Positions 1 through 54,895 of a stretch of 54,895 bases of DNA are shown one piece after another. Position 1 is the first letter of the stretch. Each line of letters starts with the position of its first letter. The position numbers and the translations under genes are program-made. The DNA is from an uncultured Anaerolineales bacterium. GTDB taxonomy: Bacteria > Chloroflexota > Anaerolineae > B4-G1. The notes under the pieces were generated by a model, which had not been told where the DNA came from, made no database searches, and saw only the letters and a program-made list of their open reading frames with translations. Location of the stretch: positions 1 through 54,895 of the forward strand of contig CAZMOT010000004.1 of NCBI GenBank assembly GCA_964568065.1. The letters run 5' to 3'.

Positions 1-120
1 CTATTCGTAGGTTTTTAAGGTTCAGGCTCTTGACAAGACTTAGAACATCTCAGGACAAGCTCTTCTCTTATCGTGCAACACAGCGCGTGGACACTCAACC
101 CCTCCTCCGGCGGGAAGGCG

Positions 121-1512
121 CTACGTCCCGCTTGATACGGACAACGCAAAAGTGAACGTGCTCCCTTGCCCTTCTACACTCTGGGCCCAGATGCGCCCGC
201 CCTGCGCCTCGACCAAGCTGCGGGCGATGGTCAGGCCCAATCCGCTGCCGCCTGTGGCCCGCCGCCGGGTCCGATCTCCCCGCCAAAACCGCTCAAAAAG
301 GTGGGGCAGGTCCTCAGGTGACACCCCGGGGCCGTCGTCGGCCACGGACACGATCACCTCCCGCCCTTGACTCATCACGCGCACGGTGATGCTGCCTCCC
401 TCTGGCACATACCTGAGAGCGTTGCCCAGCAGATTTCCCATCACCTGCGCCAGCCGGTCCCGGTCCGCCTTGACGAGGGGGAAGGGAGAGGGCATCTCTA
501 GCGCCAGGTTCACCTCCCGCTTCTGGGCCTGTAGCCGGTGGGCCTCCACTATCTCCCGCAGGAAGGCCCCTAGATCGAGCGGGGCCATGTGGAGACGGAG
601 CTGCCCGGCGTCGGCCAGGGCCAGCAACCGCAGGTCCTCCACCAGGCGGGCCAGTGTCCGTACCTGGGCCAGCGCCGCCAGCAGATTCTCCCGATCGGTG
701 GGGTAGACCCCGTCCAGCATCGCCTCCAGCGCCCCCTGGAGGACGGCGAGGGGGGTGCGCAGTTCGTGGGCCACGTCGGCGGTCTGGTTGCGGCGGGCTT
801 CCTGGGCGCGGGCCAGTCTCCCGGCCATCCGATTGAAGGCGTCGGCCAGTTGGGCCACCTCGTCACGTCCCTGGACCGGGGCGCGGGCGGAGAGGTCGCC
901 CTCGGCGATGGCCTGGCTGGCGGTGGTGAGGCGGCGCAAGGGGGCAACGATGGAGCGAAACAGCAGCCCGCCGACGATCAGCGCGACGGCCGTCGCGGAC
1001 AGGGCGGCGATCCAGAGAGCCGTGTGGACGCGGGTCAGAAATTGGGTCTGGGGCTGATCCAGAGACAGGGATGCCGGAGTCCGGGTAGAGGGAAGAAGAT
1101 AGCCTACGACCTGATCTTTTACTTCGACAGGGATCCCGGACGACAGTTCCGCCTGAGAGGCTGTGCCGTCGGGGAATCCGTCGGTGTCACCCACGATTCG
1201 CCCCTCGGGGTCGGCCAGCCGAAAGGAGATCTCCGGTGGCCCCTTTCCATCACCCCTGCCGCCTTCCCCACGACCTCGCTGTCCCATTCCCTGAGTGGTA
1301 GGCAATGCATCCTGGATTCCTCCCCAGGCGTTGTACTCGGCATAGTAGGCGGCCAATTCCACCACCTGCCGGTCCCACATCCCTCCGTGGGAGGAGGCAT
1401 AGCGGCGAAATTCGATCTCGGTAACCCACCCAGACAGAAGCGCCACCGCCCCGACCGCCACCAGGATGACTGCCAGGAAGGCCAGCATCCCCTTCCAGAA
1501 GAGACTATGCAT
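121..1512 (-). CDS. Membrane sensor histidine kinase (2 TM, HAMP, HisKA, HATPase), BaeS-like
   Basis: H-box ADVAHELRTPL, N-box NLLGNALRY, G-boxes DDGPG and GSGLGL; overlaps the upstream regulator by 8 nt. Confidence 0.95.
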   Translation of the reverse strand: MHSLFWKGMLAFLAVILVAVGAVALLSGWVTEIEFRRYASSHGGMWDRQVVELAAYYAEYNAWGGIQDALPTTQGMGQRGRGEGGRGDGKGPPEISFRLADPEGRIVGDTDGFPDGTASQAELSSGIPVEVKDQVVGYLLPSTRTPASLSLDQPQTQFLTRVHTALWIAALSATAVALIVGGLLFRSIVAPLRRLTTASQAIAEGDLSARAPVQGRDEVAQLADAFNRMAGRLARAQEARRNQTADVAHELRTPLAVLQGALEAMLDGVYPTDRENLLAALAQVRTLARLVEDLRLLALADAGQLRLHMAPLDLGAFLREIVEAHRLQAQKREVNLALEMPSPFPLVKADRDRLAQVMGNLLGNALRYVPEGGSITVRVMSQGREVIVSVADDGPGVSPEDLPHLFERFWRGDRTRRRATGGSGLGLTIARSLVEAQGGRIWAQSVEGQGSTFTFALSVSSGT

Positions 1513-2218
1513 CCCCCACCTCCGGGTTCAGACGGTAGCCCAACCCCCGTACGGTGAGGATATAACGAGGGTGGGCGGGGTCCGGCTCCAGTTTGCGCCG
1601 CAGGTTCTTGACGTGGGCGTCCACCGTCCGCTCGTAGACCTCGAAGGCGATCCCCTGCGCCGCTTCCAATAGTTCGCCCCGGCTGAATACCCGGCCCGGG
1701 GTGGTCATCAACGTCTCCAGGATGGAGAACTCGGTGGGGGTCAGATCCACCGGTTGCCCCGATATAGTCACTGTGTGAGTGGTCCGGTCAAGGGTGAGCG
1801 AGCCGACGCGGAGAACCTGGGGGGCTTCGGGAGGGGCCTGGGCGCGGCGCAGGATGGCGCGGACCCGGGCGACCACTTCCCTGGGGCTGAAGGGCTTGGT
1901 AACATAGTCGTCGGCGCCCAGTTCCAGGCCCACGATGAGATCGGTCTCTTCGGCACGAGCGGTGAGCATAATGATGGGAATGTTCCGCTCGCGGCGGATG
2001 CGGCGGGTGAACTCTAGCCCGTCCATGCGAGGCATCAGGACGTCCAGCACCACCAGGTCGGGCTTCTCGTGGCGGGCGACGTAGAGGGCTTGCTCACCGT
2101 CGGAGGCGGTCACGACGCGGAATCCGGCTTCCTCCAGGTAGGCCCGCACCAGCCGCACGATCTCGGGTTCATCGTCTACAACCAGAATAGTCTGGCGGAT
2201 GTTTGTTGTCCGCGTCAT
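1505..2218 (-). CDS. OmpR/PhoB-family response regulator
   Basis: ILVVDDE, LDVLMP, GADDYVTKPF receiver; winged-helix ERTVDAHVKNLRRKL...TVRGLGY. Confidence 0.96.
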   Translation of the reverse strand: MTRTTNIRQTILVVDDEPEIVRLVRAYLEEAGFRVVTASDGEQALYVARHEKPDLVVLDVLMPRMDGLEFTRRIRRERNIPIIMLTARAEETDLIVGLELGADDYVTKPFSPREVVARVRAILRRAQAPPEAPQVLRVGSLTLDRTTHTVTISGQPVDLTPTEFSILETLMTTPGRVFSRGELLEAAQGIAFEVYERTVDAHVKNLRRKLEPDPAHPRYILTVRGLGYRLNPEVGDA

Positions 2219-2344
2219 CGGCAGGCCTCCCCTGCCAAGTATACCGCGATGCGGGAAAAAGGGAAGCAGAGGCGACGAGTTACGCCGCCCCCCTCCCCAG
2301 ACAAGCAGCCCGGAGACCTACCTGCAATCTCCGGGCCACAGTTA

Positions 2345-2899
2345 TTACGGTTGCGCTTGATTCTTGCGCCGTCCCTGCCCCGACCACATCGGGCGCCCGG
2401 TTTCATCGCGCAGGACGAGCGTTTCACCGGTGGTGAGGTTCTCGACGGAGCCGGCCTTGAACTCTCCATCCTCGTGGAAGCCGGTCACGGACACCTCGTC
2501 CTCCACTTCCAGGGCGAAGCCTTCCCGGTACGCAGCCTGCCCCAGGCCGACCACCACCTCCCCCTCGGCGGTCTGGATTGTGATCTCGCCGTCCACGGCG
2601 GTCACTTCTCCGGTCAGGGTTTCCCACTCGACGGTTCTCGTCGTTTCATTGCGACCCTGGCCCGCGCCGGAGGCTCCATGGCCCTGCATCACCTCGCTGC
2701 GCCCGTACGCGTTCTGATTGAACACCTCCGGCTCACTGCCGTCCAACTCGACCGCAGCCCCGCGACCTTGCCCCCGACCAGTGGGGGAATCTCGGCCGGC
2801 CTGGGCCTCCGTGGGATTCAGCAAGATGTACCCCACTCCTGCCAGCAACGCTACAGCCAGCAATCCAACTACACCGTAACTCAATACTTTCTTTGTCAT
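2345..2899 (-). CDS. Secreted/membrane-anchored protein with Gly/Arg-rich linker and probable OB-fold C-terminus
   Basis: N-terminal hydrophobic segment, GGAGG RBS, C-terminal TLTGEVTAV...VSVTGF...LRDETGRPMW; co-oriented with the two-component genes. Confidence 0.75.
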   Translation of the reverse strand: MTKKVLSYGVVGLLAVALLAGVGYILLNPTEAQAGRDSPTGRGQGRGAAVELDGSEPEVFNQNAYGRSEVMQGHGASGAGQGRNETTRTVEWETLTGEVTAVDGEITIQTAEGEVVVGLGQAAYREGFALEVEDEVSVTGFHEDGEFKAGSVENLTTGETLVLRDETGRPMWSGQGRRKNQAQP

Positions 2900-2936
2900 T
2901 TTTGTACCTCCCGTTTGTTTGATTTTGACTAAATTT

Positions 2937-3278
2937 CTACTGCTCCAACGATTTACGCCATAATTTTGTGACCTGCCCGTTGGCCCGACGTGGCAGGGAA
3001 GGCATCATCTTTTTGGTCAAGCGGACGATCCACTTCCAGTGAAGTACCAGGTGTACAACCACGCCAACGATCATCACCAGGCTGGCCCAGGTGTGCAGGT
3101 CGCTCCACGTCGCCCTGCTCAGGCCCAGCAGCGCCGTCGCAAAGCCCGGATTGCGCCCTCCCTGGTAACCGCCGGAGCCCATCAGCAAGAACGCTATACC
3201 GGTCACGCCGGAGAGCAGAAAGGCCAGGCCAATCACCGCATCCAGCAGATAGTTCAGCTTTGCTTTGTTCATCCTCAT
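2937..3278 (-). CDS. DUF4405-type small membrane protein (probable heme b ligation)
   Basis: Two TM helices, W-x-x-L-H-x-W and H-x-x-L-H-W motifs; start moved to ATG 3278 behind GGAGG. Confidence 0.8.
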   Translation of the reverse strand: MRMNKAKLNYLLDAVIGLAFLLSGVTGIAFLLMGSGGYQGGRNPGFATALLGLSRATWSDLHTWASLVMIVGVVVHLVLHWKWIVRLTKKMMPSLPRRANGQVTKLWRKSLEQ

Positions 3279-3306
3279 TACAATACCTCCTCTGTTTGAT
3301 TTGCGC

Positions 3307-3364
3307 ATAGTATATCCGGGGTATATGAAGATTTGATGAAGGAACGATGCGGAAATCGTGTAGG
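3307..3364 (-). promoter_or_regulatory. Four direct repeats at 11-bp period (probable OmpR-family boxes) ahead of a TACTAT -10
   Basis: Plus-strand ATGAAGA/ATGAAGG/ATGCGGA/GTGTAGG at 3325, 3336, 3347, 3358; -10 at 3312-3307. Confidence 0.55.
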
Positions 3365-3404
3365 ATGGCCCAAAACTCACCCTAAACGTCCAGTGCTATT
3401 CGCA

Positions 3405-3459
3405 ACCGTTCGGCTGAGCCCTTCGGCTTCGCTCAGAACAGGCGCTCACGGCGAAGCCT
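3405..3459. repeat. REP-like palindromic element
   Basis: CCGTTCGGCTGAGC...CTTCGGCTTCGCTCAG...CTCACGGCGAAGCC; related to copies near 6874-7020, 19281-19331, 21658-21694 and 29144-29170. Confidence 0.55.
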
Positions 3460-3490
3460 TCGCAAGGGTGGCTGAACGCTTACGAATTGC

Positions 3491-4723
3491 CTACGGACCT
3501 GGAGGCGTGGCCGTGGACTGTGAGCTGGGAGTTGCCCGCGGACCGTGGGGCGTGGCCTGCGGTCCGGGAGTTGCTTGTGGACCGTGGGGCGTGGCCTGCG
3601 GTCCGGGAGTTGCTTGTGGACCGTGGGGCGTGGCCTGCGGTCCGGGAGTTGCTTGTGGACTGTGGGGCGTGGCCTGCGGTCCGGGAGTTGCTTGCGGACC
3701 CTGTGGCGTGGCCTGTGGGCTGGGAGTTGTCTGCGGTCCCTGGGGCGTCGTATGCAGCGTACTGACGGGTGTACGCTCTTGCTCCCGTCGCTGGTGTCGC
3801 TCCTGGCCCTGCTCCTGATCGTCCTCTGGGGTGGCTGTCATCTGCCCCGACTCGTGCGTCAGCTCTGGTGTTCCTTGCTGATGGCGATAACGGTAGCGGA
3901 ACGCCTGGAAATCGCTCAATCCATTCTCCGCAGCCTCCGCTCCCCGCCGATAGACAGCCGCCGCGCGCTCCAGCCCGACCCGCGCCTGCTGTGGAGCCAT
4001 GGGTTGCGCCTGTTCCAGTGTCTGCGCCTGGGTGTGCATGCGCCCGGCGATCTGCATCAGTAGGCCAGCGATCTCCTCGTCGGAGGCCCAGGCTGCCTGG
4101 ATCAACGCACGCTCAATGCGCTGTTCGATCCGAGCAACAGTCTCGTTCGGCACTTGTTGCCCGGCCCCCACCAGTGCCTGAACCTCCTCTGCTCGTTCCT
4201 CGGCGAACTGCAGCGCCAGGTCTACTTGATCCTTCGGTGCAGATGCGAGTGCCAGGCGAATGTCCTCCGCTGCCAGTTTGACCGGGTACAGCAGGTCGCC
4301 CGGCAGGCTGCCATTAGCAGCCCAGACGACCCCGCTTCCGAGGGCAGCCGTGCCCACAACGACAGCCAGCAGGATGGCAATGAGTCTCGTTACGAAGGCG
4401 AATTTCACTTTTCGACTTTTTGCCCGTGTGGTTCTAGTTCTCGTTGCTGACGTTGCTGAGTCGTTCCTCGCGCGCTGTTGTGCGACCACGGCCAGCAACC
4501 GCTCCCGACCAGCCGCCAGGCCGCCTGGCGCTTCCGGCACAGCTTTGTAGTAGCGACGGGTCGCCTGAGCTATTTCGAGCAGCGGCCGCAGCCGGTCGGC
4601 GTACTGAGGATAGCGTCGCAGGCTGGCCTCGATATCGCCCGTGCGGGCCAGCCCTTGCAAGCAACGTTCTAGTGATTGCTCAAAAGAGACTCCTGCTGTC
4701 ATTCTATTCTCTCTCCAAAACAC
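3491..4723 (-). CDS. Probable membrane anti-sigma factor with DUF5667-like domain and repetitive C-terminal tail
   Basis: Directly follows the ECF sigma gene; LERCL...RYP...LRPLL N-terminus, one TM, SLPGDLLYPVKLAAE motif; true start may be ATG 4702. Confidence 0.8.
   Translation of the reverse strand: MFWRENRMTAGVSFEQSLERCLQGLARTGDIEASLRRYPQYADRLRPLLEIAQATRRYYKAVPEAPGGLAAGRERLLAVVAQQRARNDSATSATRTRTTRAKSRKVKFAFVTRLIAILLAVVVGTAALGSGVVWAANGSLPGDLLYPVKLAAEDIRLALASAPKDQVDLALQFAEERAEEVQALVGAGQQVPNETVARIEQRIERALIQAAWASDEEIAGLLMQIAGRMHTQAQTLEQAQPMAPQQARVGLERAAAVYRRGAEAAENGLSDFQAFRYRYRHQQGTPELTHESGQMTATPEDDQEQGQERHQRREQERTPVSTLHTTPQGPQTTPSPQATPQGPQATPGPQATPHSPQATPGPQATPHGPQATPGPQATPHGPQATPGPQATPHGPRATPSSQSTATPPGP
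3528..3750. repeat. 39-bp coding tandem repeat, about 5 copies (PHGPQATPGPQAT)
   Basis: GTGGACCGTGGGGCGTGGCCTGCGGTCCGGGAGTTGCTT repeated with few mismatches. Confidence 0.9.
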
Positions 4724-5237
4724 GGCGCAGTGCGGCTAGAGCTCGATGTTGGAGAGCCTCGATCGCACCCGTGCTTTTGTCCATCACCTCGGCCGCCTCC
4801 CGGGCGGTCATCCCTTCGCCGAAGCGCAGGGCCAACACCTGTTGCTGGTCTGGTGTGAGGCGGCTGATGGCAGCACGAAGACGCCGGTGGGAGAGCCGCT
4901 CTGCCACAGCAGAGGCCGGGTCATCCTCGGCTGCCACCAGCCGCTCATCCAACTCCAACTCGACTGCTGGCGGCTGGCGGCGGTAGTGATCCACCACCAG
5001 GTTATGCGCAACACGGTAGAGCCAGGCCTGGAACGAGGTATGCCAGAAACGCTCCGCTCGGATCGCCTGCATCACCCGCACGAACACATCCCCCGTGATA
5101 TCTTCCGCCAGGTGAGCATCGCCCACCCGCCGATAGATGTAGGCATAGATGCGGGGGGCATAATGATCATAGAGTTCCCCCAGTGCCGCTTCGTCGTATT
5201 GCTTTGCTCGTTCCAGCAGGCTGCGCTCGTTTGTCAC
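4704..5237 (-). CDS. ECF-subfamily sigma-70 factor
   Basis: AEDITGDVF...FQAWLYRVAHNLVVDHYRR (region 2); LTPDQQQVLALRF...EAAEVM...HRAL (region 4). Confidence 0.95.
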   Translation of the reverse strand: MTNERSLLERAKQYDEAALGELYDHYAPRIYAYIYRRVGDAHLAEDITGDVFVRVMQAIRAERFWHTSFQAWLYRVAHNLVVDHYRRQPPAVELELDERLVAAEDDPASAVAERLSHRRLRAAISRLTPDQQQVLALRFGEGMTAREAAEVMDKSTGAIEALQHRALAALRRVLERE

Positions 5238-5461
5238 GTAACGATTGATCTTTCACTTCTTATCTTATGACGTAAAAACAGCCGAAAACCATATGGGCTG
5301 CCCGGACCTGAGTATACCACATTTTTCCAGTTACCCGTATGGTTTTGGGTGTCCTTCCGTCATACTGATTGGCGAATCCATACAGGGCTGGACTACTGAA
5401 TGGAAGAATAACAAAAAGATTTCTCAATGGAAGGAAAAGAAGAAAACGAAAGGAGATTGCT

Positions 5462-6802
5462 ATGAAACGCCTTACTCGCATCGGATTGCTCACACTAGCT
5501 GTAGGACTTGGAGTAACTGCCGTCATTTTGATGGTGACGGGCCTCTCCACTGCGGCTGCCGCCGGGCAGATAGACCTCACACTGGACATGCAGGCTCCTA
5601 CGCACATCACAGCCGACTCGACCTACGTGGTCAGAATTGGCTACTTTAACTTTGGCACAGAGATGGCGCCGGACGCCTGGGTGACGGCCACGTTGCCCGT
5701 GGGGACACAGTTCGTCACTGCCACGGATCGCTGGGGGGCGCCACTCCCGCCGGACGTGACCAGTGGCAACGAGTTGAGTTGGTACTTTGTCAGGCCGCTC
5801 TGTGAGTGGCCGGCCGATGCATGCTGCGGCCACGTCTTGCTCACCCTGCAGCCGGACGAGACATTGCCAGAGGGGGAACTGCTGACCACCACGGCGACTA
5901 TCGCCACGACCGGTGTAGAATCCGACACGACGAACAACACGATGAGTGTGACCAGTGTAGTGTGCGCTATGGCCGGCTCGACCAAGCAGGTGCAGGCACG
6001 CCACGTGATGCCAGGTGACGTACTGACCTATACGATCAGCATCAACCTGGCGCACCAGGCCGGCGGGGGAATGAACGGGCGCTGGGTCACCTTGACAGAC
6101 ACGTTGCCCTTCAGCCACCAGGCGCGTTTCCTGGGCTGGAGCGGCACGCTGACCGGCACGCAGATTGACGGCCGGATGTTGCGCTGGCAGGGTCAGGTGC
6201 AAGCCGGGCAGCCGCTCACGCTCCAATATCGGCTGGGAGTAGGAGGTGCGATCACGCCCGGCGCGGTTATCACCAACGTGGCTATGCTCGGCTGGGCCGG
6301 GCGCCACATGCAACTCGGGCCGGTCACCACGGTGGTCACCCTGCCCCACGGCACGATGGCGCTGGGGCCAAACCAGGGCGGCCAGATGCGTCACCAATAC
6401 GGCGTCACGCTCACCGTCCCACCCGGCGCTGTGACCGACACGACGCGCTTCCAGTTCAGGCCACTCTTCACAGACACACGACCTATCTCTAGCCCACCTG
6501 GTGGCCTGCTGTTCGCGCACCGTGCCTTCGAGATGACCGCCTCCCGCTTCGGTGAACATGTGCGTCAATTCAACCGACCGCTCACGATCACGATGAACTA
6601 TACGGATACGGACGTGACTGGACTGAAACGGGAGACGCTGCGCCTGTGGACGCGCACTGGTCCAGAGGGACCCTGGGCCATGCTGGGAGAACCGGCCCGC
6701 GTGATGTCTGGAGCATTGACCTTCACGACGACGCATTTCACCCAGTTCGCGCTGTTCGGCGAGGCCAAGTATCATGCCTACCTGCCACTGATTGTCCGAT
6801 AA
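5462..6802 (+). CDS. Secreted DUF11-domain protein with C-terminal YLPLIVR motif
   Basis: AAGGAG RBS, signal peptide MKRLTRIGLL..., DL...N.G...VTATLP.G...ESDTTNN and PGDVLTYTI DUF11 patterns. Confidence 0.85.
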   Translation: MKRLTRIGLLTLAVGLGVTAVILMVTGLSTAAAAGQIDLTLDMQAPTHITADSTYVVRIGYFNFGTEMAPDAWVTATLPVGTQFVTATDRWGAPLPPDVTSGNELSWYFVRPLCEWPADACCGHVLLTLQPDETLPEGELLTTTATIATTGVESDTTNNTMSVTSVVCAMAGSTKQVQARHVMPGDVLTYTISINLAHQAGGGMNGRWVTLTDTLPFSHQARFLGWSGTLTGTQIDGRMLRWQGQVQAGQPLTLQYRLGVGGAITPGAVITNVAMLGWAGRHMQLGPVTTVVTLPHGTMALGPNQGGQMRHQYGVTLTVPPGAVTDTTRFQFRPLFTDTRPISSPPGGLLFAHRAFEMTASRFGEHVRQFNRPLTITMNYTDTDVTGLKRETLRLWTRTGPEGPWAMLGEPARVMSGALTFTTTHFTQFALFGEAKYHAYLPLIVR

Positions 6803-6873
6803 GGTGGCATTGGGCGCGTATGGAAGTTGGAAGAGTGTCGAGAAAGGGTCAGATCCAATGCCGGCCGAGCGTC

Positions 6874-7020
6874 GTCCTGAGCTTGTCGAAGAGTAGGAGC
6901 GACTTGGGTTGAGCCTGTCACTTGTCCTGAGCCTGTCGAAGGGAAACCAAGACGTATCGAGGCCAAGCGGGTTGTCTGTAGAACCGCTCGCTTGGTTTCG
7001 ATACGCTTCGCTACTCAACC
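6874..7020. repeat. Cluster of REP-like palindromes, one apparently nested in another
   Basis: GTCCTGAGCTTGTCGAAG, GGTTGAGCCTGTC[..GTCCTGAGCCTGTCGAAGG]GAAACC, GGTTTCGATACGCTTCGCTACTCAACC. Confidence 0.65.
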
Positions 7021-7163
7021 GGCGCTCGCTCACCCAGGATTTGGATGCGCCCGGTGACATTCTATGCCGCGCTGTAGCTGATAAATGAGGATACACGCCA
7101 GCTCTTTTCCTCTATCTGCGAACCCAGCGAGAGCATCTGCGCCCCAGGTTAAGGAGACAAGGC

Positions 7164-7611
7164 ATGAGCAAAAGCAAAGCTCGCATTCTGGTGGTAGCTC
7201 TTGGATGCGCCTGGACCTTGCGGGTCAATCTGGAGGCCAGAGGCTATGATGTGCTCACGGTGGGGAACGGACAGACGGCAGTAGAGCTTGCCGCCAGCAA
7301 GGAGCCAGACCTCATCATTTTGGATGTCAATCTACCCGGCCTGAACGGTTAAAGTCTGCCAGCGTATCCGCAAGTCCTCAATGGTACCAATCATTATGCT
7401 CACTGCTATGACCAAGAGCGCCGACAGGATAAAATGCCTGGATATGGGCGTCGACCATTGCATGACCAAGCCCTTCAGCCTCGCCGAACTTTTGGCCAAG
7501 ACGCAGGCTGTGTTACGACGTGTCGAACTCTCAAGATCAAGACAGAAGGAACCCCTTCCTACGTTTCAGGCCAGTTTTGGCCTGGCAGCGAGAATGTCTG
7601 TTCGGTGGTAA
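7164..7611 (+). pseudogene. Response regulator pseudogene (frameshift near 7350, output domain missing)
   Basis: PDLIILDVNLPGLNG, then stop; VCQRIRKSSMVPIIMLTA...TKPFS continues in another frame; acidic pocket degenerate (ILVVALG). Confidence 0.85.
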
Positions 7612-7685
7612 CTACCCAGCGAAGCTTCGCCTCAAACCGACAAGGGGAATAGGACGCAGATTAACGCTGATGAACATAAATGATT

Positions 7686-8737
7686 GGCTCATGTGGGCTT
7701 CGGGGTGAAGGTGCTTGCAGGAAAGGGATAGATGGTATACAATGTCCTTGTGCATGAATCCTCCAAACTGTCACCCCAGAAGTAAAGCCCATGATGATTT
7801 TCCCAATTGATGAATTGATGGATGAGCAGTGCTGCTGTGATTTCTTGCTCAAAGTGCTGCACCCAGAAGGGTTACATTGCTGCAATGGTCATCCCTTGCC
7901 TTCGGATCAGGCTCCCCATGACCGACACCGAGACCCGATCTTTGACTACAAGTGTCGAGTATGCGGCAATGTGCACAATATCTTCACTGATACCATTTGG
8001 AGCGGAAGCCGCTACTCGTGTGTCACCATCGTCCTCATCATACGCGGCGTCGTCCAGGGAACACCGACAAAACACTTGGCCGAAGAACTGGGCATTGACC
8101 GCTCTCACTTGCTGAAACGGCGTCATGCGATTCAGGAGCTGGCCAAAGAGCATCTTCCCCGCTCGCCCCTGACCGATGCCGAGACGGAAGCGGATGAAAT
8201 GTACCAGAATGCCGGAGAGAAAGGGTACAAACAGACGACCCGGACGACCCACCCCGCCGTCGGGCCAACAAACGCCCAGGGCTGGGAACTATGGAAAACG
8301 ACCGCCCGCCGGTCTTGGGCGTGGTGGGACGCACATCCGACCAAATCCATCTCACCGTCTGTGACAACACACAGCAAACGACAATCCAGCCCCAGGTCGA
8401 GGCCGACACCGAACCAACAACGACGCTCTACACTGACGAGCATTCGGCCTACCAGCACATCGCTGAGACAGGCCGAGGTCATGCCACAGTCTGCCACTCA
8501 CGGAAGGAGTGGGCCCGAGATGACGACGGCGATGGCATCCGCGAAGTCCATTGCAACACCATGGAAGGTATATGGACCGGCTTGCGCAACTTCTTACGAC
8601 CCTTCCGTGGTGTCCATAAGAAATTTCTGGCTCTCTACGCGGCTATGTTCGAGTGGGCGCACAACCTCAAGCGGATCACGTTTGGCTTCCTCAGAAGTCT
8701 GATGATGCCCAACTTCACCTTAAAGCCCACATGAGCC
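7686..8737 (+). mobile_element. IS1595-family insertion sequence
   Basis: 25-bp terminal inverted repeats 7686-7710 and 8713-8737 (22/25 identical, GGCTCATGTGGGCTT...); encloses the transposase. Confidence 0.9.
7791..8734 (+). pseudogene. IS1595 (ISXO2-like) transposase split by a one-base frameshift near 8232
   Basis: N-terminal Cys motif, EADEMY, then in the other frame DDPPRRRANK...LYTDE...H...HCNTMEGIW...YAAMFEW. Confidence 0.88.
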
Positions 8738-8946
8738 AACTGGCTCACAATGGTGTGCTTGCCGTCTGATTCCTGGGCTCACTTGACCGCCCTGCGGGCT
8801 GCTTCGCAAAGATAGGAAACCACAGGGCGCGCAGAGCGAAGCGATGAGCGCTTTATCTACCCTGAGCCCTTTTTGCCCACCCACCACCCCGTTGTGCAAG
8901 GTGGCCCCAGTATGCATAAAGGGGAGGAGTAAGAGAGGAAACACCG

Positions 8947-10017
8947 ATGCAGACCAAGATTTTGACTTGCGTGATGGTGGCTTTGCTGGTCGGTTGTGGG
9001 CGCGTCAATCCCACAACTGAGGTCTCTATTTCCTTTGCCTGGTCCTGCCGTGCGGGCGACTATGTCAGAGGAACACCAACAGTGAGCGATAAAGTCGTAT
9101 ACGTGGGGGCCGACGACAATACCCTGCACGCTGTAAATGCCGATACAGGAGAATCCATCTGGCATTATGAAACGAGCGACAACATTACCTCATCGCCGGT
9201 TGTTCTTGAGAGCACGGTCTATTTCGGTTCCTGGGACGCCGCTGTCTACGCGCTGGACGAGGCGCAGGGCGAGATGCGCTGGAGATACGAGACGGGTGGA
9301 TGGGTGACTGGTTCCCCGGTGATTAGTGATGGCGTCCTCTACGTCGGTTCCCACGATCGCTCCTTCTACGCGCTGACGGCCGAGGGCGGCGATATGGTAT
9401 GGCGATACGAGACTGACGGTCGGATCGAGGGGGGCGCATCCCTGGCCGGAGACCTAGCTTTCGTCGGTTCGAGCGACAATTATCTGTACGCCCTGGACGT
9501 CACGAGCGGAGAACTCCGATGGCGTCACCGGACAGGGGGGGACATTTTGGCCACCCCGGCCATCGTCGCCGGGGCTGTCTACGTGGGCTCCGTTGATCGC
9601 AAGCTCTATGCGTTGGACGCTGCCACCGGCCAGTTGCTTTGGACCTTTGAGACGGAATACGGGATTGAGTCATCGCCGGTCGTCACCGACGGGTTGGTAT
9701 ACGTGGGCGCAAACGACGGCCGGCTGTACGCGCTGCGTGCCCAGGACGGCAGCCTCGTCTGGCAATACCAGGCCAAGGACATCATCCGGTCCACGCCAGC
9801 AGTGTGGGGAGACCTGGTCTTTGTGGGCTCCGACGATGGCTATCTCTATGGCCTGGACCGCGAGACAGGAGCCCTGGTGTGGAGCTACCGCACCGGAGGC
9901 GCTATCGCGGCAGGTCCTACTGTGGCCGATGGGAGGCTTTTCGTCGGCTCCACCGACCGGCGACTGCATGCCTTTAGTCTGGAAATGGAGTCGAAAAGCG
10001 GAGTAGGAGGCTCGTGA
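8947..10017 (+). CDS. PQQ-type beta-propeller lipoprotein (BamB/AfsK-like repeats)
   Basis: Lipobox LVGC; eight SSP...VYVGS.D..LYALD...G...W repeats. Confidence 0.92.
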   Translation: MQTKILTCVMVALLVGCGRVNPTTEVSISFAWSCRAGDYVRGTPTVSDKVVYVGADDNTLHAVNADTGESIWHYETSDNITSSPVVLESTVYFGSWDAAVYALDEAQGEMRWRYETGGWVTGSPVISDGVLYVGSHDRSFYALTAEGGDMVWRYETDGRIEGGASLAGDLAFVGSSDNYLYALDVTSGELRWRHRTGGDILATPAIVAGAVYVGSVDRKLYALDAATGQLLWTFETEYGIESSPVVTDGLVYVGANDGRLYALRAQDGSLVWQYQAKDIIRSTPAVWGDLVFVGSDDGYLYGLDRETGALVWSYRTGGAIAAGPTVADGRLFVGSTDRRLHAFSLEMESKSGVGGS

Positions 10018-11903
10018 TGGAACAGGAGGAGGAAAAAGGGTTGAATCGGCGATCGGGCTCCAACCGTTTGGCGCTGGTTGTCATCCTCGTGGGTCTGCTC
10101 GCAGGACTGGTGCTCATAGCAACCTTCAGGGACTACCTGCGCTCGCCTCAGGCCCTCTACCGCGAGGCCCAGGGCGCGAGGCCAGAGCGGGCGGTTGTGC
10201 TATATGAGCGGCTGGCCGAGAAGCTGCCGCAGATAGAGGAGTATGCCCGGCTGTGGGCGGCCGAGGTCGCCATGCCAGACCTGGAAGCGCTGCGCACACT
10301 GCAGGCTGTCGTCGCTTTCCGGCCTCAGAGTCCGGCCGCCCTCCAGGCGCACATCGCGATAGCGCGTCACTACGCGAGCGTCGAGGCGCCAGAGGCGGAA
10401 GACGAGTATCGAGCGGCCTTGGCTCTGCACGACACGACCGTGACGGGCGTCGCCTTGCGCCTGGAACTGGCGCGCTACCTGGAGGAGCAAGGAGACGACG
10501 AGGGAGCCTACGCCGAGTACCTCCATATCCTCGGCGAGCGACCGGATGCTTTCACCGGGATGCGTCGCACCGGGCATGATCCGCTGGCCGTAGCCGAGGA
10601 CCTGAACGCCGCCACTTGGTACAGTGATGCCCTGGAGACGCTGCAAGGGATTGATGATCCCGAAGCACTTCCCCTGCGTGCACAGGCACTGGCCGGACTG
10701 GCCCGCTATGAGGAGGCAGAGGCGACCTATCAGGCCTGGCTGGAGGAGATGCCCGATGATGGGGCGGCTCAGTTTGGTATGGCCCGGGTCCTTGTGCGCC
10801 TTGGCCGTCCCGACGAGGCGCTATCTCTCTACCGGACGATTGATACGCTGGATAGCCAACTGGCCCAGGCTGAGTTGCTGGAAGAGAAAGAGCCTGACAA
10901 AGCCCTGGCGCTCTATCTGGACTCCCCCTACCCGGTGGCCTGGTGGTCCGCGACCACGATGCTGGATGAGCAAGGGCGGCTGACGGAGACGTTGCCCATC
11001 TATGCCCGCCTGGGGAGAACACACACCTATCTCGCCGACGACGCTGCATACCGGTTCTACGTCCTCGCCCAGAGAATAGGGAATGAAGAGGCCCAGGCTG
11101 AGGGTGAGGCACTGCTGGACAGGTTTGGTCTGAATTGGCTGGCGCTGCGGGCCACCGCGGATGAGCTCAGGCTGAACACAGCGCCACCGTTGGCCACCGC
11201 AGGTGACGACATTCTGGACAAGGCCAGGGCCCTGGAGTTGATTGGGCGCGAGGACCTGGCACATCAGGAATTCGTGTTGGCCGCTCGATTTCGGCGTGCG
11301 CCGGAGGTGGACCTGGCGATGGCGGAACCATTGGCCTCGAGGGGCTATGTGGTCGAGGCTCAGGCCATCGCCGAGGCGTATATAAAAGATCACCCGCGAG
11401 CCCCTCTGGCCTTCTGGCAGTTGAGCTATCCGAGGCCCTATTCGGCCACAGTGGAAGCAGCGGCGGCAGAGTTCGACGTAGACCCGCAGCTCTTATGGGC
11501 CATCATGCGCCAGGAGAGCCGGTATGATCCGGAGGCTTTCGGCTACGCTGGAGAACGGGGCTTGATGCAGGTCATACCATCAACCCAGGACTGGATCGCC
11601 GAGCAGTTGGGGGAGGACATCTCGCCCGGAGCTGCCTTCACTCCGGAGGCCAACGTTCGCCTGGCGGCATGGTTCTTGCGCTTCCTGCTCGACTACTACG
11701 ATGGCGACCTGGAGCTGGCTGTTCTTGCCTATAATGGCGGCGCCGGCAGCGTGGATACCTGGCAAGCGAATCCCCTGGTCTCAAACCGAGACGACCTGCT
11801 GCGTTGGATTGGGTTTGGGTCAACACGGGAGTATCTGGAGCGAGTGTCTTTAGACTACCGAATTTATCAAGAATTATACGCCAGTGGCAGCAATAGGGAA
11901 TAA
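10014..11903 (+). CDS. Membrane-anchored TPR-containing lytic transglycosylase (Slt-like)
   Basis: N-terminal TM; SLT motifs AIMRQESRY, GLMQVIPST, AYNGG, TREYLERV; start overlaps the upstream stop. Confidence 0.92.
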   Translation: MMEQEEEKGLNRRSGSNRLALVVILVGLLAGLVLIATFRDYLRSPQALYREAQGARPERAVVLYERLAEKLPQIEEYARLWAAEVAMPDLEALRTLQAVVAFRPQSPAALQAHIAIARHYASVEAPEAEDEYRAALALHDTTVTGVALRLELARYLEEQGDDEGAYAEYLHILGERPDAFTGMRRTGHDPLAVAEDLNAATWYSDALETLQGIDDPEALPLRAQALAGLARYEEAEATYQAWLEEMPDDGAAQFGMARVLVRLGRPDEALSLYRTIDTLDSQLAQAELLEEKEPDKALALYLDSPYPVAWWSATTMLDEQGRLTETLPIYARLGRTHTYLADDAAYRFYVLAQRIGNEEAQAEGEALLDRFGLNWLALRATADELRLNTAPPLATAGDDILDKARALELIGREDLAHQEFVLAARFRRAPEVDLAMAEPLASRGYVVEAQAIAEAYIKDHPRAPLAFWQLSYPRPYSATVEAAAAEFDVDPQLLWAIMRQESRYDPEAFGYAGERGLMQVIPSTQDWIAEQLGEDISPGAAFTPEANVRLAAWFLRFLLDYYDGDLELAVLAYNGGAGSVDTWQANPLVSNRDDLLRWIGFGSTREYLERVSLDYRIYQELYASGSNRE

Positions 11904-12051
11904 GCGAAGTAGAGTGCAGCCCTCTTCTGGGATGACTCGCAGAGGTATCTCCGCCAACACTTTCTCCAAGACGTTGTCCAGCGTGTCAGCGAGTGTGTCA
12001 TCGGTTTGCTGTTTTATCTGAGATGGTATAATCATTGTGAACTCTCCCGTG

Positions 12052-12298
12052 CTAGTACCCTACCACAAAGTTTTGATAAGTTGAAGCCTATATTGTGCGA
12101 GCCGAGGCACTGATTCCTTTGAGTGAGATTTTGACGAAAAACCGCTGAAAACCGCCAAAAAGTTCACAAAGAAGCGTCCAAATTTACTAAAACTGCTAAT
12201 TTTGTAAGTTTAAGAGCCAAATCTCATCCAGCGTTAAACTCAACAAAACCAGCGCGCAAACCAGTTTACATATCAAAACTTTCGTGGCCAAGTACTAG
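12052..12298. mobile_element. MITE-like non-coding element bounded by CTAG and about 27-bp imperfect inverted repeats
   Basis: CTAGTACCCTACCACAAAGTTTTGATA versus reverse complement CTAGTACTTGGCCACGAAAGTTTTGATA; AT-rich interior with no long ORF. Confidence 0.8.
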
Positions 12299-12465
12299 TT
12301 GGTTTGTGATTAGTATCATACCAGCACAGTGAGAATTTGTCTTGTTTCAGTTGTCAAGGTTCAATCTTCGCACCCCAGGAAATATCTCGCTCCGGGTTGC
12401 GCAACCGTTACGCTAGCCCAGGTCACGGTCTGCGAAGACCGATCGGAACTGCGTTGAGCGCGATT

Positions 12466-12984
12466 TCATCTGCCTGGCCGAAAGGTATCCAGGATGCTGC
12501 GCGGCGGGAAAGTAATCGCCCTGGGCTTGCAGATGTCAGCACATGAAGTGCACCCCACCACGCATTTGAACGGTTCCACAACTTCGACCTCATCATCGGG
12601 GGTGGAGATCAGAACGCCATTCTTGCACAGCCGGAGACACACACCGCACCCGTCGCACAGTTCCGCCGCGACGGTGGGGAACCAGGGGATGTGCTCACGC
12701 GGATGCCCGCACCACGTCCCGTAGTTGACCGGCTGGGGCTTCTTGCCCTCTGCCCGCTGGTCAACATACTTGCGGTATTCGCGCAGCAGCGCCTGGGCGA
12801 AGTCATCCACCGCTGGCTTAGGAATGTAGTTGTGCGCCTGGGCGCGCTCGACCAATTTCATCCCCAGGCCCGCTTCGCCCGGCCGATGCCCCTGCTCATA
12901 CATCTCGTCGAACAACTCATCCAGTCCTTGCATCCTGGCCGGCAACCGCCCCGCCAGAATCTGACGAGAACTCAATTTCGCCAT
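12466..12984 (-). CDS. 4Fe-4S dicluster ferredoxin with N-terminal helical extension
   Basis: CDGCGVCLRLC and CVVGCTSCADIC; N-terminal GLDELF...NYIP...ALLREY; start set at ATG 12984 behind GAGGT. Confidence 0.85.
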   Translation of the reverse strand: MAKLSSRQILAGRLPARMQGLDELFDEMYEQGHRPGEAGLGMKLVERAQAHNYIPKPAVDDFAQALLREYRKYVDQRAEGKKPQPVNYGTWCGHPREHIPWFPTVAAELCDGCGVCLRLCKNGVLISTPDDEVEVVEPFKCVVGCTSCADICKPRAITFPPRSILDTFRPGR

Positions 12985-13036
12985 ACTTACCTCATTTGCG
13001 CGATCTTCCCACCGGGAAGATGCAATCCTCCGCTCA

Positions 13037-13300
13037 TCAGTCACCCTCGAAGTAGTAGAGCGATGGGATTTGCTCGAAGGCAGTACGGAACGCCGGCTTG
13101 AGCCGATCGTAGGCCCAGACGGCCTCCACGTCTCGCAGTTGTGGGCCGCCCAGCAAGTGTTTCACCAATCGGAGGGCATTGACGCCGCCGCCCACGTCCT
13201 CGCCTTGGCGCATCAGCGCGCCGACGGCATCCTCGATAAAGGCTGGCGTCAATCGGCGCTGAAGCTCTTCAATCTGCTGCCCCAACTCTTTGTATGCCAC
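13037..13300 (-). CDS. Small hypothetical protein of the ArsR operon
   Basis: GGAGG RBS before GTG 13300; protein-like composition; fills the operon gap. Confidence 0.65.
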   Translation of the reverse strand: MAYKELGQQIEELQRRLTPAFIEDAVGALMRQGEDVGGGVNALRLVKHLLGGPQLRDVEAVWAYDRLKPAFRTAFEQIPSLYYFEGD

Positions 13301-13325
13301 AGGCCTCACCTCCCTTACCTTACTC

Positions 13326-13627
13326 CTACCCATCTCCCCACGGCTCAGCGAAAACCAGCCAGAACCGCCCATAGCCGTCAATGTAGAAGGGCATCTGCTG
13401 TACCCCGGTTTCCAGTTTCTCCAGGAATTCCCGCGCCACGTAGATGGTCAGGTCACCGGCCTCGAAGCATATGAACCTTCGGGATTGTCGGGTGCGCCCA
13501 TCCGAGCGGACGGGCCATCGAAGAAGGCTCATCAGCCACGGCAAACCATCCGCCAGACGACGTTCAACACGCCGCCCCGCTTGCGGACAAACTCTCGGAC
13601 CCACCGTGAGGATAGTTCCGCTTTCAC
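13326..13627 (-). CDS. Candidate selenoprotein with tandem UGA-UGA (C-R-G-U-U), CC/Se-motif/HesB-like; apparent one-base frameshift near 13477
   Basis: GAGG RBS, GTG, MKAELSSRWVREFVRKRGGVLNVVWRMVCRG-TGA-TGA-AFFDGPSARMGAPDNPE; continues FICFEAGDLTIYVAREFL...FYIDGYGRFWL in the adjacent frame; SECIS-like hairpin at 13496-13515. Confidence 0.65.
13496..13515 (-). promoter_or_regulatory. Candidate bacterial SECIS hairpin
   Basis: GCCCGUCC-GCUC-GGAUGGGC; 8-bp stem with one G-U pair, G first in the loop, loop begins 21 nt after the second UGA. Confidence 0.55.
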
Positions 13628-13690
13628 TATAGCCTCTACCAAGAGCCTCTCGAACCTTATCACCGGCTGAACAGCAAAAAAGGCCTGTAG

Positions 13691-13957
13691 TTATGCCAAT
13701 CCCGCCTCGCGCAACGCGCCTACCAGGCTCTCCTTGCTCGGCGCCAGCCCCACAAACTTGACCAGGTCGCCAACGACCAGCGCCGGGGCGTTGCTGATAG
13801 CGTATTCCTCCCACTCCCTGTCGCCGGGGCCGGTGTGGAAGACGATCTCGATCTGGTCGCCAAACTCGGCCTCGATCTCCTTCAGCAATCGCTTGACCGC
13901 CACGCCGCCGGAGCAGGGCGGCACCGACACGAATGCCTCGATTCTCACTTTAGACAT
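13691..13957 (-). CDS. Small thioredoxin-fold protein, monothiol variant (PPCSGG)
   Basis: IEAFVSVPPCSGG...APALVVG...G.APSKE. Confidence 0.8.
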   Translation of the reverse strand: MSKVRIEAFVSVPPCSGGVAVKRLLKEIEAEFGDQIEIVFHTGPGDREWEEYAISNAPALVVGDLVKFVGLAPSKESLVGALREAGLA

Positions 13958-14214
13958 AGCCCACCCTCCCGCAATGCGTTATTGAGCGTCGCTTCGCTGG
14001 GGCACATCCCCTCGATGCGAATCGAGCCGTTGACCACGACTGCCGGAACGCAGAAGAGCTGGTACTCTTCGAACTTTTCCATCCCCTCCTCACCAACGTA
14101 GACAGCGAGTTCCATCTCGTCCTCGTATTTGGGCACGATCCGCTGCGCCAGTTCAACGAGCGCAACACAGCCCGGACAGGGCGGATTGCCGCTAAAGACC
14201 TCCAGTTTTACCAT
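13945..14214 (-). CDS. Small thioredoxin-fold protein (PPCPGC)
   Basis: GGAGG RBS, MVKLEVFSGNPPCPGC...CVPAVVVNG...GMCPS. Confidence 0.87.
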   Translation of the reverse strand: MVKLEVFSGNPPCPGCVALVELAQRIVPKYEDEMELAVYVGEEGMEKFEEYQLFCVPAVVVNGSIRIEGMCPSEATLNNALREGGLCLK

Positions 14215-14216
14215 AT

Positions 14217-14474
14217 TTAGCCTCCTAGTTTTTGTCTGATGATAGATACCAGTTTCTCTGCCGGCACGACCTTGCCCGTGCCGACCACCTCCTCGCCGAC
14301 GACGACCAATGGCGTGGTCATCAAGCCGTATACTTCGGCCTCTGGGCCTAGCGCGTCGAGCTTGACCACCTCCACCTGGCCGGGGAACCGCTCCACTGCT
14401 TTCTGCGCCTGTGCCTCGGCACGCTTGCAGTTGGCGCACGGCGGCGTGGTGCCAAAGACTTTGATCTGAATCAT
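14217..14474 (-). CDS. Small thioredoxin-fold protein (PPCANC)
   Basis: IKVFGTTPPCANC...YGLMTTPLVVV...GKV. Confidence 0.88.
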   Translation of the reverse strand: MIQIKVFGTTPPCANCKRAEAQAQKAVERFPGQVEVVKLDALGPEAEVYGLMTTPLVVVGEEVVGTGKVVPAEKLVSIIRQKLGG

Positions 14475-14486
14475 GGGCTTTGCCTC

Positions 14487-14747
14487 CTACAAACCTTGCG
14501 TTGCTGCACCTCGTGCAGCCCGAATCCACTCCGCGATCTCCTCCTTGCGCGGCAGGCGACCCGATGACCTGACCTCTTCGTTGATCACCAACGCTGGCGT
14601 GCTGGCGATATCATAAGCTATAATCTCGCTCATCTCTTCGACCTTGGTGAACGTCGCTTCGACACCTAGTTCACCAGCCGCTTCACGGGCCAACTCTTCC
14701 AATCGCTTACACTTGGGGCATCCAATACCCAGAATCTTGATTTCCAT
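14487..14747 (-). CDS. MTH895-type small redox-active disulfide protein (CPKC)
   Basis: MEIKILGIGCPKC...STPALVINEEV..SGRLP; GGAGG RBS. Confidence 0.92.
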   Translation of the reverse strand: MEIKILGIGCPKCKRLEELAREAAGELGVEATFTKVEEMSEIIAYDIASTPALVINEEVRSSGRLPRKEEIAEWIRAARGAATQGL

Positions 14748-14781
14748 AGGAAACCTCCTATCAGCAATAGCGAATAGCGGA

Positions 14782-16140
14782 TCAGCGTATGAACCAGCCA
14801 AAGATCAGCCCTGCAAGAGTGCTGAAGATCGTCACTAGAATTACGTATACCGCCGTCTTCTTTTTGCCGATCACCGAATTGGTGATGAGGATGGATTGCA
14901 AACTCAACTCTGGATCGGCCAGCAGGTAGGCCAGCAGTGGCCCACGGTGCATGCCTAACGAAAGGAACGTCTGGGCAATTGGCACCTCGACCAAGGTGGG
15001 GAAGTACATGAAGACGCCGAACAACACGCCGACCAGGTTGGCCCACACGGTATTGCGCCCGGCGATAGCCTCGATCCACGTCGCGGGGATGATCGCCCGC
15101 GCCATCCCGGCCAGGAATACACCTACCAGAAGCAAAGGGATAATCTGTTTGACGAAGCGCCACATCTCCCATAGCCAGTCCTGGACGTCGTAGGCGTCGA
15201 ACTTTTTGGCGGCCATCCACCACACAGCGGTGATGAGCACGATCTCCGCGATCAGCTTGCCTGTGACGCCCACGCTCAGGCCACCGGCGACCACCACGAC
15301 CTTGAAAGAAGCTACGATCAACGTCGCCGTGACCAGCCCCAGCGCCACGTAGGTCCAGGTGTTGAACCCTTCGTCCACTTTGTTCAGCCCCAGCCAGGCG
15401 GTGACGGCAATGAGGATCAGCAGGCCGATCAGGAACACGCCGTGGACGCTGACGCCCTCGATGCCAAGAGCAGCATTCGGCGGCACTACGCCGTCCAGCC
15501 AGTCCTGAAAAGTGCTGGCCCACGAGCCGGGAAGCGCGAACGTGGCATAGCTGTTCGTCAGCACGTTCACCTGTAATGTGCCCGCGAGCAGCACGCCCAG
15601 GAGCAGCGCGAAGAAGAGCCACGTTTCCCCAGATACTCTCGCACCTTGCGCGAAGGCCTGGCCGCCATTGGTGGCCTTGTTATGTGCCTCGTCATCCTGG
15701 CGGAAAAACCAGGCCATCAGCAGGCCGATGCCGATGCCAAAGATGATCGAGAGAATGATCCGCGCCAGCGCGATGTCCATCCCGATCTGCACGCCGGTGA
15801 ACGAGATCGCCAGAATGTTGACCGCCGGTCCGACGAACAGAAATGTGATCGCTGGCCCCAACCCCGCCCCCTTCTTGTAGATGCTGGCAAAGAGCGGCAT
15901 GATGGTACACGAGCAGACCGCGAGCACGAACCCGCCCAGCGCCGACGCCGGGTAGGAAATCCACCTGGGCGCGTCCCGGCCCAGGTATTTCGTGATGGCC
16001 TCCTTGGGTATCAGCGCGGCCAACGCGCCAGCGATGAAAAAGGCAGGCAGCAGGCACAGCAGGACGTGAGCGGCCAGGTAAGCCGCCAGACTGCCCAGAC
16101 CGGTTTGTAGCAATGTTGCCAGGTATTGTAGAATGCTCAA
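14782..16140 (-). CDS. ArsP/DUF318-family permease
   Basis: HVLLCLLPAFFIAG, LAVCSCTIMPLF, GAGLGPAITFL..GPAVN, MYFPTLVEVP; many TM segments. Confidence 0.92.
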   Translation of the reverse strand: MSILQYLATLLQTGLGSLAAYLAAHVLLCLLPAFFIAGALAALIPKEAITKYLGRDAPRWISYPASALGGFVLAVCSCTIMPLFASIYKKGAGLGPAITFLFVGPAVNILAISFTGVQIGMDIALARIILSIIFGIGIGLLMAWFFRQDDEAHNKATNGGQAFAQGARVSGETWLFFALLLGVLLAGTLQVNVLTNSYATFALPGSWASTFQDWLDGVVPPNAALGIEGVSVHGVFLIGLLILIAVTAWLGLNKVDEGFNTWTYVALGLVTATLIVASFKVVVVAGGLSVGVTGKLIAEIVLITAVWWMAAKKFDAYDVQDWLWEMWRFVKQIIPLLLVGVFLAGMARAIIPATWIEAIAGRNTVWANLVGVLFGVFMYFPTLVEVPIAQTFLSLGMHRGPLLAYLLADPELSLQSILITNSVIGKKKTAVYVILVTIFSTLAGLIFGWFIR

Positions 16141-16160
16141 CTTACACCTCCGTTGTCTTT

Positions 16161-16180
16161 ATATGCGATTCTCTGCATAT
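16161..16180. promoter_or_regulatory. Probable ArsR operator, copy ahead of the permease
   Basis: ATATGC-N8-GCATAT, same arms as at 16675-16694. Confidence 0.7.
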
Positions 16181-16277
16181 TTGCGCGCCCAAAAGAAGGC
16201 CGCAGCAATGGCTGCCACGGCCAGTTTTCATTTACACGAGCCAGAATCCTGCACCGATAGACACGCGACGGGCGAAG

Positions 16278-16625
16278 CTACTCACACGACACCTCAGAAT
16301 TACAGCCAGCGCACCGGGGGCACGGGCAGCCCGGTGGGTGTGTTCTCTCACCGGCTGGCCCCAGAACGGTCTCCAGCAACTGCGTGATCTGTGGATCGTT
16401 CAACCGGTAGTAGACAAGCTGACCATCTTTGCGATCCACGACCACCCCGGCCTCCCGCAGCACTCGCAACTGCTGAGAGACGTAGGCCTGGGGCCGCCCC
16501 AGCACTGCCTGGAGGTGACACACACATGCCTCGTCGCGCCGCAGTTCGTCCAGGATGCACAGCCGCGCCAGGTGAGATAGAATCTTGAATAGTCGGACCA
16601 CTTGCCGATACGCGTCTTCCTTCAT
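16278..16625 (-). CDS. arsR: ArsR/SmtB-family repressor with Cys-rich tail
   Basis: FKILSH..RL.IL..L...EACVCHL...QAYVSQQLRVLR.AG.V..RKDG..VYY; C-terminal CPCPRC. Confidence 0.93.
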   Translation of the reverse strand: MKEDAYRQVVRLFKILSHLARLCILDELRRDEACVCHLQAVLGRPQAYVSQQLRVLREAGVVVDRKDGQLVYYRLNDPQITQLLETVLGPAGERTHPPGCPCPRCAGCNSEVSCE

Positions 16626-16658
16626 TTCACCATCGGATGTTTGTTATCCGCCTTCACT

Positions 16659-16721
16659 ATATGCAGTGCAACATATATGCAATGTACCGCATATTATACA
16701 TTAGAAAGCCACTCTTGTCAA
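16659..16721 (-). promoter_or_regulatory. Consensus sigma-70 promoter with overlapping ArsR operator(s)
   Basis: TTGACA (16721-16716), 17 nt, TATAAT (16698-16693); ATATGC-N8-GCATAT 16675-16694 and an imperfect copy 16659-16678. Confidence 0.85.
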
Positions 16722-16769
16722 GCTGGCAAGGCCAGGTCGCGTCGGATGCTGTTTATCCGCGCGAATGCA

Positions 16770-16910
16770 GGGCAAGGTGGTGACGATGGTGGGAGCGGAC
16801 TGCGGGAGGTCGGCTTCCGGTTGGGGGAGACGCTGATTCTTTCGACGTTGTGCTTTGTCGTCGGGGTGGTCGTTTTCCAACGGCTGCAGATGCGAGGTAA
16901 GGAAAGCTGA
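16770..16910 (+). pseudogene. Possible 3' remnant of an ABC-2 permease gene
   Basis: GSGLREVGF...LILSTLCFVVGVVVFQRLQMR resembles a final ABC-2 TM helix; no plausible start. Confidence 0.35.
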
Positions 16911-16943
16911 GTGGCTCTGACGAGTATGACCCCTAGTGGTAGA

Positions 16944-18839
16944 TCACCTGGCATCAACCAGGCCTGCCAGCTCGTAGATGCGGGTAGGGAACTGTTGCCC
17001 CTTGATCCGTAGAGCCTCCAGTGGATTGACCAGCACACGGTCCTGTACCGCTTCCCATGTCGTATGGCAGAGGAGGATTTGCCCTGGCTGCGCCTGCCCC
17101 TGCAGGAAAAAGGCTATGTTAACCGGGTTCCCGATAGCGGTGTACTCCATACGGTCTTTAACTCCCACGTTACCAACCACGGCCTCCCCTGTGCAGATAC
17201 CTATGCCCACGGAGAGCTGCTCCTCTAGAGCAGTGTGGCGGTGGTAGGCTTCCAATGTTTCCTTCAACACCCAGGCCGTCTGCACCGCCTGCCAGGCGTG
17301 CTCCTCTTCCTCCAGCAGCGGTGTGTTGAAAAGAGCCATCACTCCGTCCCCCATGTACTTGTCCACGATGCCCCGGTGGGAGCGGACCTCTGCCACGGCC
17401 ATGGCATGGTAGGTGTTGAGCACCTCGACGACCCACTCGGGCGGGTTGATCTCGCTGAGCTTGGTGAAACCTCGGATGTCGGTAAAGAAAGCGGTGATCG
17501 CTCGCCGCTCCCCGTGCAGCCCCAGTTCAGCTAAGTCGTGGGGGAGCCGATCCACCAGTTCGGAGGGCAGGTAGCGTCGGATCAGGGCACGTTCCCGCTC
17601 GTAGCGGTGCTTCTCCGTCACGTCGTCCAGCACAATCGCTACCCCCAGAGTCTCTCCCCCGCTTCCCTCAAGCGTGGAGAGGCTCACGTTCAGGTGGAGT
17701 TGTTCTCCCTGCGGAAGGTGAGGGCTAATCTCCTGAGCAACGTAGGACGTGCGGTACCGACGCACGTCCTCGATGAGGTCAGGGAGAGAAGTGTTGCGCA
17801 GGAAACCAAGCACCTGATAGTAGGGACGGTTCTGCACTTGCCAGGCCGGGACGCGCAGGATCGTCTCAGCAGCCTTGTTAAAAGTGGTGATAATGTCCTG
17901 GGTGTCGGTGGTGATGACGCCGCTGGCGATGCTGGCGAAGATGTTGTCCATGTAGTGCTTCATCGTGGTGATCGCGTCCCGCTGCCGTCGCACATTGTCG
18001 AAGAGGCGGGCATTCTCCAGGGAGATAGCCGCCTGCCAGGCCAAGGCATATAGCAGCTTCTCGTCACCCGCCGTGAAGATCGCTCCTTTGGCTTTGCCGG
18101 CCAGGAGGATGGCCCCGAGTTGTCGCTCAGAAGTGAGCAGTGGGACGACCAGGAGCGGTATCTGCTGTTCCTCATGAGCGAACTCATTAACGATCCGAGG
18201 CTCACCTGTACGGGCCACCTCGTCCGCCAGCGCATGTCCCTCCAAGATGGCCGTCTCCAGTTCCTCCGTCAGCCCAGTACTAGCAGCGATGGTCAGTTTC
18301 TCTGACTCGTCATAGAGCAGGACTGCACCCTGGTGGGCTTGGATGATTCGGTTGGCCTCAGTTAGCACCCGTTGGAGGAGTTCGTCTATGTCCAGGCAGG
18401 TAGCCAGTTTCTCTCCCAGATTGTAAAGCAGGTTGATCTCCCGGTAGCGGTCCAGTGTCTCGCGGGCGATAGCTCGCTTCTCCAGGGTGATGCCGACCAA
18501 GAACTCCAGGGCGCGTCTCAACGCGGTCAATGCAGCTTGCGTCTGGGCTGGCGGAGGCAGCGGGCCGGCTGCCATGACCAGCCCCACCCGCCGTGTCTCT
18601 ACGCAGATGGACATTGCTGCTCCCTGGGAGGTGGTCACGAAGTCTGCCGTTTCTGGCACAGCCTTCCGGAGGGCATGGGCGACCTCCGGTGGGAAAGATC
18701 GGTGGCTTCCCAGGAGGCGGTCAGTTCCATCACTCACAGCCAAGGAAACCTCTGGCCCCAACAGGGGCGCAAAGTCCTTCAGGAGCGTCGTGATCTGCTT
18801 AGGAAGGAGGAGTTTCTTTAGACGAATCTTTCTTTCCAC
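16944..18839 (-). CDS. GAF-PAS-class III adenylate/guanylate cyclase
   Basis: GAF (FTAGDEKLL...QAAISLENARL), PAS (GVITTD...FNKAAE), FTDIRGFT, DKYMGDGVMA, YTAIGNPVN. Confidence 0.93.
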   Translation of the reverse strand: MERKIRLKKLLLPKQITTLLKDFAPLLGPEVSLAVSDGTDRLLGSHRSFPPEVAHALRKAVPETADFVTTSQGAAMSICVETRRVGLVMAAGPLPPPAQTQAALTALRRALEFLVGITLEKRAIARETLDRYREINLLYNLGEKLATCLDIDELLQRVLTEANRIIQAHQGAVLLYDESEKLTIAASTGLTEELETAILEGHALADEVARTGEPRIVNEFAHEEQQIPLLVVPLLTSERQLGAILLAGKAKGAIFTAGDEKLLYALAWQAAISLENARLFDNVRRQRDAITTMKHYMDNIFASIASGVITTDTQDIITTFNKAAETILRVPAWQVQNRPYYQVLGFLRNTSLPDLIEDVRRYRTSYVAQEISPHLPQGEQLHLNVSLSTLEGSGGETLGVAIVLDDVTEKHRYERERALIRRYLPSELVDRLPHDLAELGLHGERRAITAFFTDIRGFTKLSEINPPEWVVEVLNTYHAMAVAEVRSHRGIVDKYMGDGVMALFNTPLLEEEEHAWQAVQTAWVLKETLEAYHRHTALEEQLSVGIGICTGEAVVGNVGVKDRMEYTAIGNPVNIAFFLQGQAQPGQILLCHTTWEAVQDRVLVNPLEALRIKGQQFPTRIYELAGLVDAR

Positions 18840-18884
18840 GTTTATCTCACCTTTGGCAAAGTATCGGCTTCCCTGCCTGGGTCT

Positions 18885-21233
18885 TCAGGATCGGCTGGCG
18901 TGTGTCACAGATTCAGCGCCACTCGTATTCTCGGAGGGTGCCGGTGAGGTGGTCTCTCTCACGACGGGAAGCCCAACTTCCTCCGGGGCTTCTTCCTGGA
19001 AAAGCATCATGGGCAGGGCGAAAGAGAAGATACTACCTTTGCCTAACTCGCTCCTCACCCAGATGTGTCCTCCATGGTACTCGACGATCCCTTTGCAGAT
19101 GGAAAGCCCCAGCCCCGTCCCGTGCGGCCTCCCCGTCAGCATGTCACCTACCTGCGTGAACTTTTTGAAGAGGCGTGGAATCTCTCTAGCCTGCATGCCA
19201 ACACCGGTGTCGGCGACGCTCACCACCACCCACTCTCCCTCCGAGAACTGGAGATCGGCCAGTGTATCCTCGATTGCCGTGGACTTTGAGTCCTCGGCCT
19301 GAGGCTCGGCTCGAAGGCCCAGTCGAACCGTCGGGCCGTAGGGGGAGGGAGCGGGCCCTCGGCTGTGCAGCGTTCCACCTCGAACGTCCAGTTCCCAGCC
19401 TCGCACCTCAATCTGGCCCTGCTCGGTGAACTTGACAGCGTTGGAGAGTAGGTTGGTTATCACTTGGACGAGCCGATCCTGGTTACCCCAGACCGGAGGC
19501 AAGCCGTCGGGGGGTAAGTAGACCTGGATGGACAGACCATTTTCCTGAGCTTGGGCGGTGGTGGCAATGACGGCACTCTGGATCACATCCACCAAGTCCG
19601 TCTTTGCCACGGGCCACTCGGCCTGGCCCGCTTCCATCTTAGCAACGTCCAGTAGGTCGTTAATGAGTCGAGTGAGGCGCAGACTCTCATCCTCAATGAT
19701 GGCCAGATTCTCCAGGATGCGGTCGGCGACTTGGCGGGTTTTCTTATCGGTGGTCACGCGGGCGGCGATCCAACGGCGGAAATCCCGCCCGATCAGGCTG
19801 GCGAAGCCCAGGATAGAGGTGAGAGGCGAGCGCAGTTCGTGAGAAACGGCGGAGACGAAGTCGGTCTTCATGCGGTCTACCTCGACCTCGCTGGTTATAT
19901 CTCGCAGAATGGTGACGACGCCAGCGATCTGCTCCCCCCTCTCTGGCTCCAGGAGCGGCGGCGGTAGGTGCAGGGCAGTGGCCGAGGTCTTCAGTACCTG
20001 ACCATTGGGCAGTTCCAGGTTTTCGGTAAAGACCTGGTCGGGTTCCTGCAGGGCCTGGGCGACGAGGGGCTGCAAACCTGCTGCGTGAGAGGACTCTGTC
20101 AGCAGGCGGCCGCGCAGCGAGCGAGTTGGTGATTGACCAGCCATCTCCCGGAAGGCCGGATTGCTTAAGATGATGCGCTCGTTAGGGTCGGTGACCACCA
20201 GTCCATCAGTGACGTTGTTGATGATGGCATCCAGCTTGCTCGATTCCTCGGTCAGTTCCTGGCTCTTGCGGGCCAAGGCGCGCCTCTGCACCTGGATATC
20301 TTGCACGAGTCGGGCATTAGCCACGACTACTGCCGCTTGGCTAGCCACTGTCTGGTAGAGTTCCCTCTCCTCATCTGAGAATGTACGGGGTTGCCCCAGG
20401 GAGGCCAGGAACAGGATGCCTATCATTTCATCCCAGGCCACCAGAGGCACCAGGAGCAATGAACGGATCTCCAGTGAGGATATCTGTTCCTGAGAATCCT
20501 CCAGGAATGGGTGGTTGGCTGCATCTTCGATCATGTAGGGGGTGCCCTGTTCCAGCGCCCGCTGGACCGAGGGCACGCGAGGGAGTGACAAACGGAGATC
20601 GGCAAGTTGATGGGTGGGATGCTCGGCGACGATCAGCCCGTGTTTCCCGTCCTGTTCCAGGATGAGCACACTGCCGTAGTCTACGCCGCTAATCTCTACC
20701 ATGTGCTGGACGGTCAGGTTCAAAATCTCGTAGGCGTCCAGTGAAAGTGAAGAAGTCAGAGTAGTGGAGATGCGGTTGATGAGCATCAGGTTACGAGCCC
20801 GCTGTTCCAGTTCTTGGTTGGAGATCAGCAATTGCTCGGTCAGTGCGTCCCGCTCGCGGCGCAAACGCCCTTCGGTCAGGGCGCGTTCGGCCACCTCCAA
20901 CAGCTCCTTCAGAGCAAAGGGTTTCTTGACATAGTCCTTGACACCCAGCCGCAACGCCTCGATGACCAACTCTTCCGACCTCCAGGCAGTTACTGCCACC
21001 ACAGGTACACTCACCTGTTGTTCACGTAGATCGTGGAGAACCTGCATGCCGCCCATCTTGGGTAAACGCAGGTCCAAGAGAATCAAGTCTGGCCGTTCAC
21101 GCAGGGCCAGGTTCAGGCCCTCGACACCATCATAAGCGACGATTGTCTGATAGCCACTACTTTGCATCATAGTGACCATTAGCTGGGCAATGTCCCGTTC
21201 ATCTTCTACAATCAGGACTTTCTCTCCAGCCAC
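18885..21233 (-). CDS. Cytoplasmic hybrid histidine kinase (REC-GAF-PAS-HisKA-HATPase)
   Basis: VLIVEDE receiver, VSHELRSPL, NLLSNAVKFT, DTGVG, GTGLGLSI; start set at GTG 21233 behind GGAGG. Confidence 0.94.
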   Translation of the reverse strand: MAGEKVLIVEDERDIAQLMVTMMQSSGYQTIVAYDGVEGLNLALRERPDLILLDLRLPKMGGMQVLHDLREQQVSVPVVAVTAWRSEELVIEALRLGVKDYVKKPFALKELLEVAERALTEGRLRRERDALTEQLLISNQELEQRARNLMLINRISTTLTSSLSLDAYEILNLTVQHMVEISGVDYGSVLILEQDGKHGLIVAEHPTHQLADLRLSLPRVPSVQRALEQGTPYMIEDAANHPFLEDSQEQISSLEIRSLLLVPLVAWDEMIGILFLASLGQPRTFSDEERELYQTVASQAAVVVANARLVQDIQVQRRALARKSQELTEESSKLDAIINNVTDGLVVTDPNERIILSNPAFREMAGQSPTRSLRGRLLTESSHAAGLQPLVAQALQEPDQVFTENLELPNGQVLKTSATALHLPPPLLEPERGEQIAGVVTILRDITSEVEVDRMKTDFVSAVSHELRSPLTSILGFASLIGRDFRRWIAARVTTDKKTRQVADRILENLAIIEDESLRLTRLINDLLDVAKMEAGQAEWPVAKTDLVDVIQSAVIATTAQAQENGLSIQVYLPPDGLPPVWGNQDRLVQVITNLLSNAVKFTEQGQIEVRGWELDVRGGTLHSRGPAPSPYGPTVRLGLRAEPQAEDSKSTAIEDTLADLQFSEGEWVVVSVADTGVGMQAREIPRLFKKFTQVGDMLTGRPHGTGLGLSICKGIVEYHGGHIWVRSELGKGSIFSFALPMMLFQEEAPEEVGLPVVRETTSPAPSENTSGAESVTHASRS

Positions 21234-21451
21234 AAGATCGCCCTCCTGCTGTGAAACATAGAGCATGGTGCGTGCCATGTGTAACAAGGTGAGCCATCAC
21301 CTGCCCCGCGCAGACCTGTTGATACCGCTCAGTTACCCCCATCTTGGACAATTCGCTCGACATCAACAGGCACATCTTGATTCCAGGTGTCATACCCAAA
21401 CCATAACACCAAACCGTCAATCTGGCAAGCTTGACTCAAGCTAGGATACGA

Positions 21452-21783
21452 CTATTCCACCAGCGCCTTCAGCATCCCCGGCTGGGCCGCGTGTCCGAAG
21501 GTGGTCAGGGCCTCGCTCAACAAGTAGCAAGCCTGGATCAGCGGTGTCACCTCCACGAGTTCCCGTTCCAAAAGTCGCAGCGCCAGGACAAATGGCTCGC
21601 AGCGAGAGGCGACCGGCATGACCTCGTCCACCACGGCCATCGTCGAGACTTAGCACTTTGGCTGAGCTCAGCGTCGAAGCCTCAGTCGAGCCGTTGGCAT
21701 CTAGCACGCCACGGCGGGTGGATTTCAGCACGACGGTGACTCACGGGCGGAAGAGTCGTCGCTTCGACAAGCACGTCTGCCCC
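21452..21783 (-). pseudogene. Decayed 3' part of an MDR/zinc alcohol dehydrogenase gene interrupted by a REP-like element
   Basis: Fragments GADVLVEAT, RP*VTVVLKST, AVVDEV..VASRCEPF..ALRLLER.LVEV.PLI...LKALVE; palindrome at about 21658-21694. Confidence 0.55.
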
Positions 21784-22002
21784 GGCCTCGACCGATGGAT
21801 GCCTGTTATCCACCTCTTCCTCCAGCACCGTGGAATTGGACGGCAGGGGTCAGGTAGTAGTTCGGACGAGACTGGCGACTCACCCGAGGGGCAAAACTGA
21901 CGACGAGGGAGGAGAGCAGAACTAAGAACGGCAGTGAGACAGGAGTAGCTACCAGCAAGGCCAACAGGATATTACGGCGAACCGGGGGAAAGAACTGTTC
22001 CA

Positions 22003-22386
22003 CTACACTCTGACACCCAGCACATCGGATGTGCGCTCGATGAGATAGTCTGGATCAAAGGGCTTGGTGACGTACTCATTGGCCCCCACTTCGATGCTGC
22101 GCAGTCGATCCACTTCTTGGCCCTTGGCGGTTAGCATGATGACGTGAATATTGCGGAGATCAGGATCGCTCTTGATGCGCTGGCATACGTCGTAGCCCGA
22201 GATGCCGGGTAACATCACATCGAGGAGAATCAGGTTGGGCTGCTCAGCCTGGACAATGTCCCAGGCTTCGAGGCCATCGTCTGCCGACAACAACTCAATA
22301 CCGGCGTCCTCAAAGTCTTCCAACGTTTGCTCTAACAACACCCGGATGTAAACCTCATCGTCTACAATCAAGATTTTCTTGTGCAT
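22003..22386 (-). CDS. Single-domain response regulator
   Basis: KKILIVDDE, LLDVMLP, IMLTAKGQ, YVTKPF; no output domain. Confidence 0.93.
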   Translation of the reverse strand: MHKKILIVDDEVYIRVLLEQTLEDFEDAGIELLSADDGLEAWDIVQAEQPNLILLDVMLPGISGYDVCQRIKSDPDLRNIHVIMLTAKGQEVDRLRSIEVGANEYVTKPFDPDYLIERTSDVLGVRV

Positions 22387-22585
22387 TTCCCTTGCCCCCC
22401 CCAAGTGCAAAAGGCCTAGCTTTCCGGCTGCGACGGTGCGTAGAGGATTTGATCCGTCGGTTACGTGTGCGTAACGGAGTATACCCCAGTCTGGGAAAGC
22501 GAGCAAGTCCTGGTAGGCCGCGGATTCGTCGCGGAATCCCCCCCTGGAAGGGATTTGCATAGACCCAGGAGATGAGTATACTAGC

Positions 22586-22727
22586 TAATGTCATCAAGTT
22601 AAGCAGCCGCCCAGACCTCCGAGGTCTTGTGTGACTCTTGCACGACAGGAATTTACAGCAAATACGACGTGGTTTGCACCTGTGAGACTCTACCGGAGAC
22701 CTCGGAGGTCTTATCTTAATGACATTG
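22586..22727. mobile_element. 142-bp MITE with IS4-like ends and 10-bp target duplication
   Basis: Ends TAATGTCATCAAGTTAAG and (rc) CAATGTCATTAAGATAAG; flanking direct repeat GTATACTAGC at 22576-22585 and 22728-22737. Confidence 0.85.
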
Positions 22728-22832
22728 GTATACTAGCAGAATCCGACTCTTGCGATGACCTGATGTAATCCCAACGGATTGTGCTATGGGCCTGATTGGC
22801 TCTTCACGTCGCAAAGCCCAAGGTATTGTAAA

Positions 22833-23183
22833 ATGCGCACACCCGCCGGCACCGAATGCTCCTACTACTACGAAGATTTCTACCGCGGCCGCTCTACCCA
22901 GGAGTGCCGCCTCATCGGACGCAACCCGCGCTCAGAACCGTGGCAGCCCAAACTGTGCGCTCGTTGCCCGGTACCCTCTATCCTGCGCGCCAATGCCTGC
23001 CCCAACATGGTGTTGGAGGCACGGGTGGTCCGGCGCTGGCTGGGGCTCGTTCGCCACATCGAGATCTACGCCATCTGCACCGAGCACCAGGTGGAGGTGA
23101 GCGACCCCTACGTCGGCTGCGGCCACTGTCACCCCCAGGCGGCGACGATCCTCGATGCAGAAGTAGCAGAAATAAAGGAGTAA
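22833..23183 (+). CDS. Cys-rich hypothetical protein
   Basis: MRTPAGTEC.YYY.DFYRGR..QECRL...CARCPVP.ILRANAC...GCGHCH; closely linked to the HAD gene. Confidence 0.8.
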   Translation: MRTPAGTECSYYYEDFYRGRSTQECRLIGRNPRSEPWQPKLCARCPVPSILRANACPNMVLEARVVRRWLGLVRHIEIYAICTEHQVEVSDPYVGCGHCHPQAATILDAEVAEIKE

Positions 23184-23187
23184 CGCC

Positions 23188-23946
23188 ATGCTCAAAGCCA
23201 TCCTCTTCGATCTGGACGACACGCTGCTGGTCAATTCGATGGAGACCTTCATCCCCGCTTACTTCCAGGCGCTTACCCTCCACGTGGCCCACCTGATTCC
23301 TCCTGAGCGTCTGATCTCCGAGTTGCTGCGCGCCACGCGGGCGATGGAGACCGGCGACGGCACCGGGCCCACCAACGAGGAGGCATTTGCGGACGTCTTC
23401 TTCCCGGCGCTGGGATACGACCCGGATGAACTGAAGCCTGTCTTCGAGCAATTCTACGCCGAGGAGTTCCCCAAACTGCGCGCGCTGACACGACCGGTGC
23501 CGGAGGCACGCCCTCTGATCGAGTCGGTCTGCGAGCATGGCCTGCAGGTAGCGATCGCGACCAACCCAATGTTCCCCCGCTCGGCCATCGAACAGCGGCT
23601 AGAGTGGGCGGGCATACCCGTGACCGAGTTCGACTACGCGCTGGTGACCACCTACGAGAACATGCACGCCACCAAAGCCCATCCGGCCTACTACCGCGAG
23701 ATCGTCACGCGGCTGGGTCGGCAGCCTGGCGAGTGCCTGATGGTGGGCGACGACTGGGAGCGCGACATCGCCCCGGCCGCTTCGGTCGGCATCCCCGTCT
23801 ACTGGATCGCGGAGCCGGACGACGCGCCACCTTCCCTCCCCCCTCATAGGGGGGATAAGAGGGGGGTGCTGGTCGGGCAGGGAACGCTGGCGGACCTGTG
23901 GGAGTGGCTTGGAGGAGCGGAGGAGACCGCTGACGCTGACCGCTAG
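23188..23946 (+). CDS. HAD-superfamily hydrolase
   Basis: AILFDLDDTL, IATN, K.HPAYY, LMVGDDWERDI; AAGGAG RBS. Confidence 0.93.
   Translation: MLKAILFDLDDTLLVNSMETFIPAYFQALTLHVAHLIPPERLISELLRATRAMETGDGTGPTNEEAFADVFFPALGYDPDELKPVFEQFYAEEFPKLRALTRPVPEARPLIESVCEHGLQVAIATNPMFPRSAIEQRLEWAGIPVTEFDYALVTTYENMHATKAHPAYYREIVTRLGRQPGECLMVGDDWERDIAPAASVGIPVYWIAEPDDAPPSLPPHRGDKRGVLVGQGTLADLWEWLGGAEETADADR
23776..23907 (+). repeat. Copy 1 of an about 132-bp imperfect direct repeat (3' part of the HAD gene)
   Basis: Matches 24723-24854 with scattered substitutions. Confidence 0.9.
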
Positions 23947-24018
23947 CGGCTAACTTTGACACAATCTGTAATCCGCTGTATACTTCCTATGTTGCAAAGA
24001 TTGGTAGGGGGAGGTTGA

Positions 24019-24294
24019 ATGTCTATGTCGGATTTGGTATCTCGAACAGCGGAGGCCATCTACGAAGGTGGTGTATTGCGCCTGCATCGGCCCTTGCCTC
24101 TCAGCGAGCAACAGCGAGTTTTGGTCGTCGTGATTCCCGTACCTGAGTCGAGTTCCACCACCCGCGAAACACTTTCCCCCGACAAAATCTTACGCCTGGC
24201 AGCCCAGGTCTACGAGGACCTATCTCCCGACGATGTGGACGAGATTGAGCGCATGGCCCTCGACCGCAGTCACTTCTTCGTCAGCCAGGAATAA
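24019..24294 (+). CDS. DUF104/AF2212-like antitoxin
   Basis: EAIYEGGVLRL..PL.L.E...V.V; lies directly before a PIN gene. Confidence 0.82.
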   Translation: MSMSDLVSRTAEAIYEGGVLRLHRPLPLSEQQRVLVVVIPVPESSSTTRETLSPDKILRLAAQVYEDLSPDDVDEIERMALDRSHFFVSQE

Positions 24295-24296
24295 GC

Positions 24297-24710
24297 ATGG
24301 CACCCACCTTACTCGACACTGACATCCTCTCAGAGATCCTCAAGCAGCGCAACGACTGTGTATTGCAATCTGCCCGTGCTTATCTGGATGAGTGGCGGTG
24401 GTTTACCTTCTCGGTGCTCACCCGTTACGAGATTCTGCGCGGCCTGTGAGCCAAGAGTGCTGTGCGCCAGGAGTTGGCTTTCGATGCCTTGTGTCGGCTT
24501 AGTCAGGTGTTGCCTCTAACGGAGCCTGTCGCCGAACGTGCCGCTGCTATCTATGCCGATCTGCAACTGCGGGGCGATCTGATTGGCGACGCTGACATTC
24601 TCATCGCGGCCACAGCGCTGGAGCACGGACTGTCCATTGCCACGGGCAACACTTCTCACTCTGAGCGCATCCCCGGCTTGCAAGTAGTCAACTGGCGCGA
24701 ATCGCCCTAG
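24297..24710 (+). pseudogene. vapC: VapC/PIN toxin with in-frame TGA at 24447-24449
   Basis: LLDTDILS, SVLTRYEILRGL*AK, DADILIAATAL...ATGN..H..RIPGL all in one frame. Confidence 0.88.
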
Positions 24711-24722
24711 TTTTGGTACCAC

Positions 24723-24854
24723 GCCGCGTCGGTCGGCATCCCCGTCTACTGGATCGCGGAGCAGGACGATGCGCCGCCTGCCTTCCCTCCTTGTAAGGGG
24801 GATAAGAGGGGGGTGCTCGTCGGGCAGGGGACGCTGGCGGACCTGTGGGTGTGG
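24723..24854 (+). repeat. Copy 2 of the HAD 3'-end repeat (orphan gene end)
   Basis: GCCGCGTCGGTCGGCATCCCCGTCTACTGGATCGCGGAG...GGCGGACCTGTGGGTGTGG. Confidence 0.9.
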
Positions 24855-25135
24855 ATCAAGGAGGTGGTGGGCTGGAGAATGGGGAGTAGAGATTAGAGAT
24901 TTTCACGCCTCACATTTCGCCTCTTGTGTTTCACGCCTAGCACTACAACGAGATTTTCCTCCCTGCTCGCGTTGGATCGCCAGATCCAATGCTAGAAGGA
25001 CTACTTTTGAGGCATTCGCGGATCTGACGATCCGCTCGGAGCGTGTGTAAACGTCTCTTCTGTCCAAAGTCTCGTTGTAATACTAGTATCCCGGCGGAAT
25101 CTGGCCGGGCCTCGATTAGAAAAGGAAGGAGAAGT

Positions 25136-28100
25136 ATGATGAAAACCAGCAAGTTACTCACGGCTTTTGCTCTCGGCCTGGGCTTGACCCTGGCCCTCTT
25201 GTGGCTGCTGACCAGCGCGTTGCCGGTTGTCCGCGCGGACACTATTGGCGTGACCACCACCAATGACGCCGTACCGGGCGATGGCGAGTGCTCGCTGCGC
25301 GAGGCCATCATTGCCGCCAATACCGATAACATCACAGATGCGTGCCCCGCTGGCAGCGGGGCCGACGTCATCACCTTGACGACCGGCACCTACGTCCTGA
25401 CCCGCACTGGCACCGGCGAGGATGCTTGCCTGTTCGGCGACCTGGACATCACCGACACGCTAACCATCGTCGGGCTGGGCCCTGATCAGACGATCATTGA
25501 CGCCAGTGGCGTCATCTCCGATCGGGTGTTCGACATCCGCCCTGGCGCGGGCACGGTCGTTATCTCCGGGGTGACGATCATGGGCGGCAACGTCACCGGC
25601 AGTGGCGGCGGCATCTATAATGAGGATGCCGCTCTAACCCTCATCAACACCGTCGTCAGCAGCAACACCGCCACAAACGGCGGCGGGGTGTTCGTCAATC
25701 AAGGCAGTGCGACATTGAGCGGGGGAGAGAGCCTCAGCAACACCGCCAGTAGCAACGGCGGCGGAGTGTTCATTTCATCTGGCAGTGTGACGTTGAGTAG
25801 GGGGCAAATCCTCGGCAACTCGGCCGGCAGCGGCGGTGGGGTGTATCTCCTTAACAACACTGCTACCTTTACTCAGACTGGCGTCAGTACCATTACCCGC
25901 AACAGTGCTACCAACGGCAGCGGGGTGTTCGTCTACTCTGGCGGTGCGACGTTGGGTGGGGGAAAAGTCCTCAACAACACCGCTGGCGCCTACGGCGGTG
26001 GGGTCTACGTCCGCTCGGGCAGTGCAACGTTGAGCGTGAGTGGAGGGCAGATCCTCAGCAACACCGCTGGCACCTACGGCGGCGGGGTGTATGTCTACCA
26101 GGGCAGTGCGACGTTGAGCGATGGACAAATCGTCAGCAACACCGCTAACAACGGCGGCGGGGTGTACGTCTACGATGGCAGTGCGACGTTGAGTGGGGGG
26201 CAAATCATCAGCAATTCCGCCAGCGACGACGGCGGTGGGGTGTACATCTACTTTGGTCAGGCGACGTTGAGCGGGGGGCAAATCATCAGCAATTCCGCCA
26301 GCGACGACGGCGGCGGGGTGCACGTCTATCGGGAGACTGCCGCCTTCACCCAGATCAGTGGCACCATCAGCGGCAACACCGCCAGTAGCAACGGCGGCGG
26401 GGTGTACGTCAATCAGGGCAGCGCGACGCTGGAGGGGGGGCAGATCGTCAGCAACAGCGCCGACTACGGCGGCGGCGGGGTGTATGTCTACAATGGCAGC
26501 ACGACGTTGAGCGGGGGGCAGATCGCCAGCAATACCGCCCCCGACGGCGGTGGGGTGCACATCCAACAGGAGTATGCCGTCTTCACTCAGACTGGTGGCA
26601 CCATTAACAACAACTCCGCCACCAACAGAGGCGGCGGGGTGTACGTCAGTCAGGGTAGCGCGGCGCTGGAGGGAGGGCAGATCGTCAGCAACACCGCTAC
26701 CGGTACAGACTACGGCGGCGGTGGCGGGGTGTACGTCTACGATGGCAGCGCGACGTTGAGCAAGGGAGATATTCGCGGCAACACCGCCACCGGCACAACC
26801 ACCTACGATGGCGGCGGCGGGGTGTACGTCCGTTTCAGCGGCGCGGCGTTGAATGTGACCGGGGGGCGAATCGTCAGCAACACTGCCGAGAACGACGGTG
26901 GTGGCGTGTACATTTACCACGGCAGTGCGACGTTGAACGGAGGGCAAATCATCAGCAACACCACCGACGATGCCGGCGGCGGTGTGTACGTTGGTTATGG
27001 CAGTGCGATCTTGGGCGGGGGGCAAATCTGCGGCAACACTGCTGGCAGAGGCGCGGGGATATATGTCGGCGACGTTAGCGCCACGTTCACCCAGACTGGT
27101 ATCAGTACCATCACTCACAACATCGCTGACTACAACGGCGGCGGGGTGTACGTCGACTATGGCAGCGCGACGTTGAGCGGAGGGCAGATCGTCAGCAACA
27201 CCGCTAGCACCAACGGCGGCGGGGTGTATGTCGATGGGAGCACTGCCGCCTTCACCCAGACCGACGGTACTATTGAGGATAACTCTGCCACCACCCTCGG
27301 CGGCGGGGTGTACGTCAACAATGGCAGTGCGACGTTGAGCGGAGGGCAAATCCTCAGCAACACCGCCACCAGCGGCGGCGGGGTGCACGTCCGCTATGGC
27401 AGCGTGACGATGAGCGGGGGGCAAATCCTCAGCAACACCGCCAGCAACGGAGGCGGGGTGTACATTTTCAATGGTAGTGCGGCGATGAGCGGGGGGCAGA
27501 TCCTCAGCAACACCGCCAGCAGCGGCGGCGGGGGAGTGTATTTCTCCAGTGGCAGTATGACGATGAGCGGGGGGGAGATCCGTAACAACACCGCCCGCTG
27601 GGGTGGCGGGGTGAACGTCGTCAATCAGGGTGCCAGCTTTGTTCAGACCGGCGTCAGCACCATCACTCACAACGTCGCCAGCATCAACGGCGGGGGGGTG
27701 TACGTCAACAATGGCAGTGCAACGATGAGCGGGGGGCAAATCATCAGCAACACCGCCAACAACGGCGGGGGGGTGTACGTCTTTCAGAGCAATGGTATCT
27801 TCACCCAGACCGGCGTCAGTACCATTATCCACAACTTTGCCAGCAACGGCGGTGGGGTGTACGTTGACGAAGGCAGTGCGACGTTGAGTGGGACGCAGGT
27901 CACCAGCAACACCGCCAGCAATAACGGCGGCGGCATGTACAACGATGCTGGCACGCTGAGCCTGGTCAACACTACCGTCAGCCGCAATACGGCTGGCAGC
28001 GACGGCGGGGGTCTCTATAGTAGTGATGGTGATAGCGCCACAACCACGCTGACCTACACCACCGTCGCCAGCAACACGGCAGCCACTGGAGTAGGTGGTG

Positions 28101-29140
28101 TTTATGTATTGAGCGGCACGGTCCTTCTGAAGAACACCATCGTCGCCTACAATGGCATAACCAATTGTGGAGTGTCAGATGGTGAACTGGCCTCGAATGG
28201 GTACAATCTGGAAGACGGCACCACCTGTGGCTTCACCGCTACTGGCGACCAGCCCAACACCGATCCGCTCCTCGGCCCGCTGGCCGACAACGGCGGCACG
28301 TTGGTCCACCCTCTCCTGGATGGCAGCCCGGCCATTGATGCTGGCGTCTGCATCGCCGGAATCACGACCGACCAGCGCGGCCAGCCTCGACCCAATCCGG
28401 GCAGCTCCTTCTGCGATATCGGGGCCTACGAGTCCGACGCCGGTGGGGCCACCGACCTGATCCTCACCAAGGTCGTCACGCCCACCGCCGGTGGCCCTGG
28501 CGACGTGATCACCTACACGTTGACCTTCAGCCACACGGGGCCGAGCGGGGCCGTCGGTGTGGTCATCACCGATAGCGTGCCGGTCAGCATAGCCGTTCAG
28601 AGTGTCATCAGCAGCGGGGTGGCTATCGCCCCGGTCGGCAGTTCGCTCTACACCTGGCAGGTGCAGGACCTGGCACCGGGAGAGGGGGGCATCATCACCA
28701 TCACCGGCATCGTGACGACCGGTCTGCCCGCCGGGCACGTCTTCACCAACAGCGCCACCATCACCAGCACAGCGGTAGACCCCGACACGGGCAACAACGG
28801 CGACGTGGCGGGGGTAACGGTGCTCAACGTCCCGCCAGTGGCGACGGGCGACGTCTACACCACCACAGGTACCCCACTGGCGGTGGCCGCGCCGGGTGTG
28901 CTGGGCAACGACAACGACGCGAACAGCGATCCGCTGACGGCGGTGAAGGATAGCGACCCGGTGAGCGGCACGCTGGCGCTGAACACGAATGGGTCCTTCA
29001 TCTATACGCCGACGGTGGGTTTCAGCGGCGTGGTCACCTTCACCTACCACGCCAACGACGGGACGGCGAACTCGGACACGACCACAGTGACGATCACAGT
29101 CAGCGGGTACTACATCTACCTGCCGCTTGTCCTGAGGTAA
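25136..29140 (+). CDS. Large surface protein: CSLREA domain, GGGVY beta-helix repeats, choice-of-anchor Q-like region, DUF11, Ig/cadherin-like domain, YLPLVLR tail
   Basis: Signal peptide; CSLREAI; over 25 N.A..GGGVY repeats; DPLLGPLADNGG...GSPAIDAG...DQRG...CDIGAYE; GVLGNDND...NGSFIYTP. Confidence 0.92.
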   Translation: MMKTSKLLTAFALGLGLTLALLWLLTSALPVVRADTIGVTTTNDAVPGDGECSLREAIIAANTDNITDACPAGSGADVITLTTGTYVLTRTGTGEDACLFGDLDITDTLTIVGLGPDQTIIDASGVISDRVFDIRPGAGTVVISGVTIMGGNVTGSGGGIYNEDAALTLINTVVSSNTATNGGGVFVNQGSATLSGGESLSNTASSNGGGVFISSGSVTLSRGQILGNSAGSGGGVYLLNNTATFTQTGVSTITRNSATNGSGVFVYSGGATLGGGKVLNNTAGAYGGGVYVRSGSATLSVSGGQILSNTAGTYGGGVYVYQGSATLSDGQIVSNTANNGGGVYVYDGSATLSGGQIISNSASDDGGGVYIYFGQATLSGGQIISNSASDDGGGVHVYRETAAFTQISGTISGNTASSNGGGVYVNQGSATLEGGQIVSNSADYGGGGVYVYNGSTTLSGGQIASNTAPDGGGVHIQQEYAVFTQTGGTINNNSATNRGGGVYVSQGSAALEGGQIVSNTATGTDYGGGGGVYVYDGSATLSKGDIRGNTATGTTTYDGGGGVYVRFSGAALNVTGGRIVSNTAENDGGGVYIYHGSATLNGGQIISNTTDDAGGGVYVGYGSAILGGGQICGNTAGRGAGIYVGDVSATFTQTGISTITHNIADYNGGGVYVDYGSATLSGGQIVSNTASTNGGGVYVDGSTAAFTQTDGTIEDNSATTLGGGVYVNNGSATLSGGQILSNTATSGGGVHVRYGSVTMSGGQILSNTASNGGGVYIFNGSAAMSGGQILSNTASSGGGGVYFSSGSMTMSGGEIRNNTARWGGGVNVVNQGASFVQTGVSTITHNVASINGGGVYVNNGSATMSGGQIISNTANNGGGVYVFQSNGIFTQTGVSTIIHNFASNGGGVYVDEGSATLSGTQVTSNTASNNGGGMYNDAGTLSLVNTTVSRNTAGSDGGGLYSSDGDSATTTLTYTTVASNTAATGVGGVYVLSGTVLLKNTIVAYNGITNCGVSDGELASNGYNLEDGTTCGFTATGDQPNTDPLLGPLADNGGTLVHPLLDGSPAIDAGVCIAGITTDQRGQPRPNPGSSFCDIGAYESDAGGATDLILTKVVTPTAGGPGDVITYTLTFSHTGPSGAVGVVITDSVPVSIAVQSVISSGVAIAPVGSSLYTWQVQDLAPGEGGIITITGIVTTGLPAGHVFTNSATITSTAVDPDTGNNGDVAGVTVLNVPPVATGDVYTTTGTPLAVAAPGVLGNDNDANSDPLTAVKDSDPVSGTLALNTNGSFIYTPTVGFSGVVTFTYHANDGTANSDTTTVTITVSGYYIYLPLVLR

Positions 29141-29143
29141 ACC

Positions 29144-29347
29144 TGCCCTGAGCACAGTCGAAGGGTCGAAGAGCTGGTGCTCAGGAACCAGCAGTAGCCT
29201 TCGGAGATATCGTGCTGGCTTCGGATAATCAGCAGGACAGCCCATAGAGCAGCATAGGTGCCCGGCACTTCCAAAGTGCCGGGCACCTCGATAAGAGATG
29301 ACTCTGTAAGAGCAAACCTCCCGAAGGTTAATAGCCTTCGGGAGGTT
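29144..29347. repeat. Intergenic cluster of three different palindrome families between convergent genes (probably also terminating)
   Basis: CCCTGAGCACAGTCGAAGGG; AGGTGCCCGGCACTT-CCA-AAGTGCCGGGCACCT (29256-29288); AACCTCCCGAAGG...CCTTCGGGAGGTT (29315-29347). Confidence 0.75.
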
Positions 29348-29349
29348 CT

Positions 29350-29415
29350 CTACTCCAGCCCGTGAGCCTCCAGCAGTCGCTCGTCGGCCAGGAGATCCTC
29401 AGTTGGGCCGCCGGC
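29350..29415 (-). pseudogene. Orphan 3' end of a cbiO-like ATPase gene
   Basis: Translates GPTEDLLADERLLEAHGLE*, matching the LMSDVALMEAHGLE end of CbiO at 30455-31225. Confidence 0.6.
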
Positions 29416-29434
29416 GCGTTGAAACAACTCCGTT

Positions 29435-29671
29435 TTACTTCTCCAGCGCCTCAAAGGCGGCGGTGAGTGCGTCGTTGCAGGCTGCTATCCGCGCTATGGC
29501 CTCCTCTATTTGCCGCGCCGTCTCCTCTTGTCCCAGCTCCCGCGCCTTCGCTGCCCAATCTCGAAAACTGTTCGCGTGTTCCTCGTTTTGCTCGATCCAG
29601 TGAGGGAGCAGGATGCGCAGTTTCCCCAGTTCGCGTCCTCCGTGCTCGTGATTGTGGTGCTCTCCAGACAT
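29435..29671 (-). CDS. Small His-rich helical protein, probable metal binding
   Basis: EHHNHEH, KLRILLPHWIEQNEEHA; follows cooT. Confidence 0.8.
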   Translation of the reverse strand: MSGEHHNHEHGGRELGKLRILLPHWIEQNEEHANSFRDWAAKARELGQEETARQIEEAIARIAACNDALTAAFEALEK

Positions 29672-29678
29672 AGGAAAT

Positions 29679-29900
29679 TTATCCCTCGACGGTGGGTGGC
29701 TCTGCCGGCGCCGGACGCAGATGGACGGTGTGCTTGAGAAAGTCTATTTTCTCGATGCGCCCCTGCACCAACTTCTGCTCGCCCAGCAGATTGACCAGCA
29801 GGTAAGCGCCGCTTTCAGGCTCAGGCTGCACCAGCACCACGTCCTCCATGACTTTCTGCTCTTCGCCATTCTTGCTGACGTAAACTTTTGCTTCACACAT
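29679..29900 (-). CDS. cooT: CooT-family nickel-binding protein
   Basis: MCEAKVY...MEDV...LLGEQK...I..IDFLKH; GGAGG RBS. Confidence 0.88.
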   Translation of the reverse strand: MCEAKVYVSKNGEEQKVMEDVVLVQPEPESGAYLLVNLLGEQKLVQGRIEKIDFLKHTVHLRPAPAEPPTVEG

Positions 29901-29931
29901 CTCACACCTCCAATGCAAACTTCGTGAACTG

Positions 29932-30354
29932 TCAACTCCCATTGGCCTCCAGTTCTTCCCGGATAACTTCGATAGCAGCGAGAATTTGCTTGGTGAGCGC
30001 CTTCCACTCGATGCCCACGATCTCGAAGTGGGGTTGGTTGATGGGCAGGAGTAACTTGCGCCCTGGCGCCCCGGCGATTGCCTCGGCCATGCTCGGCGTG
30101 ACCTCGCCCAGCAGAGAATTGGGGATGACCACGCCGATGGGGGCCAGGATGAAGTCGGCCTGCCCGATGGACACCCGGATCGCGTTCTCGCCGCTGGCTC
30201 CCCGGTTGGCGCGGGCGTGCATCATCTTCTGAGTGGCGACGGCATTGGTGCCCAGTGCCAGGATCTCCACGTCCAGCGGCAGTTCCTGCCGCAACTGAGT
30301 CACGATCTGGGTGCCGATGCCCCCGCCTAGCCCATCAATTACTGCGATAATCAT
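29932..30354 (-). CDS. DUF3842-family protein
   Basis: IAVIDGLGGGIG, LALGTNAVAT, GASGENAI, NSLLGEVTP.MA.AI. Confidence 0.88.
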   Translation of the reverse strand: MIIAVIDGLGGGIGTQIVTQLRQELPLDVEILALGTNAVATQKMMHARANRGASGENAIRVSIGQADFILAPIGVVIPNSLLGEVTPSMAEAIAGAPGRKLLLPINQPHFEIVGIEWKALTKQILAAIEVIREELEANGS

Positions 30355-30362
30355 AGGGCTCC

Positions 30363-30404
30363 AATGAACAGTGAACAGTGAACAATGAACAATGGACAAT
30401 GAAC
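30363..30404. repeat. Heptamer tandem repeat (A[AG]TG[AG]AC)x6
   Basis: aatgaac agtgaac agtgaac aatgaac aatggac aatgaac. Confidence 0.85.
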
Positions 30405-30454
30405 ATTCTACTGCGAGTGAGCGCGGCTGTCAATCCGGCCTATGCACCTATCTG

Positions 30455-31225
30455 TTAGTTACCCCCTGCTTTCCCATGATGCGGCTCTGTGTGGGGAACG
30501 AGGGAGTGGGGCTTTTCCAGGCCGTGCGCTTCCATCAGCGCCACGTCGCTCATCAGGCGGCGAGGGTTTCCGTCGGTGACGATGCGTCCCTCGTCCATCA
30601 GGATCACCCGGTTGCATACCTCCAGAATTAGTTCCAGGTCGTGGGAGGCGATGAGTAGCGTCTCCTCCGATGCCTGCAAGAAGCGGATGAGGCGACGCCG
30701 CGAACGGATGTCGAGGTTGGCGTTCGGCTCGTCGTAGATCACCAGCCGGGGGCGCATCGCCAACACGCCTGCGATGGAGACCATGCGCTTTTCGCCGCCG
30801 GAGAGGTGATGGGGCGCGCGGTCGGCCAGCGCCAGCACTCCCGTCGTTGAGAGCGCTTCCGTTGCTCTGGCCGCCACTTCCTCTTTTGGAAACCCCAGGT
30901 TCTGCGGGCCGAAGGCGACGTCGTCCCGCACCGATGGGCAAAAGAGTTGGTCGTCCGAATTCTGAAACACCATGCCGATCTCGGGCCGGAAGTCCCTGTG
31001 CTTCATCGGCTCCCCGAAAAGCGTAATTTCACCCGCGTCCGGCTTCAGCACGCCGCAGATGGTCAGGAACAAGGTCGTCTTCCCGGCGCCGTTGGGGCCG
31101 ATCAAGCCAATCCGCTCCCCCGGCATGATCTCCAGCCTGACGTCCCGTAACACGTCGGGCTTGTCTGGGTAGGAAAAGGACAGCCGAGAAATCGAAAGCG
31201 CAGGTCGTTGCATCTGGGACTCCAT
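30455..31225 (-). CDS. cbiO: Co/Ni ECF transporter ATPase
   Basis: GPNGAGKT, VFQNSDDQLF, LSGGEK, YDEP, SHD. Confidence 0.93.
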   Translation of the reverse strand: MESQMQRPALSISRLSFSYPDKPDVLRDVRLEIMPGERIGLIGPNGAGKTTLFLTICGVLKPDAGEITLFGEPMKHRDFRPEIGMVFQNSDDQLFCPSVRDDVAFGPQNLGFPKEEVAARATEALSTTGVLALADRAPHHLSGGEKRMVSIAGVLAMRPRLVIYDEPNANLDIRSRRRLIRFLQASEETLLIASHDLELILEVCNRVILMDEGRIVTDGNPRRLMSDVALMEAHGLEKPHSLVPHTEPHHGKAGGN

Positions 31226-31229
31226 CAGA

Positions 31230-32018
31230 CTATCCTCCCAATCCCCGAAGGGAGATTTCCACGGCGACGAAGCCCGCCGCCACGACGAGGACGCCGCCTA
31301 GCGCGATCACGTCGCGGAGGCGGGCCTGAAACTCGTGGCGCAGGCGCGGGGCGCGTCCGTACCCTCGCAGCATCATGGCTTTGTAGACCCGCTCGGATTG
31401 CTCGTAGCTGCGCACCAGCAGGCTGCCGGCCAGCGAAGCCAGGGTGCCGAGGGTGCGACCGCCGGGACAGTGCGCGCGGAAACCGCGCAACCCCATCGCC
31501 GTTTGCATCACCTGCAGATCGTCGCCCACTTCGTAGAGGTAGCGGTAGGAGAAGAGAGTCATATCGGCCAAAATGGAGGGAAGCCCCAGCGCCCGCATGG
31601 CCTTGATCGTGGTCAAGAAAGGAGCCGTTCCGAAGAGCACCAGGCCGGTCGTCAGGATGGAGACAAACTTGACGACGATCACCAACAGTGCCAGGCACCC
31701 CTCCTGCCGCAGGGCCAGGGGGCCGATGCGTGCGACGACGGTTGAGCCGGAAAGAAAAGGCAGCAAGAGCGCCACGATCAGGAGAAAGAAGCCGGGAGCG
31801 CGCAGTCGGGTCAGAAGAAAAGAGAGCGGCATCCGGGAGGCTGTGTAGAGCACAGCCGTGACCGCCAGCATCGCCGGAAGCAGTCGCAGGTCTTGTACGA
31901 AGGAGAAGGCGAAGATCAAGGTCATCAGGCCGACGAGCTTGCTCCTCGGTTCCCAGCGGTGCAGCGCCGAGTCCACGTCCGCGTATTCATCGAGTCCGAT
32001 TTTCATCCCCTGCCCCAT
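31230..32018 (-). CDS. cbiQ: Co/Ni ECF transporter T component
   Basis: S.LHRWEPRSK, FSYRYL, AMGLRGF, RSYEQSERVYKAMMLRGY; start may be 32006. Confidence 0.92.
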   Translation of the reverse strand: MGQGMKIGLDEYADVDSALHRWEPRSKLVGLMTLIFAFSFVQDLRLLPAMLAVTAVLYTASRMPLSFLLTRLRAPGFFLLIVALLLPFLSGSTVVARIGPLALRQEGCLALLVIVVKFVSILTTGLVLFGTAPFLTTIKAMRALGLPSILADMTLFSYRYLYEVGDDLQVMQTAMGLRGFRAHCPGGRTLGTLASLAGSLLVRSYEQSERVYKAMMLRGYGRAPRLRHEFQARLRDVIALGGVLVVAAGFVAVEISLRGLGG

Positions 32019-32652
32019 TGTCGAGCAACTCTGGCTTGACCCGTCGCAGAAAGAGTACCACCAGCGTGGTGAAGATGCCTTCGAGAACCATCAGCGGCGC
32101 GTGGGCCAGCGCCAGCACGCAGATACTCGCCCGCTCCGCTGCGGCGTCGAGGTGGGTCGGGATGAAGGTGGTCAAGAGAATCGAGAAGATGAGGACGGCG
32201 ATGCCAAGCCCGCCCGCACCGGCCAGGAAGCCAAACACGCCGGTCCGCACTCGGCTCTCCTTCCCCCCTACGTTGCGCAGCCGGAAGACGAAGTGGGCCA
32301 GGAGCGCGGGCGCCCCCATCATCGTCGCGTTCACCCCCAGCGTGGTCAGGCCGCCATGTTGGAGCATCACCGCCTGGAAGAAGAGACCGATGAGGATGGC
32401 CGGGAACGAGTAGTAGCCCAACACTGCTCCCAGGAGCCCGTTCAGCACCAGGTGGACGCTGGTGGGCGGCACCGGGACGTGGATCCAGGAGGCGACGAAG
32501 AAGGCGGCAGTGAGCAAGGATGCCTTGGGAATGTTCTCCTGGGGATTCTCTTTCTGGCTGATCTTGCGCAGCGAGTACCACGTCGCCGCGCCTGTAGTCG
32601 CGTATCCGGCGGCGGAGACGGCGACCGGCAGCACGCCATCTGGAATGTGCAT
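31987..32652 (-). CDS. cbiM: Co/Ni ECF transporter S component CbiM/NikM
   Basis: Signature N-terminus MHIPDG; SVHL, FQAVMLQHGGLTTLGVN, LEGIFT. Confidence 0.95.
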   Translation of the reverse strand: MHIPDGVLPVAVSAAGYATTGAATWYSLRKISQKENPQENIPKASLLTAAFFVASWIHVPVPPTSVHLVLNGLLGAVLGYYSFPAILIGLFFQAVMLQHGGLTTLGVNATMMGAPALLAHFVFRLRNVGGKESRVRTGVFGFLAGAGGLGIAVLIFSILLTTFIPTHLDAAAERASICVLALAHAPLMVLEGIFTTLVVLFLRRVKPELLDNGAGDENRTR

Positions 32653-33089
32653 CAGGCTCTCCTCCGTGAGAAAAACAGTGCGGTGCCGATGAACCCCCAG
32701 ACGACGCAAGCACCCATCAGCACGATTTGGAGGGGCGTGTAACCGGTGCTGCCCGAGACGGCCACATTATCGCCAATGGGAATATGTACCATATCGCCGT
32801 GGCCCGCCTGGCGCACTTGTACGTCCCAAGTCCCCGGCTTGGCGGGGTCAGGCGTGAAGACGAAGCGGCCACCCTCGTCGCAGATTCCCGTCAGCCAGGG
32901 TGTGGATGGCTCGTCGGGGGCGTAGACCGTGACCTGTCCGCCGGCCATTGGTTCGCCGGTATCGTAGGCGGCGACGATCTCCACCGACATGCCGATGGTA
33001 TATTCGATCTTCACGCCGTGGGCGGACACCGCCGCCGTCAGGATGAGGGAAAGAAGGAGAGCGAGCGGTAGAGCGGGTTTCCATTTCAT
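32652..33089 (-). CDS. CbiL/NikL-like accessory component
   Basis: Signal peptide ending A-H-G, AYDTGEPM, GHG motif, C-terminal TM; overlaps the cbiM start. Confidence 0.8.
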   Translation of the reverse strand: MKWKPALPLALLLSLILTAAVSAHGVKIEYTIGMSVEIVAAYDTGEPMAGGQVTVYAPDEPSTPWLTGICDEGGRFVFTPDPAKPGTWDVQVRQAGHGDMVHIPIGDNVAVSGSTGYTPLQIVLMGACVVWGFIGTALFFSRRRA

Positions 33090-33105
33090 ACGTGTAGCCT
33101 CCTGT

Positions 33106-33147
33106 ACCTCGGAGGTCTCCCGCGAGCGAAGCGGTGACCTCCGAGGT
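33106..33147. repeat. REP doublet ACCTCGGAGGT...ACCTCCGAGGT
   Basis: Same core as the pair inside the MITE at 22586-22727. Confidence 0.7.
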
Positions 33148-33156
33148 TTCGAAAAT

Positions 33157-33954
33157 CTAATGCGTCTCACTGTGGCAGTGGCCTTCGCCAACGTGACCCA
33201 GCGTGGGCAGAATGTCCACTAGCATCTGATAATCCCCGGCCGAAAGCACCGCTTGCAAGCCGGCCATATCCGCATCCAGCCTCCCACCCTCCGCGGCCTC
33301 GGCGAACGGCTCGAAACCCACGGCACCGATGTTCAGTTCGTCGTCCATCGGCGTCTCGGCGTCACCGAAGACGTGGTCGAAGTGGAACGTCATCTCCGCA
33401 TCGGCAGTGCCGTCCGCCTGGAGCACGCCCTTGCGCTCGTCGCCGACGTACTCGCCGCAGGTGTAGGTGTATTCTGTCTCGATCTTGATCGTGAAGTCAA
33501 CGGTCTGCCCGCCCTTCTCGGCGGTGCCGACGACGACCAGGGAATAACCCGCCGCCGGGCCACCGGAGGCCGGCACCATTTCCCAGGAGAGGGCGTTGTA
33601 GTGGCCTGTTGCTGTGTCCCGCACCTCGCCCACGAGGATCGGCGGAGCGTTCTCTCCCCCCTCTGCCAGGTCCATGGTGTGCGTTCCGTCCAGGCTCGCC
33701 TGGGACCGGGATTGCACTTGAGCGCCCTCGTGCGGATCGTAGGGAGGATCGGATTGATAGGCTGTGACCTCCGCCAGGGTGACGTACACGTGATCGAAGG
33801 TGATGGCCCAGCCGTCTTTGGAGACGAAGCCCTGTCGGACAAAATCCTCGCCGTTGGCGTAGAACTGGAACGTTCCTTTTTCCCCTCCACAACCTACCAG
33901 AACAGTTGAGGCCAGGAGGGTCAGAATCATTAGCGTGGCAAATGACTTTCTCAT
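33157..33954 (-). CDS. Lipoprotein (DUF4382-like), probable metal-binding partner of the ECF system
   Basis: AAGGAG RBS, lipobox LVGC, ANGEDFVRQGFVSKDGW, TFHFDH.FGD, HVGEGHCH. Confidence 0.85.
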   Translation of the reverse strand: MRKSFATLMILTLLASTVLVGCGGEKGTFQFYANGEDFVRQGFVSKDGWAITFDHVYVTLAEVTAYQSDPPYDPHEGAQVQSRSQASLDGTHTMDLAEGGENAPPILVGEVRDTATGHYNALSWEMVPASGGPAAGYSLVVVGTAEKGGQTVDFTIKIETEYTYTCGEYVGDERKGVLQADGTADAEMTFHFDHVFGDAETPMDDELNIGAVGFEPFAEAAEGGRLDADMAGLQAVLSAGDYQMLVDILPTLGHVGEGHCHSETH

Positions 33955-34131
33955 TTTTCTCTCCTTATGAAATTTGATGTTGAGCGTGATCTTCGCCGCC
34001 TGGTTCCAGCCAGACTCGGCTCCCGCCGGTCGTGCAGCCTTCATGGCCTCTGTCAATTCTTCACCGGAAAAGCTCGCAAATAGCCGTCTGATGGGTTATG
34101 GGTGGATTAGAGCATTTTGCACCTCCGGGAC

Positions 34132-34177
34132 AAAAATAAATCGCCACGCGCCGGGTTTCCACCCGGTTGATGGCGAT
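34132..34177 (-). terminator. Terminator-like hairpin inside the Ni/Co operon leader
   Basis: ATCGCCA..CCGGGT-GGAA-ACCCGG..TGGCGAT followed by TTATTTTT on the minus strand. Confidence 0.6.
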
Positions 34178-34250
34178 CTTCATGATACGCTATTACCGAT
34201 CTTATGTCGGGCCGACTTCATGTCGGGCTGACTTCGTGCCAGCGGGGAGG

Positions 34251-34279
34251 AATATACCACAAACGCCGAAAAATGTCAA
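34251..34279 (-). promoter_or_regulatory. Sigma-70 promoter of the Ni/Co operon
   Basis: TTGACA, 17 nt, TATATT with extended TG. Confidence 0.75.
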
Positions 34280-34329
34280 ACTGCCCACAGCGCCGAACGC
34301 GAGGCCCGGGGGCAAAAGGGCGGCTGCAT

Positions 34330-36405
34330 TCACTCCATCACCTGCACCTGACCCACCCACGCCCGATCCGCCGCGCTCTCCGCGCCCGGCGTGATGGGCA
34401 GCCGCAGCAGCGTCTCAGGGTTGTAGAGACCCAGTTGGACGTGGTAGTCGCCGGGCGGCGTCTCGGGCTGGACCGGCAACACGTGCACCTGCGCGAAGCG
34501 ATCACCGGGCTGGAGGCCGGCAGTCCGTACGTCCAGCCAGTCCTGCTGGCCCCAGATGTCCTGCCCATCAGAGGTGAGGTGCACGAAAGCGACGATGGGC
34601 GTGGGGTCGGCAGCCAGCACCTCCCAGTAGGTGATCAGCCGCAGTTCACCGCCAGGCGCTACGGTGTCCTCCTCCAGTTCAGCCTCCAGCAGCGCGAAGC
34701 GGTCGCCGAAGACGAGGGGCAGCGTCGGCGACGGCAGGTGCGCCAGTTCCGGGGGCCAGGCGACGTGCGTGCCCGCCAGCGCTTCCAGCCGCTCCTCCAA
34801 CGCCGCCGGGTGAGCGACGCGGAAGGCGGTAAAGTCGTCACCAACTGCAGGCAGTAGCAGGGCATCGGCGAAGAAGAGGTCCTCCAGCGCTGGGTCAAAG
34901 GTCTGCGGCCCCAGCGGATCGGTGGGGAAATAGAAAGTGACGGGATCCGCGCCCGCCGGCCAGACCCAACCCCCGCCGGGGTTAAACCAGCGCACGCTCA
35001 AGTCCTCCCGCCGCAGCGCCAGGTCGAAGGCGACACCGTTCCAGGGATGCCAGTAGTTGATGTAAGGAGCACCAATGGCCACGGGGCCAGGAGAGACGTG
35101 TGCGTCCAGTTCGTGAGCGACGGCGGTGATGCCGCCTTGATACAGCTCCCGCACCTCGGGCCCATTGGCCCAGATGACAAAATAGGCATAGCACGAAAGC
35201 ACTCCGTGAAAGGCCACCAGCCCTGCAGCCAGCAAGGGCCCTACCCACTCCCGTCGTTTCCGTGCTACACGCCACAGCGCCTCTATCCCCACCGCTACCA
35301 CGATATAGGCGGGCGACTGGGCCGCGATGGTGTGGGTCAGGCTGGCGGCCGGAGGCACGACGATTGCGGGGCTGATCCCTACCACCAACCATAACAGCGA
35401 CAGTGCAAAGCGAGCCTGCCGCCACCGCCTGACGCAGAGCAATATCCCCAGCACGAAGCAGGCCCCCGTCAGCAGGTCGAATATTGGGCGACCGTAAACG
35501 TTGTAGAGCCAATCCCTTTCGCCCTGCCAGACGAACATCCCCAGTGCCTGGATGGCAAGAGAGAATACGGGCAAGGGGTTCCCCTCTCTTAGGGCTGTCC
35601 AGGCAGCAGTCAAGTAGTCTATGCGCTGCTCCATACCGGGATTCTGGTACAGCAGCAAGAGCAGCGGCGCAGCGAGCAGCGCACCGACGATGCCGCAAAG
35701 CAGCAAGCCGAACCACACGCGCTTGAATCGGGACCAGTGAAACAATACCAGGTAGAGAGCGAAGGCAACCAGCAACAGCGGTGATATGCGACCCGCCACG
35801 TAGACGTAAACCGGGATACCCAGGCACAGCCCTCCCAGAAAGAAATCTACTATCGCCCACCGGCGTTGTTCCACCGACTGGTACACGTCGGCGTGATGCC
35901 GATCACGCCGACTGGGACACGTCGGCAGTCGCTCCAGCCCACGCCAGAGAAAGTAGACCATCAGGTTAAATAGCGGCGTGATGGCGATCACCCGGGAGCC
36001 TTCACGACTATAGAAGACAGACCAGAATGAAACCGCGAGCCCCGCCGTGGCTAGGATAGCGACGCGAGCGCCAAAGAGCCGCCGTGCCGCCAGCCAGGTC
36101 GTAAGCACGCCAAGCAGGCCGCACAGCGCGGCAGGCAAGCGCAGACTCCAGTCACATTCCTTCGTCAACGCTATGACGGCCGCCTGAGCGTAGTGGAAAA
36201 GCGGCTCGTGGCCCCACGACTCGGTGAAATAAAGGGGACGCTCACCTGCAAGCACGCGCCCGGCCATGCGATAGTTGAGTAGTTCATCGTAGCGCAGGCC
36301 AGGGGGCACATCAACCAGGGCAACCAAACGCAGGGTCGCCGCCATCAGCAGGATCGCGACCAGCGCCCAGAGTTCCCATCGCTGCAATTTGCTGGCACTA
36401 TCCAT
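34330..36405 (-). CDS. GT-C fold membrane glycosyltransferase (GT39/ArnT-like)
   Basis: LRL..L..VPPGLRYDE, GHEPLFHY, SLRLPAALCG, SFWSVFYSR; many TMs; extracellular C-terminal domain. Confidence 0.88.
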   Translation of the reverse strand: MDSASKLQRWELWALVAILLMAATLRLVALVDVPPGLRYDELLNYRMAGRVLAGERPLYFTESWGHEPLFHYAQAAVIALTKECDWSLRLPAALCGLLGVLTTWLAARRLFGARVAILATAGLAVSFWSVFYSREGSRVIAITPLFNLMVYFLWRGLERLPTCPSRRDRHHADVYQSVEQRRWAIVDFFLGGLCLGIPVYVYVAGRISPLLLVAFALYLVLFHWSRFKRVWFGLLLCGIVGALLAAPLLLLLYQNPGMEQRIDYLTAAWTALREGNPLPVFSLAIQALGMFVWQGERDWLYNVYGRPIFDLLTGACFVLGILLCVRRWRQARFALSLLWLVVGISPAIVVPPAASLTHTIAAQSPAYIVVAVGIEALWRVARKRREWVGPLLAAGLVAFHGVLSCYAYFVIWANGPEVRELYQGGITAVAHELDAHVSPGPVAIGAPYINYWHPWNGVAFDLALRREDLSVRWFNPGGGWVWPAGADPVTFYFPTDPLGPQTFDPALEDLFFADALLLPAVGDDFTAFRVAHPAALEERLEALAGTHVAWPPELAHLPSPTLPLVFGDRFALLEAELEEDTVAPGGELRLITYWEVLAADPTPIVAFVHLTSDGQDIWGQQDWLDVRTAGLQPGDRFAQVHVLPVQPETPPGDYHVQLGLYNPETLLRLPITPGAESAADRAWVGQVQVME
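35874..35925. repeat. Two copies of the 18-bp palindrome CCGACTGGTACACGTCGG inside the glycosyltransferase gene
   Basis: Units 35874-35891 and 35908-35925 (one mismatch) around a 16-nt self-complementary spacer; frame preserved. Confidence 0.85.
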
Positions 36406-36874
36406 CGTCGCTTATCCTATTGAAGGGGGCCACCTTCTGTGCCACCATGGCCTGCAGTTCGGCCAGGGCCTGCTGCGCAGTCTCGCGCTCTGGGGGGGAC
36501 AGCGGCAACGCGGCGAACTCATCTTCGTCGAGTACCAGCATCTCCCCGTCGGGTGCGACCCACAGGTCTAGCGCCAGGTCTTCGGCGGTTACCTCGTCGG
36601 CGGTGATGCGGGCCGGGCGGGTGACGTTGCAGTACCAGCCCTTCAAGCACCCACTGCCGGCGCGAATCTCAAAGATGTTGTACCACCGGTCGGCGTAGAA
36701 GTACTCGGTCCAGCGGTCACCGGGCTCAAGGACGACGTAGCCCACGTCCAGCGGAGCCCGGTCCCAGCCAGTACGCAGCACGATGGAATTGCCTTCGCGC
36801 CGGAGTACCCGGGCCGGGTAGGCGGTGACCTGGCGGCCAGCGTGATCGAGTTTGCGAGTCGTGATCGGGGCCAT
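36398..36874 (-). CDS. DUF402-domain protein
   Basis: EYFYADRWYNIFEI, LKGWYCNVTRP, EDLALDLWV.PDG...VLDEDEF. Confidence 0.9.
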   Translation of the reverse strand: MAPITTRKLDHAGRQVTAYPARVLRREGNSIVLRTGWDRAPLDVGYVVLEPGDRWTEYFYADRWYNIFEIRAGSGCLKGWYCNVTRPARITADEVTAEDLALDLWVAPDGEMLVLDEDEFAALPLSPPERETAQQALAELQAMVAQKVAPFNRISDDG

Positions 36875-36945
36875 TGGCCTGCATTCTACCGGAATTCGAG
36901 CGCCGGCGCAAGGCCAGGTCGCGCCGGGATTCTCTGTGTAACCGA

Positions 36946-37021
36946 CCGACTGATACACGTCGGCCCGACTGATACACGTCGGCCCGACTGGTACACGTCG
37001 GCCCGACTGGTACACGTCGGC
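36946..37021. repeat. Four tandem 19-bp palindromic units CCGACTGRTACACGTCGGC
   Basis: Units start at 36946, 36965, 36984 and 37003; no spacers. Confidence 0.93.
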
Positions 37022-37055
37022 AAGGCACTGGCGCGTGCGAATGCTCCACAGTGCC

Positions 37056-38048
37056 TCAGCGTGCATAGAAGTCAACGATTTGAGTGGCAAAATCTATGAC
37101 GCTCTTGCGCAACGCTTCCGGCTCCAGGACTTGGACCGCTCTCCCGAAACCGAGGATGCGTTCACGCGCGGCCTCCAGCCTCTCGAAGGGGAGCGTCAGG
37201 GTGATCCACCCCTCGGCATCGGGCGGCCCGGCCTGGGCGATCGTGTCGCGGATGCGATCCCCAAAATACAGCGGCAGGAGGGGGATGAGGTCCGGTGCAA
37301 CGCGCGCGGTAACGGGGTAGGATGGGCGGCTCTCCTCACGGCCGGCGCACCATGCTTTCCAGAATGCGGCTAAGTCAAAGTCCGCGGGGCGCTCGAAGTG
37401 TTCGTCTGAGATGCGCGCATCTAACAGGTGGGAAACGCGATAGACGTGGATGTGGCCGACGTGTACCAGTCGGTCGTCTCTTGCACACACCAGGTGCCAC
37501 ACACCGGCTTTGGCGACCAGCCCGTAGGGGTCAACCACGGCCTGCCGCTCGATCCGCGCCCAGAACTGCAGGCGGTACGTCAGGTAAAGTTTGCGATTCT
37601 CCCACACCGCTGGTTGTATCGTCTGTAGGTGCGGCACCGGCTCCTCTGGCTGGAACCACCCGGCCCAATCCAGGTGGATACGTTGGCGTACCATCTCCTC
37701 ATCGTGGCGACGGGCGGCGGGCAGCGCGGCGGCGAGCTTGAGCAGGGCGGCCTTTAGCTCCTGGCTCACGCCCAATTTGTCCAGGGAGGCAGGTACGCTG
37801 AGCATAAAGAGAGCGCGCACCTCATCTCTGGTCAACCCCGTGAGGTTTGTGCGGTAGCTTTCGATCAGCGCGTAGCCTCCGCCCGGCCCGCGTTCGGCAT
37901 AGATGGGCACACCGGCGGTGCTGAGCGCGCCTATGTCCCGGTATATGGTCCGCACCGAAACCTCCAATTCCTGCGCCAGCTTTTGCGCCGTCATCCGTCC
38001 GCGGGCCTGTAAGAGCATCAGGAGTGATAGCAGTCGGTCCGCACGCAT
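37056..38048 (-). CDS. YafY/PafC-like HTH-WYL-WCX transcriptional regulator
   Basis: MRADRLLSLL, LAQELEVSVRTIYRDI, GPGGGY, PYGLV...WHLV, YRVS, VLEPEALR. Confidence 0.94.
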   Translation of the reverse strand: MRADRLLSLLMLLQARGRMTAQKLAQELEVSVRTIYRDIGALSTAGVPIYAERGPGGGYALIESYRTNLTGLTRDEVRALFMLSVPASLDKLGVSQELKAALLKLAAALPAARRHDEEMVRQRIHLDWAGWFQPEEPVPHLQTIQPAVWENRKLYLTYRLQFWARIERQAVVDPYGLVAKAGVWHLVCARDDRLVHVGHIHVYRVSHLLDARISDEHFERPADFDLAAFWKAWCAGREESRPSYPVTARVAPDLIPLLPLYFGDRIRDTIAQAGPPDAEGWITLTLPFERLEAARERILGFGRAVQVLEPEALRKSVIDFATQIVDFYAR

Positions 38049-38094
38049 CGTTACCCCCTTCGAATCAGGAATCTTTCCTATTTTACCATGAATT

Positions 38095-38129
38095 CCTGAC
38101 AATAGGTGTCAGGTAGGGTGTGGTAGAAT
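38095..38129 (+). promoter_or_regulatory. Palindromic operator CCTGACA-N5-TGTCAGG upstream of an extended -10
   Basis: Perfect 7-bp arms at 38095-38113; TGgTAGAAT at 38121-38129; between the divergent WYL and GyrI genes. Confidence 0.7.
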
Positions 38130-38279
38130 AACAATGCCCGCCAGAGAACGCGTTCCAGGGATACTGTTGCGTAGTCGAGGAGGTTCTGTGAAGGATTAAA
38201 GCAGTGAGGAGCGTTGTTACTCGATATGTGTTGAAACAGAATGCAAGATCACTATATTCAAAACTAGGGAGGAAATGCA

Positions 38280-38744
38280 ATGAGTGAACTGGAAGTACGG
38301 ATTGTGAAGCTCGAACCGATGCGTGTGGCTAGCGCGCATGCGTTCAGTGCGAGCCCAGAGCAGGAGGCCTGGGCAAAACTCTTAGCTTGGGCAAAGCCGA
38401 AGGGCTTGCTTGACGATCGCGAACGGCACCGCATATTCGGGTTCAACAACCCCGATCCATCGCCGGGCAGTCCGAACTATGGCTATGAGTTCTGGATCAT
38501 CGTCGGCCCCGATGTGGAACCGGAGGGCGAGGTGGGGGTCAAGGAATTCCCCGGTGGTCTGTACGCGGTCACGAGATGCAAAGGGGTTAGCAACATCACC
38601 GCGACATGGAAACAACTGGTCGCGTGGGGCGAAGACAGCAAGTACAGACGTGCCAGCCATCAATGGCTCGAGGAACACATCGGTCCGGTGGACATACCAC
38701 AGGATGCGCTACTCCTGGACCTCTATATGCCGATCGCAGAATAG
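38280..38744 (+). CDS. GyrI-like small-molecule-binding protein
   Basis: VRIVKLEPMRVAS, FGFNNP.P...YGYEFW, F.GGLYAV, WLEEH, LDLYMPI. Confidence 0.9.
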   Translation: MSELEVRIVKLEPMRVASAHAFSASPEQEAWAKLLAWAKPKGLLDDRERHRIFGFNNPDPSPGSPNYGYEFWIIVGPDVEPEGEVGVKEFPGGLYAVTRCKGVSNITATWKQLVAWGEDSKYRRASHQWLEEHIGPVDIPQDALLLDLYMPIAE

Positions 38745-38846
38745 CGCCGCTTGCAGAGCGCCACAGACATCGCCCCCGAGCTAATGCTCGGGGGCGAGCC
38801 TTATGTTACACTCACAGAGAAAAGCTCCCTAATTGACGCCGTAGCA

Positions 38847-40571
38847 TCAAAAGTTTTCGGCCAGGATGATGTCTCTGGCTTGCAGCGGGGCCGGATTGAT
38901 CGCCCGGAGCACGTCCACCCTGCTGTGAATTTTGGGCATGGTCTCGGCGATGTAGACGCGAGCCAGATCCCGCTTCCTGTCCGATAGGCGCGCATCCTGC
39001 AGCGTCAGCCAGCAGTTGACGACGTACACGGCCACGTCGGCCAGGTCGGCCGCGTAGTAGTCAATCAGCGCGCGATCTTCCTCCTCCTTGAGGTGGTCAA
39101 TGCAGCGGTTGAACAACGCGGTGGCCTCTTCCACCTGTCCCTTGAGCGCGTCCAGTTCCGCGCCGTAGTCCAAGGCCGCCCATTCGTTCAGCAAACTGTC
39201 CAGCGCATGGCCCAGCAACCCGCCGATGGCGGCCACGATCTGAAGCTGGCTGGTGCCCTCGTAGATGTTGGTCACGCGGACGTCGCGATAGTGGCGCTCC
39301 ACGTTGAACTCGCGCATGTATCCGGTGCCACCGTGAATTTGCAGGCCAAGGTAGCAGACCCGGTTGGCCATTTCGGTGGCATAATATTTCGTCAGGGGGG
39401 TCAGCACGGCCGTCAGCCGGTCGGCCTGCTTGAGTCGTCGGCGACTATCGGGGCTGAGATTCCCCTGCGCTTTACACCGCTCATACGCCTTTTTCAAGTC
39501 CACCCAGCGCCCGGTCTCGTAGACCAGCGCCCGCGTCGCTTCGATCTCCCCGCGCATCGAAAGCAGCATGCGGTACACCGCCGGGATACCGTTGATCGGC
39601 TGGCCAAATTGGACGCGCTTCTGGGCGTACTGGTACGCCTCACGGTAGGCGGCCTCGGCGATGCCCAGCGCCTGAGCCGCCACCGCGATCCTCGCTCCGT
39701 TCATCATGGCCATGGCGTAGCGGATCAGCCCGAAGCGGCGCTTGCCTACCAGGCGGGCAGGCGTGTTGCAGAACTGTATCTCGCAGGTGGGCGAGGCATG
39801 GAGGCCCATTTTGTTCTCGATGCGGCGGACGCGCACTGTCTCGTCCGCCTCCACCTCGAACATGGAGAGGCCGCGAGCATCATGGGATTCCTCCTCGGAG
39901 CGGGCCAGCACCAGCAAGACATCCGCGCAGCCATTGGTGATGAAGCGCTTGACGCCGTTCAGCCGCCATTCTCCTGCTTCCTCGTCGTAGGTGGCACGGG
40001 TCTGCACGACACCCAGGTCGGAGCCGGCGTCCGGCTCGGTGAGCACCATCGCTCCGGTCACCTCACCGCGGGCGAAGCGGGGCAGGACGCGCGCTTTCAT
40101 CTCCTCGTCGCCATACTCGGCGATCGCGGCGGAGATCTCCTGCAGGCCAAAAATGGTCATCAGCCCGGCATCGGCGCGGGAGACAATTTCGACCATCATC
40201 TGGAAAATCGTTTCCGGCAGGTTCAGCCCGCCATATTCCCAGGGCAGCATCGCGCCCATCAGTTCGGCCTGGCGCAAAAGTTCCAGCGCTTCCTGTGTCG
40301 CAGCGGCGTAGGTGACCTGGCCATCCTGGTACTGTACGCCTTCCTCGTCCGCCTCGGCCGCTCGCGGGGCCACGTAGTTGGCGCAGATTTTGCCCAACAC
40401 GTTCAACAGCAGCCGGTAGTTGTCTTTGGCATCCGCATAGTTGCGCGGCGCGGCCGGGTATTGATCGTGGTAGCGGTAGCCATCCTCCATGATCTCAATG
40501 ATCTCGCTCAGATCCAGTTTGCCCAGGTGGTATTGCAAATCAAGATTATCGGTGAAGAAATTGTCTGCCAT
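38847..40571 (-). CDS. Acyl-CoA dehydrogenase (long form)
   Basis: LTEPDAGSDL, LNGVKRFITNG, ENKMGLHASPT, LQIHGGTGY, IYEGTSQLQ. Confidence 0.96.
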   Translation of the reverse strand: MADNFFTDNLDLQYHLGKLDLSEIIEIMEDGYRYHDQYPAAPRNYADAKDNYRLLLNVLGKICANYVAPRAAEADEEGVQYQDGQVTYAAATQEALELLRQAELMGAMLPWEYGGLNLPETIFQMMVEIVSRADAGLMTIFGLQEISAAIAEYGDEEMKARVLPRFARGEVTGAMVLTEPDAGSDLGVVQTRATYDEEAGEWRLNGVKRFITNGCADVLLVLARSEEESHDARGLSMFEVEADETVRVRRIENKMGLHASPTCEIQFCNTPARLVGKRRFGLIRYAMAMMNGARIAVAAQALGIAEAAYREAYQYAQKRVQFGQPINGIPAVYRMLLSMRGEIEATRALVYETGRWVDLKKAYERCKAQGNLSPDSRRRLKQADRLTAVLTPLTKYYATEMANRVCYLGLQIHGGTGYMREFNVERHYRDVRVTNIYEGTSQLQIVAAIGGLLGHALDSLLNEWAALDYGAELDALKGQVEEATALFNRCIDHLKEEEDRALIDYYAADLADVAVYVVNCWLTLQDARLSDRKRDLARVYIAETMPKIHSRVDVLRAINPAPLQARDIILAENF

Positions 40572-40582
40572 GCTAGTTCTCC

Positions 40583-41599
40583 CTACTTGGCGTGCTCACG
40601 ATAAGTGCGGATCATCCAGGGGATGACTTTGTTCAAGTCGCCCACGATCTTGTAGTGAGCGATCTGGAAGATGGGGGCATTGGGGTCGGTGTTGATGGCG
40701 ATGATTTTGCTGGATTGATCCATCCCGGCGCGGTGTTGCACTGCGCCCGAAATGCCGCAGGCGATGTACAGCCGGGGGTGCACGGTGACGCCCGTCTGCC
40801 CCACCTGATGCTCCTGCGAGATGAAACCGGCGTCAACGGCGGCGCGAGAGGCGGCCACTTCGCCGCCGAGCACCCGGGCCAGTTCGCGGACGAGTTGGAA
40901 ATTTTCTTGGCTGTCCACTCCCGCGCCGCCAGCGACGATGACGGAAGCACCCTTCAAATCGCAGCAGGGTGTACGCATCTCCCGCCCCAATACTTGCAGC
41001 GCCAGATCGCGCTCGTCAAACTGCGACTCGATCTGCTCAACATCGCCCCGGCGTGTGCTGTCCGGCTCGCCCAACCGCATCACGCCTTCGCGCACGGTGG
41101 CCATCTGCGGGTGCATCTCCGGGTTGACGATGGTGGCGATGACGTTGCCGCCAAAGGCGGGCCGGATCTGGTACAGCAAATCATCGTATACCTTGCCTTT
41201 GCGCTCGAAATCGCCTATCTGGAGCGCGGTGCAGTCGGCGGTCAGACCAGCCCAGACGGCGCTGGCGATGCGCGGGGCCAGGTCGCGCCCAATCGGCGTG
41301 GCCCCCAGGAGGAAAATGTAGGGCTCTCGCTCCCGCACCAGGTCAATGGCGACCCTGGCGTAGGGCAGCGTGCGGTACAGCGCCAGCTCGGGATGGTCGG
41401 CCAGCAACACCAGGTCCGCGCCGTGGTGGATGACCCGCTCGGCCAGGTCGGGGATGCCGTGACCGAACAGCAGGGCGCACACGCGGCCGTCCAATTCTTC
41501 GGCCAACTCCCGCGCCTTTGACAGTAACTCCAGGCTAGCGGCGGCGATACACCCTTCCTCCTGTTCGACGAAAACCCAGACCACTCTAAGCCTATTCAT
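40583..41599 (-). CDS. etfA: Electron transfer flavoprotein alpha subunit
   Basis: GLTADC, RPAFGGN, QVGQTG.TV.P.LYIACGISGAVQH. Confidence 0.96.
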   Translation of the reverse strand: MNRLRVVWVFVEQEEGCIAAASLELLSKARELAEELDGRVCALLFGHGIPDLAERVIHHGADLVLLADHPELALYRTLPYARVAIDLVREREPYIFLLGATPIGRDLAPRIASAVWAGLTADCTALQIGDFERKGKVYDDLLYQIRPAFGGNVIATIVNPEMHPQMATVREGVMRLGEPDSTRRGDVEQIESQFDERDLALQVLGREMRTPCCDLKGASVIVAGGAGVDSQENFQLVRELARVLGGEVAASRAAVDAGFISQEHQVGQTGVTVHPRLYIACGISGAVQHRAGMDQSSKIIAINTDPNAPIFQIAHYKIVGDLNKVIPWMIRTYREHAK

Positions 41600-41677
41600 T
41601 TAACTCCCCTCATATCCATCTCGGATTTCGGATCGCTGCTCGCTGCGCCATTGCTCGCAATCTGCAATCCGCAATCA

Positions 41678-42568
41678 TTACAAGATATAGTCCTGAACCA
41701 ACTCTTGCATCAGCGCCGAGACACCCTCCGGGCTGGCCTCGATTTCTCTGCTCTCGCTCGATTCGAGCACGACGTAATCAACCTTGAGCACTTTGGTCGG
41801 TGAACCGTTCAGACCCACTTTCCCCTCGTCAGCGCCGACGTCGGCACCGTTCCAGACTTTAATCCTCTGATCGCGCTCAGCCAGATAACGATCCAGCGCC
41901 TCTTCCGTCTCAAACTCAGGCCACCTTTCCAGCAGCGCCGAATATTCGAGCGGGGTGGCGGCCAATTTGCAGGCGATCATCCTGCGGGCCGAGGGAGGAC
42001 GGGGCCGGTTGGCCGAACCGACCACGGTGAGCAGGCAGGGCAGGCTACATTTCACCGTCTCTGTGCCCAGGGGAAAGGCCCTTTGGACGACAATCTCATT
42101 CTCCTGCAGCGATTGGATGGATTCCGCGTAGGTGATCTGGGGGAGGCCCAGCTTCTCGGCCACCTGCGGGCCGACCTGGGCGGTGTCGCCGTCTATGGCC
42201 TGCCGCCCGCAGAAGATGAGGTCGCAAGCGCCTATGCGCTCGACGGCGCACTTGAGGACATAGGAGGTGGCCAAGGTGTCCGATCCCGCAGTCTTCCTGT
42301 CGGTGAACAATATCACCCGGTCGGCACCGCGATACAGCGCCTCGCGCAACACCTCGGCCGCCCGCGGCGGCCCCATTGTCAGCACCGTCACCTGGCCACC
42401 ATGTTGCTCTCTGACCTGCAAGGCCATCTCCAGCGCGTTCAGGTCTTCCGGGTTAAAGATGGCAGGCAGCGCGGCACGGTTCACGGTGCCGTCGTCCTTC
42501 ATCGCTTTGCCGCTGATGTTAGCAGTGTCGGGCACTTGCTTGACCAACACCACGCAGTTGTATGCCAT
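41678..42568 (-). CDS. etfB: Electron transfer flavoprotein beta subunit
   Basis: VLVKQVPDT, NPEDLNALE, GSDTLATS, GRQAIDGDTAQVGP; GGAGG RBS before ATG 42568. Confidence 0.96.
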   Translation of the reverse strand: MAYNCVVLVKQVPDTANISGKAMKDDGTVNRAALPAIFNPEDLNALEMALQVREQHGGQVTVLTMGPPRAAEVLREALYRGADRVILFTDRKTAGSDTLATSYVLKCAVERIGACDLIFCGRQAIDGDTAQVGPQVAEKLGLPQITYAESIQSLQENEIVVQRAFPLGTETVKCSLPCLLTVVGSANRPRPPSARRMIACKLAATPLEYSALLERWPEFETEEALDRYLAERDQRIKVWNGADVGADEGKVGLNGSPTKVLKVDYVVLESSESREIEASPEGVSALMQELVQDYIL

Positions 42569-42736
42569 ATATACCTCCTGCTCCCGTTTTTCTTGATTCC
42601 GGTGCAGCGTTGGCTCATGAGCAGGCCTGATTAAGCGTGCTTTGCGGGTACCGCTATTATAGAAACCCTCGACGATGTGACAAGTTACGGCATCTTGGGG
42701 TATAATAGGTGAAGAATGGAACGTGAGGGGGTGACG

Positions 42737-43543
42737 ATGGGCAGAGGTCAACTTGAAGGCCGGTGGGCTCTGATCCTGGGCGCATCGAGCGGGTTCGGCG
42801 CAGCCACGGCACGGGCGCTGGCTGGCGCTGGAATGAATATCTTTGGCGTGCACCTCGACACGAGGGCGACGCTTCCCCGTGCCCAGCAGGTCGTGGCCGA
42901 CATCGAGACGCTGGGGCGCAAGGCGGTCTTCTTCAACACCAACGCCGCCGATGGTCGCAAGCGGGCGCGCGTGCTCGACCAGATTGGGGAGACGCTGGCG
43001 GATGAACCGGCCGACAGTATCCACTTCACGCTGCACTCACTGGCCTTCGGCACGCTGCTGCCCTTCATCGCCGACGGGCCTGAGCAAGCGGTCAGCGAGG
43101 CGCAGATGGACATGACGCTGCGGGTGATGGCCCATAGCCTGGTCTACTGGGTGCAGGACCTGGTGCGACGGGATCTCCTGGTACGTGGCAGTCGGGTCTA
43201 CGCGCTATCCAGTGTTGGCTCAATCCGGGTACTCCCGGTGTACGGCGCAGTTTCGGCGGCCAAGGCTGCACTGGAGAGCCACGCGCGGCAACTGGCGGTC
43301 GAGTTGGCACCCCGAGGCATCGCCGTCAACTGCCTGCGGCCCGGTGTGGCCGAGACGCCCGCCGTGCGCCCTGTCCCCGGCTACGAGACCTACCTTGTCG
43401 AGGCGCTCGAGCGCAACCCTGCCGGTCGCCTGACGACGACTAAGGATGTGGCGAACGTGCTGGTGGCCCTGGCCGACCCGGATGTCACCTGGCTCACCGG
43501 AGCGATCATCCCGGTGGATGGAGGGGAGAGCATCGTGGGGTGA
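42737..43543 (+). CDS. SDR oxidoreductase, enoyl-ACP reductase (FabL/FabI-like)
   Basis: LILGASSGFG, HSLAFG, Y.AVSAAKAALES, NPAGRLT, IPVDGG. Confidence 0.88.
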   Translation: MGRGQLEGRWALILGASSGFGAATARALAGAGMNIFGVHLDTRATLPRAQQVVADIETLGRKAVFFNTNAADGRKRARVLDQIGETLADEPADSIHFTLHSLAFGTLLPFIADGPEQAVSEAQMDMTLRVMAHSLVYWVQDLVRRDLLVRGSRVYALSSVGSIRVLPVYGAVSAAKAALESHARQLAVELAPRGIAVNCLRPGVAETPAVRPVPGYETYLVEALERNPAGRLTTTKDVANVLVALADPDVTWLTGAIIPVDGGESIVG

Positions 43544-43645
43544 TGGCAAGCGGGTTGTTGACAATCCATCTTTCAATGTGCTACAATGGGCAGCAGTGAC
43601 TGAACAGACCAACACCTGGGACACCTGGCAAAGTGAGGAGGCGTG

Positions 43646-44311
43646 ATGGGATTGACGGTCGGCGAAACGCTGCAGGAGCGCTACCGCATTGACGGTCTGC
43701 TGGGACAGGGAGGAATGGGGGCCGTCTACCGCGCCTGGGACGACCGGCTCAACGTCCCCGTGGCGCTCAAGGAGATGACGCCGCAGCCAGGGCTCGACTC
43801 TCACACGCTGACCCAACTGCGCCAGCAGTTCCAACAGGAGGCGAACGTCCTGGCCCGCCTGGACCACCCGCACCTGGTGCGCGTGATTGACTTCTTCGCA
43901 GGCGAGAGCAACGCCTACCTGGTGATGGACTTTATTGAGGGCGAGAGCCTGGTGGACCGCATCGAGCAGGAAGGGGCGCTGCTCGAAGACCAGGTGCTGG
44001 CCTGGGCCGACCAGTTGCTGGATGCGCTGGAATACTGCCACGGTCAGGGAGCGATCCACCGCGACGTGAAACCGCATAACGTGATCATCCGCCCCGACGG
44101 GCGAGCGGTGCTGGTGGACTTTGGGCTGGTGAAGCTGTGGGACCCCAGCGACCCGCGCACCAGGACGGCGATGCGGGGGATGGGCACGCCGGAATACGCG
44201 CCGCCGGAGCAGTACGACCTCGCTGCCGGGCACACCGATCCCCGCAGCGACGTCTACAGCGTGGGAGCGACGCTGTACCACGCGCTGACAGGCCAGGCTC
44301 CACCCATCGCT
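43646..44311 (+). pseudogene. Ser/Thr protein kinase truncated after subdomain IX
   Basis: LGQGGMGAVY, VALKE, HRDVKP.N, DFG, GTPEYAPPEQ, SDVYSVG...LTGQAP; then reads into the antisense strand of the next gene to 44596. Confidence 0.8.
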
Positions 44312-45415
44312 TCACCGCTCCCCCTCCATCACGTACCGCGTCACCTCGTTCACGCTCAACTGCTCGATGCCCAGTTTGTCCAGCGTGCGCCCGCGCCGCC
44401 AGTAGTCGGTGCGGTGGATGATGCAGGCCAGGCGGATGATGCTGTCCATCCCCCGCACCCGCACGCCGTACCGCTGCCCCAGCGCGGCGATAGGCACCAG
44501 GCTCATCGGCACATCCTCCGTGATGTAGCGTTGGTTCAGCGTGGGCGGAGCCTTGATACCACGATAGCCGGGTTGGTTGTGGATCGCCTCGTGTAAACTT
44601 GCACCGGTAGCATCGTAGGCCATCCTCAACCACTCTATCCCCGTCCGGGCACGGATGCCCAGCGATGCCGCTACCGTCACCCTCTCCCGGTCCAGTGCCT
44701 CCAGGACACTGGCTACCGATGGGGTCACGCCGTCAATGTAGAACTGGAACTCACCGCCGGTGGATTCGATGCGCCCAGTGTTGAGCAGGGTGAGGGCAGG
44801 GTGGAAGATGGCGCCCATGTTGTTCAGACTGGTGTGCAATACGCTTGTGCCGTCAATGAAGCGGGGGTAAGCCGAAGCCAGCGCTTCCAATACTCGTGGT
44901 GTGCGGGTGGCCGGCAGCGCTGCCAGCGGCACCGCCTCCTTGATGCGAAAGATACGGGCCTGAGCTGGCCCCTCGGAGCGGCTGGCGTAGACCAGCGTCT
45001 CCGCCTCCGCCACGGTAACGTCGGCCTGGCAGCCGCGCTCGCGTAGCACGTACACAAACTCAAGGGCGCCGCCGGTCCGTCCGGGGTTCAGCACGACGAT
45101 CTGCCCGTCGCGCAGATGTGGCGCGGCGACCTCGGCGATGTCGACGTGGGCCGTGGCGGGGACGACCACCATGATGATTTCAGCCCGCTCCAGCGCCTCG
45201 CCCATGTCCGACGTGACCAGGGCCAGCCGGCCAAAGCCGTGCGGCCCTTCCTCGTAGCTCGTCAGTTCGATTCCGCCCCGCGTCTTGATGGCGGCGACGT
45301 TCTCCGGCGTGCGGTTATACAACGTGACCGGGAAGCCCATCAGAGCCAGGTGAGCTGCCATCGCCTTGCCGCCGTGACCGGCGCCGATAACTGTGTAGCG
45401 CGTCTCCTTGTCCAT
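44312..45415 (-). CDS. NAD/NADP octopine/nopaline (opine) dehydrogenase family protein
   Basis: VIGAGHGG, LNPGRTGG, SLNNMGAIFHP, FY.DG.TP, RYITEDVP. Confidence 0.92.
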   Translation of the reverse strand: MDKETRYTVIGAGHGGKAMAAHLALMGFPVTLYNRTPENVAAIKTRGGIELTSYEEGPHGFGRLALVTSDMGEALERAEIIMVVVPATAHVDIAEVAAPHLRDGQIVVLNPGRTGGALEFVYVLRERGCQADVTVAEAETLVYASRSEGPAQARIFRIKEAVPLAALPATRTPRVLEALASAYPRFIDGTSVLHTSLNNMGAIFHPALTLLNTGRIESTGGEFQFYIDGVTPSVASVLEALDRERVTVAASLGIRARTGIEWLRMAYDATGASLHEAIHNQPGYRGIKAPPTLNQRYITEDVPMSLVPIAALGQRYGVRVRGMDSIIRLACIIHRTDYWRRGRTLDKLGIEQLSVNEVTRYVMEGER

Positions 45416-45443
45416 TCAGACCCTCCTATTTCCTCTGTTACTA

Positions 45444-47126
45444 CTATGTACCAAACCGGATGCCCAGGCTGGCGATGCGTTCTTCTTCCGGCAGCGCCCG
45501 TCCAGTCGCCGGGTCCACCGCCACGCAGGCCCCGCGCGGGTCTATGCGGGTGACAATCTGCCCGCGGGCGAAGAGGTTGTTGCGCAGGTGGGGGGCGTCC
45601 AGCACCCCCGCCGTCACCGCCCGGGCCAGAGTGGTGGGGTCTGTGAGTGGATTGGCCACTTCCGGCCCAGCCAAGGCGCGGATGGCCTCCAGGGTCACCC
45701 GGGCCTCCCGCATCAGTTCCTCCTTGCGCTGCTGGACGGCGGGGTCGGCCGTCATATTCGGCTGGCCGCGGAGCCCGTTCTCGATAGCCCGGCGGGCCAG
45801 TTTGCAGGCTTCGATCACGTCGTCGTCGGTGGCAGCGTGGTGGGCCTCGGTGTGGCCGACGACGTGGACGACGTGAGGGCGCAGCGCCATCTGCAGGTAG
45901 ACGCTGGCCGCCAGGTGGGCGCGGGCTGCGTCCGGGTCCAGCGGATAACTCAGCAGCCCCGTGCGCGTCTGCCGCCAGATGCGAAAAGACCCCCTCCCCG
46001 ACCCTCCCCCATCGGGGGAGGGAGAAGAAAGCGGCGCGCTCATCTCCAGGCAGGCCAGCATCTTGGCCAGGTCCATCGCGTCGGAAAGGCCCGGCGGGCT
46101 GTTGAACATCATCTGGGCGATGTAGTCGCGCACGCCAAGGGCACGGGCGTTATAGGCCGAGAGGTAGGCCGAGACGACGAAGGTGACATCCGCCGCATCG
46201 CGCATCCCCCAGTGATGCGGCTCGTTCAGTTCCACCGGTATACACCGCTCGCCGTACCAGGCCATCACCTTCTGGTGCTCGCGGATAGAGTCCTCCAGGT
46301 CCCAGGGGCCGCGGCCGTCCATCAGGTTGAACCAGAAGATGGGGATGGCACACCAGGCGATGTGGATGGTCTCGACGTACATCTCGGCCAGGCGGATGAA
46401 GTCGTCGGTACCGGAGTAGGTGCGCAGGAGGGGAAAGTTGCCGCGCCGGCTGGCGGCGAAGAGGACACGGTAGTCGTCGGGGCTGCGCACCGGCACACCG
46501 CCCGCCCCCCGGCGGCGCGGATCCTGCCGCTCCGGGTGGAAGAAATTGGCCTGGGCGTCCTGGTCAATGCCCAGGGAGACGACGTCCAGCACCTGGGCCT
46601 CGGCGATGCGGACTACCCCAGCGCGGGTAGCCTCCACCGTCGGTAGTCCAAAGTGGTGGCGGATGATGGGAAAGGGAGCCTTCCAGGCGATGCGCTCCGT
46701 GGTAGTTGGGGGGAAATCGACTGCGGTGGGTTCGGCGTGGGACTGGCCCTTGAGGTAGGCTAGCACGACCTCGGCCGGCTCGCTGCCGTCGAAGACACGC
46801 TCGAAGAAGCCGATGGCCTGTGCCCGCTCGGCCACCGGCGGCGTGCCGCCGAAGGCAAAGCGCACACCAGCGGCGCGCAGGTCGTCCGCTTCCTCTACGA
46901 ACTCGGCCAACAACTGCTCGCCCGTCTCTGGCGTCAGGCGGTAGGAGACGCCCACCAGGTCAGCCCGCTCGCGTCGGGCCGCCTCCAACACCTCCTCGAC
47001 CGACACCGCCGGGCCGAGGAAAACAGTGCGCCAGCCGGCTGCCCCGGCCAGGCGCAGAAAGTTCAGCACCCCGGCCACGTGGACACATTCGCCCAATGCG
47101 CCAGCAATGACTGTCTTCGCCATCAT
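45444..47126 (-). CDS. Cobalamin-binding-domain protein with large uncharacterised C-terminal domain
   Basis: N-terminal GECVHVAG...FLG...VGVSY...FGGT B12-binding pattern; HHFGLP, GAGGVPVR, NEPHHWGMR. Confidence 0.85.
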   Translation of the reverse strand: MMAKTVIAGALGECVHVAGVLNFLRLAGAAGWRTVFLGPAVSVEEVLEAARRERADLVGVSYRLTPETGEQLLAEFVEEADDLRAAGVRFAFGGTPPVAERAQAIGFFERVFDGSEPAEVVLAYLKGQSHAEPTAVDFPPTTTERIAWKAPFPIIRHHFGLPTVEATRAGVVRIAEAQVLDVVSLGIDQDAQANFFHPERQDPRRRGAGGVPVRSPDDYRVLFAASRRGNFPLLRTYSGTDDFIRLAEMYVETIHIAWCAIPIFWFNLMDGRGPWDLEDSIREHQKVMAWYGERCIPVELNEPHHWGMRDAADVTFVVSAYLSAYNARALGVRDYIAQMMFNSPPGLSDAMDLAKMLACLEMSAPLSSPSPDGGGSGRGSFRIWRQTRTGLLSYPLDPDAARAHLAASVYLQMALRPHVVHVVGHTEAHHAATDDDVIEACKLARRAIENGLRGQPNMTADPAVQQRKEELMREARVTLEAIRALAGPEVANPLTDPTTLARAVTAGVLDAPHLRNNLFARGQIVTRIDPRGACVAVDPATGRALPEEERIASLGIRFGT

Positions 47127-47234
47127 CTGCCTCCATCCCTTCCAGTATATTGGAGAAGCGCCTGCGTGTCAACTTGGTAGACTGGCCGTGCCATGATATA
47201 ATCTCCATCTAGCTGCTGACTGCTAGCTAATGAT

Positions 47235-48815
47235 ATGCTGACCGACTATCGTGTCCGGCAACGAGAATACCTCTTGGAGATCAGCCGTGCCCTCACGGCG
47301 CAACTCAACCTGGACGAGTTGCTGCAGATGGTGCTGGAGGCGGCGGCGAATATGCTGGCAGGACAGGCTGGTCTCATCGCCCTGCGCAGCCCCGACGGAG
47401 GTTTCACCATCCGCGCCAGTTACGGTCTGCCCCAGGCGTTGAAACCTTACTTTGAGCCTTTGCTGACGGATATCCCCGACGATGCTGACCGCAGCCGGTT
47501 CAACATTCCCGGTCTGGCAGACAAACTGGGCCGGATCGTGGCAGGCCTTGGCTTGCGCTTGCAACAGGTAGTGGCGCTTCCGATGGAGATCAAGCGGGAA
47601 CTGATCGGCGTGCTGTATGTGTTTCGTGCTTACGGAACTCGCTTCACTGCCAACGACCGCCAGATCCTCGCCAGTTTCGCCGACCACGCCGCTATCGCGG
47701 TGTACAATGCACAACTCTACGAGAGCATTTCTCAGGAGAAGCGCCGGCTCGATGCCATTCTGGAGTATAGTGCCGATGGGGTGTTGATCCTCGCCCGCGC
47801 TCACCGCATTGTCGTCTTCAACCATGCGCTGGCGCAACTGAGCGGTTGGTCGGCGGCCGAGGCGCTGGGCCGCCATCACGACGAGGTGATCCGGTGGGCG
47901 CGTCTGGAAACGGACAGGGACCTCGCTGGCGCAGTGGCGGGCGGCTGGCCGCTGCCGTCGGTCCAGCCGCTCTATGTCGAGGGGGACCTGCGCCGGCGAA
48001 ATGGCGGAACCGTCAGCGTCGGCATCACGTACGCGCCGCTCTTCGACCGTGGGGGCCACCTGGTCAACGTCATCGCCAACGTGCGTGACATCACGCGCTT
48101 CCGCGAGGCAGACGAGATCAAGTCCACTTTCATCTCCGTGATTTCCCACGAACTCAAGACCCCGGTCGCGCTGATCAAGGGCTACGCCGACACTCTGTTG
48201 CGCGAAGATGCCCATTGGGACCCGGAGACGACGCGGGAAAGCCTGACGGTTGTCTTAGAGGAGGCCGACCGCCTCAATCAACTGATTGATAACCTGCTCG
48301 ATGCCTCGCGGCTCCAGGCGGGGGGGGTGCCATTAGAGCTGGATCGGGTAGCGCTCGACGCGCTGGCCGAGCGTGTGGCCAGCCGCTTCCGCACGCAGAC
48401 CCAGATTCACGAGATTGTCGTTCGTTTTCCCCGCGATTTCCCGACCATCACGGGAGATCCGGGCCGGCTGGAACAGGTGCTGAGCAACCTGGTATCGAAT
48501 GGTATCAAGTACTCTCCCGCAGGTGGACGCATCGAGATCAGTGGCCGTGCATTGCCCAACGAGGTGGTCATCACTGTATCGGACGAAGGAGCGGGTATCC
48601 CGTTCCAGGAGCAGCCTCGCATCTTTGAGCGTTTCTTTCGTGGAGCGCAGGAGCGCCACCAGCGCACGCCTGGGGCCGGCCTGGGGTTGTACCTGGCTAA
48701 GGCAATCACTGAGGCCCACGGCGGACGCATGTGGGTCGAGAGCAGCCCTGGAAAGGGGGCTGCTTTCTCGTTCGCCATTCCGATGGCGCGCTATTCCGCG
48801 CTAACAGAACGCTGA
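47235..48815 (+). CDS. GAF-PAS sensor histidine kinase
   Basis: ISHELKTPV, NLVSNGIKYS, DEGAGI, GAGLGLY. Confidence 0.94.
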   Translation: MLTDYRVRQREYLLEISRALTAQLNLDELLQMVLEAAANMLAGQAGLIALRSPDGGFTIRASYGLPQALKPYFEPLLTDIPDDADRSRFNIPGLADKLGRIVAGLGLRLQQVVALPMEIKRELIGVLYVFRAYGTRFTANDRQILASFADHAAIAVYNAQLYESISQEKRRLDAILEYSADGVLILARAHRIVVFNHALAQLSGWSAAEALGRHHDEVIRWARLETDRDLAGAVAGGWPLPSVQPLYVEGDLRRRNGGTVSVGITYAPLFDRGGHLVNVIANVRDITRFREADEIKSTFISVISHELKTPVALIKGYADTLLREDAHWDPETTRESLTVVLEEADRLNQLIDNLLDASRLQAGGVPLELDRVALDALAERVASRFRTQTQIHEIVVRFPRDFPTITGDPGRLEQVLSNLVSNGIKYSPAGGRIEISGRALPNEVVITVSDEGAGIPFQEQPRIFERFFRGAQERHQRTPGAGLGLYLAKAITEAHGGRMWVESSPGKGAAFSFAIPMARYSALTER

Positions 48816-48832
48816 TTGAAGGGAGTCCAACT

Positions 48833-50173
48833 ATGTCTCGAGTATTGCTCGCCCGTGTGACTTGTCCCGGTTGCCAGAATCAGTTCCAGACCCCTGTGGA
48901 GCAGGTACTGGATGTCAGAGCCGATCCCAGCGCCAAGGTACGGATGCTCAACGGCCTGGTCAATGCGACCATCTGTCCCCATTGTGGAATGCGTGGGGCG
49001 CTTAACCTGCCGTTTCTCTACCACGATCCTGATAAGGAACTGGCGTTGGTTTATATGCCGATGGGAGCTGGGCGCGATGACCTTGAGCGCCAACAGGCCA
49101 TCGGCCAGTTCACCCAGGCAGTGCTGGAGAGCCTTCCCCCTGAGGAACGCAAAGCATATCTGCTGCAGCCCCAGGTCTTCCTCACGCTGGAGAACCTGTC
49201 AGATAAGATTCTCGAGGCGGATGGCGTCACTCCAGAGATGATCGAAGAGCAGAAGACCAAGGCAGAACTGCTGCAGCGGATGCTCGATGCCACATCTGAT
49301 GAAGCTTTGGAGGCGATGATCAAGGAGAACGACGATGCCATTGACGTCGCTTTCTTCCGATTGCTGGCTATGAACGTGGAACTAGCACAATCCGCAGGGC
49401 AGGCAGCCAGCACACAGCGGATCCTGGGACTGCGTAACAAACTGCTGGAGTCGAGCAGCGAAGGACAGGTGATCAAGGCACGGGGTGAGATGCTAGAGGC
49501 ACTACGCGCCGAACCGACCCGCGAGAAATTGCTGGAACTGCTTGTCCAGACCCCTGACGAGAGCGCGAGAAAGATATTGATCACGTTTGGCCGGACGCTG
49601 TTGGATTACTCATTCTTTCAGTCTCTCACGTCTCGAATTGATTCGGCCTCTGGTAAAGATGAGCAAGAGCGGTTGTCCGCACTGCGCAGGGAGATCCTGG
49701 CTATTCGAGACCGGCTCGATGAGGAGGCGCGCGCGCTGTACGAAGAACGCGCTGCGCTCCTGCGAGACCTGCTGCTGAGCGACGACCCCGAAAGGCTGGC
49801 GCGCCAGCGTTTTCTGGAACTGGATCAGGCTTTCTTCAACGTGCTGACGGCCAATCTGGAAGAGGCGCAGGCCGCAGGCGACGCGGAGTCTGTTAAGGCG
49901 TTGCAGGCGATCTGGGGTCTGGTATTGCTGCTGGCGGAGGAAACACTCCCGCCGGAACTACAACTCCTCAACCGGCTGATGGCTGTCGAGGAAGATGCGG
50001 AAATCGAGAGACTGTTGCAAGAAAATCGCGACCTGGTGACGGAGCAGTTGGTGCCGCTCCTGGAGGAGGCGGAGGCCGGTATACGAGAGGAAGGCACGTT
50101 GGAGGTCGCTGAGCGCCTGGCATCGGTGCTGGAGAAAGCGAAAGCGATGGTGGCAGAGGCAACTTCTGCCTGA
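48833..50173 (+). CDS. CpXC-domain protein
   Basis: CPGC...CPHCG...PFLYHDPDKEL; helical C-terminus. Confidence 0.85.
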   Translation: MSRVLLARVTCPGCQNQFQTPVEQVLDVRADPSAKVRMLNGLVNATICPHCGMRGALNLPFLYHDPDKELALVYMPMGAGRDDLERQQAIGQFTQAVLESLPPEERKAYLLQPQVFLTLENLSDKILEADGVTPEMIEEQKTKAELLQRMLDATSDEALEAMIKENDDAIDVAFFRLLAMNVELAQSAGQAASTQRILGLRNKLLESSSEGQVIKARGEMLEALRAEPTREKLLELLVQTPDESARKILITFGRTLLDYSFFQSLTSRIDSASGKDEQERLSALRREILAIRDRLDEEARALYEERAALLRDLLLSDDPERLARQRFLELDQAFFNVLTANLEEAQAAGDAESVKALQAIWGLVLLLAEETLPPELQLLNRLMAVEEDAEIERLLQENRDLVTEQLVPLLEEAEAGIREEGTLEVAERLASVLEKAKAMVAEATSA

Positions 50174-50239
50174 CGCTGGTCTGTCAAATGATAGTCTCAC
50201 TTACGTTATACGCAGTACATTTAGGTAAGGAGGTGTACC

Positions 50240-51037
50240 TTGCACATTGTAGTATGTACCAAGCACACGCCTGACTCGGAAGCCAAAATGTCGGTGGATG
50301 AGGCAGGCAACGTCTCCTGGGGGGAGTCACCACTGATTATCAATCCCTGGGACGAGTACGCCGTGGAGGAGGCACTGCTGCTCCGTGACCAACACGGCGG
50401 GAAAGTCACCGTCATCTCGATGGGACCGGAGGAGGCGCTGGAAGCGCTGAAGCACGCCATCGCGATGGGCTGCGACGACGCCATCCGCGTCTGGGACGAC
50501 GCCTGCGTCGGCTCCGACACCCTCGCCACCAGCTACGTGCTGGCGAAGGCCATCGAAAAGATGGGTGACGTGGATCTGGTCCTCTTCGGCAAGTCGGCGA
50601 TTGACGCTCAGACGTGGCAGGCCGGCGCGGCTGTTGCCAGGCGTCTGGGCTATCCTTCGCTGATGTACGTTATCAAGATCGCCGAACTGGACCCCGATGG
50701 GAAGGCTATCACCGTCGAGCGGCTGCTGGAGGAGGGACGCCAGGTGGTGTCGGCTCCGCTGCCCGCCGTGGTCGGCACGACCAAGGGCATCAACGAGCCG
50801 CGTTATACCTCCTTCATCGGCATCCGCAAAGCGGCCAAGATAGAGTATCCCACCTGGGCGCTGGCCGATGTCGGCGCGGAGGCCGACCAGGTGGGCGCAG
50901 CCGGCTCCGGTGTGCGCTGGCCAGAGGTCTTCATGCCGCCGGTGCGCGGGGGCGAGGCCGAGATCATCGAGGCCGAGACGGTAGAGGAAGCGGCCGCGGT
51001 CCTGGTCGAGAAGCTGTTGGCCGAGAAAGTGGTCTAG
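50240..51037 (+). CDS. etfB: Electron transfer flavoprotein beta subunit (second copy)
   Basis: IVVCTKHTPD, INPWDEYAVEEA, GSDTLATS, NEPRY. Confidence 0.95.
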   Translation: MHIVVCTKHTPDSEAKMSVDEAGNVSWGESPLIINPWDEYAVEEALLLRDQHGGKVTVISMGPEEALEALKHAIAMGCDDAIRVWDDACVGSDTLATSYVLAKAIEKMGDVDLVLFGKSAIDAQTWQAGAAVARRLGYPSLMYVIKIAELDPDGKAITVERLLEEGRQVVSAPLPAVVGTTKGINEPRYTSFIGIRKAAKIEYPTWALADVGAEADQVGAAGSGVRWPEVFMPPVRGGEAEIIEAETVEEAAAVLVEKLLAEKVV

Positions 51038-51048
51038 GAGGCGATGCA

Positions 51049-52035
51049 ATGAGTAACGACATCTTTGTTTGGGTAGAACAGTTCAAAGGAAAGCCCGCGA
51101 GTGTCTCCTGGGAGGCCGTCGGCGTGGCTCGCCGCCTGGCGAACGAACTGGGTGGCAGTGTGACCACCTGTATCTTTGGCGGGGAAGGTGCAGAAGCCCT
51201 GGAGCAGGAGGCCTTCTTCTACGGAGCCGACAAGGTCCTTCTGGCCAAAGACGCGACGCTGGCCGACTTCCGCGTCGAGCCGCAGGCCGCATTGCTGGCC
51301 AAGGCGGTTCGCGAGGCCGAGCCTGCCGTTGTCCTCATCGGCGCAACCTTCCGCGGGCGCGAGTTGGGACCCATGCTGGCGGTGGAACTGGATACCGGCT
51401 GCATCGCCGACTGCACCACGCTGGAGTTCGAGGATGGCCAACTGGTTGCCACACGCCCCATCTATGCGGGCAAGCTACTCTCCAGGTGCGTCATCCCTGA
51501 GCGGCGGCCGCAGATCTTTACCACGCGCGTGCGTGCTTTCCCCAGGCCAGAGCCCGATACCGCCCGAAGTGGTGAGGTGGTGCGGATGGAGCCGGTCATG
51601 GGCGAGGACGACATCGCCTCCCAAGTGACGGGCTTCCGGGAGACCGAGGGCGGCGTGAGTCTGGCCGACGCTGGCACCATCGTCTCCGGTGGGCGGGGCG
51701 TCGGCGGACCGGAGGGTTTCGAGCCCGTGCGCGAACTGGCACAGGCGCTGGGCGCTGCGTTGGGAGCCTCCCGCGCCGCTGTGGACGCCGGCTGGATTCC
51801 CTACGAGCACCAGGTAGGCCAGACCGGCAAGACAGTCAACCCCGACCTGTACATCGCCTGCGGCATCTCAGGCGCGATCCAGCATCAGGCCGGTATGCGC
51901 ACCAGCCAGGTCATTGTCGCCGTCAACAAGGACCCTGAAGCGCCGATCTTCAAACTGGCCCACTATGGCATCGTCGGTGACCTGTTTAAGGTGGTACCTG
52001 CACTTACGGCGGCTCTCAAGGAGAAACTCGAGTAG
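51049..52035 (+). CDS. etfA: Electron transfer flavoprotein alpha subunit (second copy)
   Basis: RPIYAG, VSGGRG, ASRAAVDAGW, QVGQTGKTV.PDLYIACGISGAIQH. Confidence 0.96.
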   Translation: MSNDIFVWVEQFKGKPASVSWEAVGVARRLANELGGSVTTCIFGGEGAEALEQEAFFYGADKVLLAKDATLADFRVEPQAALLAKAVREAEPAVVLIGATFRGRELGPMLAVELDTGCIADCTTLEFEDGQLVATRPIYAGKLLSRCVIPERRPQIFTTRVRAFPRPEPDTARSGEVVRMEPVMGEDDIASQVTGFRETEGGVSLADAGTIVSGGRGVGGPEGFEPVRELAQALGAALGASRAAVDAGWIPYEHQVGQTGKTVNPDLYIACGISGAIQHQAGMRTSQVIVAVNKDPEAPIFKLAHYGIVGDLFKVVPALTAALKEKLE

Positions 52036-52060
52036 ATTCAGTCACAGCGAGCTATTGTCA

Positions 52061-52093
52061 GGACCCCGTTTTCTGGCAACAGAGACGGGGTCC
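52061..52093. terminator. Hairpin after etfA (terminator or REP-like)
   Basis: GGACCCCGTTTTCTG...CAGAGACGGGGTCC. Confidence 0.5.
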
Positions 52094-52099
52094 TGCACC

Positions 52100-52127
52100 T
52101 TGACCCTATGATTGATCATGGTATAAT
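52100..52127 (+). promoter_or_regulatory. tRNA promoter
   Basis: TTGACC, 16 nt, TATAAT with extended TG, 8 nt before tRNA-Thr. Confidence 0.7.
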
Positions 52128-52135
52128 CTCATTGC

Positions 52136-52208
52136 GCCGGCGTAGCTCAAGCGGCAGAGCAACTGACTTGTAATCAGTAGGTTATGGGTTCAAGTCCCAT
52201 CGCCGGCT
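52136..52208 (+). tRNA. tRNA-Thr(UGU)
   Basis: GCCGGCG/CGCCGGC acceptor stem, anticodon loop CTTGTAA, GGTTCAAGTCC T-arm; CCA not encoded. Confidence 0.96.
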
Positions 52209-52294
52209 CAGGTGGTCGCTGATTGCCGGGAGCAGGTCGCGGGGGGTTGCCTCATGGGCCTGTTTCCTGCAGCAAGTGACTGGCTGCAAGACGT

Positions 52295-52376
52295 GGGTCG
52301 GTGTCCCGAGCGGCAAAGGGGGCGGACTGTAAATCCGCTGGCTCAGCCTTCGCAGGTTCGAGTCCTGCCCGGCCCA
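52295..52376 (+). tRNA. tRNA-Tyr(GUA)
   Basis: GGGTCGG/CCGGCCC acceptor stem, anticodon loop CTGTAAA, long variable arm, GGTTCGAGTCC. Confidence 0.96.
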
Positions 52377-52429
52377 CCTTTCTTGAAAACGTTGAAAACG
52401 CAATAGTGCCCCTTGACGGTGCTGTGACG

Positions 52430-52663
52430 ATGTTCCAGTCTGTGCCACCGCGCGTGATCACGCCTGTCGTCTGGCTTGAGGCCTCGGAGTGACTGGCGTC
52501 TGAGGAGGCGTCGGAATTATCCGGGTATAGTCTTGAGATTGCCCACTGGATGATTCAAGACGGCGCGGTGGAAATTATACGTGGCGACGGCTGGCTGATC
52601 GAGAAGGATAGCCTCTACGGGTTTCAAGAGGCGCTGGTCATGGTCCTGCACTGGGAGCAGTAA
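52430..52663 (+). pseudogene. Excisionase-like HTH remnant with in-frame TGA at 52490-52492
   Basis: E*LASEEASELSGYSLEIAHWMIQDGAVE...GWLIEKDSL fits the W-L-x-x-E-A-x-E-L...G...W-L-I pattern. Confidence 0.5.
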
Positions 52664-52710
52664 ACCTCGGTGGGGCTGAATCCGTGGTCGGTTGCCCCAA
52701 CGTTAGCACT

Positions 52711-52736
52711 GCCCCACCCGGTAGGGTGGGGTTTTT
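52711..52736 (+). terminator. Intrinsic terminator-like hairpin
   Basis: CCCCACCC-GGTA-GGGTGGGG followed by TTTTT. Confidence 0.7.
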
Positions 52737-52783
52737 CGTTCCAGGGCAAGTTCAACAAGACCACACACTGACAAGGAGTGTGT

Positions 52784-54376
52784 ATGCCAACCGACAACAC
52801 CGAGATCGAAAAACGCCTTTGGGGCGCCGCCGACGAACTGCGGGCCAACTCCAAGCTCAAGGCGTCTGAATATTCCGTCCCTGTCCTGGGGCTCATCTTT
52901 CTGCGCTATGCCGACCACAAGTTCGCCCACGCCGAGCAGGCGATCAAGGCAAAACGAGTCACGACCACCGGCCGCCGCCAGCGTCCCATCACCAGGGACG
53001 ACTACCACGCTCGCGGCGTCCTCTTCATGCCCGACGAGGCTCGCTTCCAGCGCCTGGTGGAACTTCCGGAGGGCGAGAACATCGGCCGGGCCATCAACGC
53101 CGCGATGAAGGCCATCGAGGCGGAGAATCCCGACCTCAGGGACATGCTCCCCAAGACCTATAACCGCCTGGCCAATGCCACCCTGGTCTCTCTGCTCAAG
53201 ATCTTTAACGCCATCCAGATGGACCTGGAGGGCGACGTCTTTGGCAAGATCTATGAGTACTTCCTGGGCAATTTCGCCAGAGCCGAGGGCCAGCGGGGCG
53301 GCGAGTTCTTCACCCCCACCTCCATCGTCCGGCTGATCGTGGAGATCATTGAGCCCTACCACGGCCGCATCCTCGACCCGGCCTGCGGCTCTGGCGGCAT
53401 GTTTGTGCAGAGCGCGCGGTTTGTCGAGCGGCACCAGCAGAGCCCCAAGGAGATCAGCATCTATGGCCAGGAGCGGGTCGCCGAGACGGTGCGCCTGTGC
53501 AAGATGAACCTGGCCGTCCACGGCCTGGCCGGCGACGTCCGCCAGGGCAACACCTACTACGAGGACATCCACCGCAGCCTGGGCAAGTTCGGCTTCGTGA
53601 TGGCCAACCCGCCTTTCAACGTCAACCGGGTGGACAAGGACCGCCTCAAGGACGATCCCCGTTTCCCCTTCGTCCTGCCCCGGGTGGATAACGCCAACTA
53701 CCTCTGGATCCAGATCTTTTACAGCGCGCTGGACGAGATGGGCCGGGCGGGCTTTGTGATGGCCAACTCCGCCGCCGACGCCCGAGGCTCCGAGTTGGAG
53801 ATCCGCAAGCAGTTGATCCAGACCGGCGCGGTGGACGTGATGGTCGCGGTGGCCTCCAACTTTTTCTACACCGTGACCCTCCCCTGCACCCTCTGGTTCC
53901 TCGACCGAGGAAAGGCCAAGGCGGCTCCCTCTCCTGATGGGAGAGGGCGGGGGGAGAGGTCCGACCAGGTACTCTTCGTAGATGCCCGCCGCATCTACAC
54001 GCAGGTAGACCGCGCCCATCGCGAGTTCACGCCGGCACAGATCGAGTTCCTGGCCAATATCGTGCGCCTCTACCGGGGCCGCGAGCCGGAGACCGAGCAG
54101 GGTAGCACCGAGTTGATGGCCGGGCACTTTCCCGACGGGGTCTACCAGGACGTGCCGGGGCTGTGCAGGGTGGCGACGCGGGAAGAGATCGAGGCCCAGG
54201 GCTGGAGCCTCAACCCGGGGCGCTACGTGGGCGTGGCCGAGCGGGAAGAGGAGGACTTTGACTTTGCCGAGCGGCTGATGGAGTTGCAGCAGGAATTGGA
54301 GGTACTCAACGCCGAGGCGCACGAACTAGAAGAGCGCATCGCGGAGAATGTGACCCAATTGTTGAATATTGTGTAA
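52784..54376 (+). CDS. hsdM: Type I restriction-modification methyltransferase subunit
   Basis: [42 protein letters not shown]. Confidence 0.96.
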
Positions 54377-54394
54377 TTGAAAGGAGTAAGGCTA

Positions 54395-54895
54395 ATGTCA
54401 GCAGCAAAAAAGTCAACCGATGTTCCGATCTATCAGATCAAGGTCACCCTGGATGATAGCAAGCCCCCCATCTGGCGGCGCATCCTGGTGCTGGGCGATG
54501 TCACCCTGGAGAAACTGCACTACATTATCCAGGTGGCAATGGGCTGGACCAACTCCCATCTCCATCAGTTCATCGTGGGGCAAACGTACTACGGCGAGCC
54601 CCACCCGGACTATGGCTTTGAGATGCACGACGAGCGAGATGTGAAGCTGAACCAGATCGCACCCGGCGAGGGGTTCAAGTTCCGCTACGAGTACGACTTT
54701 GGCGATAGCTGGCTGCACAACCTCCTGGTGGAGAAGATATTACCGCCGGAGCCGGGCCAACAGTACCCGGTGTGCATCAAGGGCAAGCGCGCCTGCCCGC
54801 CGGAGGACGTAGGCGGCATCTGGGGCTACTACGGCTTCCTGGAGGCTATCCAGAACCCCGATCACCCCGAACATGGGATGTATCTGGAATGGATC
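54395..54895 (+). CDS. Plasmid pRiA4b ORF-3-family protein (runs off the window)
   Basis: YQIKVTL...PPIWRRI, LH..IQVAMGWTNSHLHQF, YEYDFGDSW.H, G.RACPPEDVGG; AAGGAG RBS. Confidence 0.9.
   Translation, partial: MSAAKKSTDVPIYQIKVTLDDSKPPIWRRILVLGDVTLEKLHYIIQVAMGWTNSHLHQFIVGQTYYGEPHPDYGFEMHDERDVKLNQIAPGEGFKFRYEYDFGDSWLHNLLVEKILPPEPGQQYPVCIKGKRACPPEDVGGIWGYYGFLEAIQNPDHPEHGMYLEWI

Follow-up and report, generated by a model that had tools for sequence, protein, structure and literature searches.

The window analysed here, a stretch of 54,895 nucleotides from an uncultured Anaerolineales bacterium, carries on its minus strand (16721 to 12466) a predicted operon that, judged from its sequence, is real. 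These nine genes are a fusion of two modules that are otherwise separate, each conserved in Anaerolineae. Module 1 is ArsR-ArsP-Trx1-Trx2-Trx3-Trx4, and module 2 consists of an IscA-like gene with a CxxUU motif, a gene for an 87-residue protein and a gene for a 2x[4Fe-4S] protein. Two neighbouring genes of module 2 apparently contain two adjacent selenocysteine (Sec) codons each, one gene being broken and the other apparently intact. We put at about even the chance that the operon serves to detoxify trivalent arsenic-type metalloids with the help of thiol and selenol proteins. The substrate would most likely be trivalent arsenicals, namely As(III), methylarsenite or similar, and possibly Sb(III).

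The nine reading frames run from 16625 to 12466 and are all co-oriented on the minus strand. The original prediction was right in this, and also in describing a perfect TTGACA-17-TATAAT promoter, which is the sole 12/12 match between positions 11500 and 18000. A scan of the same interval found 4 promoter-like sites with at least 9/12 matches, for 2.3 expected. The window holds 3 copies of the palindrome CGGAT-N7-ATCCG where 0.29 would be expected, two of them flanking the arsR promoter (Table 1); it is absent at the relatives' arsR genes examined. A hairpin in the arsR/arsP gap (16222-16198) is a possible attenuator. The flanking genes, encoding a GAF-PAS-cyclase protein and an SLT transglycosylase, are unrelated to the operon.

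Table 1. Features of the operon and its control region, in order of transcription (positions in the window).
Feature	Position	Strand	Basis
Palindrome CGGAT-N7-ATCCG, 5' of the -35 hexamer; candidate ArsR operator	16743..16759		motif count
Promoter-like site TTGACA, 17 nt spacer, TATAAT	16693..16721	-	12/12 matches
Palindrome, copy 2, between -10 hexamer and arsR start codon	16634..16650		motif count
ArsR/SmtB metalloregulator, 115 aa	16278..16625	-	HTH_5 36.7 bits (cut-off 22); NF033788 88.4 bits (cut-off 55)
Terminator-like hairpin in arsR/arsP gap, 11 pairs then TTCTTTT	16198..16222	-	sequence scan
ArsP_1-family permease, 452 aa	14782..16140	-	PF03773, 242.8 bits
Trx1, MTH895/ArsE-type thioredoxin-like, CPKC	14487..14747	-	TIGR00412 98.1 bits (cut-off 62)
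Trx2, thioredoxin-fold, CANC	14217..14474	-	Thioredoxin_3 46.5 bits
Trx3, thioredoxin-fold, CPGC	13945..14214	-	Pfam; profile matches 1FO5 at E 1.7e-7
Trx4, monothiol thioredoxin-fold, PPCSGG, single Cys	13691..13957	-	profile vs 1FO5
Pseudogene of IscA-like CxxUU (CC/Se motif family) selenoprotein	13326..13627	-	frame and relatives' alignment
87-aa protein, probable selenoprotein ...EGD-U-U-AEDCIFPVGRSRK	12992..13300	-	recoding signatures
172-aa protein, 2x[4Fe-4S] ferredoxin domain	12466..12984	-	Fer4 families near cut-offs

Of 300 other genomes in the class, 14 gave a Trx4 hit at E≤1e-5, and the gene order of module 1 was seen in about 12 other genomes. Among 13 fetched Trx4 loci, 11 keep the order Trx1/Trx2-Trx3-Trx4, with ArsP immediately 5' in eight of them; in the other three, the fetched piece or the contig stops short of the expected ArsP position. 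Elsewhere, module 2 stands behind an exporter of the ArsP, Acr3 or CDF type, and ArsM is often present as well. In the 32 loci from genome_contigs, the CxxUU gene is preceded by ArsR-ArsP-Trx1, ArsR-Acr3, ArsR-ArsM-CDF or an FeS-protein/TauE set. Gene order is thus conserved elsewhere within each module, but the nine genes are not one conserved unit.

In the proposed mechanism, the metalloid would bind ArsR, which has a CVC motif in the helix preceding the recognition helix and a Cys-rich C-terminal tail, and the promoter would be released. ArsR itself does not fix the ligand, because it matches the sulfite sensor BigR weakly (55.3 bits, cut-off 155) and other metal sensors weakly as well. The permease, which is the sole ArsP_1 gene found in the genome, would export the metalloid via a site made of C29 and C76-S-C78, three Cys that are invariant in 14/14 aligned orthologues.

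The thioredoxin motifs originally read as CPKC, CANC, CPGC and CSGG are indeed legible in four thioredoxin-like ORFs. The Trx2 motif is retained as C[AV][NK]C in all 13 aligned copies. Trx3 has three further invariant Cys besides CPGC, and the end of its gene overlaps the start of the Trx4 gene by 13 nt. Trx4 scores below the cut-off for Pfam Thioredoxin_3 (22.5 vs 24.8 bits), and its profile matches the solved MJ0307 thioredoxin 1FO5 (E 7.8e-11); its identity across families is 76-94%, and public data hold 885 clusters of it. We infer that these small cytoplasmic proteins capture or reduce the substrate and pass it on to the permease, in the way that ArsD serves ArsA; alternatively, they may keep the permease thiols reduced. 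The membrane Cys of the permease would also suit a CcdA/DsbD-like route, in which permease and thioredoxin folds move reducing power across the membrane and export no substrate. We find this highly improbable, as none of Trx1-4 has a signal peptide, each opening directly with the first strand, the operon has neither CcdA nor an exported thioredoxin, and the ArsP of Campylobacter has reportedly been characterised as a methylarsenite efflux permease.

Among the genes found beside the same accessory genes in relatives, ArsM (346.8 bits, cut-off 263) and Acr3 (467 and 286 bits, cut-off 282.8) are the sole ones to which a specific substrate can be assigned with a score above cut-off. Together with the arsenic-induced operon of strain ND132 described below, they uphold the metalloid context of the original prediction, as a thiophilic metalloid. 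Several observations count against the arsenical reading. The operon itself lacks arsC, acr3 and arsM; as predicted, neither Pfam nor NCBIfam assigned ArsC, Acr3, ArsB or ArsM to any of the nine products. The permease matches SO_0444 and SaoE (74.6 bits, cut-off 325) below cut-off, and ArsR has the weak sensor matches given above. Common neighbours of module 2 also include genes for CDF (Zn/Cd-type), TauE and rhodanese, and for a radical SAM enzyme of TIGR04317, named for tungsten-cofactor enzymes (412 bits).

Instead of arsenicals, the operon could handle cations of soft metals (Zn, Cd, Cu, Hg), by means of an ArsR/SmtB sensor, an SO_0444-like exporter and Cys/Sec metallochaperones. The best NCBIfam equivalog of the permease is indeed the Cu/Zn efflux transporter SO_0444, yet at 107 bits it is far under the cut-off of 300. 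A CDF transporter directly precedes the CxxUU gene in 11 of 32 loci (221 bits vs ZitB), but in four of the CDF operons it stands behind a bona fide ArsM. As the CVC motif and the ArsE-type Trx1 also fit the arsenic-induced ND132 operon, we hold soft metals to be quite improbable. Reactive species of sulfur, selenium or tellurium (persulfide, sulfite, selenite, tellurite), for which the thioredoxin folds and Sec-Sec proteins would be chalcogen carriers and the permease an exporter, strike us as unlikely too, if a little less so. TauE/SafE and rhodanese genes adjoin both modules in several genomes, ArsR weakly matches BigR, and the best matches of the CxxUU structure model are IscA/SufA and DsrR of sulfur oxidisers. 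However, BigR is matched at one third of its cut-off, the structural similarities are weak (Foldseek E 0.03, VIA-align Z 4.9), and none of these neighbours has the substrate-specific assignment of ArsM and Acr3.

Under the metalloid reading, module 2 would do a similar job to module 1, by means of vicinal selenols. Its IscA-like protein would offer a Cys-x-x-Sec-Sec site. The in-frame TGATGA is present in 32/32 relatives of this gene, with Cys at position -3 in 31 of them. It is followed after 13 nt by a hairpin with a GGUC loop, found in all 31 aligned relatives; the 32nd, L051, lies outside the hairpin alignment and its own sequence also reads GGTC. The inner six pairs are retained in 29/29 distinct rows.

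In the window, the gene is a pseudogene, to judge from a 1-nt deletion and a mutated hairpin loop. The TGA TGA (13534-13529) and the hairpin (13515-13496) are in place, but the loop reads GCUC, with the deviant base at 13506. A 1-nt deletion near 13480 appears as a single 1-nt gap against six relatives. The N-terminal half (13627-13448) ends at a stop at 13450-13448, and the C-terminal half, to 13326, lies in the -1 frame. Over the lesion region, contigs from four studies (4 runs) match the window with 0 differences and 0 indels. The deletion and the SECIS loop mutation would inactivate the protein here. The original prediction thus stands for gene layout, promoter and Cys motifs, and not for an intact seventh gene: its candidate selenoprotein does belong to the CC/Se motif family with a conserved TGA-TGA, but is broken in this genome. 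Of its interpretation, the metalloid context is supported, and neither the single conserved unit nor an intact flagged selenoprotein is.

The next gene, listed originally as encoding an unknown protein and not flagged, is the better selenoprotein candidate. Its 87-aa product is probably a second, intact double-selenocysteine protein, because TGATGA directly follows the last annotated codon in 34/34 loci, a SECIS-like hairpin is present, and variation past the TGATGA is almost only third-position. In the window, TGA TGA (13039-13034) is followed by a hairpin with a GGU loop (13021-13003) and by the next stop at 12994-12992. Among 31 distinct segments, the three codons past TGATGA have 0, 1 and 29 substitutions at codon positions 1, 2 and 3, and A-E-D is preserved. 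Seven hairpin pairs are retained in the 12/12 loci with a single hairpin. Translation of the helical protein would carry on past TGA-TGA and give it a short tail, EGD-Sec-Sec-AED...; the protein looks intact here.

Alternatively, TGA-TGA could be a conserved double stop and the hairpin a transcript-processing or regulatory element, leaving no working selenoprotein in the operon. This would agree with the best 120 of 322 database clusters, in which the proteins all end at residue 87 and no Cys-containing homologue was found. The tail also varies in length among loci after AED[AC][IV]F, and a differently looped hairpin without the GGU loop comes first in 9 of 33 loci. Covariation is limited to one pair (CG:8, UA:3, GC:1), as it is in the CxxUU hairpin. 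In addition, selA was not found in a 92% complete genome, G090, that has the 87-aa gene. Against a double stop, 29 of 30 substitutions in these three codons fall at third positions, with A-E-D kept. The 12 nt spacing and GGU loop moreover mirror those of the CxxUU gene and of the genome's own fdhA, and tandem TGA stops are rare: among the 50 long ORFs of the window, 1 ends in this way. On balance we consider the double stop a doubtful alternative, though one of some weight.

For a double-selenocysteine protein, the window genome has the equipment: it encodes selA, selB and tRNA-Sec, and its selD and fdhA contain one in-frame TGA each. This genome is 75% complete; ArsM is present (329.5 bits, above cut-off) and Acr3 was not found. 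The last gene product, of 172 aa, begins with a domain of about 100 aa that matches no family, and its 282 clusters are named ferredoxin or hypothetical. It might re-reduce the CxxUU and 87-aa proteins; the relay originally proposed to link the thioredoxin-fold proteins to this ferredoxin-like protein would be pure conjecture.

The first three genes of module 1 match a described operon. In the available text of a preprint (bioRxiv 10.1101/2022.10.17.512643), 'operon C' of Pseudodesulfovibrio mercurii ND132, arsR5-arsP-arsE(PF13192)-(DGC protein), is up-regulated with As(III)/As(V). It shares with the window the ArsR, the ArsP-type permease and the PF13192/MTH895-type thioredoxin. It has a PF08859 (DGC) protein that the window operon lacks, whereas the window adds three conserved thioredoxin-fold paralogues, the broken CxxUU gene, the probable C-terminal Sec-Sec protein and the 2x[4Fe-4S] protein.

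ArsD, which serves the ArsA pump as its As(III) metallochaperone, is a small cytoplasmic thioredoxin fold that binds As(III) via Cys, and its hand-off to the exporter is our working model for Trx1-4. No operon product matches Pfam ArsD at E≤0.01. ArsD is moreover a single protein with an ATPase as partner, whereas the window has four different proteins and a secondary permease. Another comparison is with ArsEFG of Shewanella putrefaciens, which Chen, Zhang and Rosen (2019) are said to have described as small thioredoxin-like proteins with an efflux permease for organoarsenicals. Trx1 falls in the MTH895/ArsE family (TIGR00412), and Trx2 matches ArsF (NF040494) at E 0.0067 only, over 34 residues.

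The Sao/Tso sets of Haft and Gwadz (bioRxiv 10.1101/2022.07.06.499078), as far as the available preprint text goes, likewise group an ArsP-family exporter (SaoE), thioredoxin-like (seleno)proteins (SaoT, TsoC, TsoX) and an ArsR-type regulator (TsoR), and are proposed to act on organometals or metalloids. Unlike the sets described there, the window operon lacks both a MerB-like lyase and an ABC transporter, and its scores are far below the equivalog cut-offs (SaoE 74.6/325, SaoT 26.3/65, TsoC 22.7/45, TsoR 35.7/115).

The CC/Se motif family (NF041239) is a small protein with its motif positioned as in the window's CxxUU gene. In Table 1 of a 2026 review (PMC13188914) it figures among the predicted selenoproteins, with the motif CxxU and a single Sec; the review text contains none of the strings CxxUU, xUU, UUx, GUU, UUG and CUU. 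Relatives of the window gene score 24.8-42.8 bits against NF041239 (cut-off 40), one of five tested reaching the cut-off. CC forms exist in the family (P0284, P0301, P0308), whereas in the subfamily from Anaerolineae 32/32 loci have two Sec side by side (CxxUU), with no Cys form among these; the window copy differs again in being a pseudogene.

The expanded form, ArsR-ArsP-Trx1-4 with module 2, had not been recognised as characterised in the original prediction, and we found no description of it in the literature searched.

Nine reading frames follow a perfect promoter on the minus strand, as the original prediction had stated, except that one of them belongs to a pseudogene, the frameshifted CxxUU gene (U, selenocysteine or Sec). 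Also in agreement with that prediction, no match to ArsC, Acr3, ArsB or ArsM was found among the operon products with Pfam and NCBIfam models; the 172-aa protein matched Fer4 families. From arsP to the operon end the intergenic gaps are 2-63 nt, with a 13 nt overlap of the Trx3 and Trx4 genes. The arsR-arsP gap is 137 nt and contains a terminator-like hairpin (16198-16222) followed by TTCTTTT, a candidate attenuator that may uncouple the regulator from the structural genes. The genes flanking the operon are unrelated to it. Small shares of the window are contained in three RNA runs (X12, X19 and X20).

Features of the operon, in window coordinates
Feature	Position	Strand	Source
Promoter TTGACA-17-TATAAT, perfect	16721-16693	minus	sequence scan
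ArsR	16625-16278	minus	
ArsP_1 permease, 452 aa	16140-14782	minus	
Trx1, CPKC	14747-14487	minus	
Trx2, CANC	14474-14217	minus	
Trx3, CPGC	14214-13945	minus	
Trx4, CSGG	13957-13691	minus	
Split small gene (CxxUU gene), two frames	13627-13326	minus	
87-aa ORF	13300-13037	minus	
172-aa protein, two 4Fe-4S motifs	12984-12466	minus	

A palindrome, CGGAT-N7-ATCCG, is present in two copies around the promoter (16634-16650 and 16743-16759), for a window total of 3 versus 0.29 expected. It was rejected as a conserved operator, because it was not found upstream of arsR in related loci. The -10 region (16658-16694) is also covered by a 16-nt tandem repeat and a 12-nt inverted repeat. A search of positions 11800-17000 against Rfam gave no match at E<=1.

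The regulator matched Pfam HTH_5 (36.7 bits versus a cut-off of 22) and NCBIfam NF033788 (88.4 bits versus 55). Its translation shows EACVCHL, i.e. a CxC in the helix preceding the recognition helix; the third cysteine of ELCVCDLC is missing. An As(III)-type CxC site before the recognition helix is a feature of R773 ArsR. By its domain score and its CxC site, the window protein is an ArsR/SmtB metalloregulator with predicted ligand binding. The permease is, by its score, a member of the ArsP family of organoarsenical exporters (PF03773, ArsP_1, 242.8 bits versus 32.3), with a predicted efflux of trivalent organoarsenicals. Its cysteines C29 and C76-S-C78, the latter a membrane CxC pair, were unchanged in 14 of 14 orthologues. 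The permease scored below the NCBIfam equivalog cut-offs of the SO_0444 Cu/Zn efflux transporter (107.2 versus 300 bits) and of SaoE (74.6 versus 325 bits). At 452 aa, it exceeds the Pfam model (294 positions) by some 150 residues, and its extra hydrophobic stretch lies mid-protein and is common to the aligned orthologues. Elsewhere in the host genome, which is 75% complete, an ArsM is encoded, and neither another ArsP_1 protein nor Acr3 was found.

Among the four thioredoxin-fold proteins, only Trx1 reached the cut-off of the MTH895/ArsE family (TIGR00412, 62 bits), with 98.1 bits; Trx2, Trx3 and Trx4 scored 43, 31.4 and 16.2 bits, and their matches to Pfam Thioredoxin_3 were weaker than the family match of Trx1. 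The same three proteins stayed below the 92.75 bits of TIGR00411, the MJ0307-type small thioredoxins (28.8, 33.3 and 34.2 bits, respectively). The solved MJ0307 protein, 1FO5, was matched by the profiles of Trx3 (E 1.7e-7) and Trx4 (E 7.8e-11). On this profile evidence, Trx3 and Trx4 share the MJ0307 fold without being members of the equivalog.

Conservation of the gene order, on which the original prediction had staked itself, was confirmed for this part of the operon. The set Trx(1/)2-3-4 was found in order in 11 of 13 fetched loci, with ArsP immediately upstream in 8 of those 11. For three of the ordered sets (L092, L094 and L095), and for locus L086, the sequence ends before the expected ArsP position; locus L098 holds ArsP-Trx1-Trx2 only. 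Downstream of Trx4, the genes differ from genome to genome and are mutually unrelated. When 300 other genomes of the class were sampled, 14 of them, belonging to nine families, had Trx4 itself; a phylum-wide sample had it in 1 of 400 other genomes (E<=1e-15). Its identity across families is 76-94%, and in 12 sequences 49 columns of Trx3 and 43 of Trx4 were invariant. Such tight conservation of the four-thioredoxin set suggests that several proteins make up a defined thiol machine next to the exporter. A predicted Trx3+Trx4 complex scored 0.03 for a mark of 0.32, which is uninformative either way. Public data contain 885 clusters of Trx4, all named either hypothetical or thioredoxin family.

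The small gene next in line had been put forward as a candidate selenoprotein. The family proved real, but the window copy is broken, and the selenium story shifts to its 87-aa neighbour. A scan with one genome per species gave 32 loci, all in MAGs of Anaerolineae, Anaerolineales or Thermoflexales. TGATGA is present in all 32 relatives, and a cysteine lies three residues upstream in 31 of them. In 11 relatives from the taxonomic order of the host, the entire protein is encoded in a single frame with TGA TGA. The second UGA is followed, after 13 nt, by a hairpin of 8 bp, whose loop is GGUC in 31 of 31 aligned relatives and GCUC in the window only; the inner six pairs are kept in 29 of 29 distinct rows, and covariation is slight. 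Forms with CC exist (database proteins P0284, P0301 and P0308). Judged in its relatives, the CxxUU gene is that of a bacterial selenoprotein, by its UGA codons, hairpin, Cys homologues and the Sec machinery.

The closest named family is NF041239, CC/Se motif family (seleno)protein, with a cut-off of 40 bits, for which five full-length relatives scored 24.8, 27.5, 29.2, 37.0 and 42.8 bits. A CxxUU profile run against 1.84 billion representative proteins gave 68 matches, mostly halves cut at the UU site. The few full-length ones have CC or, oddly, WW at this site. Five full-length proteins (P0250, P0263, P0264, P0297 and P0307), from low-GC-looking organisms, read G-W-W at the G-U-U position. 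This GWW may be TGA-TGA called as Trp under code 4 or 25; the double-Sec form would then reach beyond Chloroflexota. Modelled with AlphaFold (pLDDT 91.8), a relative resembled IscA/SufA only weakly (Foldseek E 0.03; VIA-align Z 4.9, rmsd 3.7 over 74 residues), and the top seven VIA-align rows were all of the IscA/SufA-type fold.

In the window, the N-terminal frame, read with TGA as Sec, gives ...VCRG-U-U-AFFDGPSARMG... and matches NF041239 with 19.6 bits, and the conserved C-terminal half is encoded in the -1 frame. Compared with six relatives, the window DNA has exactly one gap, of 1 nt, near 13480, and this deletion leaves the copy without an intact reading frame through the CC/Se motif. 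Four runs (X2, X5, X7 and X11), from as many studies and two of them perhaps the source of the window, gave Logan contigs that show no difference or indel in this region of the gene. This establishes the lesions as real, and an assembly error was ruled out as the cause of the frameshift. Programmed -1 frameshifting is also improbable, as no slippery heptamer was seen at the site and the SECIS loop is mutated too. The remaining conserved residues are mostly retained. To judge from its sequence, the window gene is recently inactivated.

The host genome encodes selA, selB and tRNA-Sec, and thus decodes Sec. One in-frame TGA is present in each of selD (G000:C23:8333-9265, locus L116) and one of the two fdhA genes (G000:C126:8093-9901, locus L118), which indicates that both are themselves selenoproteins; the hairpin loop of the host fdhA is GGUCU. 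As a discriminator the Sec trait is useless, since 347 of the 401 genomes sampled within the class have selA, a count that includes two unpublished genomes (G751 and G791). At 52294-52376 the tRNA-Sec model matched weakly (37.5 bits, short of its gathering score, 47). This site probably marks a long-arm tRNA of the ordinary kind, the genuine tRNA-Sec being on contig C2.

In all 34 loci of the 87-aa gene (6 initial ones, 11 further ones in the class sample and 17 on metagenome contigs), TGA TGA comes directly after the last annotated codon, Asp or Asn. Among 33 complete segments 31 are distinct, and some loci are maybe from the same organisms. Over the three codons past TGATGA, substitutions by codon position were 0/1/29, so that 29 of 30 fell on third positions and Ala-Glu-Asp was kept; over the 20 codons upstream they were 89/49/252. 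The third-position bias past TGATGA is the pattern of translated sequence. After AED[AC][IV]F the tail is variable. A hairpin begins 12 nt past the second UGA (window 13021-13003), and its GGU loop resembles that of the host fdhA, which is similarly spaced. Seven pairs persist in each of the 12 loci with a single hairpin, one pair being CG in 8, UA in 3 and GC in 1; a different hairpin comes first in 9 of 33 loci. Among 50 long ORFs of the window, only one ends with TGA-TGA. Two metagenome copies (L133 and L137) have a further in-frame TGA in the tail, directly after the hairpin (…PVER-TGA-R…).

The gene therefore has the conserved UGA with its coding signature and the SECIS-like hairpin of a selenoprotein gene. 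Counting against a selenoprotein are the variable tail, the different first hairpin of 9 loci and the want of a Cys homologue in the best 120 of 322 clusters, all 120 of which end at residue 87. On balance, we consider it probable that the 87-aa protein is a Sec-Sec protein. Neither Pfam nor NCBIfam places it in a family, the ESM Atlas gave no usable match, and a fold search with its AlphaFold model (pLDDT 82.9) was negative, the best Foldseek E being 3.7.

Neighbours were surveyed by tblastn with the window proteins and by Pfam/NCBIfam scans of adjoining genes. The CxxUU gene is always co-oriented with, and downstream of, one of four gene sets: ArsR-ArsP-Trx1 (L047, L049 and L056); ArsR-Acr3 (L048); ArsR-ArsM-CDF or CDF alone (11 loci); and genes for a PF04060 Fe-S protein and TauE, then a radical SAM/SPASM enzyme (TIGR04317, 412 bits). 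Neighbours scored above cut-offs for ArsM (346.8 versus 263 bits) and Acr3 (467 and 286 versus 282.8 bits). Trx2-4 were found in none of the 32 CxxUU loci. The partners of the 87-aa gene, in varying order, are the CxxUU gene, a Fer4 protein, ArsP-Trx1 or Acr3. In L035, L037, L038, L044 and other loci, the radical SAM/SPASM enzyme is fused to AbrB and follows the CxxUU gene, which the PF04060 Fe-S protein precedes; this enzyme passes the TIGR04317 cut-off (tungsten cofactor oxidoreductase maturase), and a fragment of an aldehyde:ferredoxin oxidoreductase is encoded close by in locus L042.

The thioredoxin module and the CxxUU/87-aa module occur together in the window only, where the CxxUU gene is the broken one. 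Genome G132 is a second chimera, in which the other module has decayed; it has ArsP-Trx1, a Trx4 remnant and then the 87-aa gene. At about 1779-1841 of locus L110 (G132:C72), between Trx1 and the 87-aa gene, 21 residues match the C-terminal portion of Trx4 exactly. The two chimeras are a hint, and no proof, that either module can take the place of the other. The broken copy is a natural experiment, and may reveal dispensable parts of the system.

The interpretation originally proposed was right in outline, and needs recasting: the operon is an arsenic-type core of a known sort, extended by two accessory modules that are lineage-specific. ArsR-ArsP-thioredoxin cores are common among anaerobes yet barely understood. 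Binding of a metalloid would free ArsR from the promoter. The thioredoxin-fold proteins and the Sec-Sec protein(s) would then bind or reduce the metalloid and hand it to ArsP or, alternatively, would hold the ArsP thiols reduced. The Fe-S protein could supply electrons, and Trx3 CPGC with the lone Trx4 cysteine could make a three-thiolate site. Soft metal cations, or sulfur, selenium or tellurium species, are less probable rival substrates. A wider scheme, which we regard as rather unlikely, is that the two adjoining, unrelated small proteins (the IscA-like CxxUU one and the helical one ending in ...EGD-UU-AED...) each use an invariant Sec pair as a selenium-based site to capture arsenic-type metalloids and hand them over, serving any exporter present (ArsP, Acr3 or CDF). 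In that scheme, a sulfur-only alternative would be provided by the four-thioredoxin set and, where the two meet (the window and G132), one would decay.

If true, two Sec-Sec families in arsenic operons would tie selenium use directly to arsenic handling in sediment bacteria. Both genes are systematically mis-annotated: the CxxUU gene is called in truncated fragments, and the other, on the Sec-Sec reading, is cut short at 87 aa. A literature search on adjacent or tandem selenocysteine returned nothing relevant. A 2026 review (PMC13188914), in the part of its text available, gives NF041239 as CxxU, with one Sec; six UU-type motif strings do not occur in that part, and adjacent Sec-Sec pairs are missing from its listing of prokaryotic selenoprotein motifs.

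Among known systems, the ArsD metallochaperone resembles the operon only in the proposed way of working, with no shared domain: none of the nine products matched the Pfam ArsD family (E<=0.01). For the core, the accessible part of a preprint reports that As(III)/As(V) raises expression of the ArsR-ArsP-ArsE operon in P. mercurii ND132 (bioRxiv 10.1101/2022.10.17.512643), and a 2010 survey, in the portion available, already counts the gene of redox-active disulfide protein 2 as one of those in ars operons (PMC2963123).
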